From positions 5,022,001 to 5,086,000 of the forward strand of contig OZ004615.1 in assembly GCA_963924565.1 (NCBI GenBank): 64,000 nt of DNA, in the 5' to 3' direction. Positions 1 through 64,000 of the stretch are shown in pieces. The notes under the pieces are model-generated. The model was not told the DNA's origin, did not search any database, and saw only the letters and a list, made by a program, of their open reading frames with translations. Within the stretch, counting starts at the first letter, position 1; each line of letters starts with the position of its first letter. Both the position numbers and the translations under genes were made by a program. The stretch comes from Ascidiella aspersa. Taxonomy: Eukaryota.

Positions 1-300
1 CCACAAAGAATTTGGCTTGAAGTGCCATGAAATACAGACTGGACTGAACATATATTTTGGCTTTAACAAAATGGTGCGATTTTATCTGAAAAACTTTGCA
101 CAAATATCGAGCCATAGGAACAGCGTGGGTAATTCTTGTTGACAAACAACCTAAAAATCTATGCTCAAAAAAGAGTACCAATATCTATGCAAGGTTTGCT
201 GGTTCGCTGCTGCGCCAATGGTCAAGCATCAGTTACCTGTTGCATCTTCAAAACACCTGACAAACTTGCAAACATAATACTTTTATACAACTAAAGTTTG

Positions 301-503
301 GGCGCTGGTCTAGAATCCTACCACAGTTCTAAAATCAACGCACAAAATTTGAGTTAGGGTGCGGGTTAGCGTTTGGGTGTGGGTGGGTCAAGTATTATTA
401 TATTCTTTGTTTAATAATAATACTTGACCCACCTTAACCCAAACGCTAACCCGCACCCTAACCCAAATGGTGTTTCGTTGTGGTAGGATTCTAGACCAGC
501 GCC
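301..503. mobile_element. Fold-back MITE, Merlin-like, in an RPL15 intron
   Basis: Perfect 24-bp TIR GGCGCTGGTCTAGAATCCTACCAC, exact 8-bp TSD AAAGTTTG (293-300 / 504-511), and an internal ~50-bp palindrome. The GGCGC terminus fits the Merlin GGNRM consensus. Confidence 0.85.
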
Positions 504-739
504 AAAGTTTGTTTACTGCCATTTTAAAAACATACAGTTTGGAATGATTTGCATTTTTTGAAAATAAATTAAATTGGTGTTGTCCGAATTAGATAATTAA
601 AGGGTTGAACTAAATTTGTGATTTGTTTTGGTCCATTTTTAGGTGTTTTATGATTATACCCAGCAAAATTGGTGCTGATCATTAAGAAACAGTCAATTTT
701 CTCAAATTAGAAAATTTCTAACTCAAAATACTGTTTTAA

Positions 740-1888
<1,149 letters not shown>

Positions 1889-1904
1889 TCGACTTTTCAA
1901 AAGC

Positions 1905-1910
1905 AATAAA
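1905..1910 (+). terminator. Polyadenylation signal of RPL15
   Basis: AATAAA 16 nt after the TGA, followed by a GT/T-rich tract (TTTTTGTGTTTTCTGTTTTG). Confidence 0.8.
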
Positions 1911-2839
1911 ACATTACAAAGCGACATTTTTGTGTTTTCTGTTTTGCAAGAATCATACTAGGCAGTTTTGTTGGGCGAGGTTTTAATTCAGAATATTGCA
2001 CTTTAAAAATGGGTATAAGATCGGTTTACAAAACATTGTTTTGCAGTTTAATTTTTCCTACTTAACTAACAGGGTTAACTGATAGACAGCAATAACCTAC
2101 AATAAATCACCTTAAATTAATTTTACCTTGATTGACCAGGAGTTTCTTAATGAAAAAGTGGTATTTGAAACAACAATGTTTTAGCAAAACACATGTTAAG
2201 TAAGGTTTATTCTAGGTTAGATAAGATAATTACATGTAAAGACACAAAGGTCACATTAATTTTTATATTTTCTCTTTGCTTCACTGTGGGCAAGCGTTTT
2301 GTTAGTTGTTAAAATTTCTGTTGTATATCTACATGGAATTCTATCAAACTTAAAAAACTCTATCCTACAATGTGAAGCAAAGGAACAAAAATTACCGCAG
2401 TAAAACATGGAAATAAATTTTGTATTTGAAGGTTAATGCTACCAGTAGGCAAATACAGAAAAGTGACTGGTAACTTGTCATGGGGGATCTAATGGTGATG
2501 CTGAACAAAGCCTGCCTTAAAATCTGTGTTAAATTGAACTATTTTAAACAATTTAAAGTGACATACCGTATCAGTTCATAAACGAACTTGCTAAACATAT
2601 ATAAATAAATTCCAAAAATACCTTTATATAAAAGGTTTCACAATAATATAATGACAAAATGCCTAATGGCAGTAACAAACACAACCTTAATTATTTTGCA
2701 TTAAATTAAGGTATAATGAACGAGAAATTGACACCACAAAATCTGCGTACGCTATTTCCTAAAAACACAGTTGTTTACTGGCAAACGAGTGAGACAGTTG
2801 TGAAATTCACATAGCAAGTCGTAAACTTCTTCCTGGGTT

Positions 2840-3212
2840 TCAACACGCTTCACGGACGCTACTATAGCAAAACGCGGCACTCTGGCTACATTGTTCTCAA
2901 GCGCGCAGATGATTGGCTTCATCCTCGCCAACAAACGAATCTGCTACGTAATGTTCGAGCCCCGCTGTTTCTGCTCGGCAATTCCGAAGTGGTCACGGCT
3001 CGCCGATTTGCGCGTTTTGCCTTTAGCCGTTTACCACATGAAGCCGCGGTCGAATAGCTGCGGGCAAAACGAGGCGCCATTTACGATGTGGTAATCGGCA
3101 AACGAAAAGAATCGCGAACTCGCGTTCATTTAGATATCAAAACAGCGCAGTTTGCGAAGATTTGAAATGCTTGGCAAATATCTTGTCTTTCCGCCCGTTT
3201 TGTGAACAGAAA
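2840..3212 (+). promoter_or_regulatory. CpG-rich putative promoter/5' leader of the ING gene
   Basis: Abrupt CpG-dense block between AT-rich flanks directly upstream of the ING ATG; contains an ATTGG (reverse CCAAT) box near 2912. Confidence 0.55.
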
Positions 3213-6200
3213 ATGGACAAAACAATGAAGATATCGTTAAATGAAGCCAGCGAAGAAGTTGTGGAACTAGCGACAAACTATGCTCAGAAATACGCTAACT
3301 ATGTAGAGAATCTGCCTTTCGAATTACAACGCAGTGTCACAAGATTACGAGAAATCGACCATTCCTGCCGGGGTAGAACACTTTTAGCCTTATTTGTTTC
3401 AATTAAATTTAAATGTAAACAGTATGTTAGTTAACGTTAACCTATGTGAAAACTTTAATATCGATTTTTGTAGGCTGAGCGCCTTAAACGTGTAATTTCC
3501 CTTGTGTGAAGTATTTCTAGGTTTTATTTTGCCACCAGTAAAAATCGCAGGTGTAATAAGTTTTTGCTCATATTTTACTGTTTAGCTTATTTTATTGATG
3601 TATGGCGGTAGAAGCACCTACTATATAGTAACTTGAGAGTATTTTTTGTATGTGTACAGCCATGATGTAGTATTTAATGTATAACAGCTTATTCAATTTA
3701 GAATTGGATATTTTTTGTACACAATTAGAGTAAGCTTGTAGTTATTAAGTATATTTTCATGTTTTTGACAAATACCAAAGTTGTCTCCCATGTCTTTAAA
3801 CAGTTAAATCACTTTCACAACTTTTTCCTCACAAATATCCATCATAAAATATTTGCCTACAGAAATTATCAGTGAGATTGAAGCACATTCAGCAAGTTTT
3901 ACAAAAGAAAAAGATGTTACTCTCAGAGGTAGAAGCACTTTGTTACAAATTCAAAGGTTATTTGCCAAATGCCAAGAACTTGGCGATGAAAAAATTGCCA
4001 TTGCACAACATGTAAGTATATATATATTGATCTTATAAGAGTTTGCCATGAATATATATATTTTTTGTAAACATCTATAAATTTCAAAAGAATAGAAAAA
4101 CAATTTAACTTGTTCAGTGTTGTTTTTATGGTTCCAAAAATCACATATTTTTACTTTAAATGTGAATTCTTAAAAATATGCTGTCTATTTTATTTAGATA
4201 TCGGAGACTGTTGACAATCGTAAAAAGCAAGTTGAACATTCTGCTTATCGGTTTAAAATTGCCTATCGACCTGATTTAAAAGAGGATTTGAATGGAAAGA
4301 AAGACTTACAGGTTTGCTAAAAACCAACCATTTTGTTTTTCAAGAGTTAGTTACACTACATTTGTAGTTCTATGTATGTTTGTTTATTTAATTTTCCTGT
4401 GACATATTATTCATTAAATATTAACTTATGTATAAATGTATATATATATATATACATTATTTATTGAACGAAACACTGAAATTTAATGAAATAGTGTCAT
4501 ATTTTTGGAGTGTTTTATGTTTTTATCTTAGGTCAAATATAAACTTATATTATAATTTTTTTAAATAATTTCTACAAATAGAAATCAGACCATCATAAAG
4601 GGCTTAAAAGAACAAGGCGTAGAAGAAACCACCACGACAAGCAAAATGACAAGGTATGTATAATTTTAATAGATATCTTGTAGGTAACTATAAAATTATA
4701 AATAGATTTATATTGCAGCTTGATGTAACATTTTACAGTGGGTATAGAGTATGTTGTATACATTATGTTTTGTAAACTGTTATTGAAAAGTATAAAAAAT
4801 ACATATTTATAAATATTTTATATTTAACTAATATTAGTTTTATATACCACAAATTTTTTTTTTTATATTTCTATTATAAAATTTTATTAAAAAAGTTGAT
4901 TTTGTAAACGTATTTAAAAATTTTTTTTTTTTTTTAAAAGTGGTAAATTAGGACTTATTGCGCCCACCTTTATCAGAATTCCTTCAAATTTATTCAATTT
5001 GGGTTCAGGCATTTAAGAATAAAGTATATTCTCTTAGTGTTTAGATGTCAGAAACAGTTAGTGTGGCCACCCTATGTTAAAAAAGTAATTTTTTGTTTGT
5101 TTAAAGATGGAAAGGTCAGCGGCCATGGACCAGTCTCCGCTCTCGATGTCATCTATTATCAGTCCGACATCCACCTCTGCGTCAAGCAGCAAGCAAGCGC
5201 TTTACCTTGCGCTCGACACCCCCCAAAACCAGGCGGACGAGCCACCCCCTCCGAGGAAGTCCAAAAAGGTTGACCGACAGGATGGCGCCTTGTCGAGTCC
5301 GGCCCCTGGCACAAGTTCTGTATCTTCGACACCCGTCACGTCCCTGTCTTCGTCGCATGGAGGCAAGTCGTCGTCGCAAACTAAAACCACATCGTCCAAA
5401 GCATCTGCGCCTTCCAAAACTGCAGCCACCACGCCGTCTTCCACACCTTCCAATGGTTCCAACAGACCGTCGCTCAAAGGCAAAAAGAAGAAACGAAAAT
5501 CACAAAAGGTAAAGCTGCCCTTAAATTACATATCATATCAAGCCTTTTGTAACATAAAGTGATTTATTTTTCATGATAGATTTTTACATATTGCACTTAA
5601 TTTAGCAACTTCTTTAAAGGTCACATTTTTATTAATACAAAATTGTTTTTAACTTTTTGGTCTTATAAACTAAATCACAGATGGACCAGACACCCTTTAA
5701 AGTGCAGACAAAAAGTTACATAATTAGTTAACTTAGCATCTGCCCTTAGTATATTTCAAAATGTTTTATTAAATAATATGTTGCATAAAGGTAACCTTGC
5801 TTTGTAAAAAAAACAAGACAAAAATATAAAAGCTGCTGAAAATTAAGGAATTTTTATACAATAGACTACATGTTTTTTTGAACTTTGGCAAAAGCAATCC
5901 AGGTCTGGTAGCATGGATTGTCTAGTTAGATTAATAATTTTTTTTGCATTTAAAAACAACTTAACATATGTAAACATTAAAATAAGCTATTGCTGCCAGG
6001 CATAATATAAAACCAAGTATTTTGCATCCAGCAGTTTTATTACAAACAATCAAAACGTTGATTGCTGTTTCTAATAAAACTGCTGAATGAGCAATACTCT
6101 GTTATATTAATAAAAAATTGTTTAAGATAAATAAAAAAATTGCTCAAAAGTAGGAAATATTTACAAAAAAACAAAAAAAAAACATATATTTTGCAGCAGT

Positions 6201-6436
6201 TTGTCGACCGGAACCCCCGCTCACCCTCGCCCCAAGAGGTTCCGATCGACCCCGACGAGGCCACCTACTGCTTGTGCGGCCAGGTCTCCTTCGGTCAGAT
6301 GATCGGCTGCGACAACGAGAAGTGCCCCATCGAGTGGTACCACTTTTCATGCGTGGGGCTCACCCATAACCCCAAGGGCAAGTGGTACTGCCCCGACTGC
6401 CTTAGGGACCGAAAAAAGGAGGCCAAGCACCGCTGA
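3213..6436 (+). CDS. ING1: Inhibitor of growth protein, ING1/ING2-type (H3K4me3-reader PHD finger), ~377 aa
   Basis: Exons 3213-3372, 3863-4011, 4198-4311, 4582-4653, 5107-5508 and 6197/6200-6436 are phase-consistent. N-terminal ING domain ([20 protein letters not shown]; [11 protein letters not shown]), basic NLS stretches, C-terminal PHD ([52 protein letters not shown]). ING1 versus ING2 cannot be resolved. Confidence 0.93.
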
Positions 6437-7536
6437 CCCCAGCCCCATTGAAACAGCTGGACCGTGACGTCATTTTGAAGATTCGCGCGCTAAAGGAGTC
6501 ACGTGATCGTCGACTGATGTCGTCATCCCGTGGTGGTCGAACCGCGACACCTAGGGGCGGGATTTTTTTGAAACGACTTGGCACTTGAGGTCGAGTGAGC
6601 TGCTCGACCTGACTTTTGAATATGTTGTGGGCTTCTGGGAGAAAAAACAAAAAGCGGAACGCCTTTGCACTATGTTTTGTATGGTTGAAAGAGGCCTGAA
6701 ATCGCAGATTTAGGAGTTTGTCGGTCGTGAGCAAATGTGGACGTCTCTTTTTGGCCACTGTCCGCTCGATTTTCGCCGTTTAAAAAAGTTCACCAGACTA
6801 CCTCGCAAGGAATCGCTCTTAAAAATCGTTTGGATAAGAAAAATTTTTTGCTATGTTGTTTAGACTTTTCACAGCATTTTAAATTTCGTAAGGTTTTGCA
6901 CAAATAATTTCGCTTCAGCCTACTAAAACTTAATAAAATTATAATTTATTTTGCCACGACGACATGCGACTACTTTACACTATTGTGCAGCCCTTGTACT
7001 ATAGATAACGGTACTACGGCTCAGCCCTTTGTGGTAACAGAAGGCACCACGTTTTTCTAAAATCTACCGATCTTAGCTTCTTTTCTAAATGAGCGCAAGA
7101 AAATACTGCCAAGCCCACAAGACGAGGTCAGGCGCTGTTCCTTTACAATTCATGTGACCTCTCCATGCAGTTTCTTGTGTTTTAAGGTCGCCCTCGTTTT
7201 GTAAATAACGTTTCAAAATAAATATTGCCTTTGTTTACAACGTAGCTTCGTCTTGTGCGATTTTTCATGTAGTTGGGTGCTGAATCACCCAGAAGCAGTG
7301 TTTGAATAATGTTTGTTTTTCATGGTATTTATATTTTTTTAAAACAAGGGGACTTTTTTGCAGATCAAATTAAAAAATGAGGATTAATTAGAATCATAAA
7401 GATGTTTGCAAATGTATTTTAACTGAAGGTTAACAGTTAAACAGGTTGTATTTATAGGGTCGTTTTAGTTTTACAAAATTTCCCATTGAGAGGCGTCAGA
7501 TGTTTATGATGTTGGGTTAGCGTAAGTGTTTTATTG

Positions 7537-8537
7537 ACTCGACTTAAGCTACGGTTTTCACATGACTTAAGTCTATTGGATAAATGACTTGACTTGGTCG
7601 TTTGGACAAATGACTCTTGTTGAACTAGAGCAGGGTGGTCCAAACCCAGGCCCATCATTTTTTCGTTTTTTTTTTTCAATTATTGTAATACGTAAAGTTG
7701 AGGGTTTAATCAAAGAAATATTGCAATTGGTTGGTTACAGGCCTAGTTACATTATTAAATAAATTAACCGGTTTACTATCACCCATCAAGTTTTAATCCA
7801 GGGGTGCCAAGAACGCCTAATTTTGGTATGTGTTAGAGCGGTTTGAAAGTCGCAGTACGTTCTATATAGAACTTTTTAAAATGGCTGTTTTGCGAACTTG
7901 TAGGTTACATTTGCGCTTTGTTTTACGTCTTTTTAATGTACATAACATAAAAAGTACGACCCTATATATAAATTACTATTTTGGACACTTTAAAGTACAT
8001 AAACGATGAAATGTATAGCGCTTCGGTAAAGTATTGTTTTAAAGGATTTCACTGTGACTAAAGGTTAATGCCCTGGACCTTTCCATCGTGCAATTCTCGC
8101 CAAATATATCTATAGTTGAAAACATTCTACGCTTATAAATGCAGTCTTCTGTTTTGTCAAGCACGCAATTTTTTCGCGCTCCGGGCACACCATTTTCCAG
8201 CAGTCTAATTATCACATTACTTTTTGACGATGCGTATGCCGTCATCTTTAACATATCATGCCTTGACCAAACAAAAATCGTTTCCGCCCCATACGCATGT
8301 ATCACTTTATGTGGCCCGCGAAGTAGGTATATCAAAGAAATACTGTGGCCCGCGATGCTGTCAACCTTGGACCACCCTGAACTAGAGTGTTTTCATTAAG
8401 CATTTGTCGTTATAAAATTGAATTATTTATTAGTAGTTGGTATTGCTCACAATCGGTCTAATTTATCAATTTTAATAGTTTGACGTTTGATTTTTATGAC
8501 AAGGACTTGACTTTAAAATAACTTGTTTATAACACTG
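7537..8537. mobile_element. Copy of a GACTT-rich TIR repeat family, interrupted by a hAT-like element
   Basis: Segments 7537-7622 and 8388-8537 are colinear with the more intact copy at 52173-52666 (GACTTGACTTAAG..., TGTTTTCATTAAGCATTT, GGTATTGCTCAC, ACTTGTTTAYAACACT). Confidence 0.65.
7631..8379. mobile_element. Non-autonomous hAT-like element
   Basis: TIR CAGGGTGGTCCAA / TTGGACCACCCTG; exact 8-bp TSD AACTAGAG. Confidence 0.85.
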
Positions 8538-9944
8538 GTAGGCATTATATTTGATCCATCCGTATAGGTTACCTATACACAATTCTTCTCAATTTGTTTA
8601 TAGGCAACTTTAAAAAATTGACGCATGTTCCTGGTACATCAACTCAAATGGCAAACTTTTTTTTATCAATAGACCCATTCTATGTTTTTCATTTTTTGGT
8701 CATTTAGTGGATCTGCAGGTATTACCATTACTGCGAAAGATAGACAAAAAAAATTGAAAAATGATTCTACTCCTTGATGAACGATTTGCTTAAAGAGTTA
8801 TAGATACTTATGGATTTGCTGCACAACAAAATTTGCTGCGGCAGAAGTCGCCGATGCGTGACTGATATAACAGTGTTTATTTGGAGATGGGACGTACTTA
8901 AAGAGCTGATCGCTGTCTGGGCAAGATTCAGCAATTAATTAAATGTCATGGTATTTGACGCTGTCGCTAACTGACTCAGGGCATTAGGTGATTGTCTTCA
9001 TTAGGTAACCTATAGAGGCCCGGTAAACACTAAGTTAATGGTATTTTAACGCTAATGGCAAGCAAGGCTGTATACCATGCGCCTTATTGATGGATTATAA
9101 TTGATGTGTGTTTGACTTGTTAGTGGTTTGTTACGGAAGGCAGACTATCCGAAATCTGTTTACCGTGGTTATGTCTGTTCATTGGGCTCAATGTTTTTCG
9201 TTAGATTTCATGGAGGGTGTTTACTGCTTAAAGAGTTTTATTAAGATGTAAATCGCCATACAATGTAGAAAGAACTGAGTAGAGTAAATGCATTGGTAAT
9301 AAAGTCTTATAGAATTCTTGAGTAAAATCTATTGTAGAAAATTCTGCTTTTTATCAAACTATTAAGGAATTAAATATTAAGAAAAATAAATATTGCACCC
9401 CCCCTCTAAAAAAAATAAAATCATACAAAACACTTTAAATAGTTCAAAAGTCTAGCAAAAACTGGTGCAAGTATTAGGGGTTTTATGTAACGACTATGAT
9501 AGAATAAAACATTACACCTTATCTTAAAGTGTAAATAAAAGGGTTGTTTACTTTTGACATTTATTCTTAGTTAGATCAAATATATATTTAGGATTGTTTA
9601 AAAGCAAAGCATATATGTGTCTTTTGTGTCACAAAATTGATTTACTTAATTTTGCCATATTCGAATGGCATGCTTGGCTTGTTTGAAATGCAATGCTGTA
9701 AGTGCCTTCATTAAAATTGTATTATGTTTATCTTTTTGGCCACAAACCTAATTCAGTTTTAGATAAATTGCAATTGGCTACCAAAATGGTGCACTTTTAA
9801 AAATATTGCTTTGTAAATCATGTCTCTTAGCTAGCATGTTCGATGGCATTTAAAAAAATTAGTACTTATTTTATATATGTTAATCAATATATCTGAAAGC
9901 CAATTTTTATCAAAATAGTTAAGTCTTTACAAAGAAGGTACAAT

Positions 9945-10056
9945 GAAAAGCCTTTGCAGACTCACCAAATCTTGTCGATTAATGGTGCAAGCAGGGCTAA
10001 AAAGACAACTATCCTGCAGTGAGCTTCGAACTCACGACCTTTGATCATACCAGGAC
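9945..10056 (-). mobile_element. tRNA-derived SINE fragment
   Basis: Minus strand reads AAGGTCGTGAGTTCGAAGCTCACTGCAGGATAGTT (Pol III B-box-like) and matches a second copy at 30130-30241. Confidence 0.55.
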
Positions 10057-10417
10057 CATGGCTTGTATTATTAATCCATAACCAAGAATCTTTGGTCAAA
10101 AAGCAGATTTAGAAGGGATATTTCACAGTTTTTAACACTTATGTGTGTACAATGTGCATGTTCCATTGAATCGTATTTACAAAGGGTTATATTTTCATCA
10201 TGCAATGGTATAAGTGATTCGCTCTGATTGTATTTAAATCCCAAAACAATTAAAATTAAATTTAGAGGTTATAATTTATTCTATTTTGTGCAGAAAATTG
10301 TCTGCTGGTCCGCTTTGTAAACAGGTGCTAAGTTCGTCACCAAAATAGTAAAGAGATTTATTAGGAAATGGACACCAAATTCTAGTTTTGACAACACTAC
10401 AATTTCTGACTCAATGA

Positions 10418-13400
10418 ATGGACCCAACACATGGTAAGTTTATTTTACAATAAAAACTGCTGGAAGTTTATATGCCTCTTCATTTTTTTCAAGTTTAAGA
10501 AAAACTATATCCCTGTTAGTATTTTGTGTTGCAATTTTTTTCCCAACACATGGTAAGTATGGGATTGTATTTTACAACACAGCTGGATGTTTTATATGCC
10601 GCTTTATGGTTCAAGTTAGTATTTGTTATTTATGCTGTAAAAAAAACATTTTGTTGTGTTGTTTCAGATAAACTTGTTCAATTAGAAGACGACTTCTTGC
10701 ACGATGACAGTACAAGCTGCACTTCTTCGCTGGCAACATCCCTGAGCGAGGATCCTGATGATCTTTACCTTGGAGCTGAAGGTAAATGAGTTTAAGTTTT
10801 TATTCTCTTCAAGCAATTGCTGTATTAAAATGTCAGGGTATATGTTTCTGATAAAAAAACAGATTTTCTTTATCAGGAAGTACTTTCTTTAAAAAACAGT
10901 GCAGCCCATTTGCTTTGTTAATGTTTATAAATAATTGTACTAAATGTTTGAACAAATAACATAAAAATTGACAAATAACATAAAATTTAGTTGTGCTTCT
11001 TGGATGCACAGATTTTTGGTTACTGCAAATCTAGTATATTTTTTTATTTTTTACGGCACAAACAGAAAGCATTTTTGTGCTACTTGTTTTTTTTTGCTTT
11101 GCTGTAATCTGTAAAATGTTGTTTTCCTATTTAAGAGTCTTGTTTCATAGCGTTTTTTTGCTTTACTGTTTGATTTACTCAATAAGATCAGTTACACAAT
11201 TTGGAGCACAGTCCTTCACAAACAGACACAGCTTTAGATTGAGTTGTAACTATTTTCCTTAAAAATTGAGGCATGATACTCCTAAAAGTTATAGAAATCC
11301 TAAAACATTTTACAGAACATACCTTGCTCTGTTATACATTTTTTATTGGTTTTGACCAAGAAATCTTATTGAAATAATGAATTCATAGTTTTTAAAGCAT
11401 ACCATTCTACTAACTAGCATTGTTAAAAATTAGGTAACAGTAACCAGCTAAGAAGGTTTTAACCAATAAAACCATATATTTTATCTGTATGTTTTTGAAT
11501 GAACGGCTTTCATTTTTATTATCTGCTCAACTCCCAACTGTAAAGAGAATTTTGGTGTTTTAGATTTAAACAAGCTGTTTGTTTCGATTAACATGTGTTG
11601 TTCTATTGTAGCCAACTCGTTTGACTTTGGATTGTCACGAAAGGATGACAGTCAGAAAAGCAGTTCTGCGACCAGCTCTGAACGGTAAGTTTGCCTAAAA
11701 GCTTTTTCTGTCGGAACAGAGTGAAGGTCGTAAGTGAAATGCACTTGACTTTGACACTTTGCCTTTTTAATTCCGTTACACTTTTAAAAGTTCTTGCTTT
11801 ACTAACAAGGCCTAGTTTTTCTGGTATGTTAGTTACTTCCATTTTGAAGTTAACTACATTTTAGGATCCACTATTTATTGAGTTATACATTTTAATTGAT
11901 TTGAATAATAAGGTATACATATCAACAAATTGATTTAAATATTGTGACTTTGTATAATGTAGAAAGGTGAAAATTAATTACTTCAACTTTTAAGTATAAA
12001 CTACATTTCAGGATCCACTATTTATTGAGTTATACATTTTAATTGATTTGGTTAATAAGGTATACAGATGAACAAATTAATTTAACTACTTTGACCTTGT
12101 AAAATGCAGGAAGGTGAAAGTAGACACATACAAGCTGATTGTGTGCAAAGAGAGATACTCGTCAACGGAATCCTGTTGGACGAAGCACACCTACTCTTCT
12201 ATTGACAGGTCTGCACTTGCGTCAGCTCAAACTTTTACCCTTTTTAAATCCTATTTTAGAAAAAACTTGATAAGTGCAACTTTATTTTTCATATGCTTTA
12301 ACATATTTAATAAACATTGCCATTTACAGTCCTTTTTCTAAAGTCGATACATATGTCTGTGGTTTTCAATACACAATGCCATTAATATGATACTGTTTGG
12401 CATGGGTGCTTCTCCTTACAGAGTTTATTTTTAAACTTCCTCAGAAAACCCCACCATTATTCCTAGTGTTTTTATTGAGACAAAACAAAACACTAGTAAC
12501 CAGATCAAAAGTAATACAGAAAATAATTAATAAGCAAATATATTACTCATCTTATAAACTTTAAAGCATATTTTTTTATTTTTTAATGCCAATAAAATTT
12601 GGTTATATATTTAAAGTCACATATGACTGGTTGGGCAACTTAATCATCTTGTGGAAAATTGTCATGTCAATTTAAATGTGTAATTTTGCATCCGTTTTCT
12701 GATTCAAGTAAATGATTAAGCCTAGTTTAATTTCTCAGGTGTTATTGATTTATCGCAACAGTTTCACGGCAGTAATTGCTACAAGAGGGTCCTCAGGTCG
12801 ACACTGTGGCTTGTAGATATTGATTCACAAGGCAAACATAAAAAGATGTTAATTTTCCTCTAGTGTCGGCGACCTGATAAACGCAAGGGAATGCGATGCG
12901 TCGGATATTCTCCTCAGTCTCGGCTTTGCAGCCAAAGATGCAGAAGAAACCAAGCGTTGCGTAAGTTTTCTATTTCCAATTTTAAAGATTTTGTATGACT
13001 AAGTAGTATGCCTAAAAAATGATATATATACCTTTAATTCATTAGATATTATGCCTATCAGAAAGATTTGGCTGGTTAGAATAATTTTTTTACCTATTTG
13101 TAGCATTTTTATATTAGCCGTTATTTTATGTACTTCCTTCTACAAAACGGAAAAAATTACAAACATATTTTTTTAAAATTTTTTGTAAATAAAGCAGCAT
13201 TAACATGTTTTCTAGCTTTGTGGTGAATAGAACTCGTTGTAGAACTAGTCTACATAAAATACACTGGAAAACAAATTACTTGGCAGGGTGTAATATTAAA
13301 ACAATTGGGTGATGCATAATTCAGCAACCTTGAGCTTGTGTTCACTCAATTTGTTCCTAAAATAATTAGAAATAAATACCACTTGCAAGCCAAAAGGCAT

Positions 13401-16400
13401 TGAATGACTGTGTCTGTGGGCTTTGCCATATGCAACCAGATATCAGGAAATTGTTTTGTATAGTGTTTTTGTTATGTGCGTTTTAATTGATGTATCTTTG
13501 CCTTACACTGCTAGTATTGTCACACGGCATGCAGCACCATCTGCTTAACATGTTATTTACCATTCTTTCGCTGATACTTGGTATTTCCATTTTCACAGTC
13601 ACAGTATTACATAATTACAGTATTAGGTTAAGAACCGCATGTAGTTAACCCTTTCAAACTGCAATTGGCCTATTTTGTGCCAGTTGAGAATGTTTGCAGG
13701 AACAAAATATTAATTGAAACATGGGTGAAACCAATAATTTGTATAATATTAAATCATTGTGTACAGTGTTTTTGTTTCAAAACCTTTTTCATGATTTTTT
13801 GTAAACCGCAGATATTTAATACAAAATTGTCCCATTCACAGACATAAAAAAAACAGTGTGAAATCAGTATCACAATGTAGACTATTCTTTTCTGATAGGC
13901 GCGTGTGTCACAGCCTTCATTTAACAACATATAATGCAGTCATATATTATTTGATCTCTGGCTTGAAACTGCATGAGCGGCGCAGCTGCAAAGGAAGTTG
14001 GCATGTTATTGGCCTGTCAGAGTTCAACCAATTCCACCACCGAACAACACATTATAAAGCAAAGGCGCTGTAGTTGTGGCCTCATAACTTTGATAGAATG
14101 CTCCTTTTCGGTTTGGCAGCTTAACCGCACTCAAGGTTGCATATTTGAAAAGTGCGGTCGATTTGCTAAAAGGTCAGCTGCGAGACCCATTGTTTGCATT
14201 GGAATTTGTCACCGCCATAGAATTGCCTCAATTGCCTGGTGTTGACTCACTGGGCCGGGACGTTTACATTTTATGCTGCTCTGACACTCTTGAAAAAAGC
14301 CGCCGGGCCATGCCACCACCCTACACCACTTTAAGCTGACTTGTCGTGTAAAATTGCACCATAATTTTGCTACTAAAAAATGTTATTTACCCCGCTGCAA
14401 GTCTGGTTACGAAATGGGAATTTTTATGATATTTGAGTGGGTAAACTGTCCAACTTTTTAGTGGTATTTTAATGTCAGTGTGTAGTTTTGTCATCAACCT
14501 AAGTGTTGATCTAGTCTTAGAGAAGTGGTTTATGGTAATTTATTAAACCTGTCCCATTCGTTTGCCTGTGCCTCTATGCTTCTTTTGAGTTTACTTGACA
14601 TGTAAAAGTGCTGTTAAAACATACTGTTCTCCCCCAAACTCAAAAGTCTGGTTAAGAAGATTGAAATTATATTTTTTTTGGTTTACCCCTTTCAAAATCT
14701 CAATGAGTCAGGTTTGTAAGTCTGTGTTTTTTCAATGTTTGATTTTACAACCAATTTAACACGAATTGTTTGATTGGGTTCCAAATGCTATATAAAAGCT
14801 CTAAAATAAAACCAACATTAAAATTGGCTTTTTTCTGCCATTTTTATTTGGTATTATAAAGTCAGTGCGTAGTTGTGCTACCCACATAAGTGTACGAGTT
14901 ATCCAGTGTTTGAGAAGTACTTTAGATGGTGATTTACTACACCTGTTCCATTTGCCTTGTAGCCATTGCTCTATGTCACTTTGGAATTCTCTGTTTGTCA
15001 TCCACACAACTCAGTGTTTAAACTTTTAAAGGGCAATATAAAACTACATACTTTATGTGAATTTTAATACTGTATAAAGAAGAAGAATATGCCACGAAAG
15101 ATTTCAATAACCCAACAATACCTTAAGTCAGGGGCCGGCAACCTTTTATGCACTCACAGACTGGCCCTCAAAAAAACAATAAATTTTCAGTAATGGCAAT
15201 TTATTACAACTTTGATTGAATCAGAACCTTGAACTTGTTTTGGCGCAACAAGTTAAACCTATAATATTATTAATATAAATTATGGCAATAAGAAAAAGCA
15301 TGAGTATGAATGTAGGCCGACAGCGAATAAAGTGTAGACCTACAGACCGGTAACAAACTCCTGGCAGACCAGCTTTAAACTAAGCATATACTTAAGAGGA
15401 ATCTGTTTTTTGTTGCATAAACATAATCCTACTTGTCAAAAAGTGTAGTGCAGATAACGTGTTGTCGATTAATACCACCCACTCTTTAAATTTGCCTACC
15501 AGCACTTGTTCCCCAGTGCTCTGTACAAACCATCAGTTTAAGATATAAATATTTTCATCCTCTGAATTTCACCTCCAATCACTTTTAAAGCCAGGTTGTT
15601 TTTGTTCTGTACAGATACTGTCCCGTTTCAACTATCCCTCTGTGTCAGACCATACTGTGGTAGGCGAAAACGGAGAAGACAAGTCCACCGGTAAGAAAAA
15701 AATGAAATGTTTGTAAATTGTAGGCCTTTAATATGTTAACTGATTGAGATGGCATGTTTGTCTCATTTATTTTCCAAAAATTTGTACCGCTTTTAAGTTG
15801 TATTGTACATTTACAATGATTTCTATCATATCACAAAAAAAATGTTAGAAACCACATTCCTGTTAGTACTATCCTTACAAATTAATTGGCGTTATTTGTT
15901 TTATCAACAAAGTGCGGGATATACCGAACAATAAAAAATCACGCTTAAAAGATTGAATCAAAGAATAAACTAAACAATAAACTAAATTGACGCTGTCAAA
16001 TTTTCAGTTCATTGTAAAACGCATCCTTCTCTTCAATGACTAATCCCCAATTTCCCTGCCTTAATAGTTAACCATGAAAAGTATGGCTGGATTAATGGCC
16101 CGTGTCAATACGAAGGAAATCCACATGCATTGAATACTGCATATGCGGCCTATCTCACCACCCTACTGTTGGCCGATACAATTTACGGCGTCCACGTGAC
16201 ACACTGCCTCACACGCACGAGATGGGCATATTATAATTAGTAAAATAAATACTCTAAAAGGGCTTTTGGTTTGTTTGCTATTAACTTTGTAGCGTACGAA
16301 AAACATCTGTCGAGATATTTCGACTATGTCCACACTTGTCATGGTTAACTATTAAGTCAGGGAAATTGGGCATAATAGTTACCAGAGAGTGCCTTAGGGG

Positions 16401-19400
16401 TTAGTTTAAAAACATATTTTTGTTTCAGCGGAAAACTAAAAGAATAATTTGAAGAACTATTTTATAAGAAACTATAACATAGGTTTTCGACCTTGTTACC
16501 CAGACAGCCTTTCTTAAAAGCAGTTCAGTTGCTGTACAGCTTTAACATGTTACTTTTTCGATGCCACCACTAATTCTACCTAAATTCTTTAATTTTTACA
16601 TATTATTTGCACCAAGCAATCCTGTATTTTAAACTACATCTACGAAGGTGAAAAATTTTACCAAAAACACGCTGCGTACGTTTTTACCAGTTGGACCGTA
16701 CAACTTAAGAAGGGCGAAAAGCGTTACTAAACCCAAAACAGCAAAGTTATAAACCAACAAAAGTTTGGTCGGATTCCAATTTTACAGAACCGAAACCAAT
16801 TAGGAAACGCAACTTAAGCGTATTCCCCCTAAAAGCGGTCTGATTGCAGACTTAGCATTTTACACTTAGCGTATCGCTCGTCAACTAAATAGAAGCGAAT
16901 CTTGATGTTGACGTGCATCCTTGTCTAAATTGCCTGCATTAAAAATCACGCCCGTCCCGAAAAAGGTCGCCAGTGTCTCTCGGTGGCGGGAAGTCCCCGT
17001 CAAATTGCCGCCACGGCGCTGTGCCCGTTGAACCAGCCAATTTACATAACCACTTCAAAAAGCAGCCTTTGGAAGCGGCCAATAGCGCGAAAACAGCCTC
17101 CGAAATAGGAAACTTTGTGCTCTGCCAATTCCCCATGTAAACCTACCCACCGTGACGCAAATTCTAGACTGGGAATTTCGGCGAGCCTTGTATAAAGCAT
17201 CTTAGTTTTTTTTTTTTTTTTTTTATTTAACGACAAACAGGGGGCAGTCTTACGACTGAATAAATCATTTTGTCGTGACACCAATTACTACAAGTAACAA
17301 ACGGTTTTAAGGAACAACACGTAATAACTCAATATTGGACACTGGGAAGAATTTACATCAAAATCTACGAAAAGCTTACAAAAACTCATGCACAGCGTTA
17401 AATAAAGTGAGAGATTCAGAGAAAATTAATTCAGGATGTCCGAACAGAATGTAATTCAACAAAGTAGCACAAGACAAACAAAACAACGTAATCGGTGACA
17501 TTACAGTTTTTTCGACAAACAGAGAACAAATTGCGTTAATCAAAACGTACCTTTTCGGTGGTTAAAAGTGGACACTCAAAAAACAAATGAAATGGAGTTT
17601 CATAAGCTCCGCAAAAACAAGTACGAAATGTATTAGTTATACTCAGTGGACTGTGACCTAATCTCAACATACAAAGAACAGCAGTTATTTTATGAGTTAA
17701 TACTAAGCGATTTACTTTAATGGCAACATGCAACTAAGGATGTTCGATATTGTATGATCGGTAATCAGACGATACCAATAAGTGTTATCGTTACTAGTCC
17801 GATTTAAGTTGTGCATTTTCACGTTTGTTTACGATTTAAAAATATATTTTTAGTGGCAAATTGATGATCTAAGCCTTAGGCAACTAAACTAAACTTTCCA
17901 GCTCTAAAGCAAATTTCAGCGTTTTAGAAAACAATACGTTTGCTCGTTTTAATATTACCAGTTTAGCTTATGCGACCATAGTGGTGTCGTCGTTTGGTAA
18001 CGGATCATACGTTTCACCCAATATGCGCATCGAATAAAAAAGTCCGACTTTCCCACAACACACACAACGCGACTTTCACAACGCAAGGCTACAAAGCCGG
18101 GTCATGACCCCTGCTGCGAAACCTTATTTATGTGGCTATTGATCCAACTAGTCCGCCATTTGTGGCAACGGGTCAGTCAAGTTCGTCCGGCAATCCAAAT
18201 GGCCTATTGTTCATCATCGCTAACCGCGAGTAAACACTTTTAAATTGGGAGGACTGTCGGAAATTAGGCGAAGGCTCTTAGTCTTGTCCGACTTTAACAG
18301 TAGGTTTCTCGTGAAAAACGGCGCGATCCAAATACCATACAGGTACGTTTCCCTAACCTTATCAGAATGAAGTAACATACCAAACCTTCTTTATTAAAAT
18401 TAAAAAAAAATGTTATTTATTAAAATTGCTGTCGTATGTCACAAAACCAGACTTTATTAGGCAAGAATTAGGGATGTCCGATAATATCGGATCGGAGCCG
18501 ATACCCGATGCCAAGTGTTTGTATCGGTACTCACTACTCATCCGATACTAGAATGGCATCGATTAATATGATAATTTCAGTCGTGATTTGCAATCGAAGG
18601 TAGGGATTTCTACTTTGAAATGCTTATCAAAAATCAGTTGAGTTTTTTTAACATTAAGGCAGTTTTTAATGAAAAAAAAAACTCTTAAAGGTTTCAATTT
18701 AAGCTAGTTTGCTTGTTTCTGAAAAGTAATGAAGTTACTTGGTATCGGAAAGGATCGCGGTGTTTTTTTGAAAGTTTAAAATATCAGTTAACGGTATCGG
18801 AATAAAATGTTAAGTATCAGATATTCCTAGCAAGAATCAATTTTACGTTGCAAGACAATAAACAACAATTAGTATACAACATAGTGCCACAACCCTTAAA
18901 ATAAACAATTAACCAATTTAAAGTGAGGGCACGTTTAACTTCAACGATTCTTGAATCCGTGTCACGAATGCTTCTTTCTTAACCATTGTGTTTTACTTTC
19001 GTTTGCATTCCACTGTAACGACCAAGTGCCGAAGAGACTCGAAAGTCACGTAGTTTGCCGCCACGTAAAGTTTCGATTCGATTTTCTTCAGTCATCAGAC
19101 TCCTGACCTTTGTCCGGTGCCCCTGTATCAAGACCTATGACCCCTGACCTTTGTCCGATTCCCCTGTATCACGACCTATGACCCCTGACCTTTGTCCGGT
19201 GCCCCTGTATCACGACCTATGGCCCCTGACCTTTGTCCGGTGCCCCTGTATCACGACCTATGACCCCTGACCTTTGTCCGGTGCCCCTGTATCACTCCCT
19301 ATGACCCCTGAGCATTGTCCGGTGCCCGTATTACGAGCTATGACCCCTGAACATTGTCCATAGCCCCCTGTATCACTCCCTATGACCCTTGACCTCTGTT

Positions 19401-22400
19401 GCTGCTTGTCCAGTTTTCGCTTGGTCTCTTAATACTTTTTAATAAGGGCCAAAAATAACGAAGGGTTTTGTTTAATTGCTTTAAAATTATGACTTAAGTT
19501 TGCTCAATTACGAATTATATGTAGCTGAGTTGTAGATTGTTAGGTGTAAATTCATTATGACTAGGGAAAATAATTTTACACAGAACAAATTTGTGACAGT
19601 GTGCGCGGCGACTTTTTGACTGTTAAAATGTATGAAAAACAAAGATTTTATAAATAAAAAATAAATAAATAAATGTAGCATATAAAAATGCGGTTTTGCA
19701 AGCTCACTGTTAATCTTAACAAGTTTCAATAGATAAAAAGAATGTATTTTTTTCGCGGAGAGTCCTTTCGCGCCCATTATATATGAATATTGACGTGCTA
19801 AATAAACGAAAAAAATACGTGCCACCACAAATTCTGGTAAGCATGTTTTATAAAACAGATGTCACTAATATGGTTTTCGAAAATCCTCCATACCCGATCA
19901 TTTTTCGTAAATCCCCCATACTCGATCAAAATCGATAAGAAAAATAAATTCAATTAAGCAGGGATGGACAACCTGCCAGATCCGGCCCCCTGCCTATTTA
20001 CAAACTGGGCATGTTAATTACATCACTTAGTTGCATGTAAAGCTTTAAAACATTTTTGTTGTTCTGGTATGTTATGCCACCATTGACAGTATAGCTTTCA
20101 TCAAAATGCTAAGATATTTGCTGTATATTAACTAGAAAATAAACCTTACAAGAAATATAGTTCAGGACCCTGAAACACACGTTTCCAAATGGAATTGTGG
20201 CTGGTTACCCAATGTTTGACAAAGGCGAAAGTCTAATTTAATATTTAACGCAAGCCATTCAAAACAAGATAACAAAGTTTATTTACTAACCCACTATTTG
20301 CGAAACTCCGATTAAAGCTTTAAAGGAATGCAGAGGACACGCTTTAAACGTGACCACGCCAAGTTTAACGACTTTAACGTAAAATCGAATGCTTAATGTT
20401 GGTGCTTATTCGAAGCAAACACATTAGCGCGGCAAACCTTTTTTAAGGGGAAGTGATTTTCAATAACCAGCCTACGGATACTCTGCGGCAATTTGTTAGG
20501 CTTACTTAAAGATAATTTGAGTAGAAATGCGACCAAGTGGAGTAATTACTGCAGAATAAGGTCCAGTTTTAAACGTGGTAAAAAATAATAAAATTAAAGT
20601 TGTGTCCTGAACAAATAAATATGACACTGATTACACCGCCGCATAAGGTAACTGCAAAACAGGCCTAGCATCAACCATAATATATAATGTTGAAAAAGAG
20701 TGAAGACAAAATGCTTTACCTTAATCATCAATCTTGGTCGTATTCAAAGTTCCCAGCCCTTTGGGTTAACCTTTGTAAGCAATATTTTTTTAATTTTAAC
20801 CGTATGTGTGTTCGTAAGGATTTTGAACGGATGTATGTTTGCAAATCAAATCGCTATCTTTTGTCACTTCTAACAATTGGCAAACCTTACCAGAAATTAG
20901 ATTTTTTTTCTCAATTAAATATAAAAAAACACAAAGCTCGAATCGAGCTTAATTAAATTAGTTTTTACATTTCTCTTGCACCGAACCGCTGTGATGTTTT
21001 AAAGTTGGGCACAATTTGTGAAGCAATGTATCGTGAAACCGCTTGAACAACAATTCTGCGAAACAACATGGAATTACGTGTGTTCCAATGTTACCAGTAG
21101 TTCGATGGGAGAAAAGGGATCGGGTAACCCTGCAATGTGAATTGTGGGTAGAAAGTTGTTATTTGACCGGATCGATATTTTACGCTTGCACCCATACGTG
21201 ATTATTCATTAATTTGGGTTGGGTTTAGCGTTTGGTTTGGGTGCTGGTAGTATCAGATTTAATTTGCTGAGGTTTGCATAATTTCAATCATTTATTCCAA
21301 AATCAATTTAAGTTTTTGTCTTAGCCGGATAAATAGCCGAAGGAAGAAGTGCCTTGAGGTTTTTGCCCAGATTGCTCTTTTACGTTTGCACCCGTTAGTG
21401 ATAATATGTTAATTTGAACTACTTTGGTGTCCAGCTTGGATAACCTCTTCCTTATTTATATTTAACAGCGAGGAATATTTAGAGCAAGTTTTGAAACTTT
21501 TTTTTTCGAACACAGCTACGCCCGCCAACCAACAGCCGTCCGCCGATTTGAGCGAGAGCATTCACAAGACCGAGGAGTGGCTGGCCTACCGTCACGGTCA
21601 ACTGCACAAAGCCGCCGATGACGTCAGCAACGAAAGGTCAAAGGTGAGCGTGCGAAAGTTATCTGTCGGTTTGTGGCGTTGTGGATGGAAGTTATGCCGC
21701 TGGTCCATACACCTTCTTGTATAGTTATTCGTGAAAGGTCGTAATGGATTCAAATTTAAACAAAATATGAACTGCTTTTGAGAAATATTTATCAAAATAA
21801 GGGGCTCCTAATGCTAATTTTTTTAAATTACCTTTTGGACTGCCTACTCTCATTTTTGGTTGTCAAGCTTGCACAAATAGCATCCTTTATCATTGATAAA
21901 GTTTTCATATAAAGCTCCATGTATAACTTTTACAAGTTGTTCAAGAACTACTGAAATGTGTAAAATGCATTTCTGCCTTGGTGAGTTGTAACTTTATTCA
22001 TTTTTGCTGTAAACCTGTCACCCTGTCACCTGTCAAAATACCATCCTTTACCTTTGCTAAAGTTTCCCCTAAAACAATCCGGGGGTAGTTACTCGTTGAT
22101 GTAGAAGTAGACCCACTAAAATATGCATAAGCATTGTTGTTTTCCCAGTTCCAACTTGATGGATCACCTAGGAATCTCTTTTTAATCTTTAGCTGTGCTT
22201 ATAGTACGTGGTCAGGTTGCGTGTTCATTAAGTTACGTCCCTTGTTAAAAGCATTAGGTGGGAGAACCACATTACTCTGAATGGCAAGCTGTAGAACTAA
22301 TAATCTACCCTTTGTGGTGTATTCAGTTGAACCTTTTAACGACAAAGGGCAGTACGTGGACAGTACTTTAGATCAACTTAATTTATAAACACCAAGGGTT

Positions 22401-25400
22401 TGAGCTACATATAAACATTAAACAAGCTACAAGTATTAACGTTAATGGCACTAGCGACAAAAGCAAATGCATTAAGAAATGAAAAAAGGGTTAAAGATGT
22501 GCAATTACCGGCAGTGACGTTGTTGCCAGTTCGATTTCATGACCGGAAGTATCTGATTAAACAATAAAATATTGGCCTTAGTTTAAATCAGACATTTCCT
22601 TGATCGAAATGCGTGTGTGCAAAACACGCTTCAAATAATATAAGACTATTTAAAACAGGATAAATATAGATTTCGATTATACAGAAAAATGTACCATAAC
22701 AAATTGTAAACCATTTTTAAAGCCATTATACAAAAACTACTAAACTATATTTTCAAGTAGTTTGTTATTTTACCAATGTACTGCATTTATATATTTATTT
22801 AAACCACGTCATGCACTCCAACTGATTAGAATTTTCGCTAGTGTGAATCTCACATATAAACACTTATTATCTTAGGTGTGCAAAAAAGTTGTAAAAAAAA
22901 ACCCAATTAAAAACAGTATTTTAAACATATACACAAATCTGATTAAGGTGTTCGAACTGGTTACGGTATTTCATAGTGGTTTATTATAAAATTAAGGTTA
23001 GGCGCATATCGTAGTTCAAATTACGTCGAACTTTAAATTTTGAAATCGCGGTTTTCTATTTCGAGCTGCGCAACCCGGTCAGCGTTCATCGTGCGCAGGA
23101 AACTTTACCGTTGCGTCCTTGTTTAGAATTTAAATATCACCGCGGTCCCTATCTCGAGTAAAATTGTTCAGTCAAGTATCAATTAATGTGACGTTTTGTC
23201 CACGGGTCTTTATTATTAGGTCGCTTTCGGTTTAATTTTAATTCGGAAATAATTCGCTCTAAGATGCTAATTACTTACGATTTTACTTGTTTTGACACGA
23301 TGTTTACTTGTTTTGAGACCAATTCTTTCTGAATGACGTCCCTTTGTTGGCGTTCGTATATTTGTTTTTAATATACTAGTTGTTTTTCGCGATACCAAAT
23401 AGATAAGAAATAAATGTCGAATGTCAGATATTGTGCCAGAAACAACAATTTTGTTGAGCCAAAATTGGTTTGTTCATACAGAATTTACATTAAAAAAAAT
23501 AGTTAAGCATAGAATTTACGTCAAATAGTTTTTAAACCTTACCACTATTTACATTATATACCGAGGTTAGACATTATTTAAGAGCATTCAAAACGAATAT
23601 TTTCAGGTTTGAAGGTCAAAATATTATTTTTTAACCATAATGCAATTTGCAATTTTATCCAGATTATCACATTTATTTTTTACCTGCTGTGTCGGTTACC
23701 AATTAGGTGCTAAATTACTAATTGTTATTCCGGCATTTTCGTCGAAAGCTTGATAAAACAAAGGTTACTATTGATGTATTTATCGAAACTTGAAAAAAAA
23801 CTTCCGTGTAAATAATTTATTGCGATACAGTTAAATTATACTTCATTTAAACTACGTAATTGTTTACTTTTATTTCTTAATTATCAAAAAAAATTTTTCT
23901 CAACGAAGTGCACTAAGCCTGTCTTTACAAACATTGTCCTCGCGACTGTCTAATTTTTTTTTCCATGACCGAGATATTAGCATGTGAAATACCAGCACGG
24001 CTCTAATTCTGGGCGCACAAAAACCATTCCGTTTTCTCTTCTTAAAACGTTTACCCGTTTACTTGTGATCACAGAGTTCGCAGACGAGTACGAACGAGTC
24101 GTCATCGACGAGTAACTCGAAGCGAGTCACGATGCAGCGAGTTTCCAAAATGCGCTGGAAGTTCTCAAAGTCGCGCCAATCCTCCTTCGAGCTTCTTCTT
24201 CCTAGACTGAAAGAGGAAGAGGACTGTTCGGCGGAAGGTTAGTCGCAAAAATTAGTATTTTTTGATGAAGCTATGTTGAACTTTATACGAGTGCTGCTGA
24301 AACCGTTGAAAGTGGATGGACCTACTAGCAATGTAAATGGTTTCATTTTTTTTAAATTTACCTACTGTACCTTGATATGGATTTCATGAAAGTTTTTTGG
24401 TGAAGTTATGTTCAACTTTATACCAGGGCTGCTAAATCCAGGTAATGAAAATGGAAAGACATACCAGCATTATAAACAATTATTTTCATTTACCTACTAT
24501 ACTTTGATATGGATTTGATGAAAGGTTTGTGGTGAAGTTATGTTCAACTTTATGCCAGGGCAGCGGAGTCGGATTCTCGGCGGTGTCGGTTTATTTTTGC
24601 TGTAGACTCGGGACTTGTGACTCGAGCAAGACCACGTTAAACCACTCGAGTCCGACGTCCGCATGCGCAGTACAAAGTTTCAAAACTTATAAGGCCGCAA
24701 GCTGTAACTGTAAAGGGTGAATATCATTAGCCCTGCTTTATACTGTTACCAAGCATTTAGCATTATATAGTCATACAGTGCGTTGCGCGTTGCCTCGGTT
24801 TCAAATTGCTGGAAGCAGTTGCTTGTCGTTGTTTATTGTTGGGATTTTGATTGTTTTTGTTTTATTATGTGTATGTTTTTTGCCCTTTTGACTTAAAAAA
24901 ATAGTGTTATGCAAAGTTTGTTGTAGCTCAAGTACCTATTGTGAACAAGTACCGATACTAACCTTTTGCATCGGGTATCGGCTCCGACCCAATAATATTG
25001 TACATCCCTATCACCCTGGTATCGGCCGAGTAGCGATACTACTCCTGGCATGATATAGTAATATCGGACAACCCACTTTATTGGTGTATCACACCTTACC
25101 AAAAACATTTGGCACTGATACCCTCGTAACCTCGTTTTCCAAATCCAGCGTTTCTAGAAGCGAATGAAATTAGCCTATTTTCATGAAAATCGTCCCTTTT
25201 AGCGCCACATAAAAACAGTCCTCAGATATCAGGTTGGCATTTCGTCTCGGATTTTCCCTGTAAAACCCCGACCGCTTAGTCAAAACGCCGCCACCGACGG
25301 AATTCGGCGAATTGTTGTTCATTTCCTCGCGCAGTGCCGCTTCAACGCGGCGCAGCGAAATATTCGCGGGTTCCTGCACTCGTGACGTCACCTTATGACA

Positions 25401-28400
25401 GGGGTCGGGAAACTATATGGCTCTTTTTGTGACGCCATATGGCTCTTTCGATGAAAGAATCTTGCTTGCGGAAAAATATAAGCTATCATTTCTCAGCATG
25501 ATCTCAAATAAAACTGCACGCGGCCACGGCCCCCTTTCCTAACGTTTTTTCTTTTTTGTTACAGCAAATTTTCGGCGCTTTGCGCGAATTCTATTTGTTT
25601 TTCGAGACTGTTATTCCGTTTGAAGGAATCTTTTAATATCCAAAAATACCCTTTTCTTCCAACGGACTCCGTAATCAAAGTTTTGCAAACTTACCTTATT
25701 TATTTTTGGTGCATAGCGTGTTCTGTCCTTTAAATGAGGACAAAGGCCCTGCTCAATTTACTGTTTTTTGCCAACCTATGTTAAAAAGTATTATATGGCT
25801 CTCATGGAAATACAACCAAAAATAATCGGCTTTTGTGGCTCCTTTAGCTGAAAAGGTTCCCGACCCTGCCTTATGACGTCATTCTCCAACTGTAGCTTAA
25901 AGCAGCCAAAGATAGCTCGGTGCAGTATAAGAGCTGATAAAATCCCGCTTGTCCATATATGAACGTGGTTAAATACAGATCGACTCGTTTAAGGGCATTT
26001 TGCACTGCCAACTAGGGATTTCTGATTTATTTCGTTTTATTTTCGATACGCGACATTAGATCCGATTTTAAATAACTCTACTGCAGTGCTCCGGCAAAAA
26101 ATTACTTTAGTGCTGGGAAAATCGGTTACCTTTTTGCGAATGTGTTATTTTCTAAAACAACACTTTTAAAGTAGAGAACGCTAAGCAAACTGTGGCTTAC
26201 TTGCCTAAGTTATTTTGGTATCGGATCGGCACCGATACCAGCCAAGTATCGGACAAGTAGCGATACTGTGAAATTGTCAATTGGCATGGGCTCCGATCTG
26301 AAATTATCGGACAAGTATCGTGAGTCCGTCACTATTACTTAGAATTGACTTCGATCTGAAATTATCGGACATCCCAGCTGCCAACCCCATTTAATGTCAT
26401 TTCACCTCCCAGTGTATGTGTTTTTCAATCTACCCAGACCCACTGACAAAGTGAAAAAGATAACAGCTGTTTACGCCGCAGCACGCAAAGCTCTGTAATT
26501 TAGCCGAAATCTGAAATCGCATTTGCGCTCAGAACTTCGAAACCACGCGCGTCATTTCTTACGCCTATTGTCTCGCCGCGAAAAACCTCAAGTGCGCACG
26601 GCCCTGTACAAACTTACCTGTAATGTCGCACCGCACTGTTTTCTGCGTAACCGGGCAAATGTCAAGTCAATCACCAGATCTGCTACACGCGCGTGCCAGG
26701 CAGGGTTACGTCACAGACTTGCTCGTGGCTCGTCGCCTCAATGACGTCACAATGCGCCTGCTAATGCGTGAGTCGTATACAGTCGGCACCGAGCCAAAGG
26801 GCGTTATTGTCGTGTACGCAGTATATCTCGTGTTAGCGACCAAGCGTATGTTTAGCCCGCTATAAAAATGTCACCTAAAAAAGTTTTTGTGTTTTTTATC
26901 GTATGTGGTCTAACTTTTTGGCGCTGTTATCTTTTATGTGACCTAAATTCTTTTTTTATCGTATGTGGCCTCCCTTTCATTCTGTTATGGTATGCGGCCT
27001 GCATTTTTGACTCTGTTATAGAATGTTGTTTACCATTTTTTCGGCCACATACTATAACTGAGGCAAAGTATATCGTACGCCGTGTTTGCGACATACGATC
27101 ACCCAGATTTTATCCAGGAAGCTCAATTAGGAACAAGCCTAGGCCAGAACAGTTAGTTACTTGTTTCATACATAAAGTAGTTCCTGTAAAAATTAAGCCA
27201 TTTAAAAAGGCTTTAATCCATAACGGACCCGATTGACCTTCAAGCACAACTCGGCTATTCTTCGGTGTTACTTCGTTACAGACTAAATGTCTCGCGTTCT
27301 ATTCTTGTCGTCCGGCAATGACCGCTTTTGGGCCCATCACTTAACGGGTAAATATAGCGCCCGAATGTACATTTGCCACTGGCAAATTAACTGGTCGCGT
27401 TTGCTAAAATGAGATAATGGATGCGTTGCCTTTTAGTTTCCCATACTGCTAGGATGCTGTTAATGCAAAAGCGAACATGGTAATTTTGATAGCGATACGT
27501 CATAGTGCTATACAGTAGGGCCTAAAAGGTTGATATAACTGGTCATTAGATCTGTAAGAGATTAAGTTGGCCTTCCCCCCACCATTTTACCTTTGTCATT
27601 TTGTCTTCTTGAATCTAGGTTACGCTATATTTCCCACCACTCTGTTCCACAAGCTTTGTTGCAGTTTTGTTTAAGCAAGTCTCATCTCCACCAGTTATTT
27701 TTAACTTGTATTAATCTTTGAACATACTAGTTTATCCCCACTAGTTTTTTTGTTGTGATGCGCCTACGTTCAGTTTGAATGCATTAAGATATGGCACCTC
27801 GTAAGGCTAGAATATAAAAAGGGACGACTGCCTACGATAGTATAACAGTGAAAACAAGACTTTAGTAGTTAAATTTTTATTGTTTCAAGATTTAAAATAC
27901 ATGGGTGCTACCAGATGTATTTTTTTCACTTCTAAATATGTCTGAATCAATATCATAAAAGCAAATAACCACTCTAATCCGTGATTCGCGGTTTACATTC
28001 CCTGATTTTAAACACGTTTTATTTAATTTAAAGGAAATAGTTGTTATATAGATTACAATTACACATAGTTGGTATTTTGGATTACAATACTCTTACCATA
28101 CAATGTTAGACACCAATAAAATATACAGTAAGCATAAGTTATCTTTTGCGCAATATCGAAGATTGTGTAAAAAATCTGTTTCAGAAAATGGCGATGTGTT
28201 CCAACGCTTTGGGGTTACATTCAAATCTTCCCTGATCTGCCTTCTGCCGAACTAGTATTCAGTCCTTTTTTATTTTATTATTTTTATTTCTAGCGAAATA
28301 GCATTCAGTCTTTCGTTGCGTGTTTTTCCGCAAGACACAGGGAAAAGAGCAGCGCGTCGCCAAGCTCGCTCGCTGATTAACGATTTGTTTGCTCGGGTCA

Positions 28401-31400
28401 ATATACGCGACCTTTCTCGATGCCGCAATGCCCGCTAATTACACGCCAGCGCGGCGAACTTAAAAGCAGTTCATTTCATCCAAGTTTTTTGTGGCTAGCC
28501 GAATGCTAAATACATAGCGAAGCTTTGGCTACCCTAATTTTTGTTTGTATTTTATTTGCGTTTAAGTGGTATGGGGAAAAACTATAACGCAATAGTACTC
28601 TGTCTAATATCAAACAGTCCTGCATATCACGGGTCGGCAACCTTTTTTACACTGCGGACCGGTTTAAAACTGAAATTTTGCCGCGGACTGGCCTTAAAAA
28701 ACAACACATGTTCAGTAAAGGAAATTTATTACAACTTTTTTCAATAAACTAATAAAAATGCATACCGGTACGTCGTTTTTTTTAACTTTCCTGCCTGAAC
28801 ATAAAAATAATAATTAATTTTATCGTGGGACGTTGTTTGCATGATTTGATTCTATTGCACTTTAGGGTGAACACGGATAAGGATAAAAAACATGATATTT
28901 TGGCCCTTTTTCGATATATTGTACATACGAGGAGCTAGATTTTAGAATCCAAAAACGTATTTTAGGATGTTGTGAAAGTTCTCTATATACGGCCACGGCA
29001 CACTGGTTTGTTTTGCACCTCACGAGTGCTTGAAACTATAAATTGTGATTTTTCATATACCAATCAACCATGGAGTATATTTAAACGAAAGTTAATGTGA
29101 TTTATTTAAAAAAAATACTTTCAATCGTTTTTGACTTTTCCTAGCCTTTTCCAGCTTCCTTTTCCGGCAAGGTTTGGGTTTGAATCAAATTTTAAACTGA
29201 AAAACTTGCTACGGACCGGTAGCGAACTCCTCGCGGACCGGCGGTTGCCGACCACTGCTGTATATGACAATTAATTACTAAGTACGACGCAAATGCCAGT
29301 TTTGTTTAACTAAATCAAACAGAAACCATTTTTGTATTTTGATTTGTGTATTTTAGAAGCAATAGTCCAAGCCATCGATTTATAAAGTACGATTAACGCC
29401 CTCTTACCCTGCGTTCAATCGGTAGACTGGAAAGAACAGGGTCCGGCAAACTTTTTTCATAAAAACTCTAAGGCCTGACGATCGCATAACATTTTGTGTC
29501 GAATTTATTAACTCGATTCTATGAATAAACGAAGGAGACCAAAAAACATATGCGATGAAAACTGTAGTGAGCCTTACTAAATTAACGTACAGTTTAAAAT
29601 TTCATCAAAATTTAGTTTAAAATTGGATTCGAAAGCATTTCAAACGTAGGCCAACTTCATCTGCATTAAGGAAATGCCGCGGGCCGGGAAGGCCGTTCGA
29701 TATTTCACATTTTATTCCAATACCGATACCCGATACCCGATATTATAAACAAAAAGTATCTCGATCCTATCCGATACTAAATACGTCATTGTTATGCTCA
29801 CATAAGCAAAATAATGACATTGAAGCGTTATTTTTCCATTTTTTTGCTGATTATTAGGCCAAAATTTGCATTAGCGTAGGGAGTTAAGTTACCTCCAGCT
29901 GTTAACCTACTTTATTTGATAAATTTACCTTTCAAGGAAGAATCGCTGCGTTAAATAACAAAAAAAAAATCTTATTATAATGAAAATCTTATTATAATTT
30001 TGTATCGGATCGGCACCGATACCACCCTAGTATCGAAAGAGTACCGATACTAACACTTGGCATCGGGTATCGGAACCCATCCGATGTTATGAGACATCCC
30101 TAATTGTGACCCCTGGACTAGAGCGACAGTCCCGGTTTAGCCGAGGTCGTAAGTTCGAACCTCATTGCAGGATAGTTTTTCAAGCCTATATTCATACTTT
30201 CGCGGATGCCGTTATAGTTTACTGAAGCCGCTGTAAAGGCTATCGTCGTTTTCAAATGGTGGAATAAAGCTTAAAAATCAGCCCGAATGTCTTGTAAGCA
30301 AATGCTGCTTTACCAATGCCATGTGCAACTTGTCACGTTGCAGGCATTCGGACCCGGCCTCGGCCTCGAGCCAACTTTCTCGATACGCTTCATGTTTTCC
30401 TGTCGGCGCGCGCGCCAGTGACGTCACAGTGCCTTTTATGGTGCTCTTGTGACGTAGGAGAGCCTGGGAGTTGTTGTCGGTGAACTTGTTGTATTGCATT
30501 ATTGTTTAATTTGTTCAATTCGTTCAAACTGAGGTCACTCAAGTTTTAATAGGATTTTTAGTGAACGGCCTATTTACTTTGCAACCGCAGCGAATTGTTT
30601 TACAGATTTTTTTTTAAGTTTTCCAGGATTTAGTTTAAAATCTAATACTTTTCTTGATATCATTTTTTTGTTAATAGTTTTACATGTTAAAAAATTACCC
30701 ATTTCCTTCAGAACCTGGTCATTTTGAGAAATTTTAAAGAGTGAATTAATGTTCAATGAAGTTAAAGCCATATTTTCGCGTCATTGCGCAAGTTTTGTGA
30801 CGTCATGCGGCCTCGGCGTTTATAAATTATTCCTACATTTAAAACATGAATAAGTTTGTTTTATCCCACCTGACCCGCACTTAAAGTTAATTGAAAGGTG
30901 TACGAGTCGTTTCTGATCGGCTTACAGGAACCCTTTAATAAGAGTCGAACTATATAGACGTGAAGATTATTTTAGTGGGGATATCACTTTTTAAATCTCT
31001 GCGCAAAGATTGCCTGTTTTCCTGCTATTTTGGGCTGCCCTTTTTTATAATTGCAAAATTTATTGAAAAACCTATTTCCCCCAACGGCTGTAGTGTAGGT
31101 TGTATCTAGTTAGACTTATAGTAGGAATATCAACGCCCATACGCGGAAATATAGGTAGTATTCTTTGTTTTACAACACTATATATATATATATTTAATCA
31201 GTGCTTTATCCACCATGTTTAAAATGAATTAGAAATATTCGAATTGTTCGCAAACTGCTGCTTACAAACTGTATGGGTTTTGATATTTACTCTACGTGTG
31301 TTTACCCGAAATTTTCGAAAATATAGGACTATTTGAGACGATTTTCGTTGCCGCGGATCAAGGTCTGTGTTTTTTACAAAAATCTCGCTAAACATCCAAA

Positions 31401-34400
31401 TGGTTAAAGAAAATTCTCTCTAAGTCTAGACAAGTACACTTCGTTGTTATATACGCACGGACGAATTCGCCGTGCCAAGCACGTTTTGTTATTTGCCGTA
31501 CGACTTGTTAGCATACAGGTAACTATGCCTGAGCCATGTCGTTTGCCAAAAACCTTAAGCCAAATCCAAGACCTGTTGTTTATAGATGAAGATCAAGTTT
31601 TAACTGTTTTTATTACACAAATAATAAAATCTTTTTCCAGAAAATATAAGTAATTTCCAAAAACTAAACATAAATCAGATGACGTTGACAAAGTAAGGAT
31701 ACTTTAACATAGATATTTTGAATAAAACATTCTAGTCTTTTGCCTAAGTGAAAGTCAAAGTTAAGTCACTTGTCGTAAAAAGCAACTTAAAAGTCAATTC
31801 TCGTCATTTTGACCAAAGGTTCTTAGTCAAGATACTTTAAAAACAGTAACTGCATTCATCTAATTCACTACAACACCGTTTTTTTTTAAATTTCACTACA
31901 ACACTTTTAAGCAGTTCAAATGAACGTTTTTACAGGCTTGACCGTTAAGAAACTTCAAGCGGCAGTAAGTATTTCACCCTTAAACTAACTGCGATTTGTC
32001 TGCTATAGTCGTACGATAGAACCGCTTGGAAATAAAAACACCGTTTCGAGCCCTTTAAACGTAAAACAAAACACCGCACATTAATCTCATTAACTACAGG
32101 TTGAGTCACTTCGGAAGTCGCACTAAATAACCTTAACGACTCCGTACCATTAGAAAACTGGGCCGCCAAATTGGCTTTCATACCAAAATCAGTTTGGCTA
32201 CGAAAAATTGCAAGTGTGGATTACCCGAAAGAATCAACGAGCCTTGGCTGTAGTAAAATAAATTTCTTTAGGAACTGAGAGATCAAAAAACACTCCCGAT
32301 TGGTAAACCCTTCATACGAACGTATGCCAAGCCATTATTATTACAACGATAATGCGTTCATTTTAATTAAAACTTAACAACAGAAGCACAATAAGTCAAT
32401 AACATACATGTAGCTCTATGGCTTTGAGATCACAGAATTTATGCAAATGTTGTTTTTGTAACAAAGCTTTTAGAGCAGGGGTCCATTATTGAAATGAAAA
32501 CTGCGTTCAAACTGCGTTCCTAAATACTAAGACAATTTTTATATAAATTAATTTCAAATTTGTTCCTGTCGTTTCTCTTATGTTTTGTTTACTTATAAAA
32601 ATTCATTGAATGGAATCGGGTCTCCAAAGGTTCGCACGCTTTGTATTTGGGGCGCCGCGAAAAAAGGTTGAGAAACTCTAATCTTAACCTATTGCATTTA
32701 CTCAAATAAAGTCCACTGCTTCTGCAACAAAACAAGACAGCAATAGCCCATACCAGGATGGCCATACAATAAGTCGCAGCAAAGTACTTTGCGAATCACA
32801 TAAAAATACATCCTAAAAATAGTAATCTTTCAAAAGAATGTCTGGTTACACATTGGCCTTGTCTTGGTTGCCCTGTATTTTATTAATTGATTAAAGGAGC
32901 ATTTTCAACGTGGGTCACCAATGCGTTGGTTCACCTTCGCCTAAACTAAACTGAATGTGTGGCAATTTTTTTGACCTTTTGTGATTCATAGCCAATCAAT
33001 TATAAATGCTTCACCTTTATTTTAAAGATGGCGGTTGTGATTACGTTTCACTGTGACCCAATGACCCTAACATTACTCAACATTTATGTCAGCTCGGCGC
33101 AAAAGCTAGTATGAGCTGCTTCAGTTGACAAACCAGGATAGATTACATCGTGGATTTTGTTAAGCTCTCATTTTGATGACGTGAATAAATTACATTGACA
33201 TGTTTGATTAAATGTAAATATCAGTATACTTTGGAGCATAATGGTTAAAAGTGGTAGTAAGACGTAATAAGAATATCAAAGAAGTAGGTATCATCGATGT
33301 TAAAACTGAACTTATTGTCTTACTTCGGATATGCATTATATTATACTTTTTACAATTTACGCGTCATTGCAGACACATGTGTACGCTGCAAAAACTGCAA
33401 TCGGCGAGGCAAAAAATAGCCGCAATATTATCTTTCAGAGATGATTTGCCGATAAAGAAACACAGGAAATATTATTATTAAAAAAATTAAAAATCACTTC
33501 TATGGAAAATGCCGTTTTCTATGCAAAAACGTTTTCCCAACTTGGTTCCCGCCATTCTAACCCGTCACGTGATTTTTGCGCAGCGCTCGAAAGCCAATCA
33601 CAGCCCTCGGCGTTCAAGCCCTACGATGACGTCGACGGCAACTTTTCGCCGATTCGCGAGAGCTCACTCGAGCGAAACCTCTCATGCGCGACCGACGACA
33701 CGGGGTCACGTGACGACCAACTTCAACCGACTGGACCAACTTCCGCTGAGGTACGGTATTGGAGGGTTGCCGCAAAGTGTCTGTATCTTTAATGTGTTTT
33801 AAAATCCCAATGTTTTTCCAAACGTCTGTGAATTGTCTTTGAATTTAATATGCAAAACTTAATTTTCCTCACAGTCTTTGTATCTTAAATGTATTCACAA
33901 AACCTATGTTTTTCCAAACGTCTTTGAGTATTCTTCGAATTTATTTCCAGCTTGAGCTATGTGTTTAGAAAGTATTGCAGATAAAGACATTTTAACTGTT
34001 TGGTATTGTGGCATTTTTACCAATTTGTTTACGAATTATATGCAAAATACGTCGTGCGATTGAAAATGTTGATAAAATAGAGTTTCTTTAATTATTTTTA
34101 AAGGAAATAGTCCTATTGAAAATAATCCGAGATTTAACTCGCAGTCGTTATAACTGATTCCTCGAGACACTATTGCGTTATTATTATGGGATATTGATTT
34201 AAAAAAAAAATTACCTGCAAGTAAGTAAAGCGTACAAGAAATTGGCAATACTGATAAAACCCCTATCTAGCTAAAAAGGGTAGTTTGGCTGGACTCCGGA
34301 TCTGGACTCGCACTGGACATTTTTCAGCCGGACTCCGACTTGTTTTTTTTTCAAATGAGTCCGCCGCACTTCTGTGAATTTTCAATAACTGTTTGACGTC

Positions 34401-37400
34401 GTGTGCATGCTATGACGTCATAAAAATAGCTTACGCCGTTACATATCGTTTAAAGTTCACAGTCTTGACGGTCTATTCTGGACCCAACAAAAGTGACCAT
34501 TTAAACAAAAAAAATTCTCAAAATTTGACACAATTTTTGTTGTTCGCAGACCCCCTTTCCCGAGCAAACCCCGTGCCCGTCGGTGCTTCCCCCTTCTGAC
34601 CCACCTCTGAGTCAGGTGGCCCAACTCGCCAAGACGTCACTACTCGCCGCCCGACAACTCGACTCGTTCGAGTTGGAGGAAATAATGAGGTATTGTTCCC
34701 AGACTTGGACAAATTGATAACTCTAGCTCAGGGGCTCTTAAACTGGGGTCCATGAACCCCGTGGGAGTCCGTAAACTAGTCTTGGGGTGTCCACGAAGGC
34801 CAAATTGAAATATTATTGTACATTTAATTAGTAATCACTTTTTCAAGTTTAAGAACCCCTGCTCTATCTTGATACTGAATTTCAACGCCAATAAGATCGA
34901 GCAGATCGACATCATCTTGATTATGACGTTTCGATACCAGTTTTTGTATCATCTTCAATTAATGTTCTTGTCGAAACGTCTTTATCAAGATTATGTCGAC
35001 CTACTCGACGTTTTTGGCTTCTAAATTTTATTATCAAACTAGATTACAGATCATTTTATATTGTACCCTAAATAACTTTATTTTACTATTTTTCTAGTTT
35101 AAACAATTTACATAGAAATGCGACTAATTCTATTTCTAACCTAATTTGTGGATTGCTGGTGTGCCCCTTATTCTAGTTTTAATCCAATTCGGGTTTTAAC
35201 AAAAATGCTACTTTTGGCAAATTTATTATCTTAGTCGGATCGTAAAATTTGAATAAATACACTTTGGTTGTAACGTCTTGTAGGTGAATTGTGCAGTCTG
35301 AAAAGCATAGGGTGTGCTAAATACCAATAATAGCACAGAAACATTCGCCATCACATTTGAATGTGAATAAATTGCAATTTAAACTAAATTGATCGTGAAA
35401 TAATTAAATGTCATTCCAGTTTAACTTCCCGTTTATTTTCTAGTTTTTAAGAATTCGGTATTTCTAATTTTATGCGTAAGTTAAAAAGCTAAAATAAATC
35501 TAGTAGTCGTCTGGATGTAGCGATCCCTCTGTTTTCATGTGGTTGTACCAGACAGGTTGTACTGAACAGTACAATTTAGCAAACAACTGGCTTCAATATA
35601 TTTTTCTACGCAAATTGCTACCTTTAAAATAACACAGCCTATTTAACATGCGTTCTAAGTTTGGGCGATCAAAAAGGTCGTTGAGCCAGTCCCTGAATTT
35701 CTCATGAATTATTCTGACATGTCTTTAACGTTTATATGGATAGACTTTTACACTTTTTTTAGTTTGATGGCGTATCACCTTGTTGTATCTTTAGGTCAAT
35801 TTTCACATTAGTTTCAGACTTGACGTTATATATTATGAAGTAAATAAATCCATGCGTTTTAGTTCAAGAAACTCAACAGTTAATTGTCCATGGTTACATT
35901 ATAATCACACAAAGCAATTATAGATATTATTTATAAAAGGCATAATATTACATCAGAGACGAAACATTACCAAGAAGAAGCACCACGAAAAAGTGGTTGT
36001 CGTTACTAGAACAAAAAAGCGGAAAATTTCGAAAAGGTTCTTTCAGAAACATTTCAAACGTGACACGCCTTCTTCAAAACATATGGACATATGATTCTCA
36101 TTCCACGTTTCTTAAGTAAGGTGGGACGTTCACCTTCTAAGATTAAGTAAACTTTGGCAAGATTGCTAAAAACCTGATAAATTTTCAGCAATCAAATCGA
36201 AATATGCTCGCCGTAAATGCAACTAACCGATCTGTAATTATGCGAAATTTATGTTTCCGTCTAATTTACGTTTTGTAAACCTGGTGCCCGCAACATTTTT
36301 AATAAAAATAATTCATGTTAATCCACGATTAGTAAAGTTGGATCGCCGTAAAAACGGAAAAGAAGTACAATGATATGCAGCTGACATATATTCTATACAT
36401 ACAACGTGTGTACTCCTGCATGCTTAGCTGTTAGCTCGAATGGAAATAACGTTTCGGCGCCTAATTTCCTGGAAATTTTGCGGCTCTTGAAGGTGTGAAT
36501 TTGCGGTCACAAGCTTCACTGTAACACATTGCAACCGAGTTTTCTTCTGTAAATGGTCGTTAAATACCACCCCTATCTAACTGTTGGTAGCCAGATGACA
36601 CCCCTGGCTTATAAAAAGGTGTAGGCCTCGCCAAACCCTATGTTAAGAGCCTTACATTGTGTTATGAGTTGCAAAGTGTGTAGCTGTGATCTGGCACTTC
36701 GAAAGTACTCATCAACGATAACGGTGCAATTGTTGCACAAACTGATAACTGCCGTTAGCTTGTCGAAATTAGTCGGCCTAATATAGATTTCACGTAGCAT
36801 TAAGTTAAAAATAAACTAGCCTCGCCCCATCAACACTGCTATATACTAAAGCTTGGCAAACTGCAGCTCTTTGACAGTGTTTTTTGTGGCTTATTTATTC
36901 GAAGAGTAATATCCGAAAATCAAAGAGGCGTGTACCATAACCATCTTTCGAATAAAAAACTAACGATTTTCGGATGTTGCAATTTCCCAGAATTGAAAAA
37001 ACTAGATTATAATTATCTGGCGTCATTAAATTTTGGATTGTTTAATCTAGTTTGGATTTTAGTTTACTGTTGTTGTTTTTTGTCGAATTCGGTCACTTGA
37101 ATAACTAAAAAGAGAACAACCAAAAAGTTTGCAGACACTAAAAAACTTCCTTCTTTTTGGCATTTTCGTTTTCTTATCTTTCAATTTTAATTTTATATGA
37201 CTTTTCGGCATAAAACCGAAGACAAGTCAAATAGCTTTTCGGTAACAGAATGAGCATTAATCAACCCCCTTTCCAATACTTAAATATTTCACAAATATTC
37301 ATGGTGTAATATTTATCAAAAAATCTTCCTCTGGTAATGTTTTTCAACCAGAGGAGCTGTTTTTTGATTTATGTTACTATACCTGGTAGCAACAGTTTAG

Positions 37401-39346
37401 ATATTCCTGGTGTAAATCAGCCAAATAAATTTGCCTTGCGTTAGTGTGTTTTTTGCAGTTACTTTGACTGAAAATGCGTATAATTATCCAAACAGTTGTG
37501 AAGCAAGACCCAGAGACGTAGCCAAGGTATTTCGCGCCCGGAGGCGAACTATAAAATTGGCGCCCCTCCATCTTTAATCAGATTTTCCATTACGTTAACG
37601 TAATATACCTTACTTTATACGGATAAACAATTTAAATTTTAATCGGAATATTGTATTTAAAGAAGAAGCAGCCAAATTTTGGCATTTGTAAGCCACATTT
37701 TAGCGCCCCTTTACCTTGGCGCCCGGGGGCATATGTACCCCACCGCCCTCTCTTAGCTACGCCTCTGGTAAGAGCACATCCGCATGGAAGGCCAATCAAA
37801 CCATAGAAGGCCAATTTAAGACTGCTGAATCAATTAAAAAGTTATATTATTTTCCGCTTTTAGCAACGAGGACGGTCCCACTGAGTACCAGAAGCACCGT
37901 CATGTCTCCCCGTCCAGGGCGCCTGGACGTCGGACCGGCGTGGTGCGAATTCCCCCCGAACTGGCCACCGGCTTCCAAGCGGCCGTCAATCTGTCGCCGC
38001 ACCACCGCGAGATGGCGTCGGAGAGCGACGAGAACGAATCGTCGAGCGGCTTCGACGAAGACGACGTGAACCACATGAACAGCGTCAGTCCGGAGCAGCA
38101 GGGCACGGAGCAGCAGGGCACCGAGGCGGGAAAAAGACAGCAGCATCAGCGAGATCTCTCGCCCGGTCTACAGGTCGGTTGCGTTATCACTTTAAATTTA
38201 AAAAATTTCAATGGATAACGGGAGTTAGACTGGGACTTTTTAGCATTATAAGCGCGTGGGATTTTATTGTCGATTTTTTTTTCTCTAAAGCTCCACAATG
38301 CAAAATTCTTAGCCCTCTTATTTTGTTGTGTTTTTTTAAAACTTGTATAATGCAGAAATTCTTAACAAACTTATCCCGTTAGTTTTAAAAGCTTCGTAAT
38401 GCTCAATTAGCTCATGTAACTCGTTTTGTTTGTTTATTACTGCACATTGCGGGCTTTCTTGTCTCCTTTTTTTATAGTGCTCCCCTTCTCCAAATATAGC
38501 CACTTAGCCAGCCAAAATAATTTAGTAAACTTATCTTTTCTTTAAGAAGCTAATCGTATTTTTTAAAGACGTTCTTTATAGTCAATTGTTGAATTCTGCT
38601 CTCCTAACCAAATTTACTCATGTCAGAACTTCTGCGGGTGCAACCGGGACGCGTCTCCGCGTCGGCACATCTATGACGTCACGACGAAAAACGGGTCCCA
38701 GCCAGATGACGTCAACAACGGCACGACCGCAGCGGTGGCGCCGACGTCGCCGAACACGAATTGCAACAACTGCACCGATTTGCGTCGCGGCGCCGCGAAC
38801 CGTCGCCCGTCGAACAACTTTACACCGACCGGCGTGGTCGTGCGTTGTTCCAGCGGCGCGCCGCGCGCCAAACGGTGTGTCCTGGTGCCGCAGGCGCACT
38901 CGGCCGGCGCCGACCGCCCCCACCACAGACTGAGCAACGCGCGGCGCCGTCGGCGCGAGTTCGCGGCCCGATCGGCCCTGAGCGGCGACAGTCTGCGGGA
39001 ATTGGCGCACGCTTTGCCCGCCAGTCCGCCTTCTTCTTCGTCAGCGTCGTCGCTGGTTTACCAGAACGGCGGCTATTTCTACCGCAAGCGACGCCCTGGC
39101 TCTTCGTGCTTTTGTCGCCAGAACAGCGCGCCACCTGGTGGACTATCGCCAGTGCTAAACGGTCACTGTAGTCCGCGGCACGAGTCAGAGCTGCCTGACC
39201 GAGTTTCTGCGACAGGCGCCACAAACGAAAGCGCGGAAGGCGGACATAAAAACCCGACTTCCGCCAATAGCGTTAAAAAGGACCGGCGTCTCCTTACTAG
39301 GGCTTCCACGTTTACTTCCTGCTCCACACCGTACAGTCCGGCCTGA
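10418..39346 (+). CDS. ITPRID-family (KRAP/SSFA2/Tespa1-like) IP3-receptor-interacting protein, ~700 aa, 12 coding exons
   Basis: GT-AG exons 10418-10433, 10668-10781, 11612-11684, 12110-12208, 12864-12960, 15615-15690, 21516-21643, 24075-24237, 33584-33750, 34550-34689, 37864-38173 and 38627-39346 total 2103 nt with no internal stop. SVGDLINARECDASDILLSLGFA...ILSRF resembles the KRAP IP3R-binding core ([23 protein letters not shown]...IPSRF, recalled from memory); DSFELEEIMS and ESSSGFDED resemble the family DSFEMEE and DSSGF.E motifs. Confidence 0.72.
16046..16370. mobile_element. MITE with ~32-bp TIRs
   Basis: CCCAATTTCCCTGCCTTAATAGTTAACCATGA ... TCATGGTTAACTATTAAGTCAGGGAAATTGGG (1 mismatch); TSD not clearly resolved. 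Confidence 0.7.
17206..17735 (-). mobile_element. 5'-truncated, decayed non-LTR retrotransposon (CR1/L2-like ORF2 C-terminus, 3' UTR, poly-A tail)
   Basis: Minus strand encodes LRLGHSPL...CFCGAYETPFHLFFECP (CCHC knuckle), then NYILFGHPELIFSESLTLFNAVHEFL*AFRRF*, a typical ORF2 terminus, and ends in AATAAA plus a long A run at 17206-17226. Confidence 0.8.
18469..18829. mobile_element. hAT-like MITE, TAGGGATG family
   Basis: Ends TAGGGATGTCCGATA / TATCAGATATTCCTA; exact 8-bp TSD GCAAGAAT; subterminal CCGATAC/GTATCGG motifs. Confidence 0.85.
19102..19396. repeat. Minisatellite, 41-bp unit x ~7
   Basis: Unit CCTGACCTTTGTCCGGTGCCCCTGTATCACGACCTATGACC starts at 19102, 19143, 19184, 19225, 19266 and onward, degrading at the 3' end. 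Confidence 0.92.
24424..24735. mobile_element. hAT-like MITE (CAGGGCTG family), embedded in a ~135-bp tandem duplication
   Basis: CAGGGCT...AGCCCTG with TSD CTTTATAC on both sides; a second left end CAGGGCAGCGGAGTCGG at 24556 is preceded by CTTTATGC. Confidence 0.6.
25399..25868. mobile_element. hAT/Charlie-like MITE
   Basis: CAGGGGTCGGGAA / TTCCCGACCCTG ends; exact 8-bp TSD CCTTATGA; subterminal TGGCTC motifs. Confidence 0.85.
26013..26377. mobile_element. hAT-like MITE, TAGGGATG family
   Basis: TAGGGATTTCTGAT ... ATCGGACATCCCAG; 8-bp TSD CTGCCAAC. Confidence 0.8.
28628..29257. mobile_element. hAT/Charlie-like non-autonomous element
   Basis: CACGGGTCGGCAACC / GGTTGCCGACCACTG; TSD CTGCATAT/CTGTATAT; GCGGACCGG subterminal repeats. 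A degraded relative lies at ~15129-15372. Confidence 0.8.
29690..30102. mobile_element. TAGGGATG-family MITE copy, apparently inside another CAGGG-type element (~29437-30116)
   Basis: CCGATACCCGATACC and GTATCGGATCGGCACCGATACC motifs; right end GACATCCCTA. Confidence 0.65.
30130..30241 (+). mobile_element. tRNA-derived SINE fragment
   Basis: GAGGTCGTAAGTTCGAACCTCATTGCAGGATAG (B-box-like), homologous to 9945-10056 on the minus strand. Confidence 0.55.
34729..34861. mobile_element. Short hAT-like MITE
   Basis: CAGGGGCTCTTAAA / TTTAAGAACCCCTG; TSD CTCTAGCT/CTCTATCT. Confidence 0.75.
34864..35042. repeat. Fold-back palindrome with a degenerate hammerhead-like core
   Basis: Arms TCGAGCAGATCGACATCATCTTGATTATGACGTTTCG / CGAAACGTCTTTATCAAGATTATGTCGACCTACTCGA. 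Minus strand 34958-34925 reads UUGAAGA-U-GAUAC-loop-GUAUC-GAAACGUC. Confidence 0.6.
37511..37767. mobile_element. GC-rich hAT-like MITE
   Basis: CAGAGACGTAGCCAAG / CTTAGCTACGCCTCTG; degenerate TSD GCAAGACC/GTAAGAGC; GGCGCCC subterminal motifs. Confidence 0.7.
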
Positions 39347-41950
39347 ACCGGTTTCAACCAGTTTAGAGCCGCCGGCGCCCAACTCATCACTGTTAAAAAC
39401 TACGCAACCCACTGAAGGGAAGGTGAAACGATTGCACCGCTGCTGTCTTCTCGTAGTGTAGCTTTAGGAACCGTAGCTGTGCTGCTTCCGCGTGTCGACG
39501 AAACTTACAAACCAAAGAGAATTGTGTAAATTGCAATTTATAGTTACCGTAGCAATATTTTACTCGATCGTGTGGCGTCCAGTGGCTTTTGTTACCATTT
39601 TCATTGTGACCTTGAAAATTGAATTATTGAGAAATTGCGACGAACTCCGCAAAAGTAGTAGCGGAAAAATAGAGCCCGCTAAAGCTATACTGGCGAAAAT
39701 TTGGTGCATAGCCATCACGGATGTATGCCAAATTCAGGGGTCTTTCAAATGTTGATGTTTCTGACAAATAGAAGTTACATTGTATACAAATTTAAAATCT
39801 AGACTGGTTCGTTTAGAACGAAAACGTGTACAAGTGCAATCGTGAAAAGCATTTCTTGTTGTTCGTTTCTCACGTTCCCAATTGGCCTGGAAAAAAATGC
39901 ACATCAAATATAAAGTTCACGAAATTTACAAATAAACTATGAATTTTAAGCTGTGGGTTCAAAGTCCTAGGAGAAATTTTTTTTCATAATGATCTGAAAA
40001 CCTGTACCGTAGCCCTTGTTGAGGCATTATTGTGCTATTCTTGTAAACTACAGATTCTTATAACGTTCACACAGTTTAGCTATACTTTCGAATCTTGGCA
40101 TTAACCCTAAAAATGTGTTTAACGTAGAAAAACAGTTGACTTGTTCCGGACGCACATTGAAAAGCGACATACATGCTTATTTCACAACAGTTAAGCGACT
40201 GGGTTGTCTGTACCTTCGGTTACTTGTGTACAATAGTCCGAGGGCTAGGGGTTGTTTTGGACGGCGGTGGGACATTCGTTTTAATTTTTTTTTATATGAG
40301 AACGGCATTCCTACTCTCGTTATGTAGTTGCCTGACTTAAAAATCAATTTGGTCCTACTCTAAATTCTAGATGTGTAGCTCCGGGCTCAGTATATTTAAA
40401 AACTTATACATGTTATTGACATTAATCTCAACCACAAAATTTGAAGATCCGGCGTGTGTAATTTTTGTAGTTAATTTGTCGGTGCAATAAGTAACATACT
40501 AAAGAATCAATGAACGTAAAGTGAAATGTGCGTTTTTGCACTTTTTTTTGTACCGCACTCCTGTTAACGGCCCGACCATTTGCGAAAACACCTGATCGCC
40601 CTCTTAACTCGTGCAATGTAATGTGGGTGTCTATTTACGTTGCTCGTTCTGCAGTCTCGCGAAGGAAAGGTGGCTCCCCACGGAGGTTTTCGTTGTTTGT
40701 TCCAGTGCGCCGTGGTTGATTCGTTTGATTTATCTTTATTTATTTCGCGTCTGTTATTCATTGACTTAAAGCCGCCGGTTTGAATCTGGATTTCGCGCTA
40801 CTAGAGCAAGAGCAGCAGTGGTCTGCAAAGGCAAACAGTTGTTTACTTAAATTCGCTGAAGAGTGCTGTTGTTAGTTGTTACCAACTCGATTAAGGTGTT
40901 AAAGCGAACGGAATCCTTTCTTAGAATTTTTGAAAAAACACTAAGAAAATTCGTGGACCCAGCACATTTATTTATTGCCCTTCCCTCTTTTTTATTTCCC
41001 TCTGCATTTCGACAAACCATTGCTACGGCTTTTCATGATTGTTTGTTTAGATAAAAGCGTCGTTGCTATTTTTTCACTTGCACAGTGCTACACGAGATTT
41101 TAAAAGTGAAGGAGGTCCTTTAGTTAAGCAGCCGCATCGAATTTTGCTCTCTGCGCTTATTCTTTACTAAACCCCTTCTTAGATTTTTTTCATTTCTAAA
41201 CCCCATCTAGATTTTTGATCGACTGTTTTGGTATTTCTTTAAGCGTTCGTGTTTTATTTATTTACATGCATGCAAAGTGACAGTTGGCTTTATACCTGCG
41301 ATGAACGGCCTTATTTCGCCCCGCGCGTTTTCATTCCTCTTGTTAAAATTAGATTGTGCATTATTGTCGGTTGATTTGCATGTCAGCTATCCAACTTTTT
41401 TCTCGCTTTTGTGCCTTTAACCGCTAGACGTCGCCATCGAGTCGCTCCGTTATTTCTTTGCCCGTTAGATGTCGCTGGTGGTCGCTTAATCGTCGTGCCT
41501 TCCTCTTGGTCTCTCTTGTTCCGTGCACCATATACGTCATCAACGAATGATGACGTAATCATGTTAAATTAGTGTCTGCTGTTTTATGCTGGGCAACTGG
41601 ATGTGAATTTAGCAGGTTCTTCTTAAAGTCGTGTCTGTAGCTGCAGTGTGACCGGATGGGCTCGGGAAATAAATACACATCAATAAACGCAGGCTTTTGC
41701 TTGTTAAGTTGCCTGGATTATTGACCTTTCGAGTGTATTTTTTGTGTGTGTTCGAGTCAGTAGTCTTCTTTTCGCTCTGCCGAACAAGCAAATTTTATTT
41801 TTCTATAGCTTTAAGTGGAAAACTTTGTGGTGCAATCGCTATTTCTGACAAACACAAGCAATACAAGCCGGAGCCGTTTATTGCACACTTGCTTTTGTTA
41901 GAATCGCAATATTTTACTGAAATTTTTCAGTTTCCATATACTTCTTACTC

Positions 41951-42336
41951 TAGGAATGTCCGATACTTGACATTTCATTCCGAGACCGATACCCGATGGT
42001 TTGGACAAAAAGTATGACGTTCCGATCCGATAGCAAATGACGTCATTACTATGCTTAAACAAGCAAAATAGATGAAATTACAACCTTCGACGTCAAATGT
42101 TTTCCAGGTTATTAGGGCAAATTCGCCTTAGCGTTAAAAAGTAGGGCTACCTCGAGTTAACCCACTATTGTTCGATAGTATTAACTTTAATGCAGAAATA
42201 ACTGCGTTGAATCCCAAATCGTTGCTAAAATTCCTGTGGTATTTATGGTTATCGGCATCGATACAACCCTAGTATCGGACGAGTACAGATGCTACCACTT
42301 GGTATCGGTTATCAATTTCGATCTTGGACATCCCTA
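41951..42336. mobile_element. TAGGGATG-family MITE copy
   Basis: TAGGAATGTCCGATA ... TTGGACATCCCTA; internal sequence homologous to 29690-30102. Confidence 0.75.
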
Positions 42337-44576
42337 CTTCCCACCAGGGGTTGCAAGTAGAAGAATGCTTTTTCCTGGAACGGTGGAAACTTATCTTACT
42401 GAAACGCACGAAAATTTTCGGAAAGGAAAAAGAGTGAAGACTAAAACATGCCGTTTAAAGCTGACCTTACAAAACCTGGGTTATCGCTCTATATAGTGCA
42501 CATATAATTTCTAACTGAAATTTTGGTTTATTACCATTAAGAAGGTAGCGGTATGGGCTATAAAGGACTTGGCATTGTGTAAAAAAATACAGCGGACGCC
42601 GTTTCGGCAGCAATTTTTTGACCCTTCGCCGTTCCGGTCAATTCTTGCTTTTTTCACCACTGCTTCCTACAGCATTCCGGGAATATGCTCCTGGTAAAAT
42701 TTAAAACAACTAGATTTGACTTTTCTCGTGACGAATAGGAAAGTTTCCGTATGGTTGTACGGCTGTTACTTCACTTCTTTTGCTGCCCGAAAGCCTATTT
42801 AGCAACGTAACCATGTTGTGTACGTATTATATTGTGCCGCGAATCCTCGCAGTAAAGCAATGCACTTCAATAGCAGGCCCGTCTTCGCGAGAGGCTGCTA
42901 TTACTATTACGTTTCAGTTGAGCCTTCGGTGTTGTTGTGCGGCGACGTTGTACATGCTATTTTCTCGTTCTGTGATCGCCCTTTTCTTGATCTCTTGCGT
43001 CAGGCTGCTCCTCATGGCGCCGCGTCATTTCGAAACAAAATCGTTTAATTCAGTCAGTCTTGCTGGTCCTGTCGTGTTTTATTTGAGATGAGAGAAACAG
43101 TTTAGTGGTGACTCGCAGACAACAGAGAAAAACGTTTCTTAGTGTTTTTTTAAATGTAGATTAGACTATATGACATTCTACTGTATTGTTTTATCATTGA
43201 TGATAGTTGCAGGTCGTGAGTTTTTAATGTTTGAAATAGGTTAATTCAGATTTACTAGCTTATCTTAAAATTTTAGGTTTCTCTCTTAATAATATTTAGA
43301 GTGGTAATATAAAGAAGTAGCTCTGTCCTGTGGCTGAGAAGTTTTTCTTCAAAAATCGGACACTTTTAGCTCTGCAAGTTGTGTGACCTAAAAACAGTGC
43401 AGCTAAAAGGCATTTGATCAGTGCTGTAAGGAAATAATTTTGAAAAGACCCAGTCAACTCCAACGTAAAATAACTTAAGTTCAAGTCAAGTATTTTCCAA
43501 AAAATGACCAGTCCAAGTCCTCGGTGTCCCATATCAAGTAATAATTAAAATTAGAGAAAGTCAACTTCAAGTCAAAATGTCACACATTGTCAGAATAATA
43601 AAACTTTCAAAAGATAAGATAAGATAATAACTTAATTTTATAAATGAAAATGCTTTATAAAAACACCCTATTTTAGTCCTTTGTCCAAACGTCAAGTCAT
43701 TTAAAAAAAAGTGCACGTAAGCATGATTACACTCACTGTCAAGTCAACAATTCTGGTTAAACCAGTGGTTCTTAGGGAGTCGCGACCCCCATGGGGGTCA
43801 CAAAGGGTTATCTGGGGATTCGCCGCGTAGGAAAATATATAAACTAAAAATTGAGCAGCAGAATGAGTAAAATCGCCTTCCCGTTGTTGCGTGTGTTTTA
43901 ACGCGCGGAACATGGCTTCAGTTAACTAGACGTTTTTTTACAAATAATATAGAAACGGTTGCAATTTTTCAGTGTTGTAAACAAATCATTTCAAAATGAC
44001 TTGAGTAGACGAGTAAAAAAAAAGTCGTCTATGAAAAACTTAAATCCAAGCCATATCATTTTGAATAAATGACAAGTCAAGTGATATAAGAGCAAGTCAA
44101 TTTTGTCAATTTCATGTCATAAAAATTAAGCAATAAATTTTTCAAAATGGTAAACTCGACCGATAAGGAGCAATAACTCAACTAAAATATTAGAAAACCC
44201 AACATATAGCAAGCAATTCGTTTTCTGTGCAAAACTTAAGATAGATAACCCAATTTTATGATGAGAAATGTTTAATGAAAACACTTAGTTTCAACTCAAA
44301 TCAGTCGAAAACAGTGGTTTAAGTGCACTTAGGTCCATTCATTACGAAATCAAAGATAATCCGATGTACGTGGCTAAGCTTTTGGCCAAAATATTTGTAT
44401 TCCCCTACTACGTTAACTGCAGTTATTCTCAGGGTACTGGTTTGCAAAGTGTCATTGATAGGTTGGAGATTATTTTTGTTCAAATCTATCTTAACGATTC
44501 GACAGCCCACTTGAACAGTGTGAAACGGTAGACAAGGTCATTGAATTATATATTGACTTAATAAAGGCATACTGCA

Positions 44577-44927
44577 TATAGTTTGTTTAAATATGCTGTT
44601 GCTACCAGCCATAGTATATTTGAAATAGGTTATTCTGGCATGTATTTCTTCAAACAACGTTTTGGCTTACTATACGGCAAGCCTTCGTCAGGGACTGACC
44701 CACATAGCCAACAGGACGCAAAAAATAAAATGCGTCTCGCACATTTTTATCTCCTTTTTTTCTTTCTGTCATTGTATTTTGCGTTCTGTTGGCTATATGT
44801 GTGTCAGTCCCTGAAGAAGGCTTGCCGTAAAGTAAGCCGAAACGTTGGTTGAAGAGTTATATGCCGGTAGAACCTATTTTCAATATATAGTTTGTTTGTC
44901 AACGAAAATATTGAATTCAAACTGAAT
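44577..44927. mobile_element. Palindromic element (~150-bp arms) with minimal hammerhead-ribozyme-like cores; Penelope-like pLTR derivative
   Basis: Long imperfect inverted repeat. Right arm 44811-44848: CTGAAGA-A-GGCTTGC-CGTAAA-GTAAGCC-GAAACGTT. Left arm (minus strand): CTGACGA-A-GGCTTGC-CGTATA-GTAAGCC-AAAACGTT. Confidence 0.7.
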
Positions 44928-46243
44928 TGGTTAAATTAAAAACAATTAATGAGAACATAAAGCTCACTCAATAATAATCAATTATTATGTTTACCTATTT
45001 TTGTATTTGGCACGCTATCGTCAGTCCTTAAGGGTATTCAAAACACTTTTGATGATACCTGGCGTAAAACATTTGTAGTGAGTTGACCCTTTTGTTTGAT
45101 GTAACGTCTCGACGTAACTCATTGATGTCCAGTCAAGTGTGACCGATGCACAAAGCAGTGAGTTTTGTCGATTCTATTGGAACTTATAAGCGGTGAAAAG
45201 AAGTTTATGCTGTCAGGTGCTGAGATGTATTGATTTGTGACTGTGAATCTACTCGAGAACAATGTCAATTAAGTAAAGGGGCATGTAGTTAAGTTATAGG
45301 ATTAAGTATAGGCCAGTTAGGTCACCTCTTTTCAACCAGACATCACTTATGGAAGTTTTAATGAGTTACTTCCGTTGTTGTAGGAAAGGCTACAATACAG
45401 TACAACGGTGTTCCGAAATCACGCTGACATTTCTGAAAAACTGCACCATGTAAAGATATTACTGTTAAGTTATTAGCTTCATCGGAGCCAACATTCCCAA
45501 TTAGTAAGGTATTTTTATTTTTTTATGAAACTTTTCAGTCGCACAAGTTGAGTAAATTTAAAAATCGGTTTGGTCTATCAGTGGTTTACAATTGCTGGTC
45601 CGCAGAGGGCCTTACTTTATACCAACAGTATTTATTGTTGTTTTATTACCAATAGATAACTTTCCGATCTCCTAAAACCGTGGTTCTCAATTCGGGGACC
45701 GCAAAACAAACGCGAGTTAATGGCGCTCTTAATCGATGTTAAACAGGAAATAAAAACAAGCTCCTATATCAACGCATATACAATATGCATCTATAGTATG
45801 CTATACACATAAAACCATATATAGCGAATATGTTTAAGTGTGATCTCCCAATCAGCCCTACGAGCTCAAAATCGAGTGTCGAAAAAGTAAGAAAAAGTAA
45901 GATCAGTAAATCAAATAAAGTGCTTGTTATGCTGTACCAAACAAATAGACTCTGCCGAGTCTTTATTTTAATTGTACCGGTATTTATTTCAGCTATATAT
46001 TGAGTTTACATAGCCGCTATAGATGCTGTATATTTATATAATTTCAAGATTCCTATAAAAAGAAAATGAGATACAACCATTCATTAAGGATTTTAAGCAG
46101 TTATAATTTCGGGGCTTTGAAAGATGCACGAAATTCCGCTTTGAATCATTGCCTTACAATGAATGAAGCAACAAAAGCCCGATCTGCCGAAAGCAACACA
46201 CACGCATACAGAGGAAATGAGGATAGATGAACACGAGCACGAG

Positions 46244-47476
46244 CAGGGGCGCCCGCAGAAAATTTTCCAGGGGGGGAAATGAGGGGCGTAGCCAGAAAAT
46301 CAAAAAAGGGGGGTTTCTGAATTTTCAACTTCGGGAATTCCGCTATTTTTCGTCTGACGTTATTGAATAATGACGTCATAAAACAGTGACAGGATGACAT
46401 CATAGAATGGTGATTGCAAGACGTGAGAAAAAAACTAATCAGAAACAGCCAAATACGTCCAGCAAAAGCGACCACGTCGTGCGTCATCGACAATTCTGTC
46501 AGGTGCCAGCTGCGAAATCACGGTGTGCAATCGTTTTTTTGCTTCAGGCAAAAAAACAAACCAAGACCGTGAAATAAGTGTGATTAATTGTGGTAAAATC
46601 ACACATAATTCGACTATCAGCAGCGCTGTTTTCAAGTTCCATGAACGAAACGAGCGCTAAATTACAAGCACGTCTTTCACCACCTGCAATACTATACGAA
46701 GATCGTTTTTTCCGGGTGTTATTATGCCACGATTAGCGCAACATCTGCGCCGAGAAGTGTGCCAAGTCAGCTAAATTACGAGCTGCGGTTGGGGGAAATA
46801 AGTTGTCTATTGCACACTTAGCACGTGGTCTTAGAGTATGCTTACAGAGCATAATTTTGCGTTAACCATCATTACTTAAAAATGGAGACTTTAAAACGCG
46901 CCACACGACAGTCACCATTATACCTCCTTTTAAGAATCTGCTTCAGTTAAACAAATGTCGATTTTACACCAACATCGGATTAGCGCAGAAACCGAATAGC
47001 GAGGAACATACTGCGTATAACTCGACGTTTTTTAGCGACAAAAAAAATGAAGGTTTGACTTAGCGTTGTCAATTGTCGAATACACACTTGCTAATCAGTC
47101 AACCTAAAATAATAACGAAAGAGAAAACTTCCAGCGTTTACGGTCGACCAAACAAAAGACGAAAAACGGCGTTTTGCGCTCGATTTTGGTTTCGCATTAG
47201 ATTAAGCACGTGATCAAATTACTTAAAAAGCACGCCGCTTCGAACAGTTTGTTACGATGACAACGAACAAAAAACGATAATATCACTTACAAAAAGGGGG
47301 TTAAGAACTCCCGCCTCCCTGGATACGCCACTGGGGGGCAATGGATAATGTATAATATTTTTAAACTTCATAAGTAATATATATTACACTTCTAAATAAT
47401 AGTAATAATTGCATTTTGAAATTCCAGGGGGGGGGGGGGAAGTGCCCCCCCTTTCCCCCCCGTGCGGGCGCCCATG
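46244..47476. mobile_element. hAT-like MITE containing a nested ~1.05-kb hAT-like element (46281-47334)
   Basis: Outer ends CAGGGGCGCCCGCA / TGCGGGCGCCCATG with exact TSD AGCACGAG. Inner ends GAGGGGCGTAGCCAG / CTGGATACGCCACTG with approximate TSD GGGGAAAT/GGGGCAAT. Confidence 0.8.
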
Positions 47477-47606
47477 AGCACGAGTAACCCAACCACTCTT
47501 TAAATAGAGTCGTTTGCAACCATCCTGTCTCTACTGTTCTCAATTGCCTAACGCTTAAATTCTACTAAAAGAAAACAGCAGACGGCCCGATTTCGATCAG
47601 TCGAAA

Positions 47607-48071
47607 CAGAGTTGGATCAATTGTAATTTGTAATCGATGTAATTAATTACAGTTTTTAATGTAATTGTAATGTACTTAAGGCATTTTCATTTTGTGTAAT
47701 TGTATATTGCTAAAATTTCGGCTCGATTGATATTGAGAAAATTGAAGTTTCAATAATGTTCAAAGCGATGAGACTTAAACTGTTTTCCATATTTCAGCAG
47801 CAATAGAAAACTTAGATCAATTGTAATTTGTAACTGATGTAATAAATTACAGTTTTTAATGTAATTGAGGCGTTTCCATTCTTTGTAATTGCAATTTGCT
47901 AAAATTTTAGCTCAATTGATATGGATAAAATTGAAGTTTCAATAATAATGTTCCACGTTGTTTATTTTCTTTGGGAAGCGACGAGACTTAAACTGTTTTC
48001 CATATTTCAGCAGCAATAGAAAACTTATGTAATTGCAATCGAACTAAATTAATGTAATTGATCCAACTCTG
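47607..48071. mobile_element. MITE with an internal ~200-bp tandem duplication, 10 bp upstream of the FUT-A start codon
   Basis: Perfect 16-bp TIR CAGAGTTGGATCAATT / AATTGATCCAACTCTG; flanking duplication GTCGAAA; TGTAATT-rich interior repeated twice. Confidence 0.8.
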
Positions 48072-48081
48072 GTCGAAAGCG

Positions 48082-51000
48082 ATGCGACGTTGCGCCCAGC
48101 ACTTGTACTTCATCCTGCTGCTGCTTTACGTCGTCACGCTGGTCTGCTTCGACCGCAGGCTGTTTGAATGGACACAGTGGGCGCACAACTGGAAACGCAC
48201 CAGGGCAAATTTGCAGCGGCACCCTGAAGCAAGGGGCATGTTTAACTTTAATCGACCCCTCCACGAAAGGTGAGCGAAGCGGGAACACACAATAACACCT
48301 ATAAGTAGAGATGTCCAATAGTGTCGCATCAGAACCAATACCCGATCCCAAGTAATAGTATCGGTACTAGTCCGATATGAATAAGGACACACACACATAT
48401 CGTCACGCTCATAACCAAATTGTCTAAGTCATTTTTTACACATTTTCAAAGTTTTTGCTTCAGTCACTCCTTGTTACCACCCTCATCCATAGAAAAATGT
48501 TCAGCTCGTTCTTAGGTCATTTTCCATGCGCTTGTGCAAACAAATAACTTAGGCACTTTTCTATGGATCGAGATGGTAACAAGGGATGACTTAGGCAATT
48601 TGGTTAGGAGCGTGACGATATGTGTTTACTAGCAGCTGTGATCTGGCCCCTTTGGAACTTGTTTTTGACCAACGATTACCATAGTCCGATATTAGGTTGG
48701 TATCGCTGCCAATCCGATACCAAATTAACATAGAAACCTTAGCCATGATTTGGAGTTTACCGCAGTTATAACCACATTTTAATGTTATACTATCAAACAA
48801 TAGTACGTTAACAGCTAAACTCTCAATAGTAAGGCAATTTTGGTCTAATAACCCCGAATAAAGTGCATCTGAACGTTTCAATTTGATTTAATTTATCTGT
48901 TTAGGCCAGCGTTTCTCAACCGGTGCGCCATGGAAGGCTGCTAGGTGGGCCGCAAGCGTTAGTAAAAAACTTATCGAAATAAGTAAATTAATCGGAATAA
49001 GACTTTTATAGACAAAATAACGTTTTTAGTCTCAAAGGCTGGAAGTCCCTTTAAAGATATGCAACTATAAAACCCATATAATAAAAAATGCAGGCAATTT
49101 AAGAGAAATATTGGTACACCTCAAAAATTTCGCGCTCGCTTCACTCGCAAGGTGCGCCTTTATACGTTTCTAGGTGCGCCCCCAAGTATAAAAGGTTAAC
49201 AAACACTGGTTTAGGCATAGTAATGACGTCATTTGGCTTCGGATCGGGTCGCGATGTCCTAAAATATCAAACGACTTGTTGCAAATTGGATGATTGAGAT
49301 CAGGCCAAGTATAACATTAGAAACCATTTTTCTACTTGGCTCAATTTTAACTCACAAAACCCTTGAAATTGGCCAATTACAGTCGTTCAAACGCAAAATT
49401 AACGCACATTACTTATTTTCTTGAAAAAAACAAACGCCCCGTCTTTGCCGCAGTTCTTCGCCAGGCCAGTACACTCCCGTAATCTTGATGTGGCAACCTA
49501 TCTTCGGCTGGTTGACCAACCATGCGAATGAGTGTCCCGGATGTGTGATGACCTACGACCAGTCGACGGTGACCTTCGCCGACGCGGTGGTCTTCCATTG
49601 TGTCGAGATTACTGACGGTGTTGGCGGGCTGCCTCTCAGTCGAAGAAACACCTCGTCCAGGTGAACTGCACATGACTTTTTGCAGCTGGGCGAACTTGGC
49701 GCGCCGAGTTAGTTTTGGGGCAATATCTACGAAAGTTGTGCCGCTAACAAGCTGCAATTTTTTGTGCAGTCCTTGTATTGGCTTTAGCAATCCAGCAAAC
49801 ACACTTTTATCAAAATATATTATTATTTATTTTTATAAATATTAATATTCAGCCATTTTAATACCTAAATGTCGAGTTTTGTCGCTGATTTTTACGATAT
49901 AAACTACAAGGCATAGCCTTCAAAATGGTCAATATCAATTGGGCGAAAAAAAAATATTTACTTGAACGCAGTTCCGGAAGCAAGTCACCGGACGCCGCAT
50001 TTAGGAGCGTTTCGGTGTACTTTAACCACTGCTTTCTGCCTTATGCTTTTCGGGATATTCTTGAAATTGAAACGATTTTGATTAACTTTGTAACCGTATT
50101 TTAGTATTTTTGCTGCAACGGAACAGGGGTTACAGTAGGTTAGAACAGTCCGGCCCGGCGTTTCGTTAAAAGAATTGTTGCCGAAGTATGTTTGGTTTGC
50201 GTTGAGCTTAGATTTCCGTTTCTTGTTGGATTGGCCAAACTTTTGATACGTTCTTTTGATACGATTTTGATACGAACTGTGGACCAAAATTTTACCTTTA
50301 GTTTAATTCAACGCCAAAGTGTTGGTATTTTTTTGCAGTGTCTAAGGGTTTTGATTTTTTGAAGTTGTGATGTTAAGCTTGGAAGTTTTGCCGCCCTAAA
50401 CCACAGTTTGGTTATCTTTGTGACCCTATGGACTAACTTTTTTATTTATGTGCACTGAATCAGCTCTTTTCTACCAAAGAGTTTTTCAACATTTAAGAGG
50501 TAAAAACGCCGAATTAGTGACATCGCTTGCTTTCCAGATGGGTTTGGACATGCAAGGAACCGCCCTGGAACGTTCGGTATAGGTACGAAAAAACGCTGAC
50601 CCCTTTAAACGGGGTTTTCAACTGGACAATGACGTACAGAACGGACTCTGACGTGCTGGCCCCTTTCGCGTACGATTTTCCAACCATAACTAGGTAAGAA
50701 AATGTTCGCGGCGTGTTGAAAGAACACTGGGTTGCTGGAAACCTATTCGGGACATACAAAAATTCAGTTCACTAAATTTTGTTTTTCCTGCTTTGGGTTG
50801 TTGAAAATTTAAAGCTTATATCGTAACTACAAGACAACCAAGGTTTGTTTTGAGAAAAAAAAAATTGGAATAAAGATTACAACATTGTACGGATTGTTCT
50901 ACTTTTGTATTAAACATGCCGGGTCTTAGGTGGTCAGCAAAATTCTTTAAAAATAGTAACTAGAGTCAAAATGGGTAACCGACAACTCGACAAGTAATTG

Positions 51001-53958
51001 CGCGAAACTCGTTACTCGGGCGGTTTAAGAATTGGCATAATTTATTATTACTACTCACACCACATATGTCGCCCACAAGCAACGCATTCGTAAACACTGT
51101 CCCCTCTAATATTTCTCTTAAAACTAAAAAAATTCTTCTTGTATTGAGAATGAATATTTGCAGGCACGAAAAAAGCCTTCAGATATGATGTCATAAGTTA
51201 CGTCACAAAGTATTGTCAGTATTTGAGTAACTTAAGAAGCGTGTTCTAATTGATCAAAATTTTTCTGCTTAAATTAAGTTAAAAGCGCGAAGCTCGTTGT
51301 TGAAATTAGAGTTGACAAAACCGCTTTTCTTAAAAAAAAAAAACGTTTTCCTTAAAAAAAGATTCGACGCAAGGCTACTTAAAAAGAATAACACTATATT
51401 GACCCCACAGTGCGATCTATGCATCAAGAAAAGTTCACAATCTTAAGCGAAAAAAAAGCAAACATTACGTTAATCTTGTTTATAAAATAAATTGGTGTTA
51501 CTTACGATGAAATGCCCCCAATGCAACGACTTTAAAGATTTGCACAAACGCCTAGTTATATTTACCAAAAAAACAAAAAAAAAATTGCAAAAGTCCACTT
51601 TTGTGAGTATGATTCCACATAGCTTGTGGGTTTATGAAACAAAGAAAAAATATAATACAGCGCATTTAGGTTAAAACCATTGTTGTGAACTGTTTTAAAT
51701 GGAGTAAAGACACACGAAAAAAACTTCGCGCAAAATAGCTCAACTTAAGAACACTGCCCACAACTATTGAACACCAAACAACAGCAACCCGTTGTTTTCA
51801 ACGTCGAGCGCATTCGTAAAAATATTAACGTAAAACGATCATTTCAATACGTACAAAATAAACTCGGCACTTGCGCAGGGCGGAACTGCAGCGTGTCATC
51901 AAGGCCAAAGTGGCCAAGTCGCTCGGGGCTTGGGTCGTTTCAAACTGTGACGTGTCGGAACGCCAGAAACTGGTCGATGAGCTGCGAAAGTACATCAGCA
52001 TCGACGAGTTCGGGCAATGCGCCAATCGCCGTGTCGCTTCCGTCTGGAGCGTCGTTTCCAGGTATTCGTCCATAGCGCAGTGGTCTCCAACCCTTTTATT
52101 AACCGACTCCAATTTAAATAAATTGAAATGGTGTTTACACGCGACGCCAGTTTGTTTCCCGAAATAAGAGTCCGGTGTTGTAATTGCTTGAGTCAATGAC
52201 TTGACTTAAGTGCACTTAAGTCACTGTTTTGAAATGGCTTGACTTGACTTAAGTCTTTTGGGAAAATGACTTGACTTGACTTAAGTCTTTTGAACAAATG
52301 ACTTGGGTTATAATTAAGTGTTTTCATTAAGCATTTTTCGTAAAATTGGGTTATTTATCATAATTTTTGCACATAAAACAATTTGATTGCCCTCTTTTGC
52401 TTTTTGCTATTTTTTATTTAAGGTATTGCTCACGAACTAGTTTACCCAATTATAAAAGCTTAACGTGTAATTGTTTATAACAAGGACTTGACCTGGAATT
52501 GACTTGCTTCAATTATGAATTGACTAGGACTTGACTTGTCATTTGTTCAAAAAGACTTGACCTGGACTTAAGGTATTTTACAAATGACTTGACTTAGACT
52601 ACAGTTATTTTACAAATGACTTGACTAGGACTTGAGCCATTTTTAAATGACTTGTTTACAACACTAAGAACTAAATACCACGAGCGATTGATTTTAGGCT
52701 CAAATTGTACACAATTCCAGCCAACTGTGGCCCTACACATGTCTACCAAAATGGGAAGTTTCAATTAACACATGAATTTAAACTTACCCCATATGAATCA
52801 CAAAACTTTTAATTTACTTAAAATGTAATACACTGAGAAACTACTAAAACTTCAGAAATTGCTGAGTGATGGCGACGCAATTGAAGTTTTAGGCAACCCC
52901 GCATGAGGTCGCGACACACGGATTGGAGACCATTCATCTAGAGCGGTGGTTTCCAACCTTATTTGGCTTGCGGAACCCCTCAGAAACAATAAATACTTTG
53001 CGGCACCCCTACTAGAATTTCGTTTAATAATTCACTAAATGTCACAATAAACGAAACTGGAACATGAACTCAATGTTTTGATTTATTGTACTATAATCGT
53101 ACACGAAGAGTTGTAGGAGACTTACCAATTGAGCAGATATCACACTTGTTTAGATTTTCCAAATATCTTTCCCTGAGCATTATAATAGCTATATAAGTAG
53201 AAACTAGCAGCTTATAATGTTGTTAAAAATCTACTACAAGATCTACTTTGCGTTGGAGAACTTGCGGTGCAAGTAATGATTTGAACTTGTAACCTGGACG
53301 TCGCTTTTTCGGCAGATACAAGTTCTACTTCGCACTGGAAAACTCGCGCTGCAAGGATTACATCACCGAAAAGTTCTGGTACAACGGCCTCGGGGGCCAG
53401 GCGGTTCCGGTGGTCATGGGGCCGTCCCGGGCCGACTACGAGTTGGTGGCGCCGCCGCACTCGTTCGTGCACGTCGACGACTTCGCCAGCGCCCGCCAAC
53501 TCGCCGAGTACCTGATCAAACTCGACCAGGACGACGTCGCCTACTCAAAGTACCTCGAGTGGAGGCTGGACTCGGACTGGAAAGCGAAAAGGCTGAGCGC
53601 GATTCCGAAAGAGTCGTCTGCCTTTAGAAGATACGCTGAGGACCCGGGTAACTCCGGAGTTTGTGGACTTTGCTCCAAACTGCTAGACTCCGCGCGGAAC
53701 AACGCGACACCGCGCGTAGTGGACGACCTGGACCAGTGGTGGTTCGGACGGGGCTACACCAGCGCTATGACGCAATTCCCGATTTGTGACGTCAGGTCAG
53801 GCGTCAGCGGCTACTCAAATCACTGGATCGTGACGGCGAGCTACTCGGGTGGGTTTCTTCTGGTGGCCCTGCTGATCTTCTTCTTTCAGCGCTTCTACCA
53901 AAGCCCCTACTTCGCGCGTTTTTGTATCCGTCGGGGTAAACGCTGCCCCATCTTGTAA
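48082..53958 (+). CDS. Alpha-1,3-fucosyltransferase (GT10; FUT3-7/FUT9-like), FUT-A, ~458 aa, with an extra C-terminal TM helix and CaaX-like end
   Basis: Exons 48082-48269, 49454-49660, 50538-50693, 51879-52061 and 53316-53958 (1377 nt, all introns phase 2). N-terminal TM LYFILLLLYVVTLVCF; motifs ADAVVFH, FNWTMTYRTDSD, AWVVSNC, YKFYFALENSRCKDYITEKF, AVPVVMGP, SFVHVDDF. Confidence 0.9.
48393..48625. mobile_element. Fold-back MITE with 38-bp TIRs
   Basis: ACACATATCGTCACGCTCATAACCAAATTGTCTAAGTC versus its inverse at 48588-48625 (2 mismatches); additional inner palindrome. Confidence 0.8.
48907..49208. mobile_element. hAT/Charlie-like MITE
   Basis: CAGCGTTTCTCAACC / GGTTAACAAACACTG; exact 8-bp TSD GTTTAGGC. 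Confidence 0.8.
52173..52666. mobile_element. GACTT-rich TIR element (FUT-A intron 4)
   Basis: Ends GTGTTGTAA / TTACAACAC; many GACTTGACTT subrepeats; relatives at ~7537-8537, ~31680-31910, ~43440-44130 and ~59575-59675. Confidence 0.7.
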
Positions 53959-53960
53959 CC

Positions 53961-54073
53961 CTGGGCTGCGGAGTCGGTTAGAAATAAACCGAGTCCGACT
54001 CCCGAGTTCAGAGTCCTACTCCGGCCAAATCTGCGTTTTCGAGTCTCTATTCCGGCTCAGACTCCACAGCCTG
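53961..54073. mobile_element. CAGGGCTGCGGAGTCGG-family MITE directly after the FUT-A stop
   Basis: CTGGGCTGCGGAGTCGG ... ACTCCACAGCCTG, homologous to 55223-55323. Confidence 0.7.
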
Positions 54074-55222
54074 TATTTCGCCAATTTACGTAACTAAATA
54101 CAGTGGATATACTATAGCAACCCACTTATATAGGTGTTATATAATTAATCCACTCATTATACGTGGATGGAAAATATCCACCATATGCTATTTAACTTTT
54201 ACAATTTTATAGATTGACCTATCAGTTTCGAAAAGTTGGAACTGCGCTCGCCGGACTCGAGTTTTGGGCAATTTCACGTCGTTGTAGGAGTCCCGAGTTG
54301 CCCTTTCGGCACACATCATGTCGTCAATTATTACCTAGTATTGTTTTTTGTTATTTTGTCTGAAGGATGCTACGTATGTATAATTTACATCGGCTATAGC
54401 TAAAAGAAACAACTGACTTAAATAAGTTTTAGTTTTCAGATACCTCTGAATTTTTAACAGTTATTTTGCCACTTATATAGGTACTTAAAACTACTGTTGG
54501 GGGGTGGAAACAATGCGTGCATTTCGAAAAATATTCATCTTTTTCAGTTATGCCTTTCCTTACTAATGATTTGCCACTATATATTCACCGGAAGGTTTTC
54601 TATTAGCTGTTATCTTTTTATCAAAGACATACAAAGCCTGGACAATTCCGAGCCTTTCTTTATAGTGACCAATATTTATCTTGTTGTTTCTTTTCGAAAA
54701 TCACACTGTGTACGGTAGTTGTCTCCTTCCTTACTTAGTGATTCCGTTAAACTATTGCAAAAAAAACAACCTTGGCGCTGTTGCGAATATGTTTATAGAA
54801 GTTTAATCAATTTATTTATTTATTTTATACAACATATTGGGGTTGCATGCAAAGTTTCTAGGTTTTGTATGCAAAGTTTCCTTGTTTAATTTACAAGTAT
54901 ATTTATATTGCGTTACACCTGTCCACAAATATGCAATGTTTTTGTTAAATTACTTTGATATATATTTATTCTATAAAAGCCCTTTATGCCTTTTTTTGTG
55001 GAATATTAAGTTTGTAGAACGATTGCTTTTCGTCCTAATTGTTAAAGGAGTAAAGCCAGACAAACGACACTGTGTTACACTGTAGACAGAGGGTGACTTA
55101 TAAACACTGACAATCGTGCTAACGAGTTTTACCAAAGCTTCCACTTATCAACGAGAAGTAGAACAGTGCTACGAAGTATAACCTAACTGTGACCATATAC
55201 TCCAAACAAAAGTACCTCCAAG

Positions 55223-55323
55223 CAGGGCTGCGGAGTCGGACTCGGGACTCGGAAGTCGGACTCGGGTTTATTTTTTGGGCCCGAGTCGGACTCGGGTTAT
55301 TTTTAACCGACTCCGCAGCCCTG
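55223..55323. mobile_element. CAGGGCTGCGGAGTCGG-family MITE
   Basis: Perfect 17-bp TIR CAGGGCTGCGGAGTCGG; flanks CCTCCAAG/CCTCCAGC (degenerate TSD). Confidence 0.8.
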
Positions 55324-56672
55324 CCTCCAGCCTTTATAATAACCCCAAAAAAACTTTTCAAAATCAATTGACCTCTTTTCGAACTACATTGGTTAGAAAA
55401 CACTTTAAAAAGTGGTCTGAGTTTCTGGTAATATATAAAGAGACGAACCAACCCTAAAGGTCTCAGAAGCATAAAATTTTGAAATCTATTTATTGTAACC
55501 TTGGTTAAGCACGGCACGTCACATCATTTTACACGAGCAAGTAACAACTTTCACACAGAACACATAAGGCATAATAGTGTTCGGAAATGTATGGTGATGT
55601 ATTAAAACACAGTTCTTGCGTATATAGAGAGGTATAAATGCATAACTTTAAAGGATGGTGTTATGAGCGGCTATAACGTGACAAATAGTTGCATGGGATG
55701 TCCGCACCAGAACAATGATTCAAAGAAAGGGAAACTCTGTTCCTAAAGGTTTGCATAGTGCGTGTCATTTTTGTCAAACATAAAAGCACCGCCGTTGAAA
55801 TAGATAAATATTACTCAAAATACCAAAACCGAGACTAACAAACGTAATGCTTGACGAAAAACTTCAAATCGGCCCTATTTTTAATTAGACATATGGACGA
55901 AAATGTCTCTACTATGTAGATACTGACAGAGTGACAGTAGATGAAGAACAACTTTAAAGTAATAGAAAATTAAGATTTCGCAAAACTTGCACGAAAAACG
56001 TTACGACGTTATAGGACAAAGGTGTACGATTAGTATCAGGCATCATATTTTGACAGTTAGTACCGACTCAAAATCTTTACAGCATAGGCGATATACAAAG
56101 ACTAGATATCGGTTATCGGCCGATCCGACATTATCGGAAACCACACGTTGACGCCTATGTGTAAAGCTTTAAGACAGTTTTTGATGACAATAGCATCAAC
56201 TTATTTTTTACTGTCATTGGCTACCACCTGGTTTCAAATTTCAAAGGGAACCATTGCGGTCTTTATCTGCTAACGTTAATTAAAGCAAAATAAATACGAA
56301 TAATAGCGTTATAGCGCATAGCGCCAGACGCAGATTTTAGAATGTAGGGTGATTTATTGTGGCAAAGTAATTACGGCAGGCGAAACAATATTACACTTTA
56401 TAATTTTTTAATAAAATCCTCATGCACCTTAAATCGAAAAGGTGGAAATATCTATCTCGCTAGTGGATCAATGTTTATGTCCCTGCCTTCTATTTCCGTA
56501 CAACCCAAAGGTGGATACCTAACCTTCAGGGCGGATAAGGATGTTTACGCCCTATGTTAAACTGTCACAAATGGGGAGGAATTGTACGAATCCAGCCTGT
56601 GACCTGATAGCTGCTTTCGTACCACCTGGAAAGCATTCGCGTATATCCCAGTATAATTACATAATTAGTATT

Positions 56673-59600
56673 CTATGCTATGACGGTTTTCGTGTCGCAG
56701 GTCGAGAAGCACTGCTTCAAGAGCTTTAAACAGCAACAGCGGCACGTCACCGCAAGAACGGCCCCCCAAAAGAGGAGCGAGTAGGCGAGGGTGATGACCC
56801 ATCGAAGGGGGAAGCCACTCCGGGTGTCGCGCGCGCACAGGGGTATCTCGTTGCCCCCGGGGGAATACCCTGGGCCGAACCACCAGCTGTCCAAGTGCTC
56901 GACCGTCTTGACTGGGGCGCCTCGCCGCAATTCGTTGCAAAGGCCGCATACGCCAACCTTGTTCTTATTGTAAAGGCGACTGTTCAGCAGTCCTGTAGCC
57001 TTTGCTTGGCGCGCTTTGGCGATTTGCCTGCGTTTCCAGTCCGAGTCCAGCCTCCACTCGAGGTACTTTGAGTAGGCGGCGTCGTCCTGGTCGAGTTCGA
57101 TCAGGTAATCGGCGAGTTGGCGGGCGCTGGCGAAGTCGTCGACGTGCACGAACGAGTGCGGCGGCGCCACAAACTCGTAGTCGGCCCGGGACGGCCCCAT
57201 GACCACCGGAACCGCCTGGCTGGCGAGGCCGTTGCGCCAGAATTTTTCGGTGATGTAATCCTTGCACTGAGAGTTTTCCAGCGCGAAGTAGAACTTGTAT
57301 CTGGTGGAGTTTTTTATATATTTATAAGCTGCTAATATAAACGGATTTCTATCAAATGGATAATACTCGTAATTTTCATATCTCAATATGTTAGAATTCC
57401 CCTTTAAAGTACACCAGGCGCCTCTGAGATTCGAACTCTCGACCTCTACGATATAGCTATGGTTAGTTCCCGACCCGGTTCACCACAAAGATCGCGAACC
57501 TCAAATGTGCTTTCGATGCGTGTGCGATTGCATATCGCATATTATATGCACTTTGGTAATCAATATGGTTTTGGTGCCTATTGTAGGGTTTTGCATTTTG
57601 TCCGTTTTATGTTTGGATTTCATTCAATGGACGCATCGAGATAAATTGTGTGGCGATTGAAGGTTAAAAGATACAATTTGTAGAACATTAGTATTAAACT
57701 ATATGGGGCATAAGGGCCGGAGGATATTAAACTTTACCTTTTTAATTACTAGTATATTTGCAAGCGGTGTATTAAAGAAACATGAGGCACCATGAACCTA
57801 TAGGCCAGTGCTTCTTGAACATTTTTAGTTTTGATCACTCCTAGCATTATCTCCAAATTTCATTAACCCTTGTTTCATGATATGATAAACCTATCTCGTT
57901 TATATATAACAGCACAAAATGACTTAGGTTGTTTCGCAAGCTATCACCCATTTCTGACGGTTCACCCTTATTCACCCCTTCTGGTTGGTTCACCCCCGCA
58001 AAAATTTTATTCACCCTGGGGTGAACCATTTACCTGTTTAAGAAACACTATGGTGTGCCAGAATGGTTTGACTTACTGTGACAAGACTCTGGCCTGACAT
58101 GCCTTCTCCTTGCATAAGACTCTCTTCGAGCAGTGTCCAAACTCGTCTATGGTGATGTACTTTGATAGATTGGTGATCAGCTCTCGTCGCTTGGCCGCGT
58201 GGCAGTTGGATACCACCCAAACCCCAAGAGCGCTGGCGTTCTTTCTCCTTGTCCACTCCATGGCAGGCCTGAATATTTTGGTCACAAGTCAGTTTTCGGA
58301 GACCGTAGCGGGCAAACTTAAAGCAGAAGAAATGCTTATATTTTTCGGGTAGATGTCTACTTTTGAAACTCTTTACAAACCATAAAAGAATACTAGACTA
58401 TATTCAACGACAAATCCGTTTAACACAAAATAGACTCGGCTCAAACAAAACATGGATTTTTTTGTTTTTTTAAAGGGGTAAGTCAAAAACATTGCTAGAA
58501 GCAATGATAGATCCACGGTCGAATTGCATTGGCGAATTTTTTTTTTTTATCTTTTGTTGTTGATATTTTACTTGTCGTGAAACGCAACAAATGCTATTAG
58601 GAATTTATAGGAATAAAGTAATACTATACCTAGCGGAAGTAGCCACTTAATTAACAGATGATAGGCTTAGCTAAAAAGCTGATATTATGTGAAAAAATTT
58701 AAAAAGCTGATATTATGTGAAAAAAGTCTCTCAGTCAACATGTCCACATGTAGTGTTTGAATATGGAATTACCGCATCCATCTCTAAAACCGGAAAATAT
58801 GCCACTGATCTGCGTGTAAGTGATTTTTTATTTGATTTGATTGCTGCATACAATGTAGGCCTGCAACACCAGGATCATTTCACACGAGTGATTTGGTACA
58901 TTGTCCAGAAAAGTGGGTAAGAAAAGCTTTCAAATGAGTAAAAACTGTGGTTTACTTGCAAATATCGATCTTACGTATTATCTGGTTCCATATCGACCAT
59001 TTCGTAGGAGGCGAGTATGTCGGAATCCGTGCGGTAGGTCATGGTCCAGTTGAAGACCCCGTTGAGGGGTGTCAGGGTCTTTTGGAACACGTGGCGCACG
59101 TTCCAGGGGGGTTCCATACACATCCAAACCCACCTGAAAAAATGTGTATGCAATTTACTTGAACTAAATAGAAACAGTTCTAAAGAGAACCATTTGAAGT
59201 TAAAAGAGTACGTTGACTTGTCTTCACATGCTTAATAGTGGTCAGAGCTTTACATGGCAAAAAATAATCACGTTGAGGATATGAATCTGGCTATTTTATT
59301 GATATACCATTGGTTCCTAACGATCTATAGCTAATTGAAAAACTGTTGTCAATTAAGTGACTTGTTGATTTATTCACAATGAATCTTTACGGCACTGCAC
59401 AACTTCAGTGCCACAAACACTGGCCTCCTATGTTTATGTTTTGACACCCAATCCTTTGAATAAGATATTTTTAAGTGACTGGATTCAAAGTCTAGTAATT
59501 CTCCAAAACGACTTTCTTTCTGCGAAAAAAATATCGAATTGAAACAGTGGCCAACTCTTCTTAAGAATAGTGATTTATGTCATATCAAGTCATTTACCCA

Positions 59601-61025
59601 ACAGACTCAAGTCATTCGAAAACAGCGACTTAAGTGCCCTGAAGTAAAGTCATTGACTTAAGTAATTACAACCCAGGATTTAACAGTACTAAATAATCAC
59701 GGCGATCCTCACCCTATGCGTCTACCAGCAGTGTTGTCACTAAGTCAAGCCTTTCTGTTACAAACACCCACCTCTGCCACTCGCTCCTGTGCTGCCATGG
59801 CAACCAGCTCGGGTCGTCACGCATCTCTGCGCAGTGGAAAACGACGGCGTCGGCCCGGGACACGACGGACCGGTCGTAGGTTACCAGGCAACCGGGACAC
59901 ACGTGTTCGCTGTTGTAAACCTGACCGAAGAAGGGCATCCAGTAAAGGATCAGAAACCGCTTTGTTCCGTTTTCACTGAATAAGTTGATTAAGAAAAGTA
60001 AGAAAATTGCAGCTGCTTATTTTAGTGAATGTTTTTCACCCACCCATAAAACAGTGTATTTAAAATGTTGTTGGTCAAGTAAATGCCCCATCTTACCCCA
60101 TTAACCCTTAACCCCTGTTATCCAAAATAACAGTGTGTTGCAACTGGGTTAGGAGATTAATCCTTTAACCCCTGTATAACCCCCCCAAAATACCCCCAAA
60201 CATTAACCCCTGTATAACCAAAAAAAATTACACTTGCTTATTTTTAGTGAACGTTTTTGTTACTCACCGGCGTAGTGAGTTTCAACTGTGTTGGATACTG
60301 AGTTAAGTGATTACCCCATTATCCCCTATATAACCCCCATATATTTAAACCCACAGAACAATGTGTTGCAACGAAACAATGAACACCACAGGTATCTGCT
60401 GAAAGTTTACGTCTTTATTAAGGAGGCGACGATCCTAAACCTCGAGTACTCGGCCTTGGCAAGGGTGGCCTATGCTTTTTTCGAATAATGGCCATTTTAT
60501 CTGGTCACATCGAAAATAAATGGTACATTGATTAAGTTATGCAATCTGATTCCTTTTTGCATTGAATATATATTTGAAACTGACATTGATGTGTATGTGA
60601 GATTTAGGTTTCAAATTTCAAAAAATCATCGAACTTAAAGTTATCCTTTTAATGATTTCAGCAAAAATCACAAATCAGACGCTATTTTAGCAGACGTGGT
60701 TGACAATACAAAGTCTTCTGTCCCTAAAATGTTTTTGCATAAGTTTAAAAGCATTATATTAGAAAACCGTATGAAACGCAGCAAGAACAACCCAGAACAC
60801 ATTTCACCTTTCCAAGAGTCGCTGATCCAGGTTAAATAGCCTTTGTGAAGCCGGTGCCTTGCGTAGCTCACCGTTAGTCGTCACCCAGTTCAGCACGAAG
60901 ATCGTCGACTCGAAAAGGTACTTGTCGTAGTAGACAAACACCACGAAGTAGGAACAAACTAAAAAGACCAAAAGCAAGGAGTACCGTCGTCGTGGATTAA
61001 AGCCGGAGAAATAGTTGCTTTTCAT
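56673..61025 (-). CDS. Alpha-1,3-fucosyltransferase (GT10), FUT-B, ~466 aa, with an extra C-terminal TM helix and Cys-rich tail
   Basis: Minus-strand exons 61025-60808, 59975-59772, 59133-58975, 58268-58077 and 57300-56673 (1401 nt; intron positions and phases match FUT-A). N-terminal TM YSLLLVFLVCSYFVVFVYY; same GT10 motifs. Confidence 0.9.
57806..58050. mobile_element. hAT-like MITE in FUT-B intron 4
   Basis: CAGTGCTTCTTGAACA / TGTTTAAGAAACACTA ends; internal TTCACCC repeats. Confidence 0.55.
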
Positions 61026-61859
61026 GCTCAGTTTTTCTTAAAAACGTTGCCTATAATGATTGTTTTTTTGCTACTAATTTACTCAAAAGAATTTGAGCTG
61101 TAAACAAAAGGAAATACCAAGGCTCCAAAAGTGTACAACCATAAACTCGATAATTAATATCTACATTTGCTACAAAATGTTATTAATACAAGGCTATTGA
61201 TCCCTAATTCTTAAAAAAATAATATAATTGTCTGCCAGTAGCGCAAGCAGTAAGCTCAATATCTATTTAAATTTATTTAGCTCCTATTAGCGTTATGGAG
61301 TAATAATATAGTAGCTTTGTGCGCCTATTAGCGTATTTCGAAAAATTTTGCGTTTTTGGAAATACTCCGGAAATCGAGTCAATTAACGCGAAAAGCACAA
61401 TTTGTATAATTGTTGTTTTGACAAAAGGTCGAGAGATGGTGCGTCCATTATACAATAAGCGTTGAACAACACTATAAGAGAACTGGAAAAACGTAAAAGA
61501 TTTGCTGTAATAAAATGACGAAAAAAACAAAAGTAAAACCAAATAGATGATTCTGCTTTGTTCATATCACAAAATTTACGTTTTTTTTTTCACAAAAGCT
61601 TCTAGGTGTGATATGGCCTTAATTTCGACAGCAGGGTAATATAAGACCCCCTAAAGGTATAGTAAAATGGCTCAATTAAAATTACGGCAGTCTCAATCAA
61701 AAATATGTCTACATTAAACAAAGTGGGTCATTACTTTATTTTCGAGCTTTGTTCTACAAAAAACAGCAACAGTTTTATTTTGATACGGATTCATTTTCAA
61801 ACGTTAAACACAACGTTTGTTATTGGAAACAGAGAATGTCTTTTTTACAAATGTGAAGC

Positions 61860-62065
61860 GCTAAGCGCGGGTTCTCCAAAAGACTTTGCGTTTTTCATAG
61901 TGACGTCATCAGACAAACGTTGAATGATAAAGGCGCCTTTTGTGACACAGAGGCCGCACCCACAGTACGCAAACAAAATATGGCGGCCATTATTTGGCGA
62001 ACAACTGGCCCGTTTACGCTTGGTTGAACAACTGGCCTGTTCACCCAAACGCTGTGGTAGACTAA
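61860..62065 (-). promoter_or_regulatory. Putative FUT-B promoter
   Basis: CpG-richer block ~0.9 kb upstream of the ATG, with a full CRE TGACGTCA (61901) and a YY1-like ATGGCGGC. Confidence 0.4.
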
Positions 62066-62277
62066 GTTTTCAACACTGTGTTTTTAAGGCATTAATACGG
62101 AACTAATAAAGTACAATCGCCTGAACTGTATCAGTCTTGGTTAAAAAAATCAAAATTAAACTGATGCTATCTTTGGTAAAACTAAAAAATGGCTCGCAGA
62201 GATTGGGTATATTAAAAGAATTTAGGCATTTTTATTGTTTCTTGGTGCATTTAGATATAAAACAACAGGATCAATTT

Positions 62278-64000
62278 AATCAATTGACCACTTTTCGAAC
62301 TACATTGGTTAGAAAACACTTTAAAAAGTGGTCTGAGTTTCTGGTAATATATAAAGAGACGAACCAACCCTAAAGGTCTCAGAAGCATAAAACTTTGAAA
62401 TCTATTTATTGTAACCTTAGTTAAGCACGGCACGTCACATCATTCTACACGAGCAAGTAACAACTTTCACACAGAACACATAAGGCATATAATGTTCGGA
62501 AATGTATAGTGATATATTAAAACACAGTTCTTGCGTATATAAAGAGGTATAAATGCATAACTTTAAAGGATGGTGTTATGAGCGGCTATAACGTGACAAA
62601 TAGTTGCATGGAATTTCCACGACCAAACAATGATTCGACGAAAGGCTTGTTAAAGATGAAAGCACCGTGGTTGAAATAGATAAATATTACTAAAAATACC
62701 AAACTGAGATTAACAAACTTAATGCTTGTAGAAAAACTTAGAATCGGCCCTAATTACTTTAAGTGGTAATTTAAATTGGACATATGGACGAAAACGTCTC
62801 TACTATGTAGATACCGACAGTAGCTGAAGACCAATTTCAAAGTAATAGAAAATTAAAACTTGAAAAAAACGTTACGGCAATATAGGACATAGGTGTATGA
62901 TTAATATCGCACCGCATTTTTTCACAGTTATACTTGACTCAAAATCTTTACATCTTTTCAAAATACTTGTAGCAGTTTAGAAACGAAATGCTACCAACGC
63001 TACTCTTGCATAGGCGATATACAACGACTATATCGGTTATCGGCCGATCCGACATTATCGAAACCACAATTTTGCGCCCATGTGTAAAGCTTTAAGACAG
63101 TTTTTGATAGCAATTGCATCAACTTATTTTTTACTGTCATTGGCTACCACCTGGTTTCAAATTTCAAAGGGAACCATTGCGGTCTTTATCTGCTAACGTT
63201 AATTAAAGCAAAATAAATACGAATAATAACGTTATAGCGCATAGCGCCAGCCGCAGATTTTAGAATGTAGGGTGATTTATTGTGGCAAAATAATTACGGC
63301 AGGCGAAACAATATTACACGTTATAATTTTTTAATAAAATCCTGATGCACTTTAAATCGAAAAGGTGGAAATATCTATCTCGCTAGTGGCTCAATTTTTA
63401 TGCCCTTCGGGTCTATTTTCCGTAAACAACCCAAAGGTGGGTATAACGTTTTAACCTTCAGGGCGGATAAGGATGTTTCCACCCTATGTTAAACTACCCC
63501 AAGGGGGGGGGGGGGGATTGTAAGAATCCAGCCTGTGAAGACCTGATAGCTGCTTTCGTACCACCTGGAAAGCATTCGCGTATATCCCAGTATGACTATA
63601 GAATACTAATTATGTAATTAATATTCTATGCTATGACGGTATTCGCGTCGCAGGTCGAGAGCAACTTCTCTAAGAGGTTCAACCACCCCAACTGGTCGTC
63701 TTACTTTTCGAACAGCAACAACGGCAAGTCACCGCCAGAACGGCCCCCAAAAAGAGGAGCGAGTAGGCGAGGGTGATGACCCATCGAAGGGGGAAGCCAC
63801 TCCGGGTGTGGCGTGCGCACAGGGGTATCTCGTCGCCCCCGGGGGAATACCCGGGGCCAAACCACCAGCTGTCCAAGTGTTCGACCGTCTTGACTGGGGC
63901 GCCTCGCCGCAGTTCGTTGCAAAGGCCGCATACGCCAACCTTGTTCTTATTGTAAAGGCGACTGTTCAGCAGGCCTGTAGCATTTGCTTGGCGCGCTTTG
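62278..64000. repeat. Segmental tandem duplication of ~55362-57020 (3' flank/UTR and last exon of FUT-B)
   Basis: Colinear and highly similar over ~1.7 kb, including non-coding sequence (TCAATTGACC...CGAACTACATTGGTTAGAAAACAC...). Confidence 0.93.
63679..64000 (-). CDS. Alpha-1,3-fucosyltransferase (GT10), FUT-C, 3' end only; the rest lies beyond the window
   Basis: ...VGVCGLCNELRRGAPVKTVEHLDSWWFGPGYSPGGDEIPLCARHTRSGFPLRWVITLAYSLLFLGAVLAVTCRCCCSKSKTTSWGG*, near-identical to the FUT-B last exon. Confidence 0.82.
   Translation of the reverse strand, partial: KARQANATGLLNSRLYNKNKVGVCGLCNELRRGAPVKTVEHLDSWWFGPGYSPGGDEIPLCARHTRSGFPLRWVITLAYSLLFLGAVLAVTCRCCCSKSKTTSWGG

What the first reader, a model, noticed from the sequence alone, without database searches (positions are those of the whole stretch)
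53760..53958. Fucosyltransferases apparently anchored at both ends: conserved extra C-terminal TM helix in all three GT10 paralogs
Seen: after the normal GT10 end (CGLC...LDxWWF) each paralog continues with a ~25-aa linker containing a conserved Cys (PIC/PLC). A ~20-aa hydrophobic segment follows (FUT-A WIVTASYSGGFLLVALLIFFF, 53824-53886; FUT-B/C WVITLAYSLLF[W/L]GAVLAVT), then a basic or Cys-rich tail. FUT-A and FUT-B also retain an N-terminal TM. Known: FUT3-7/9-type GT10 enzymes are type II single-pass Golgi proteins ending shortly after the WF motif. Inference: a two-anchor topology (both termini cytosolic, catalytic domain luminal or extracellular), comparable to CD39-type ectoenzymes. It would resist release by stem cleavage and might act at the cell surface or on membrane-proximal acceptors such as glycolipids. 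Its retention in divergent paralogs argues for function.
Basis: partly seen in the sequence, partly recalled or inferred. Interest (0 to 1): 0.82.

Follow-up and report, generated by a model that had tools for sequence, protein, structure and literature searches.

The report
Tunicate fucosyltransferases with two membrane anchors
In this probable sea-squirt genome, and in at least three named sea squirts, one subgroup of GT10 fucosyltransferases has a second predicted membrane-spanning helix at the tail end in addition to the usual one at the head; I found no paper describing this for the family, and so far it rests on sequence prediction only.

Summary
FUT-A (last exon 53316-53958, +), FUT-B (57300-56673, -) and FUT-C (63999-63679, -) all read on in frame past the GT10 end (CxxC...WWF). 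Each adds a 25-26 aa linker, a 20-21 aa uncharged helix and a 14-23 aa basic or Cys-rich tail.

Two further paralogs in the same genome do the same. All five also have an exon-1 hydrophobic anchor.

The module is not peculiar to this genome. It occurs in Clavelina, Phallusia and Styela proteins and about 14 unnamed public sequences. C, SG and Y in the linker are invariant in the 13 aligned members and W is nearly so. Catalytic-domain trees put the carriers in one clade.

Tails hold 97 K/R against 8 D/E across 22 members, which fits a cytosolic tail. The two-anchor reading (both ends cytosolic, catalytic domain in the lumen) is therefore the best-supported one. No experiment or transcript evidence was obtained.

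Five searches of the held papers found nothing describing a C-terminal TM in GT10.

A second GT10 subfamily in this genome also carries a C-terminal hydrophobic helix.

Verdict: a real, conserved, apparently undescribed variant of a known enzyme family, of moderate interest.

The parts
48082..48269 (+). FUT-A coding exon 1. Short basic N-tail, then a 16-aa hydrophobic segment (48103-48150), then a conserved juxtamembrane motif. GT donor at 48270.
49479..52065 (+). FUT-A middle coding exons, approximate bounds from tblastn: 49479-49661, 50533-50679 and 51886-52065. They encode the GT10 N-terminal domain and the start of the C-terminal domain.
53316..53745 (+). FUT-A last exon, catalytic part. 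AG acceptor at 53314-53315. Holds the FxLENSxCKDYITEKF donor motif and CxxC...WWF.
53746..53823 (+). FUT-A linker with C, SG and W residues conserved in the subfamily.
53824..53886 (+). FUT-A predicted C-terminal transmembrane helix, 21 uncharged residues.
53887..53958 (+). FUT-A basic tail (6 K/R, 0 D/E) and stop codon. AATAAA lies 25 nt downstream at 53983-53988.
60807..61025 (-). FUT-B coding exon 1. Basic N-tail (ends RRR) and a 19-aa hydrophobic segment (60983-60927). The 3' exon bound is approximate.
58076..59953 (-). FUT-B middle coding exons, approximate: 59953-59765, 59135-58977 and 58282-58076.
56877..57300 (-). FUT-B last exon, catalytic part. AG acceptor at 57302-57301.
56673..56876 (-). 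FUT-B extension: linker 56876-56802, predicted TM helix 56801-56742, Cys-cluster/basic tail 56741-56676, stop 56675-56673.
63679..64000 (-). FUT-C, 3' part of the last exon; the gene runs on beyond the window end into L031. Linker 63858-63784, TM 63783-63724, shortened tail 63723-63682. A 29-bp insertion relative to FUT-B follows the CCC codons.

Best explanation
The window holds three members of a tandem cluster of four GT10 alpha-1,3/4-fucosyltransferase genes. A fifth family member lies on another chromosome. They belong to a subfamily seen so far only in ascidian-like sequences.

In this subfamily the last exon encodes, in one frame with the catalytic domain, three added pieces:
- a conserved ordered linker, of the form WWFGxxY...C...SG...W..T..Y;
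- a roughly 20-residue transmembrane helix;
- a short cytosolic tail rich in Lys/Arg, usually with cysteines next to the membrane.

Proposed mechanism (inferred, not shown):
1. The N-terminal signal anchor inserts with its N-terminus in the cytosol, as in ordinary type II Golgi transferases.
2. The catalytic domain is translocated into the lumen.
3. The C-terminal helix acts as a stop-transfer anchor, leaving the basic tail in the cytosol. There its cysteines could be S-acylated.

The result is an enzyme tethered at both ends with both termini cytosolic, like the GlcNAc-1-phosphotransferase alpha/beta precursor or CD39-type NTPDases. Cleavage in or near the N-terminal anchor would then not release the catalytic domain. 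The cytosolic tail would also offer a second handle for sorting.
For: Shown by tools:
- GT10 identity: Pfam PF00852 and PF17039. The AF2 model of the full-length Phallusia ortholog (pLDDT 85.8) matches human FUT9 best, TM-score 0.84 on the target.
- The extension is in frame in all five own paralogs.
- Hydrophobic window means are 1.7-2.8 in most carriers.
- In the 13-sequence alignment the linker positions C161, S167, G168 and Y179 are invariant and W173 is nearly so.
- Of 10,142 GT10 hits in 1.84 billion representatives, only about 11 clusters match the profile through the extension.
- Named carriers are Clavelina lepadiformis, Phallusia mammillata and Styela clava.
- Full-length Clavelina and Phallusia proteins (448-473 aa) have both an N-terminal and a C-terminal hydrophobic segment.
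- A tree from the catalytic part alone groups the carriers (SH-aLRT 92). The constrained single-clade tree is better than the free tree (p-AU 0.82).
- Charges: tails 97 K/R against 8 D/E, linkers 69 against 50, first tail residue K/R in 19 of 22, juxtamembrane Cys in 16 of 22.
- AF2 predicts helix 413-447 in the Phallusia ortholog (block pLDDT 68-89, lowest over the last residues) after a confident linker (77-98), and helix 170-206 in FUT-B (80-91 over its core).
- The N-terminal uncharged run is 16-19 residues in the subfamily, the same as in other GT10 proteins (median 17, quartiles 15-19).
Against: - No TM predictor such as DeepTMHMM or Phobius, and no signal-peptide predictor, was available. 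Topology is argued only from hydrophobicity and charge.
- No transcript evidence: the RNA run gave depth of about 0.5 on the catalytic part of FUT-A and none over the TM segment. Only about 6% of that run was read.
- The tail beyond the membrane is poorly conserved. FUT-C lost most of it through a 29-bp insertion, and FUT-A and FUT-D differ there despite 95% identity overall.
- Some members have very short tails of 4-8 residues.
- The tools return no model coordinates, so I could not check whether the two helices can lie on the same side of the domain.
Confidence: 0.6

Rival explanations
1. Type I instead of two-anchor. The N-terminal hydrophobic segment is a cleaved signal peptide in this subfamily, so the mature enzyme is held only by the C-terminal helix. 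That would be an anchor swap, not an added anchor.
For: FUT-A, FUT-D and the chromosome-4 copy have only 16 uncharged N-terminal residues. The Clavelina proteins have a small-residue A-A-S motif at the end of the segment that would suit signal peptidase.
Against: Segment lengths of 16-19 equal those of ordinary type II GT10 proteins. FUT-B, FUT-C and Phallusia lack a small -3/-1 motif. A conserved motif follows the segment directly, and AF2 predicts a continuous helix 10-65 running from the segment into the stem. No signal-peptide predictor was run.
Confidence: 0.15
2. GPI signal. The C-terminal hydrophobic stretch is a GPI-attachment signal that is removed, with the conserved small-residue SG motif as the attachment site. 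The mature protein would then be TM plus GPI, like tetherin.
For: A conserved SG or SGxSG motif lies 5-10 residues upstream of the hydrophobic stretch. A few members have tails of only 4-8 residues.
Against: Most members have 9-24 residue tails with net charge +3 to +7, and K/R directly follows the helix in 19 of 22. By my own knowledge, GPI signals normally end with the hydrophobic stretch. Pro frequently sits between the two SG pairs. Cys clusters next to the membrane suggest cytosolic acylation of a retained tail.
Confidence: 0.08
3. Not membrane-spanning. The segment is an amphipathic or buried helix, giving peripheral association as in the Helicobacter pylori FucT C-terminus, or a dimerisation element.
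For: The segments contain G, S, T and Y residues. FUT-A's best window is only moderately hydrophobic. The GT10 precedent for C-terminal membrane association is peripheral (own knowledge).
Against: There are 15-26 consecutive uncharged residues, hydrophobicity means of 1.7-2.8, and a sharp switch to K/R at the end. The sequence varies while its hydrophobic character is kept, as expected for a lipid-facing helix.
Confidence: 0.07
4. Non-functional read-through or unexpressed copies. The extension would be an accident of the gene model or of decaying paralogs.
For: No RNA coverage of the segment was obtained. FUT-C carries a tail-truncating insertion. The Ciona models P0003 and P0008 stop in or before the linker.
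Against: Linker residues are invariant across species at 40-55% identity. The module is present in independently predicted proteins of three named ascidian species. The Phallusia entry has no genome contig on record, which fits an mRNA-derived sequence. All five own copies have open frames.
Confidence: 0.05

Closest known systems
Vertebrate Lewis-type GT10 enzymes (FUT3-7, FUT9; human FUT9 structure 8d0w)
   Same: Same family and fold: PF17039 plus PF00852, the donor-binding FxxFENSxxxxYxTEK motif and the C-terminal CxxC...W[WF] motif. FUT9 is the best structural match. N-terminal signal anchor and luminal catalytic domain.
   Different: Vertebrate hits end 1-4 residues after the W[WF] motif and are single-pass type II proteins. 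The tunicate subfamily adds about 60-75 residues: linker, TM helix and cytosolic tail.
Helicobacter pylori alpha-1,3/4-fucosyltransferase (GT10; structures 2nzw, 2nzx)
   Same: A GT10 enzyme whose membrane association lies at the C-terminus (own knowledge). The catalytic fold is related (E 4e-10).
   Different: By my own knowledge, the bacterial enzyme has no N-terminal anchor. It uses heptad repeats plus basic amphipathic helices for peripheral binding, not a membrane-spanning helix. There is no sequence similarity in the tail.
GlcNAc-1-phosphotransferase alpha/beta precursor (GNPTAB) and CD39-type NTPDases
   Same: A secretory-pathway enzyme with one TM at each end, both tails cytosolic and a luminal catalytic part. 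GNPTAB is described as a type III membrane protein with two TM domains and sorting motifs in both cytosolic tails (PMC4498157). The CD39 topology is from my own knowledge.
   Different: Unrelated folds and families. This is an analogy of topology only. GNPTAB is cleaved into two separately anchored subunits, and nothing suggests that here.
Tetherin (BST-2/CD317)
   Same: A doubly anchored type II protein with an N-terminal TM plus a C-terminal lipid anchor (PMC3828773 abstract).
   Different: Its second anchor is GPI and the protein is not an enzyme. The basic tails seen here argue against GPI.

Membership tests
GT10 alpha-1,3/4-fucosyltransferase (Pfam Glyco_transf_10) | C-terminal domain profile PF00852 above the curated cut-off | tested here: met
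   FUT-A last exon 141.9 bits and FUT-B 152.1 bits, against a cut-off of 23.9. FUT-C and FUT-D matched in the own-genome scan.
GT10 alpha-1,3/4-fucosyltransferase (Pfam Glyco_transf_10) | N-terminal domain PF17039 with the conserved Glu of the E-S/P-P motif | tested here: met
   FUT-B exon 2 scores 41.5 bits against a cut-off of 28.7. The E-P-P-W-N motif is present in exon 3 of FUT-A and FUT-B.
GT10 alpha-1,3/4-fucosyltransferase (Pfam Glyco_transf_10) | Donor-binding motif FxxFENSxxxxYxTEK and C-terminal CxxC | tested here: met
   Both are present in all five paralogs. K19, Y21, E24 and K25 are invariant in alignment A1.
GT10 alpha-1,3/4-fucosyltransferase (Pfam Glyco_transf_10) | GT-B fold like solved GT10 structures | tested here: met
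   Tested on the Phallusia ortholog P0088, not on the window's spliced protein: FUT9 8d0w, E 2.6e-21, TM-score 0.84.
GT10 alpha-1,3/4-fucosyltransferase (Pfam Glyco_transf_10) | Fucosyl transfer from GDP-fucose, linkage and acceptor | not testable with these tools
   Needs an enzyme assay.
Canonical type II single-pass Golgi glycosyltransferase architecture | Only one hydrophobic segment, at the N-terminus | tested here: not met
   A second segment of 15-26 uncharged residues lies near the C-terminus in all five paralogs and 17 relatives.
Two-anchor (type III-like, CD39/GNPTAB-like) topology | Hydrophobic segments at both ends, with positive charge on the outer (cytosolic) flank of each | tested here: met
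   N-flanks hold RR or RRR. C-tails hold 97 K/R against 8 D/E. Full-length orthologs show both segments.
Two-anchor (type III-like, CD39/GNPTAB-like) topology | Both termini cytosolic and the N-terminal segment uncleaved in the mature protein | not testable with these tools
   Needs tagging and protease protection. Indirect support only: the N-terminal segment length equals that of ordinary GT10 anchors.
GPI-anchored protein | Hydrophobic stretch at the very C-terminus without a charged tail, preceded by small residues at the attachment site | tested here: not met
   Basic tails of 9-24 residues in most members. The small-residue SG motif is present but often has Pro after it. No GPI predictor was available.

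The most novel reading that the evidence does not exclude
Tunicates have repeatedly or anciently converted Golgi GT10 fucosyltransferases into doubly anchored, acylated membrane enzymes. Two GT10 subfamilies in this genome carry C-terminal TM helices. This would make them resistant to the protease-driven shedding that tunes glycosylation in vertebrates, or would place them in a different compartment, possibly the cell surface or tunic-forming epidermis. It would amount to a lineage-specific rule of Golgi enzyme retention.
Probability: 0.15. Interest if true: 0.75.

Novelty: new variant of a known kind. Interest (0 to 1): 0.55.

Why it matters
Golgi glycosyltransferases are textbook type II single-pass proteins. 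Their release by cleavage in or near the single anchor, for example by SPPL3 (PMC8918473, PMC9722940), is a known way of regulating cellular glycosylation.

A conserved clade with a second anchor and a cytosolic, probably acylated tail would be a natural experiment on three questions:
- what the single-anchor design is for;
- how retention and shedding work;
- whether holding the catalytic domain close to the membrane changes acceptor choice.

It also matters for annotation. Homology-guided gene models can cut the extension off, as the truncated Ciona models suggest.

Tried and rejected
- **Word search on the extension.** Using the Styela protein, residues 190-301, it found only the query itself. 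The extension is too divergent for shared 5-mers.
- **ESM Atlas look-up** of the FUT-B extension: no usable hit.
- **RNA evidence.** One RNA run of the same species label was laid on 51800-57400. About 6% of the run was read. Depth was about 0.5 on 53296-53669 and zero over both TM segments, with no splice joints. This is inconclusive, not negative. Runs X1 and X2 cover introns as well and look like DNA. X3 (kind unknown) has short contigs on the conserved catalytic parts only.
- **AF2 on the FUT-B last exon alone** gave a poor model (pLDDT 64). Only its terminal helix is usable.
- **dN/dS per region** between paralogs was too noisy or saturated for the 19-32 codon segments. It shows only that the tail is unconstrained and that the catalytic part is oddly similar at silent sites.
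- **Common origin of the two C-TM subfamilies:** not rejected but not supported (p-AU 0.33).
- **Spliced proteins.** Exons were analysed one by one, and full-length statements rest on the orthologs P0087 and P0088.
- **CaaX-like end of FUT-A (C-P-I-L):** considered and not adopted. It is absent from FUT-D and from all relatives.
Full report
**What is in the window**

Positions 48082-53958 (+) hold a five-exon GT10 gene, FUT-A. Positions 61025-56673 (-) hold a second, FUT-B. From 63679 to the window end lies the 3' part of a third, FUT-C (-). The last-exon translations of FUT-A and FUT-B match Pfam Glyco_transf_10 at E 2e-41 and 2e-44, and upstream exons match the N-terminal GT10 domain.

The window is G000:C9:5022001-5086000 of a 308.6 Mb assembly. 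The best protein hits are Ciona, Styela, Clavelina and Phallusia, so the organism is probably an ascidian. The cluster continues outside the window with the rest of FUT-C and a fourth gene, FUT-D (L031, L049). A fifth family member lies on contig C4 (L035, L051).

In each gene the frame runs on past CxxC...WWF within the same exon. It encodes 25-26 linker residues, 20-21 uncharged residues and a 14-23 residue tail.

- The best 19-residue Kyte-Doolittle means are 2.0-2.3.
- All five genes also have an exon-1 hydrophobic segment of 16-19 residues, preceded by Arg residues and followed by a conserved [YF]-D-x-x-L-F-E motif.
- The three window genes represent two lineages. FUT-B and FUT-C are about 98% identical, and FUT-A and FUT-D are 95% identical. 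The A/D and B/C pairs share about 55% in the last exon.

**It is a conserved module, not a local accident**

The word search with the FUT-B last exon returned 86 GT10 proteins. The ten closest with a complete C-terminus all carry the same extension. The two Ciona models stop in or before the linker.

Aligning 13 members gave invariant residues inside the extension (G148, Y151, C161, S167, G168, Y179) and a nearly invariant W173. The helix itself keeps its hydrophobic character but not its sequence.

A profile of that alignment, scored against 1.84 billion representatives, found 10,142 GT10 proteins. Only about 11 clusters aligned through the extension. The named ones are:
- several tandem Clavelina lepadiformis proteins (449-473 aa);
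- a Phallusia mammillata protein (448 aa, no genome contig on record);
- the Styela clava protein.

The full-length Clavelina and Phallusia proteins have one hydrophobic window at each end.

Of 239 fetched GT10 proteins, 27 have a window of mean 1.6 or more in the last 75 residues. Twenty-five of these carry the linker motif. The other two are a low-quality amphioxus model and a truncated fragment. Vertebrate hits end 1-4 residues after the motif.

A tree made from the catalytic part alone, with the extension excluded, groups the carriers (SH-aLRT 92) with the truncated Ciona models nested inside. Holding all 25 together gives a better likelihood than the free search (p-AU 0.82). The five genes of this genome form one starred clade, so they are lineage-specific duplicates. 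The cross-species conservation is therefore the real argument for function.

**Topology**

Across 22 members the tails hold 97 K/R against 8 D/E, while the linkers hold 69 against 50. The residue right after the uncharged run is K or R in 19 of 22. Sixteen of 22 have Cys within a few residues of that boundary. This is the positive-inside pattern expected if the tail is cytosolic, and juxtamembrane Cys clusters are typical S-acylation sites (established knowledge; not tested here).

The N-terminal uncharged run (16-19 residues) matches that of other GT10 proteins (median 17, quartiles 15-19). There is therefore no sign that the anchor has become a short cleavable signal peptide.

AlphaFold2 on the Phallusia ortholog with a 105-sequence alignment gave pLDDT 85.8 and three relevant features:
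- an N-terminal helix 10-65;
- a confident linker (block means 77-98);
- a terminal helix 413-447 (block means 68-89).

Its best PDB match is human FUT9 (TM-score 0.84 on the target). The FUT-B last exon folded alone gave a poor model, but it has a terminal helix 170-206 with pLDDT 80-91 over its core. Coordinates are not returned, so helix packing could not be examined.

**Most likely mechanism**

This part is inferred. The protein inserts as a type II protein through its N-terminal anchor. The catalytic domain is translocated into the lumen. The C-terminal helix then acts as a stop-transfer anchor, leaving a short basic, acylatable tail in the cytosol.

The conserved Cys of the linker aligns in position with the C-terminal Cys that ends many other GT10 proteins of this genome, which follow the pattern W-x(6-9)-C-x(2-4)-stop. 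The added part therefore begins after it.

Known doubly anchored secretory-pathway enzymes are the GlcNAc-1-phosphotransferase precursor (PMC4498157) and CD39-type NTPDases (own knowledge). A second anchor would keep the catalytic domain membrane-bound after SPPL3-type cleavage, which releases many type II Golgi enzymes (PMC8918473, PMC9722940). This consequence is speculative.

**What weakens the case**

- There is no transcript support. The RNA run gave almost no reads on these genes.
- The distal tail is not conserved. FUT-C has a 29-bp insertion just after the Cys cluster that brings in an early stop. FUT-A and FUT-D tails differ strongly.
- No dedicated TM, signal-peptide or GPI predictor was available.

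**Novelty**

Five searches of the held papers found no description of a C-terminal TM in GT10, nor of ascidian GT10 architecture. The proteins exist in public databases as automatic 'FUT7-like' or 'FUT3-like' predictions. I therefore rate this a new variant of a known kind.

A second GT10 subfamily in this genome (contig C2, L027 and L041) and four unnamed relatives also end in a hydrophobic helix followed by a basic tail, after a different and longer linker. A shared origin with the main subfamily is neither supported nor rejected (p-AU 0.33).

Noticed in passing
L027:1264-1977 (-) and L041:1414-2229 (+), i.e. G000:C2 about 27.477-27.490 Mb; relatives P0240-P0243: A second, different GT10 subfamily also ends with a C-terminal hydrophobic helix plus basic tail, after a linker of about 45 aa. 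L027's best window mean is 2.79. L041 is borderline at 1.44. Four unnamed public relatives show the same by eye. Neighbouring loci L040, L042, L043 and L045 look like broken copies with in-frame stops.
   Followed up: partly
window 63682-63723 versus 56676-56741 (-): FUT-C carries a 29-bp insertion directly after the CCC codons relative to FUT-B. This shifts the frame and shortens the cytosolic tail from 22 to 14 residues. The downstream DNA still aligns with FUT-B's old tail.
   Followed up: yes
window 53316-53958 versus L049:2577-3197 (-): Silent-site divergence between FUT-A and FUT-D is low in the catalytic part (dS about 0.16) but saturated in the TM and tail. A/B shows the same pattern. 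This suggests gene conversion that homogenises the catalytic part only. Counts are small.
   Followed up: partly
whole genome G000: Large GT10 expansion: 63 exon-level PF00852 matches, about 40 separate last-exon frames, many in tandem arrays on C2, C3, C4, C6, C7 and C9. Several have in-frame stops.
   Followed up: partly
window 53929-53955 (+): FUT-A ends with a polybasic stretch followed by C-P-I-L, a CaaX-like box. It is absent from the 95%-identical FUT-D and from all relatives, so it is probably chance. It overlaps the sibling note s1-792951.
   Followed up: partly
P0003 (Ciona savignyi) and P0008 (Ciona intestinalis): The public Ciona models nest inside the C-TM clade but stop within or just before the linker. 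These are likely truncated gene models rather than true loss. The Ciona genomes could not be searched here.
   Followed up: no
window 52174-52734, 54044-54230 and 55166-55352: Very high-copy repeats (word depth 1e4-2.6e5 in the DNA-like runs) lie in the FUT-A intron and in the intergenic space. The few RNA reads that were laid fall mostly on these.
   Followed up: no
L012 (G000:C6:9724489-9725007, -): This GT10 copy has an extra C-terminal segment of about 28 aa, partly hydrophobic with an Arg inside. Its near-identical neighbour L013 ends shortly after the terminal Cys instead. This may be a recent extension of the reading frame.
   Followed up: no
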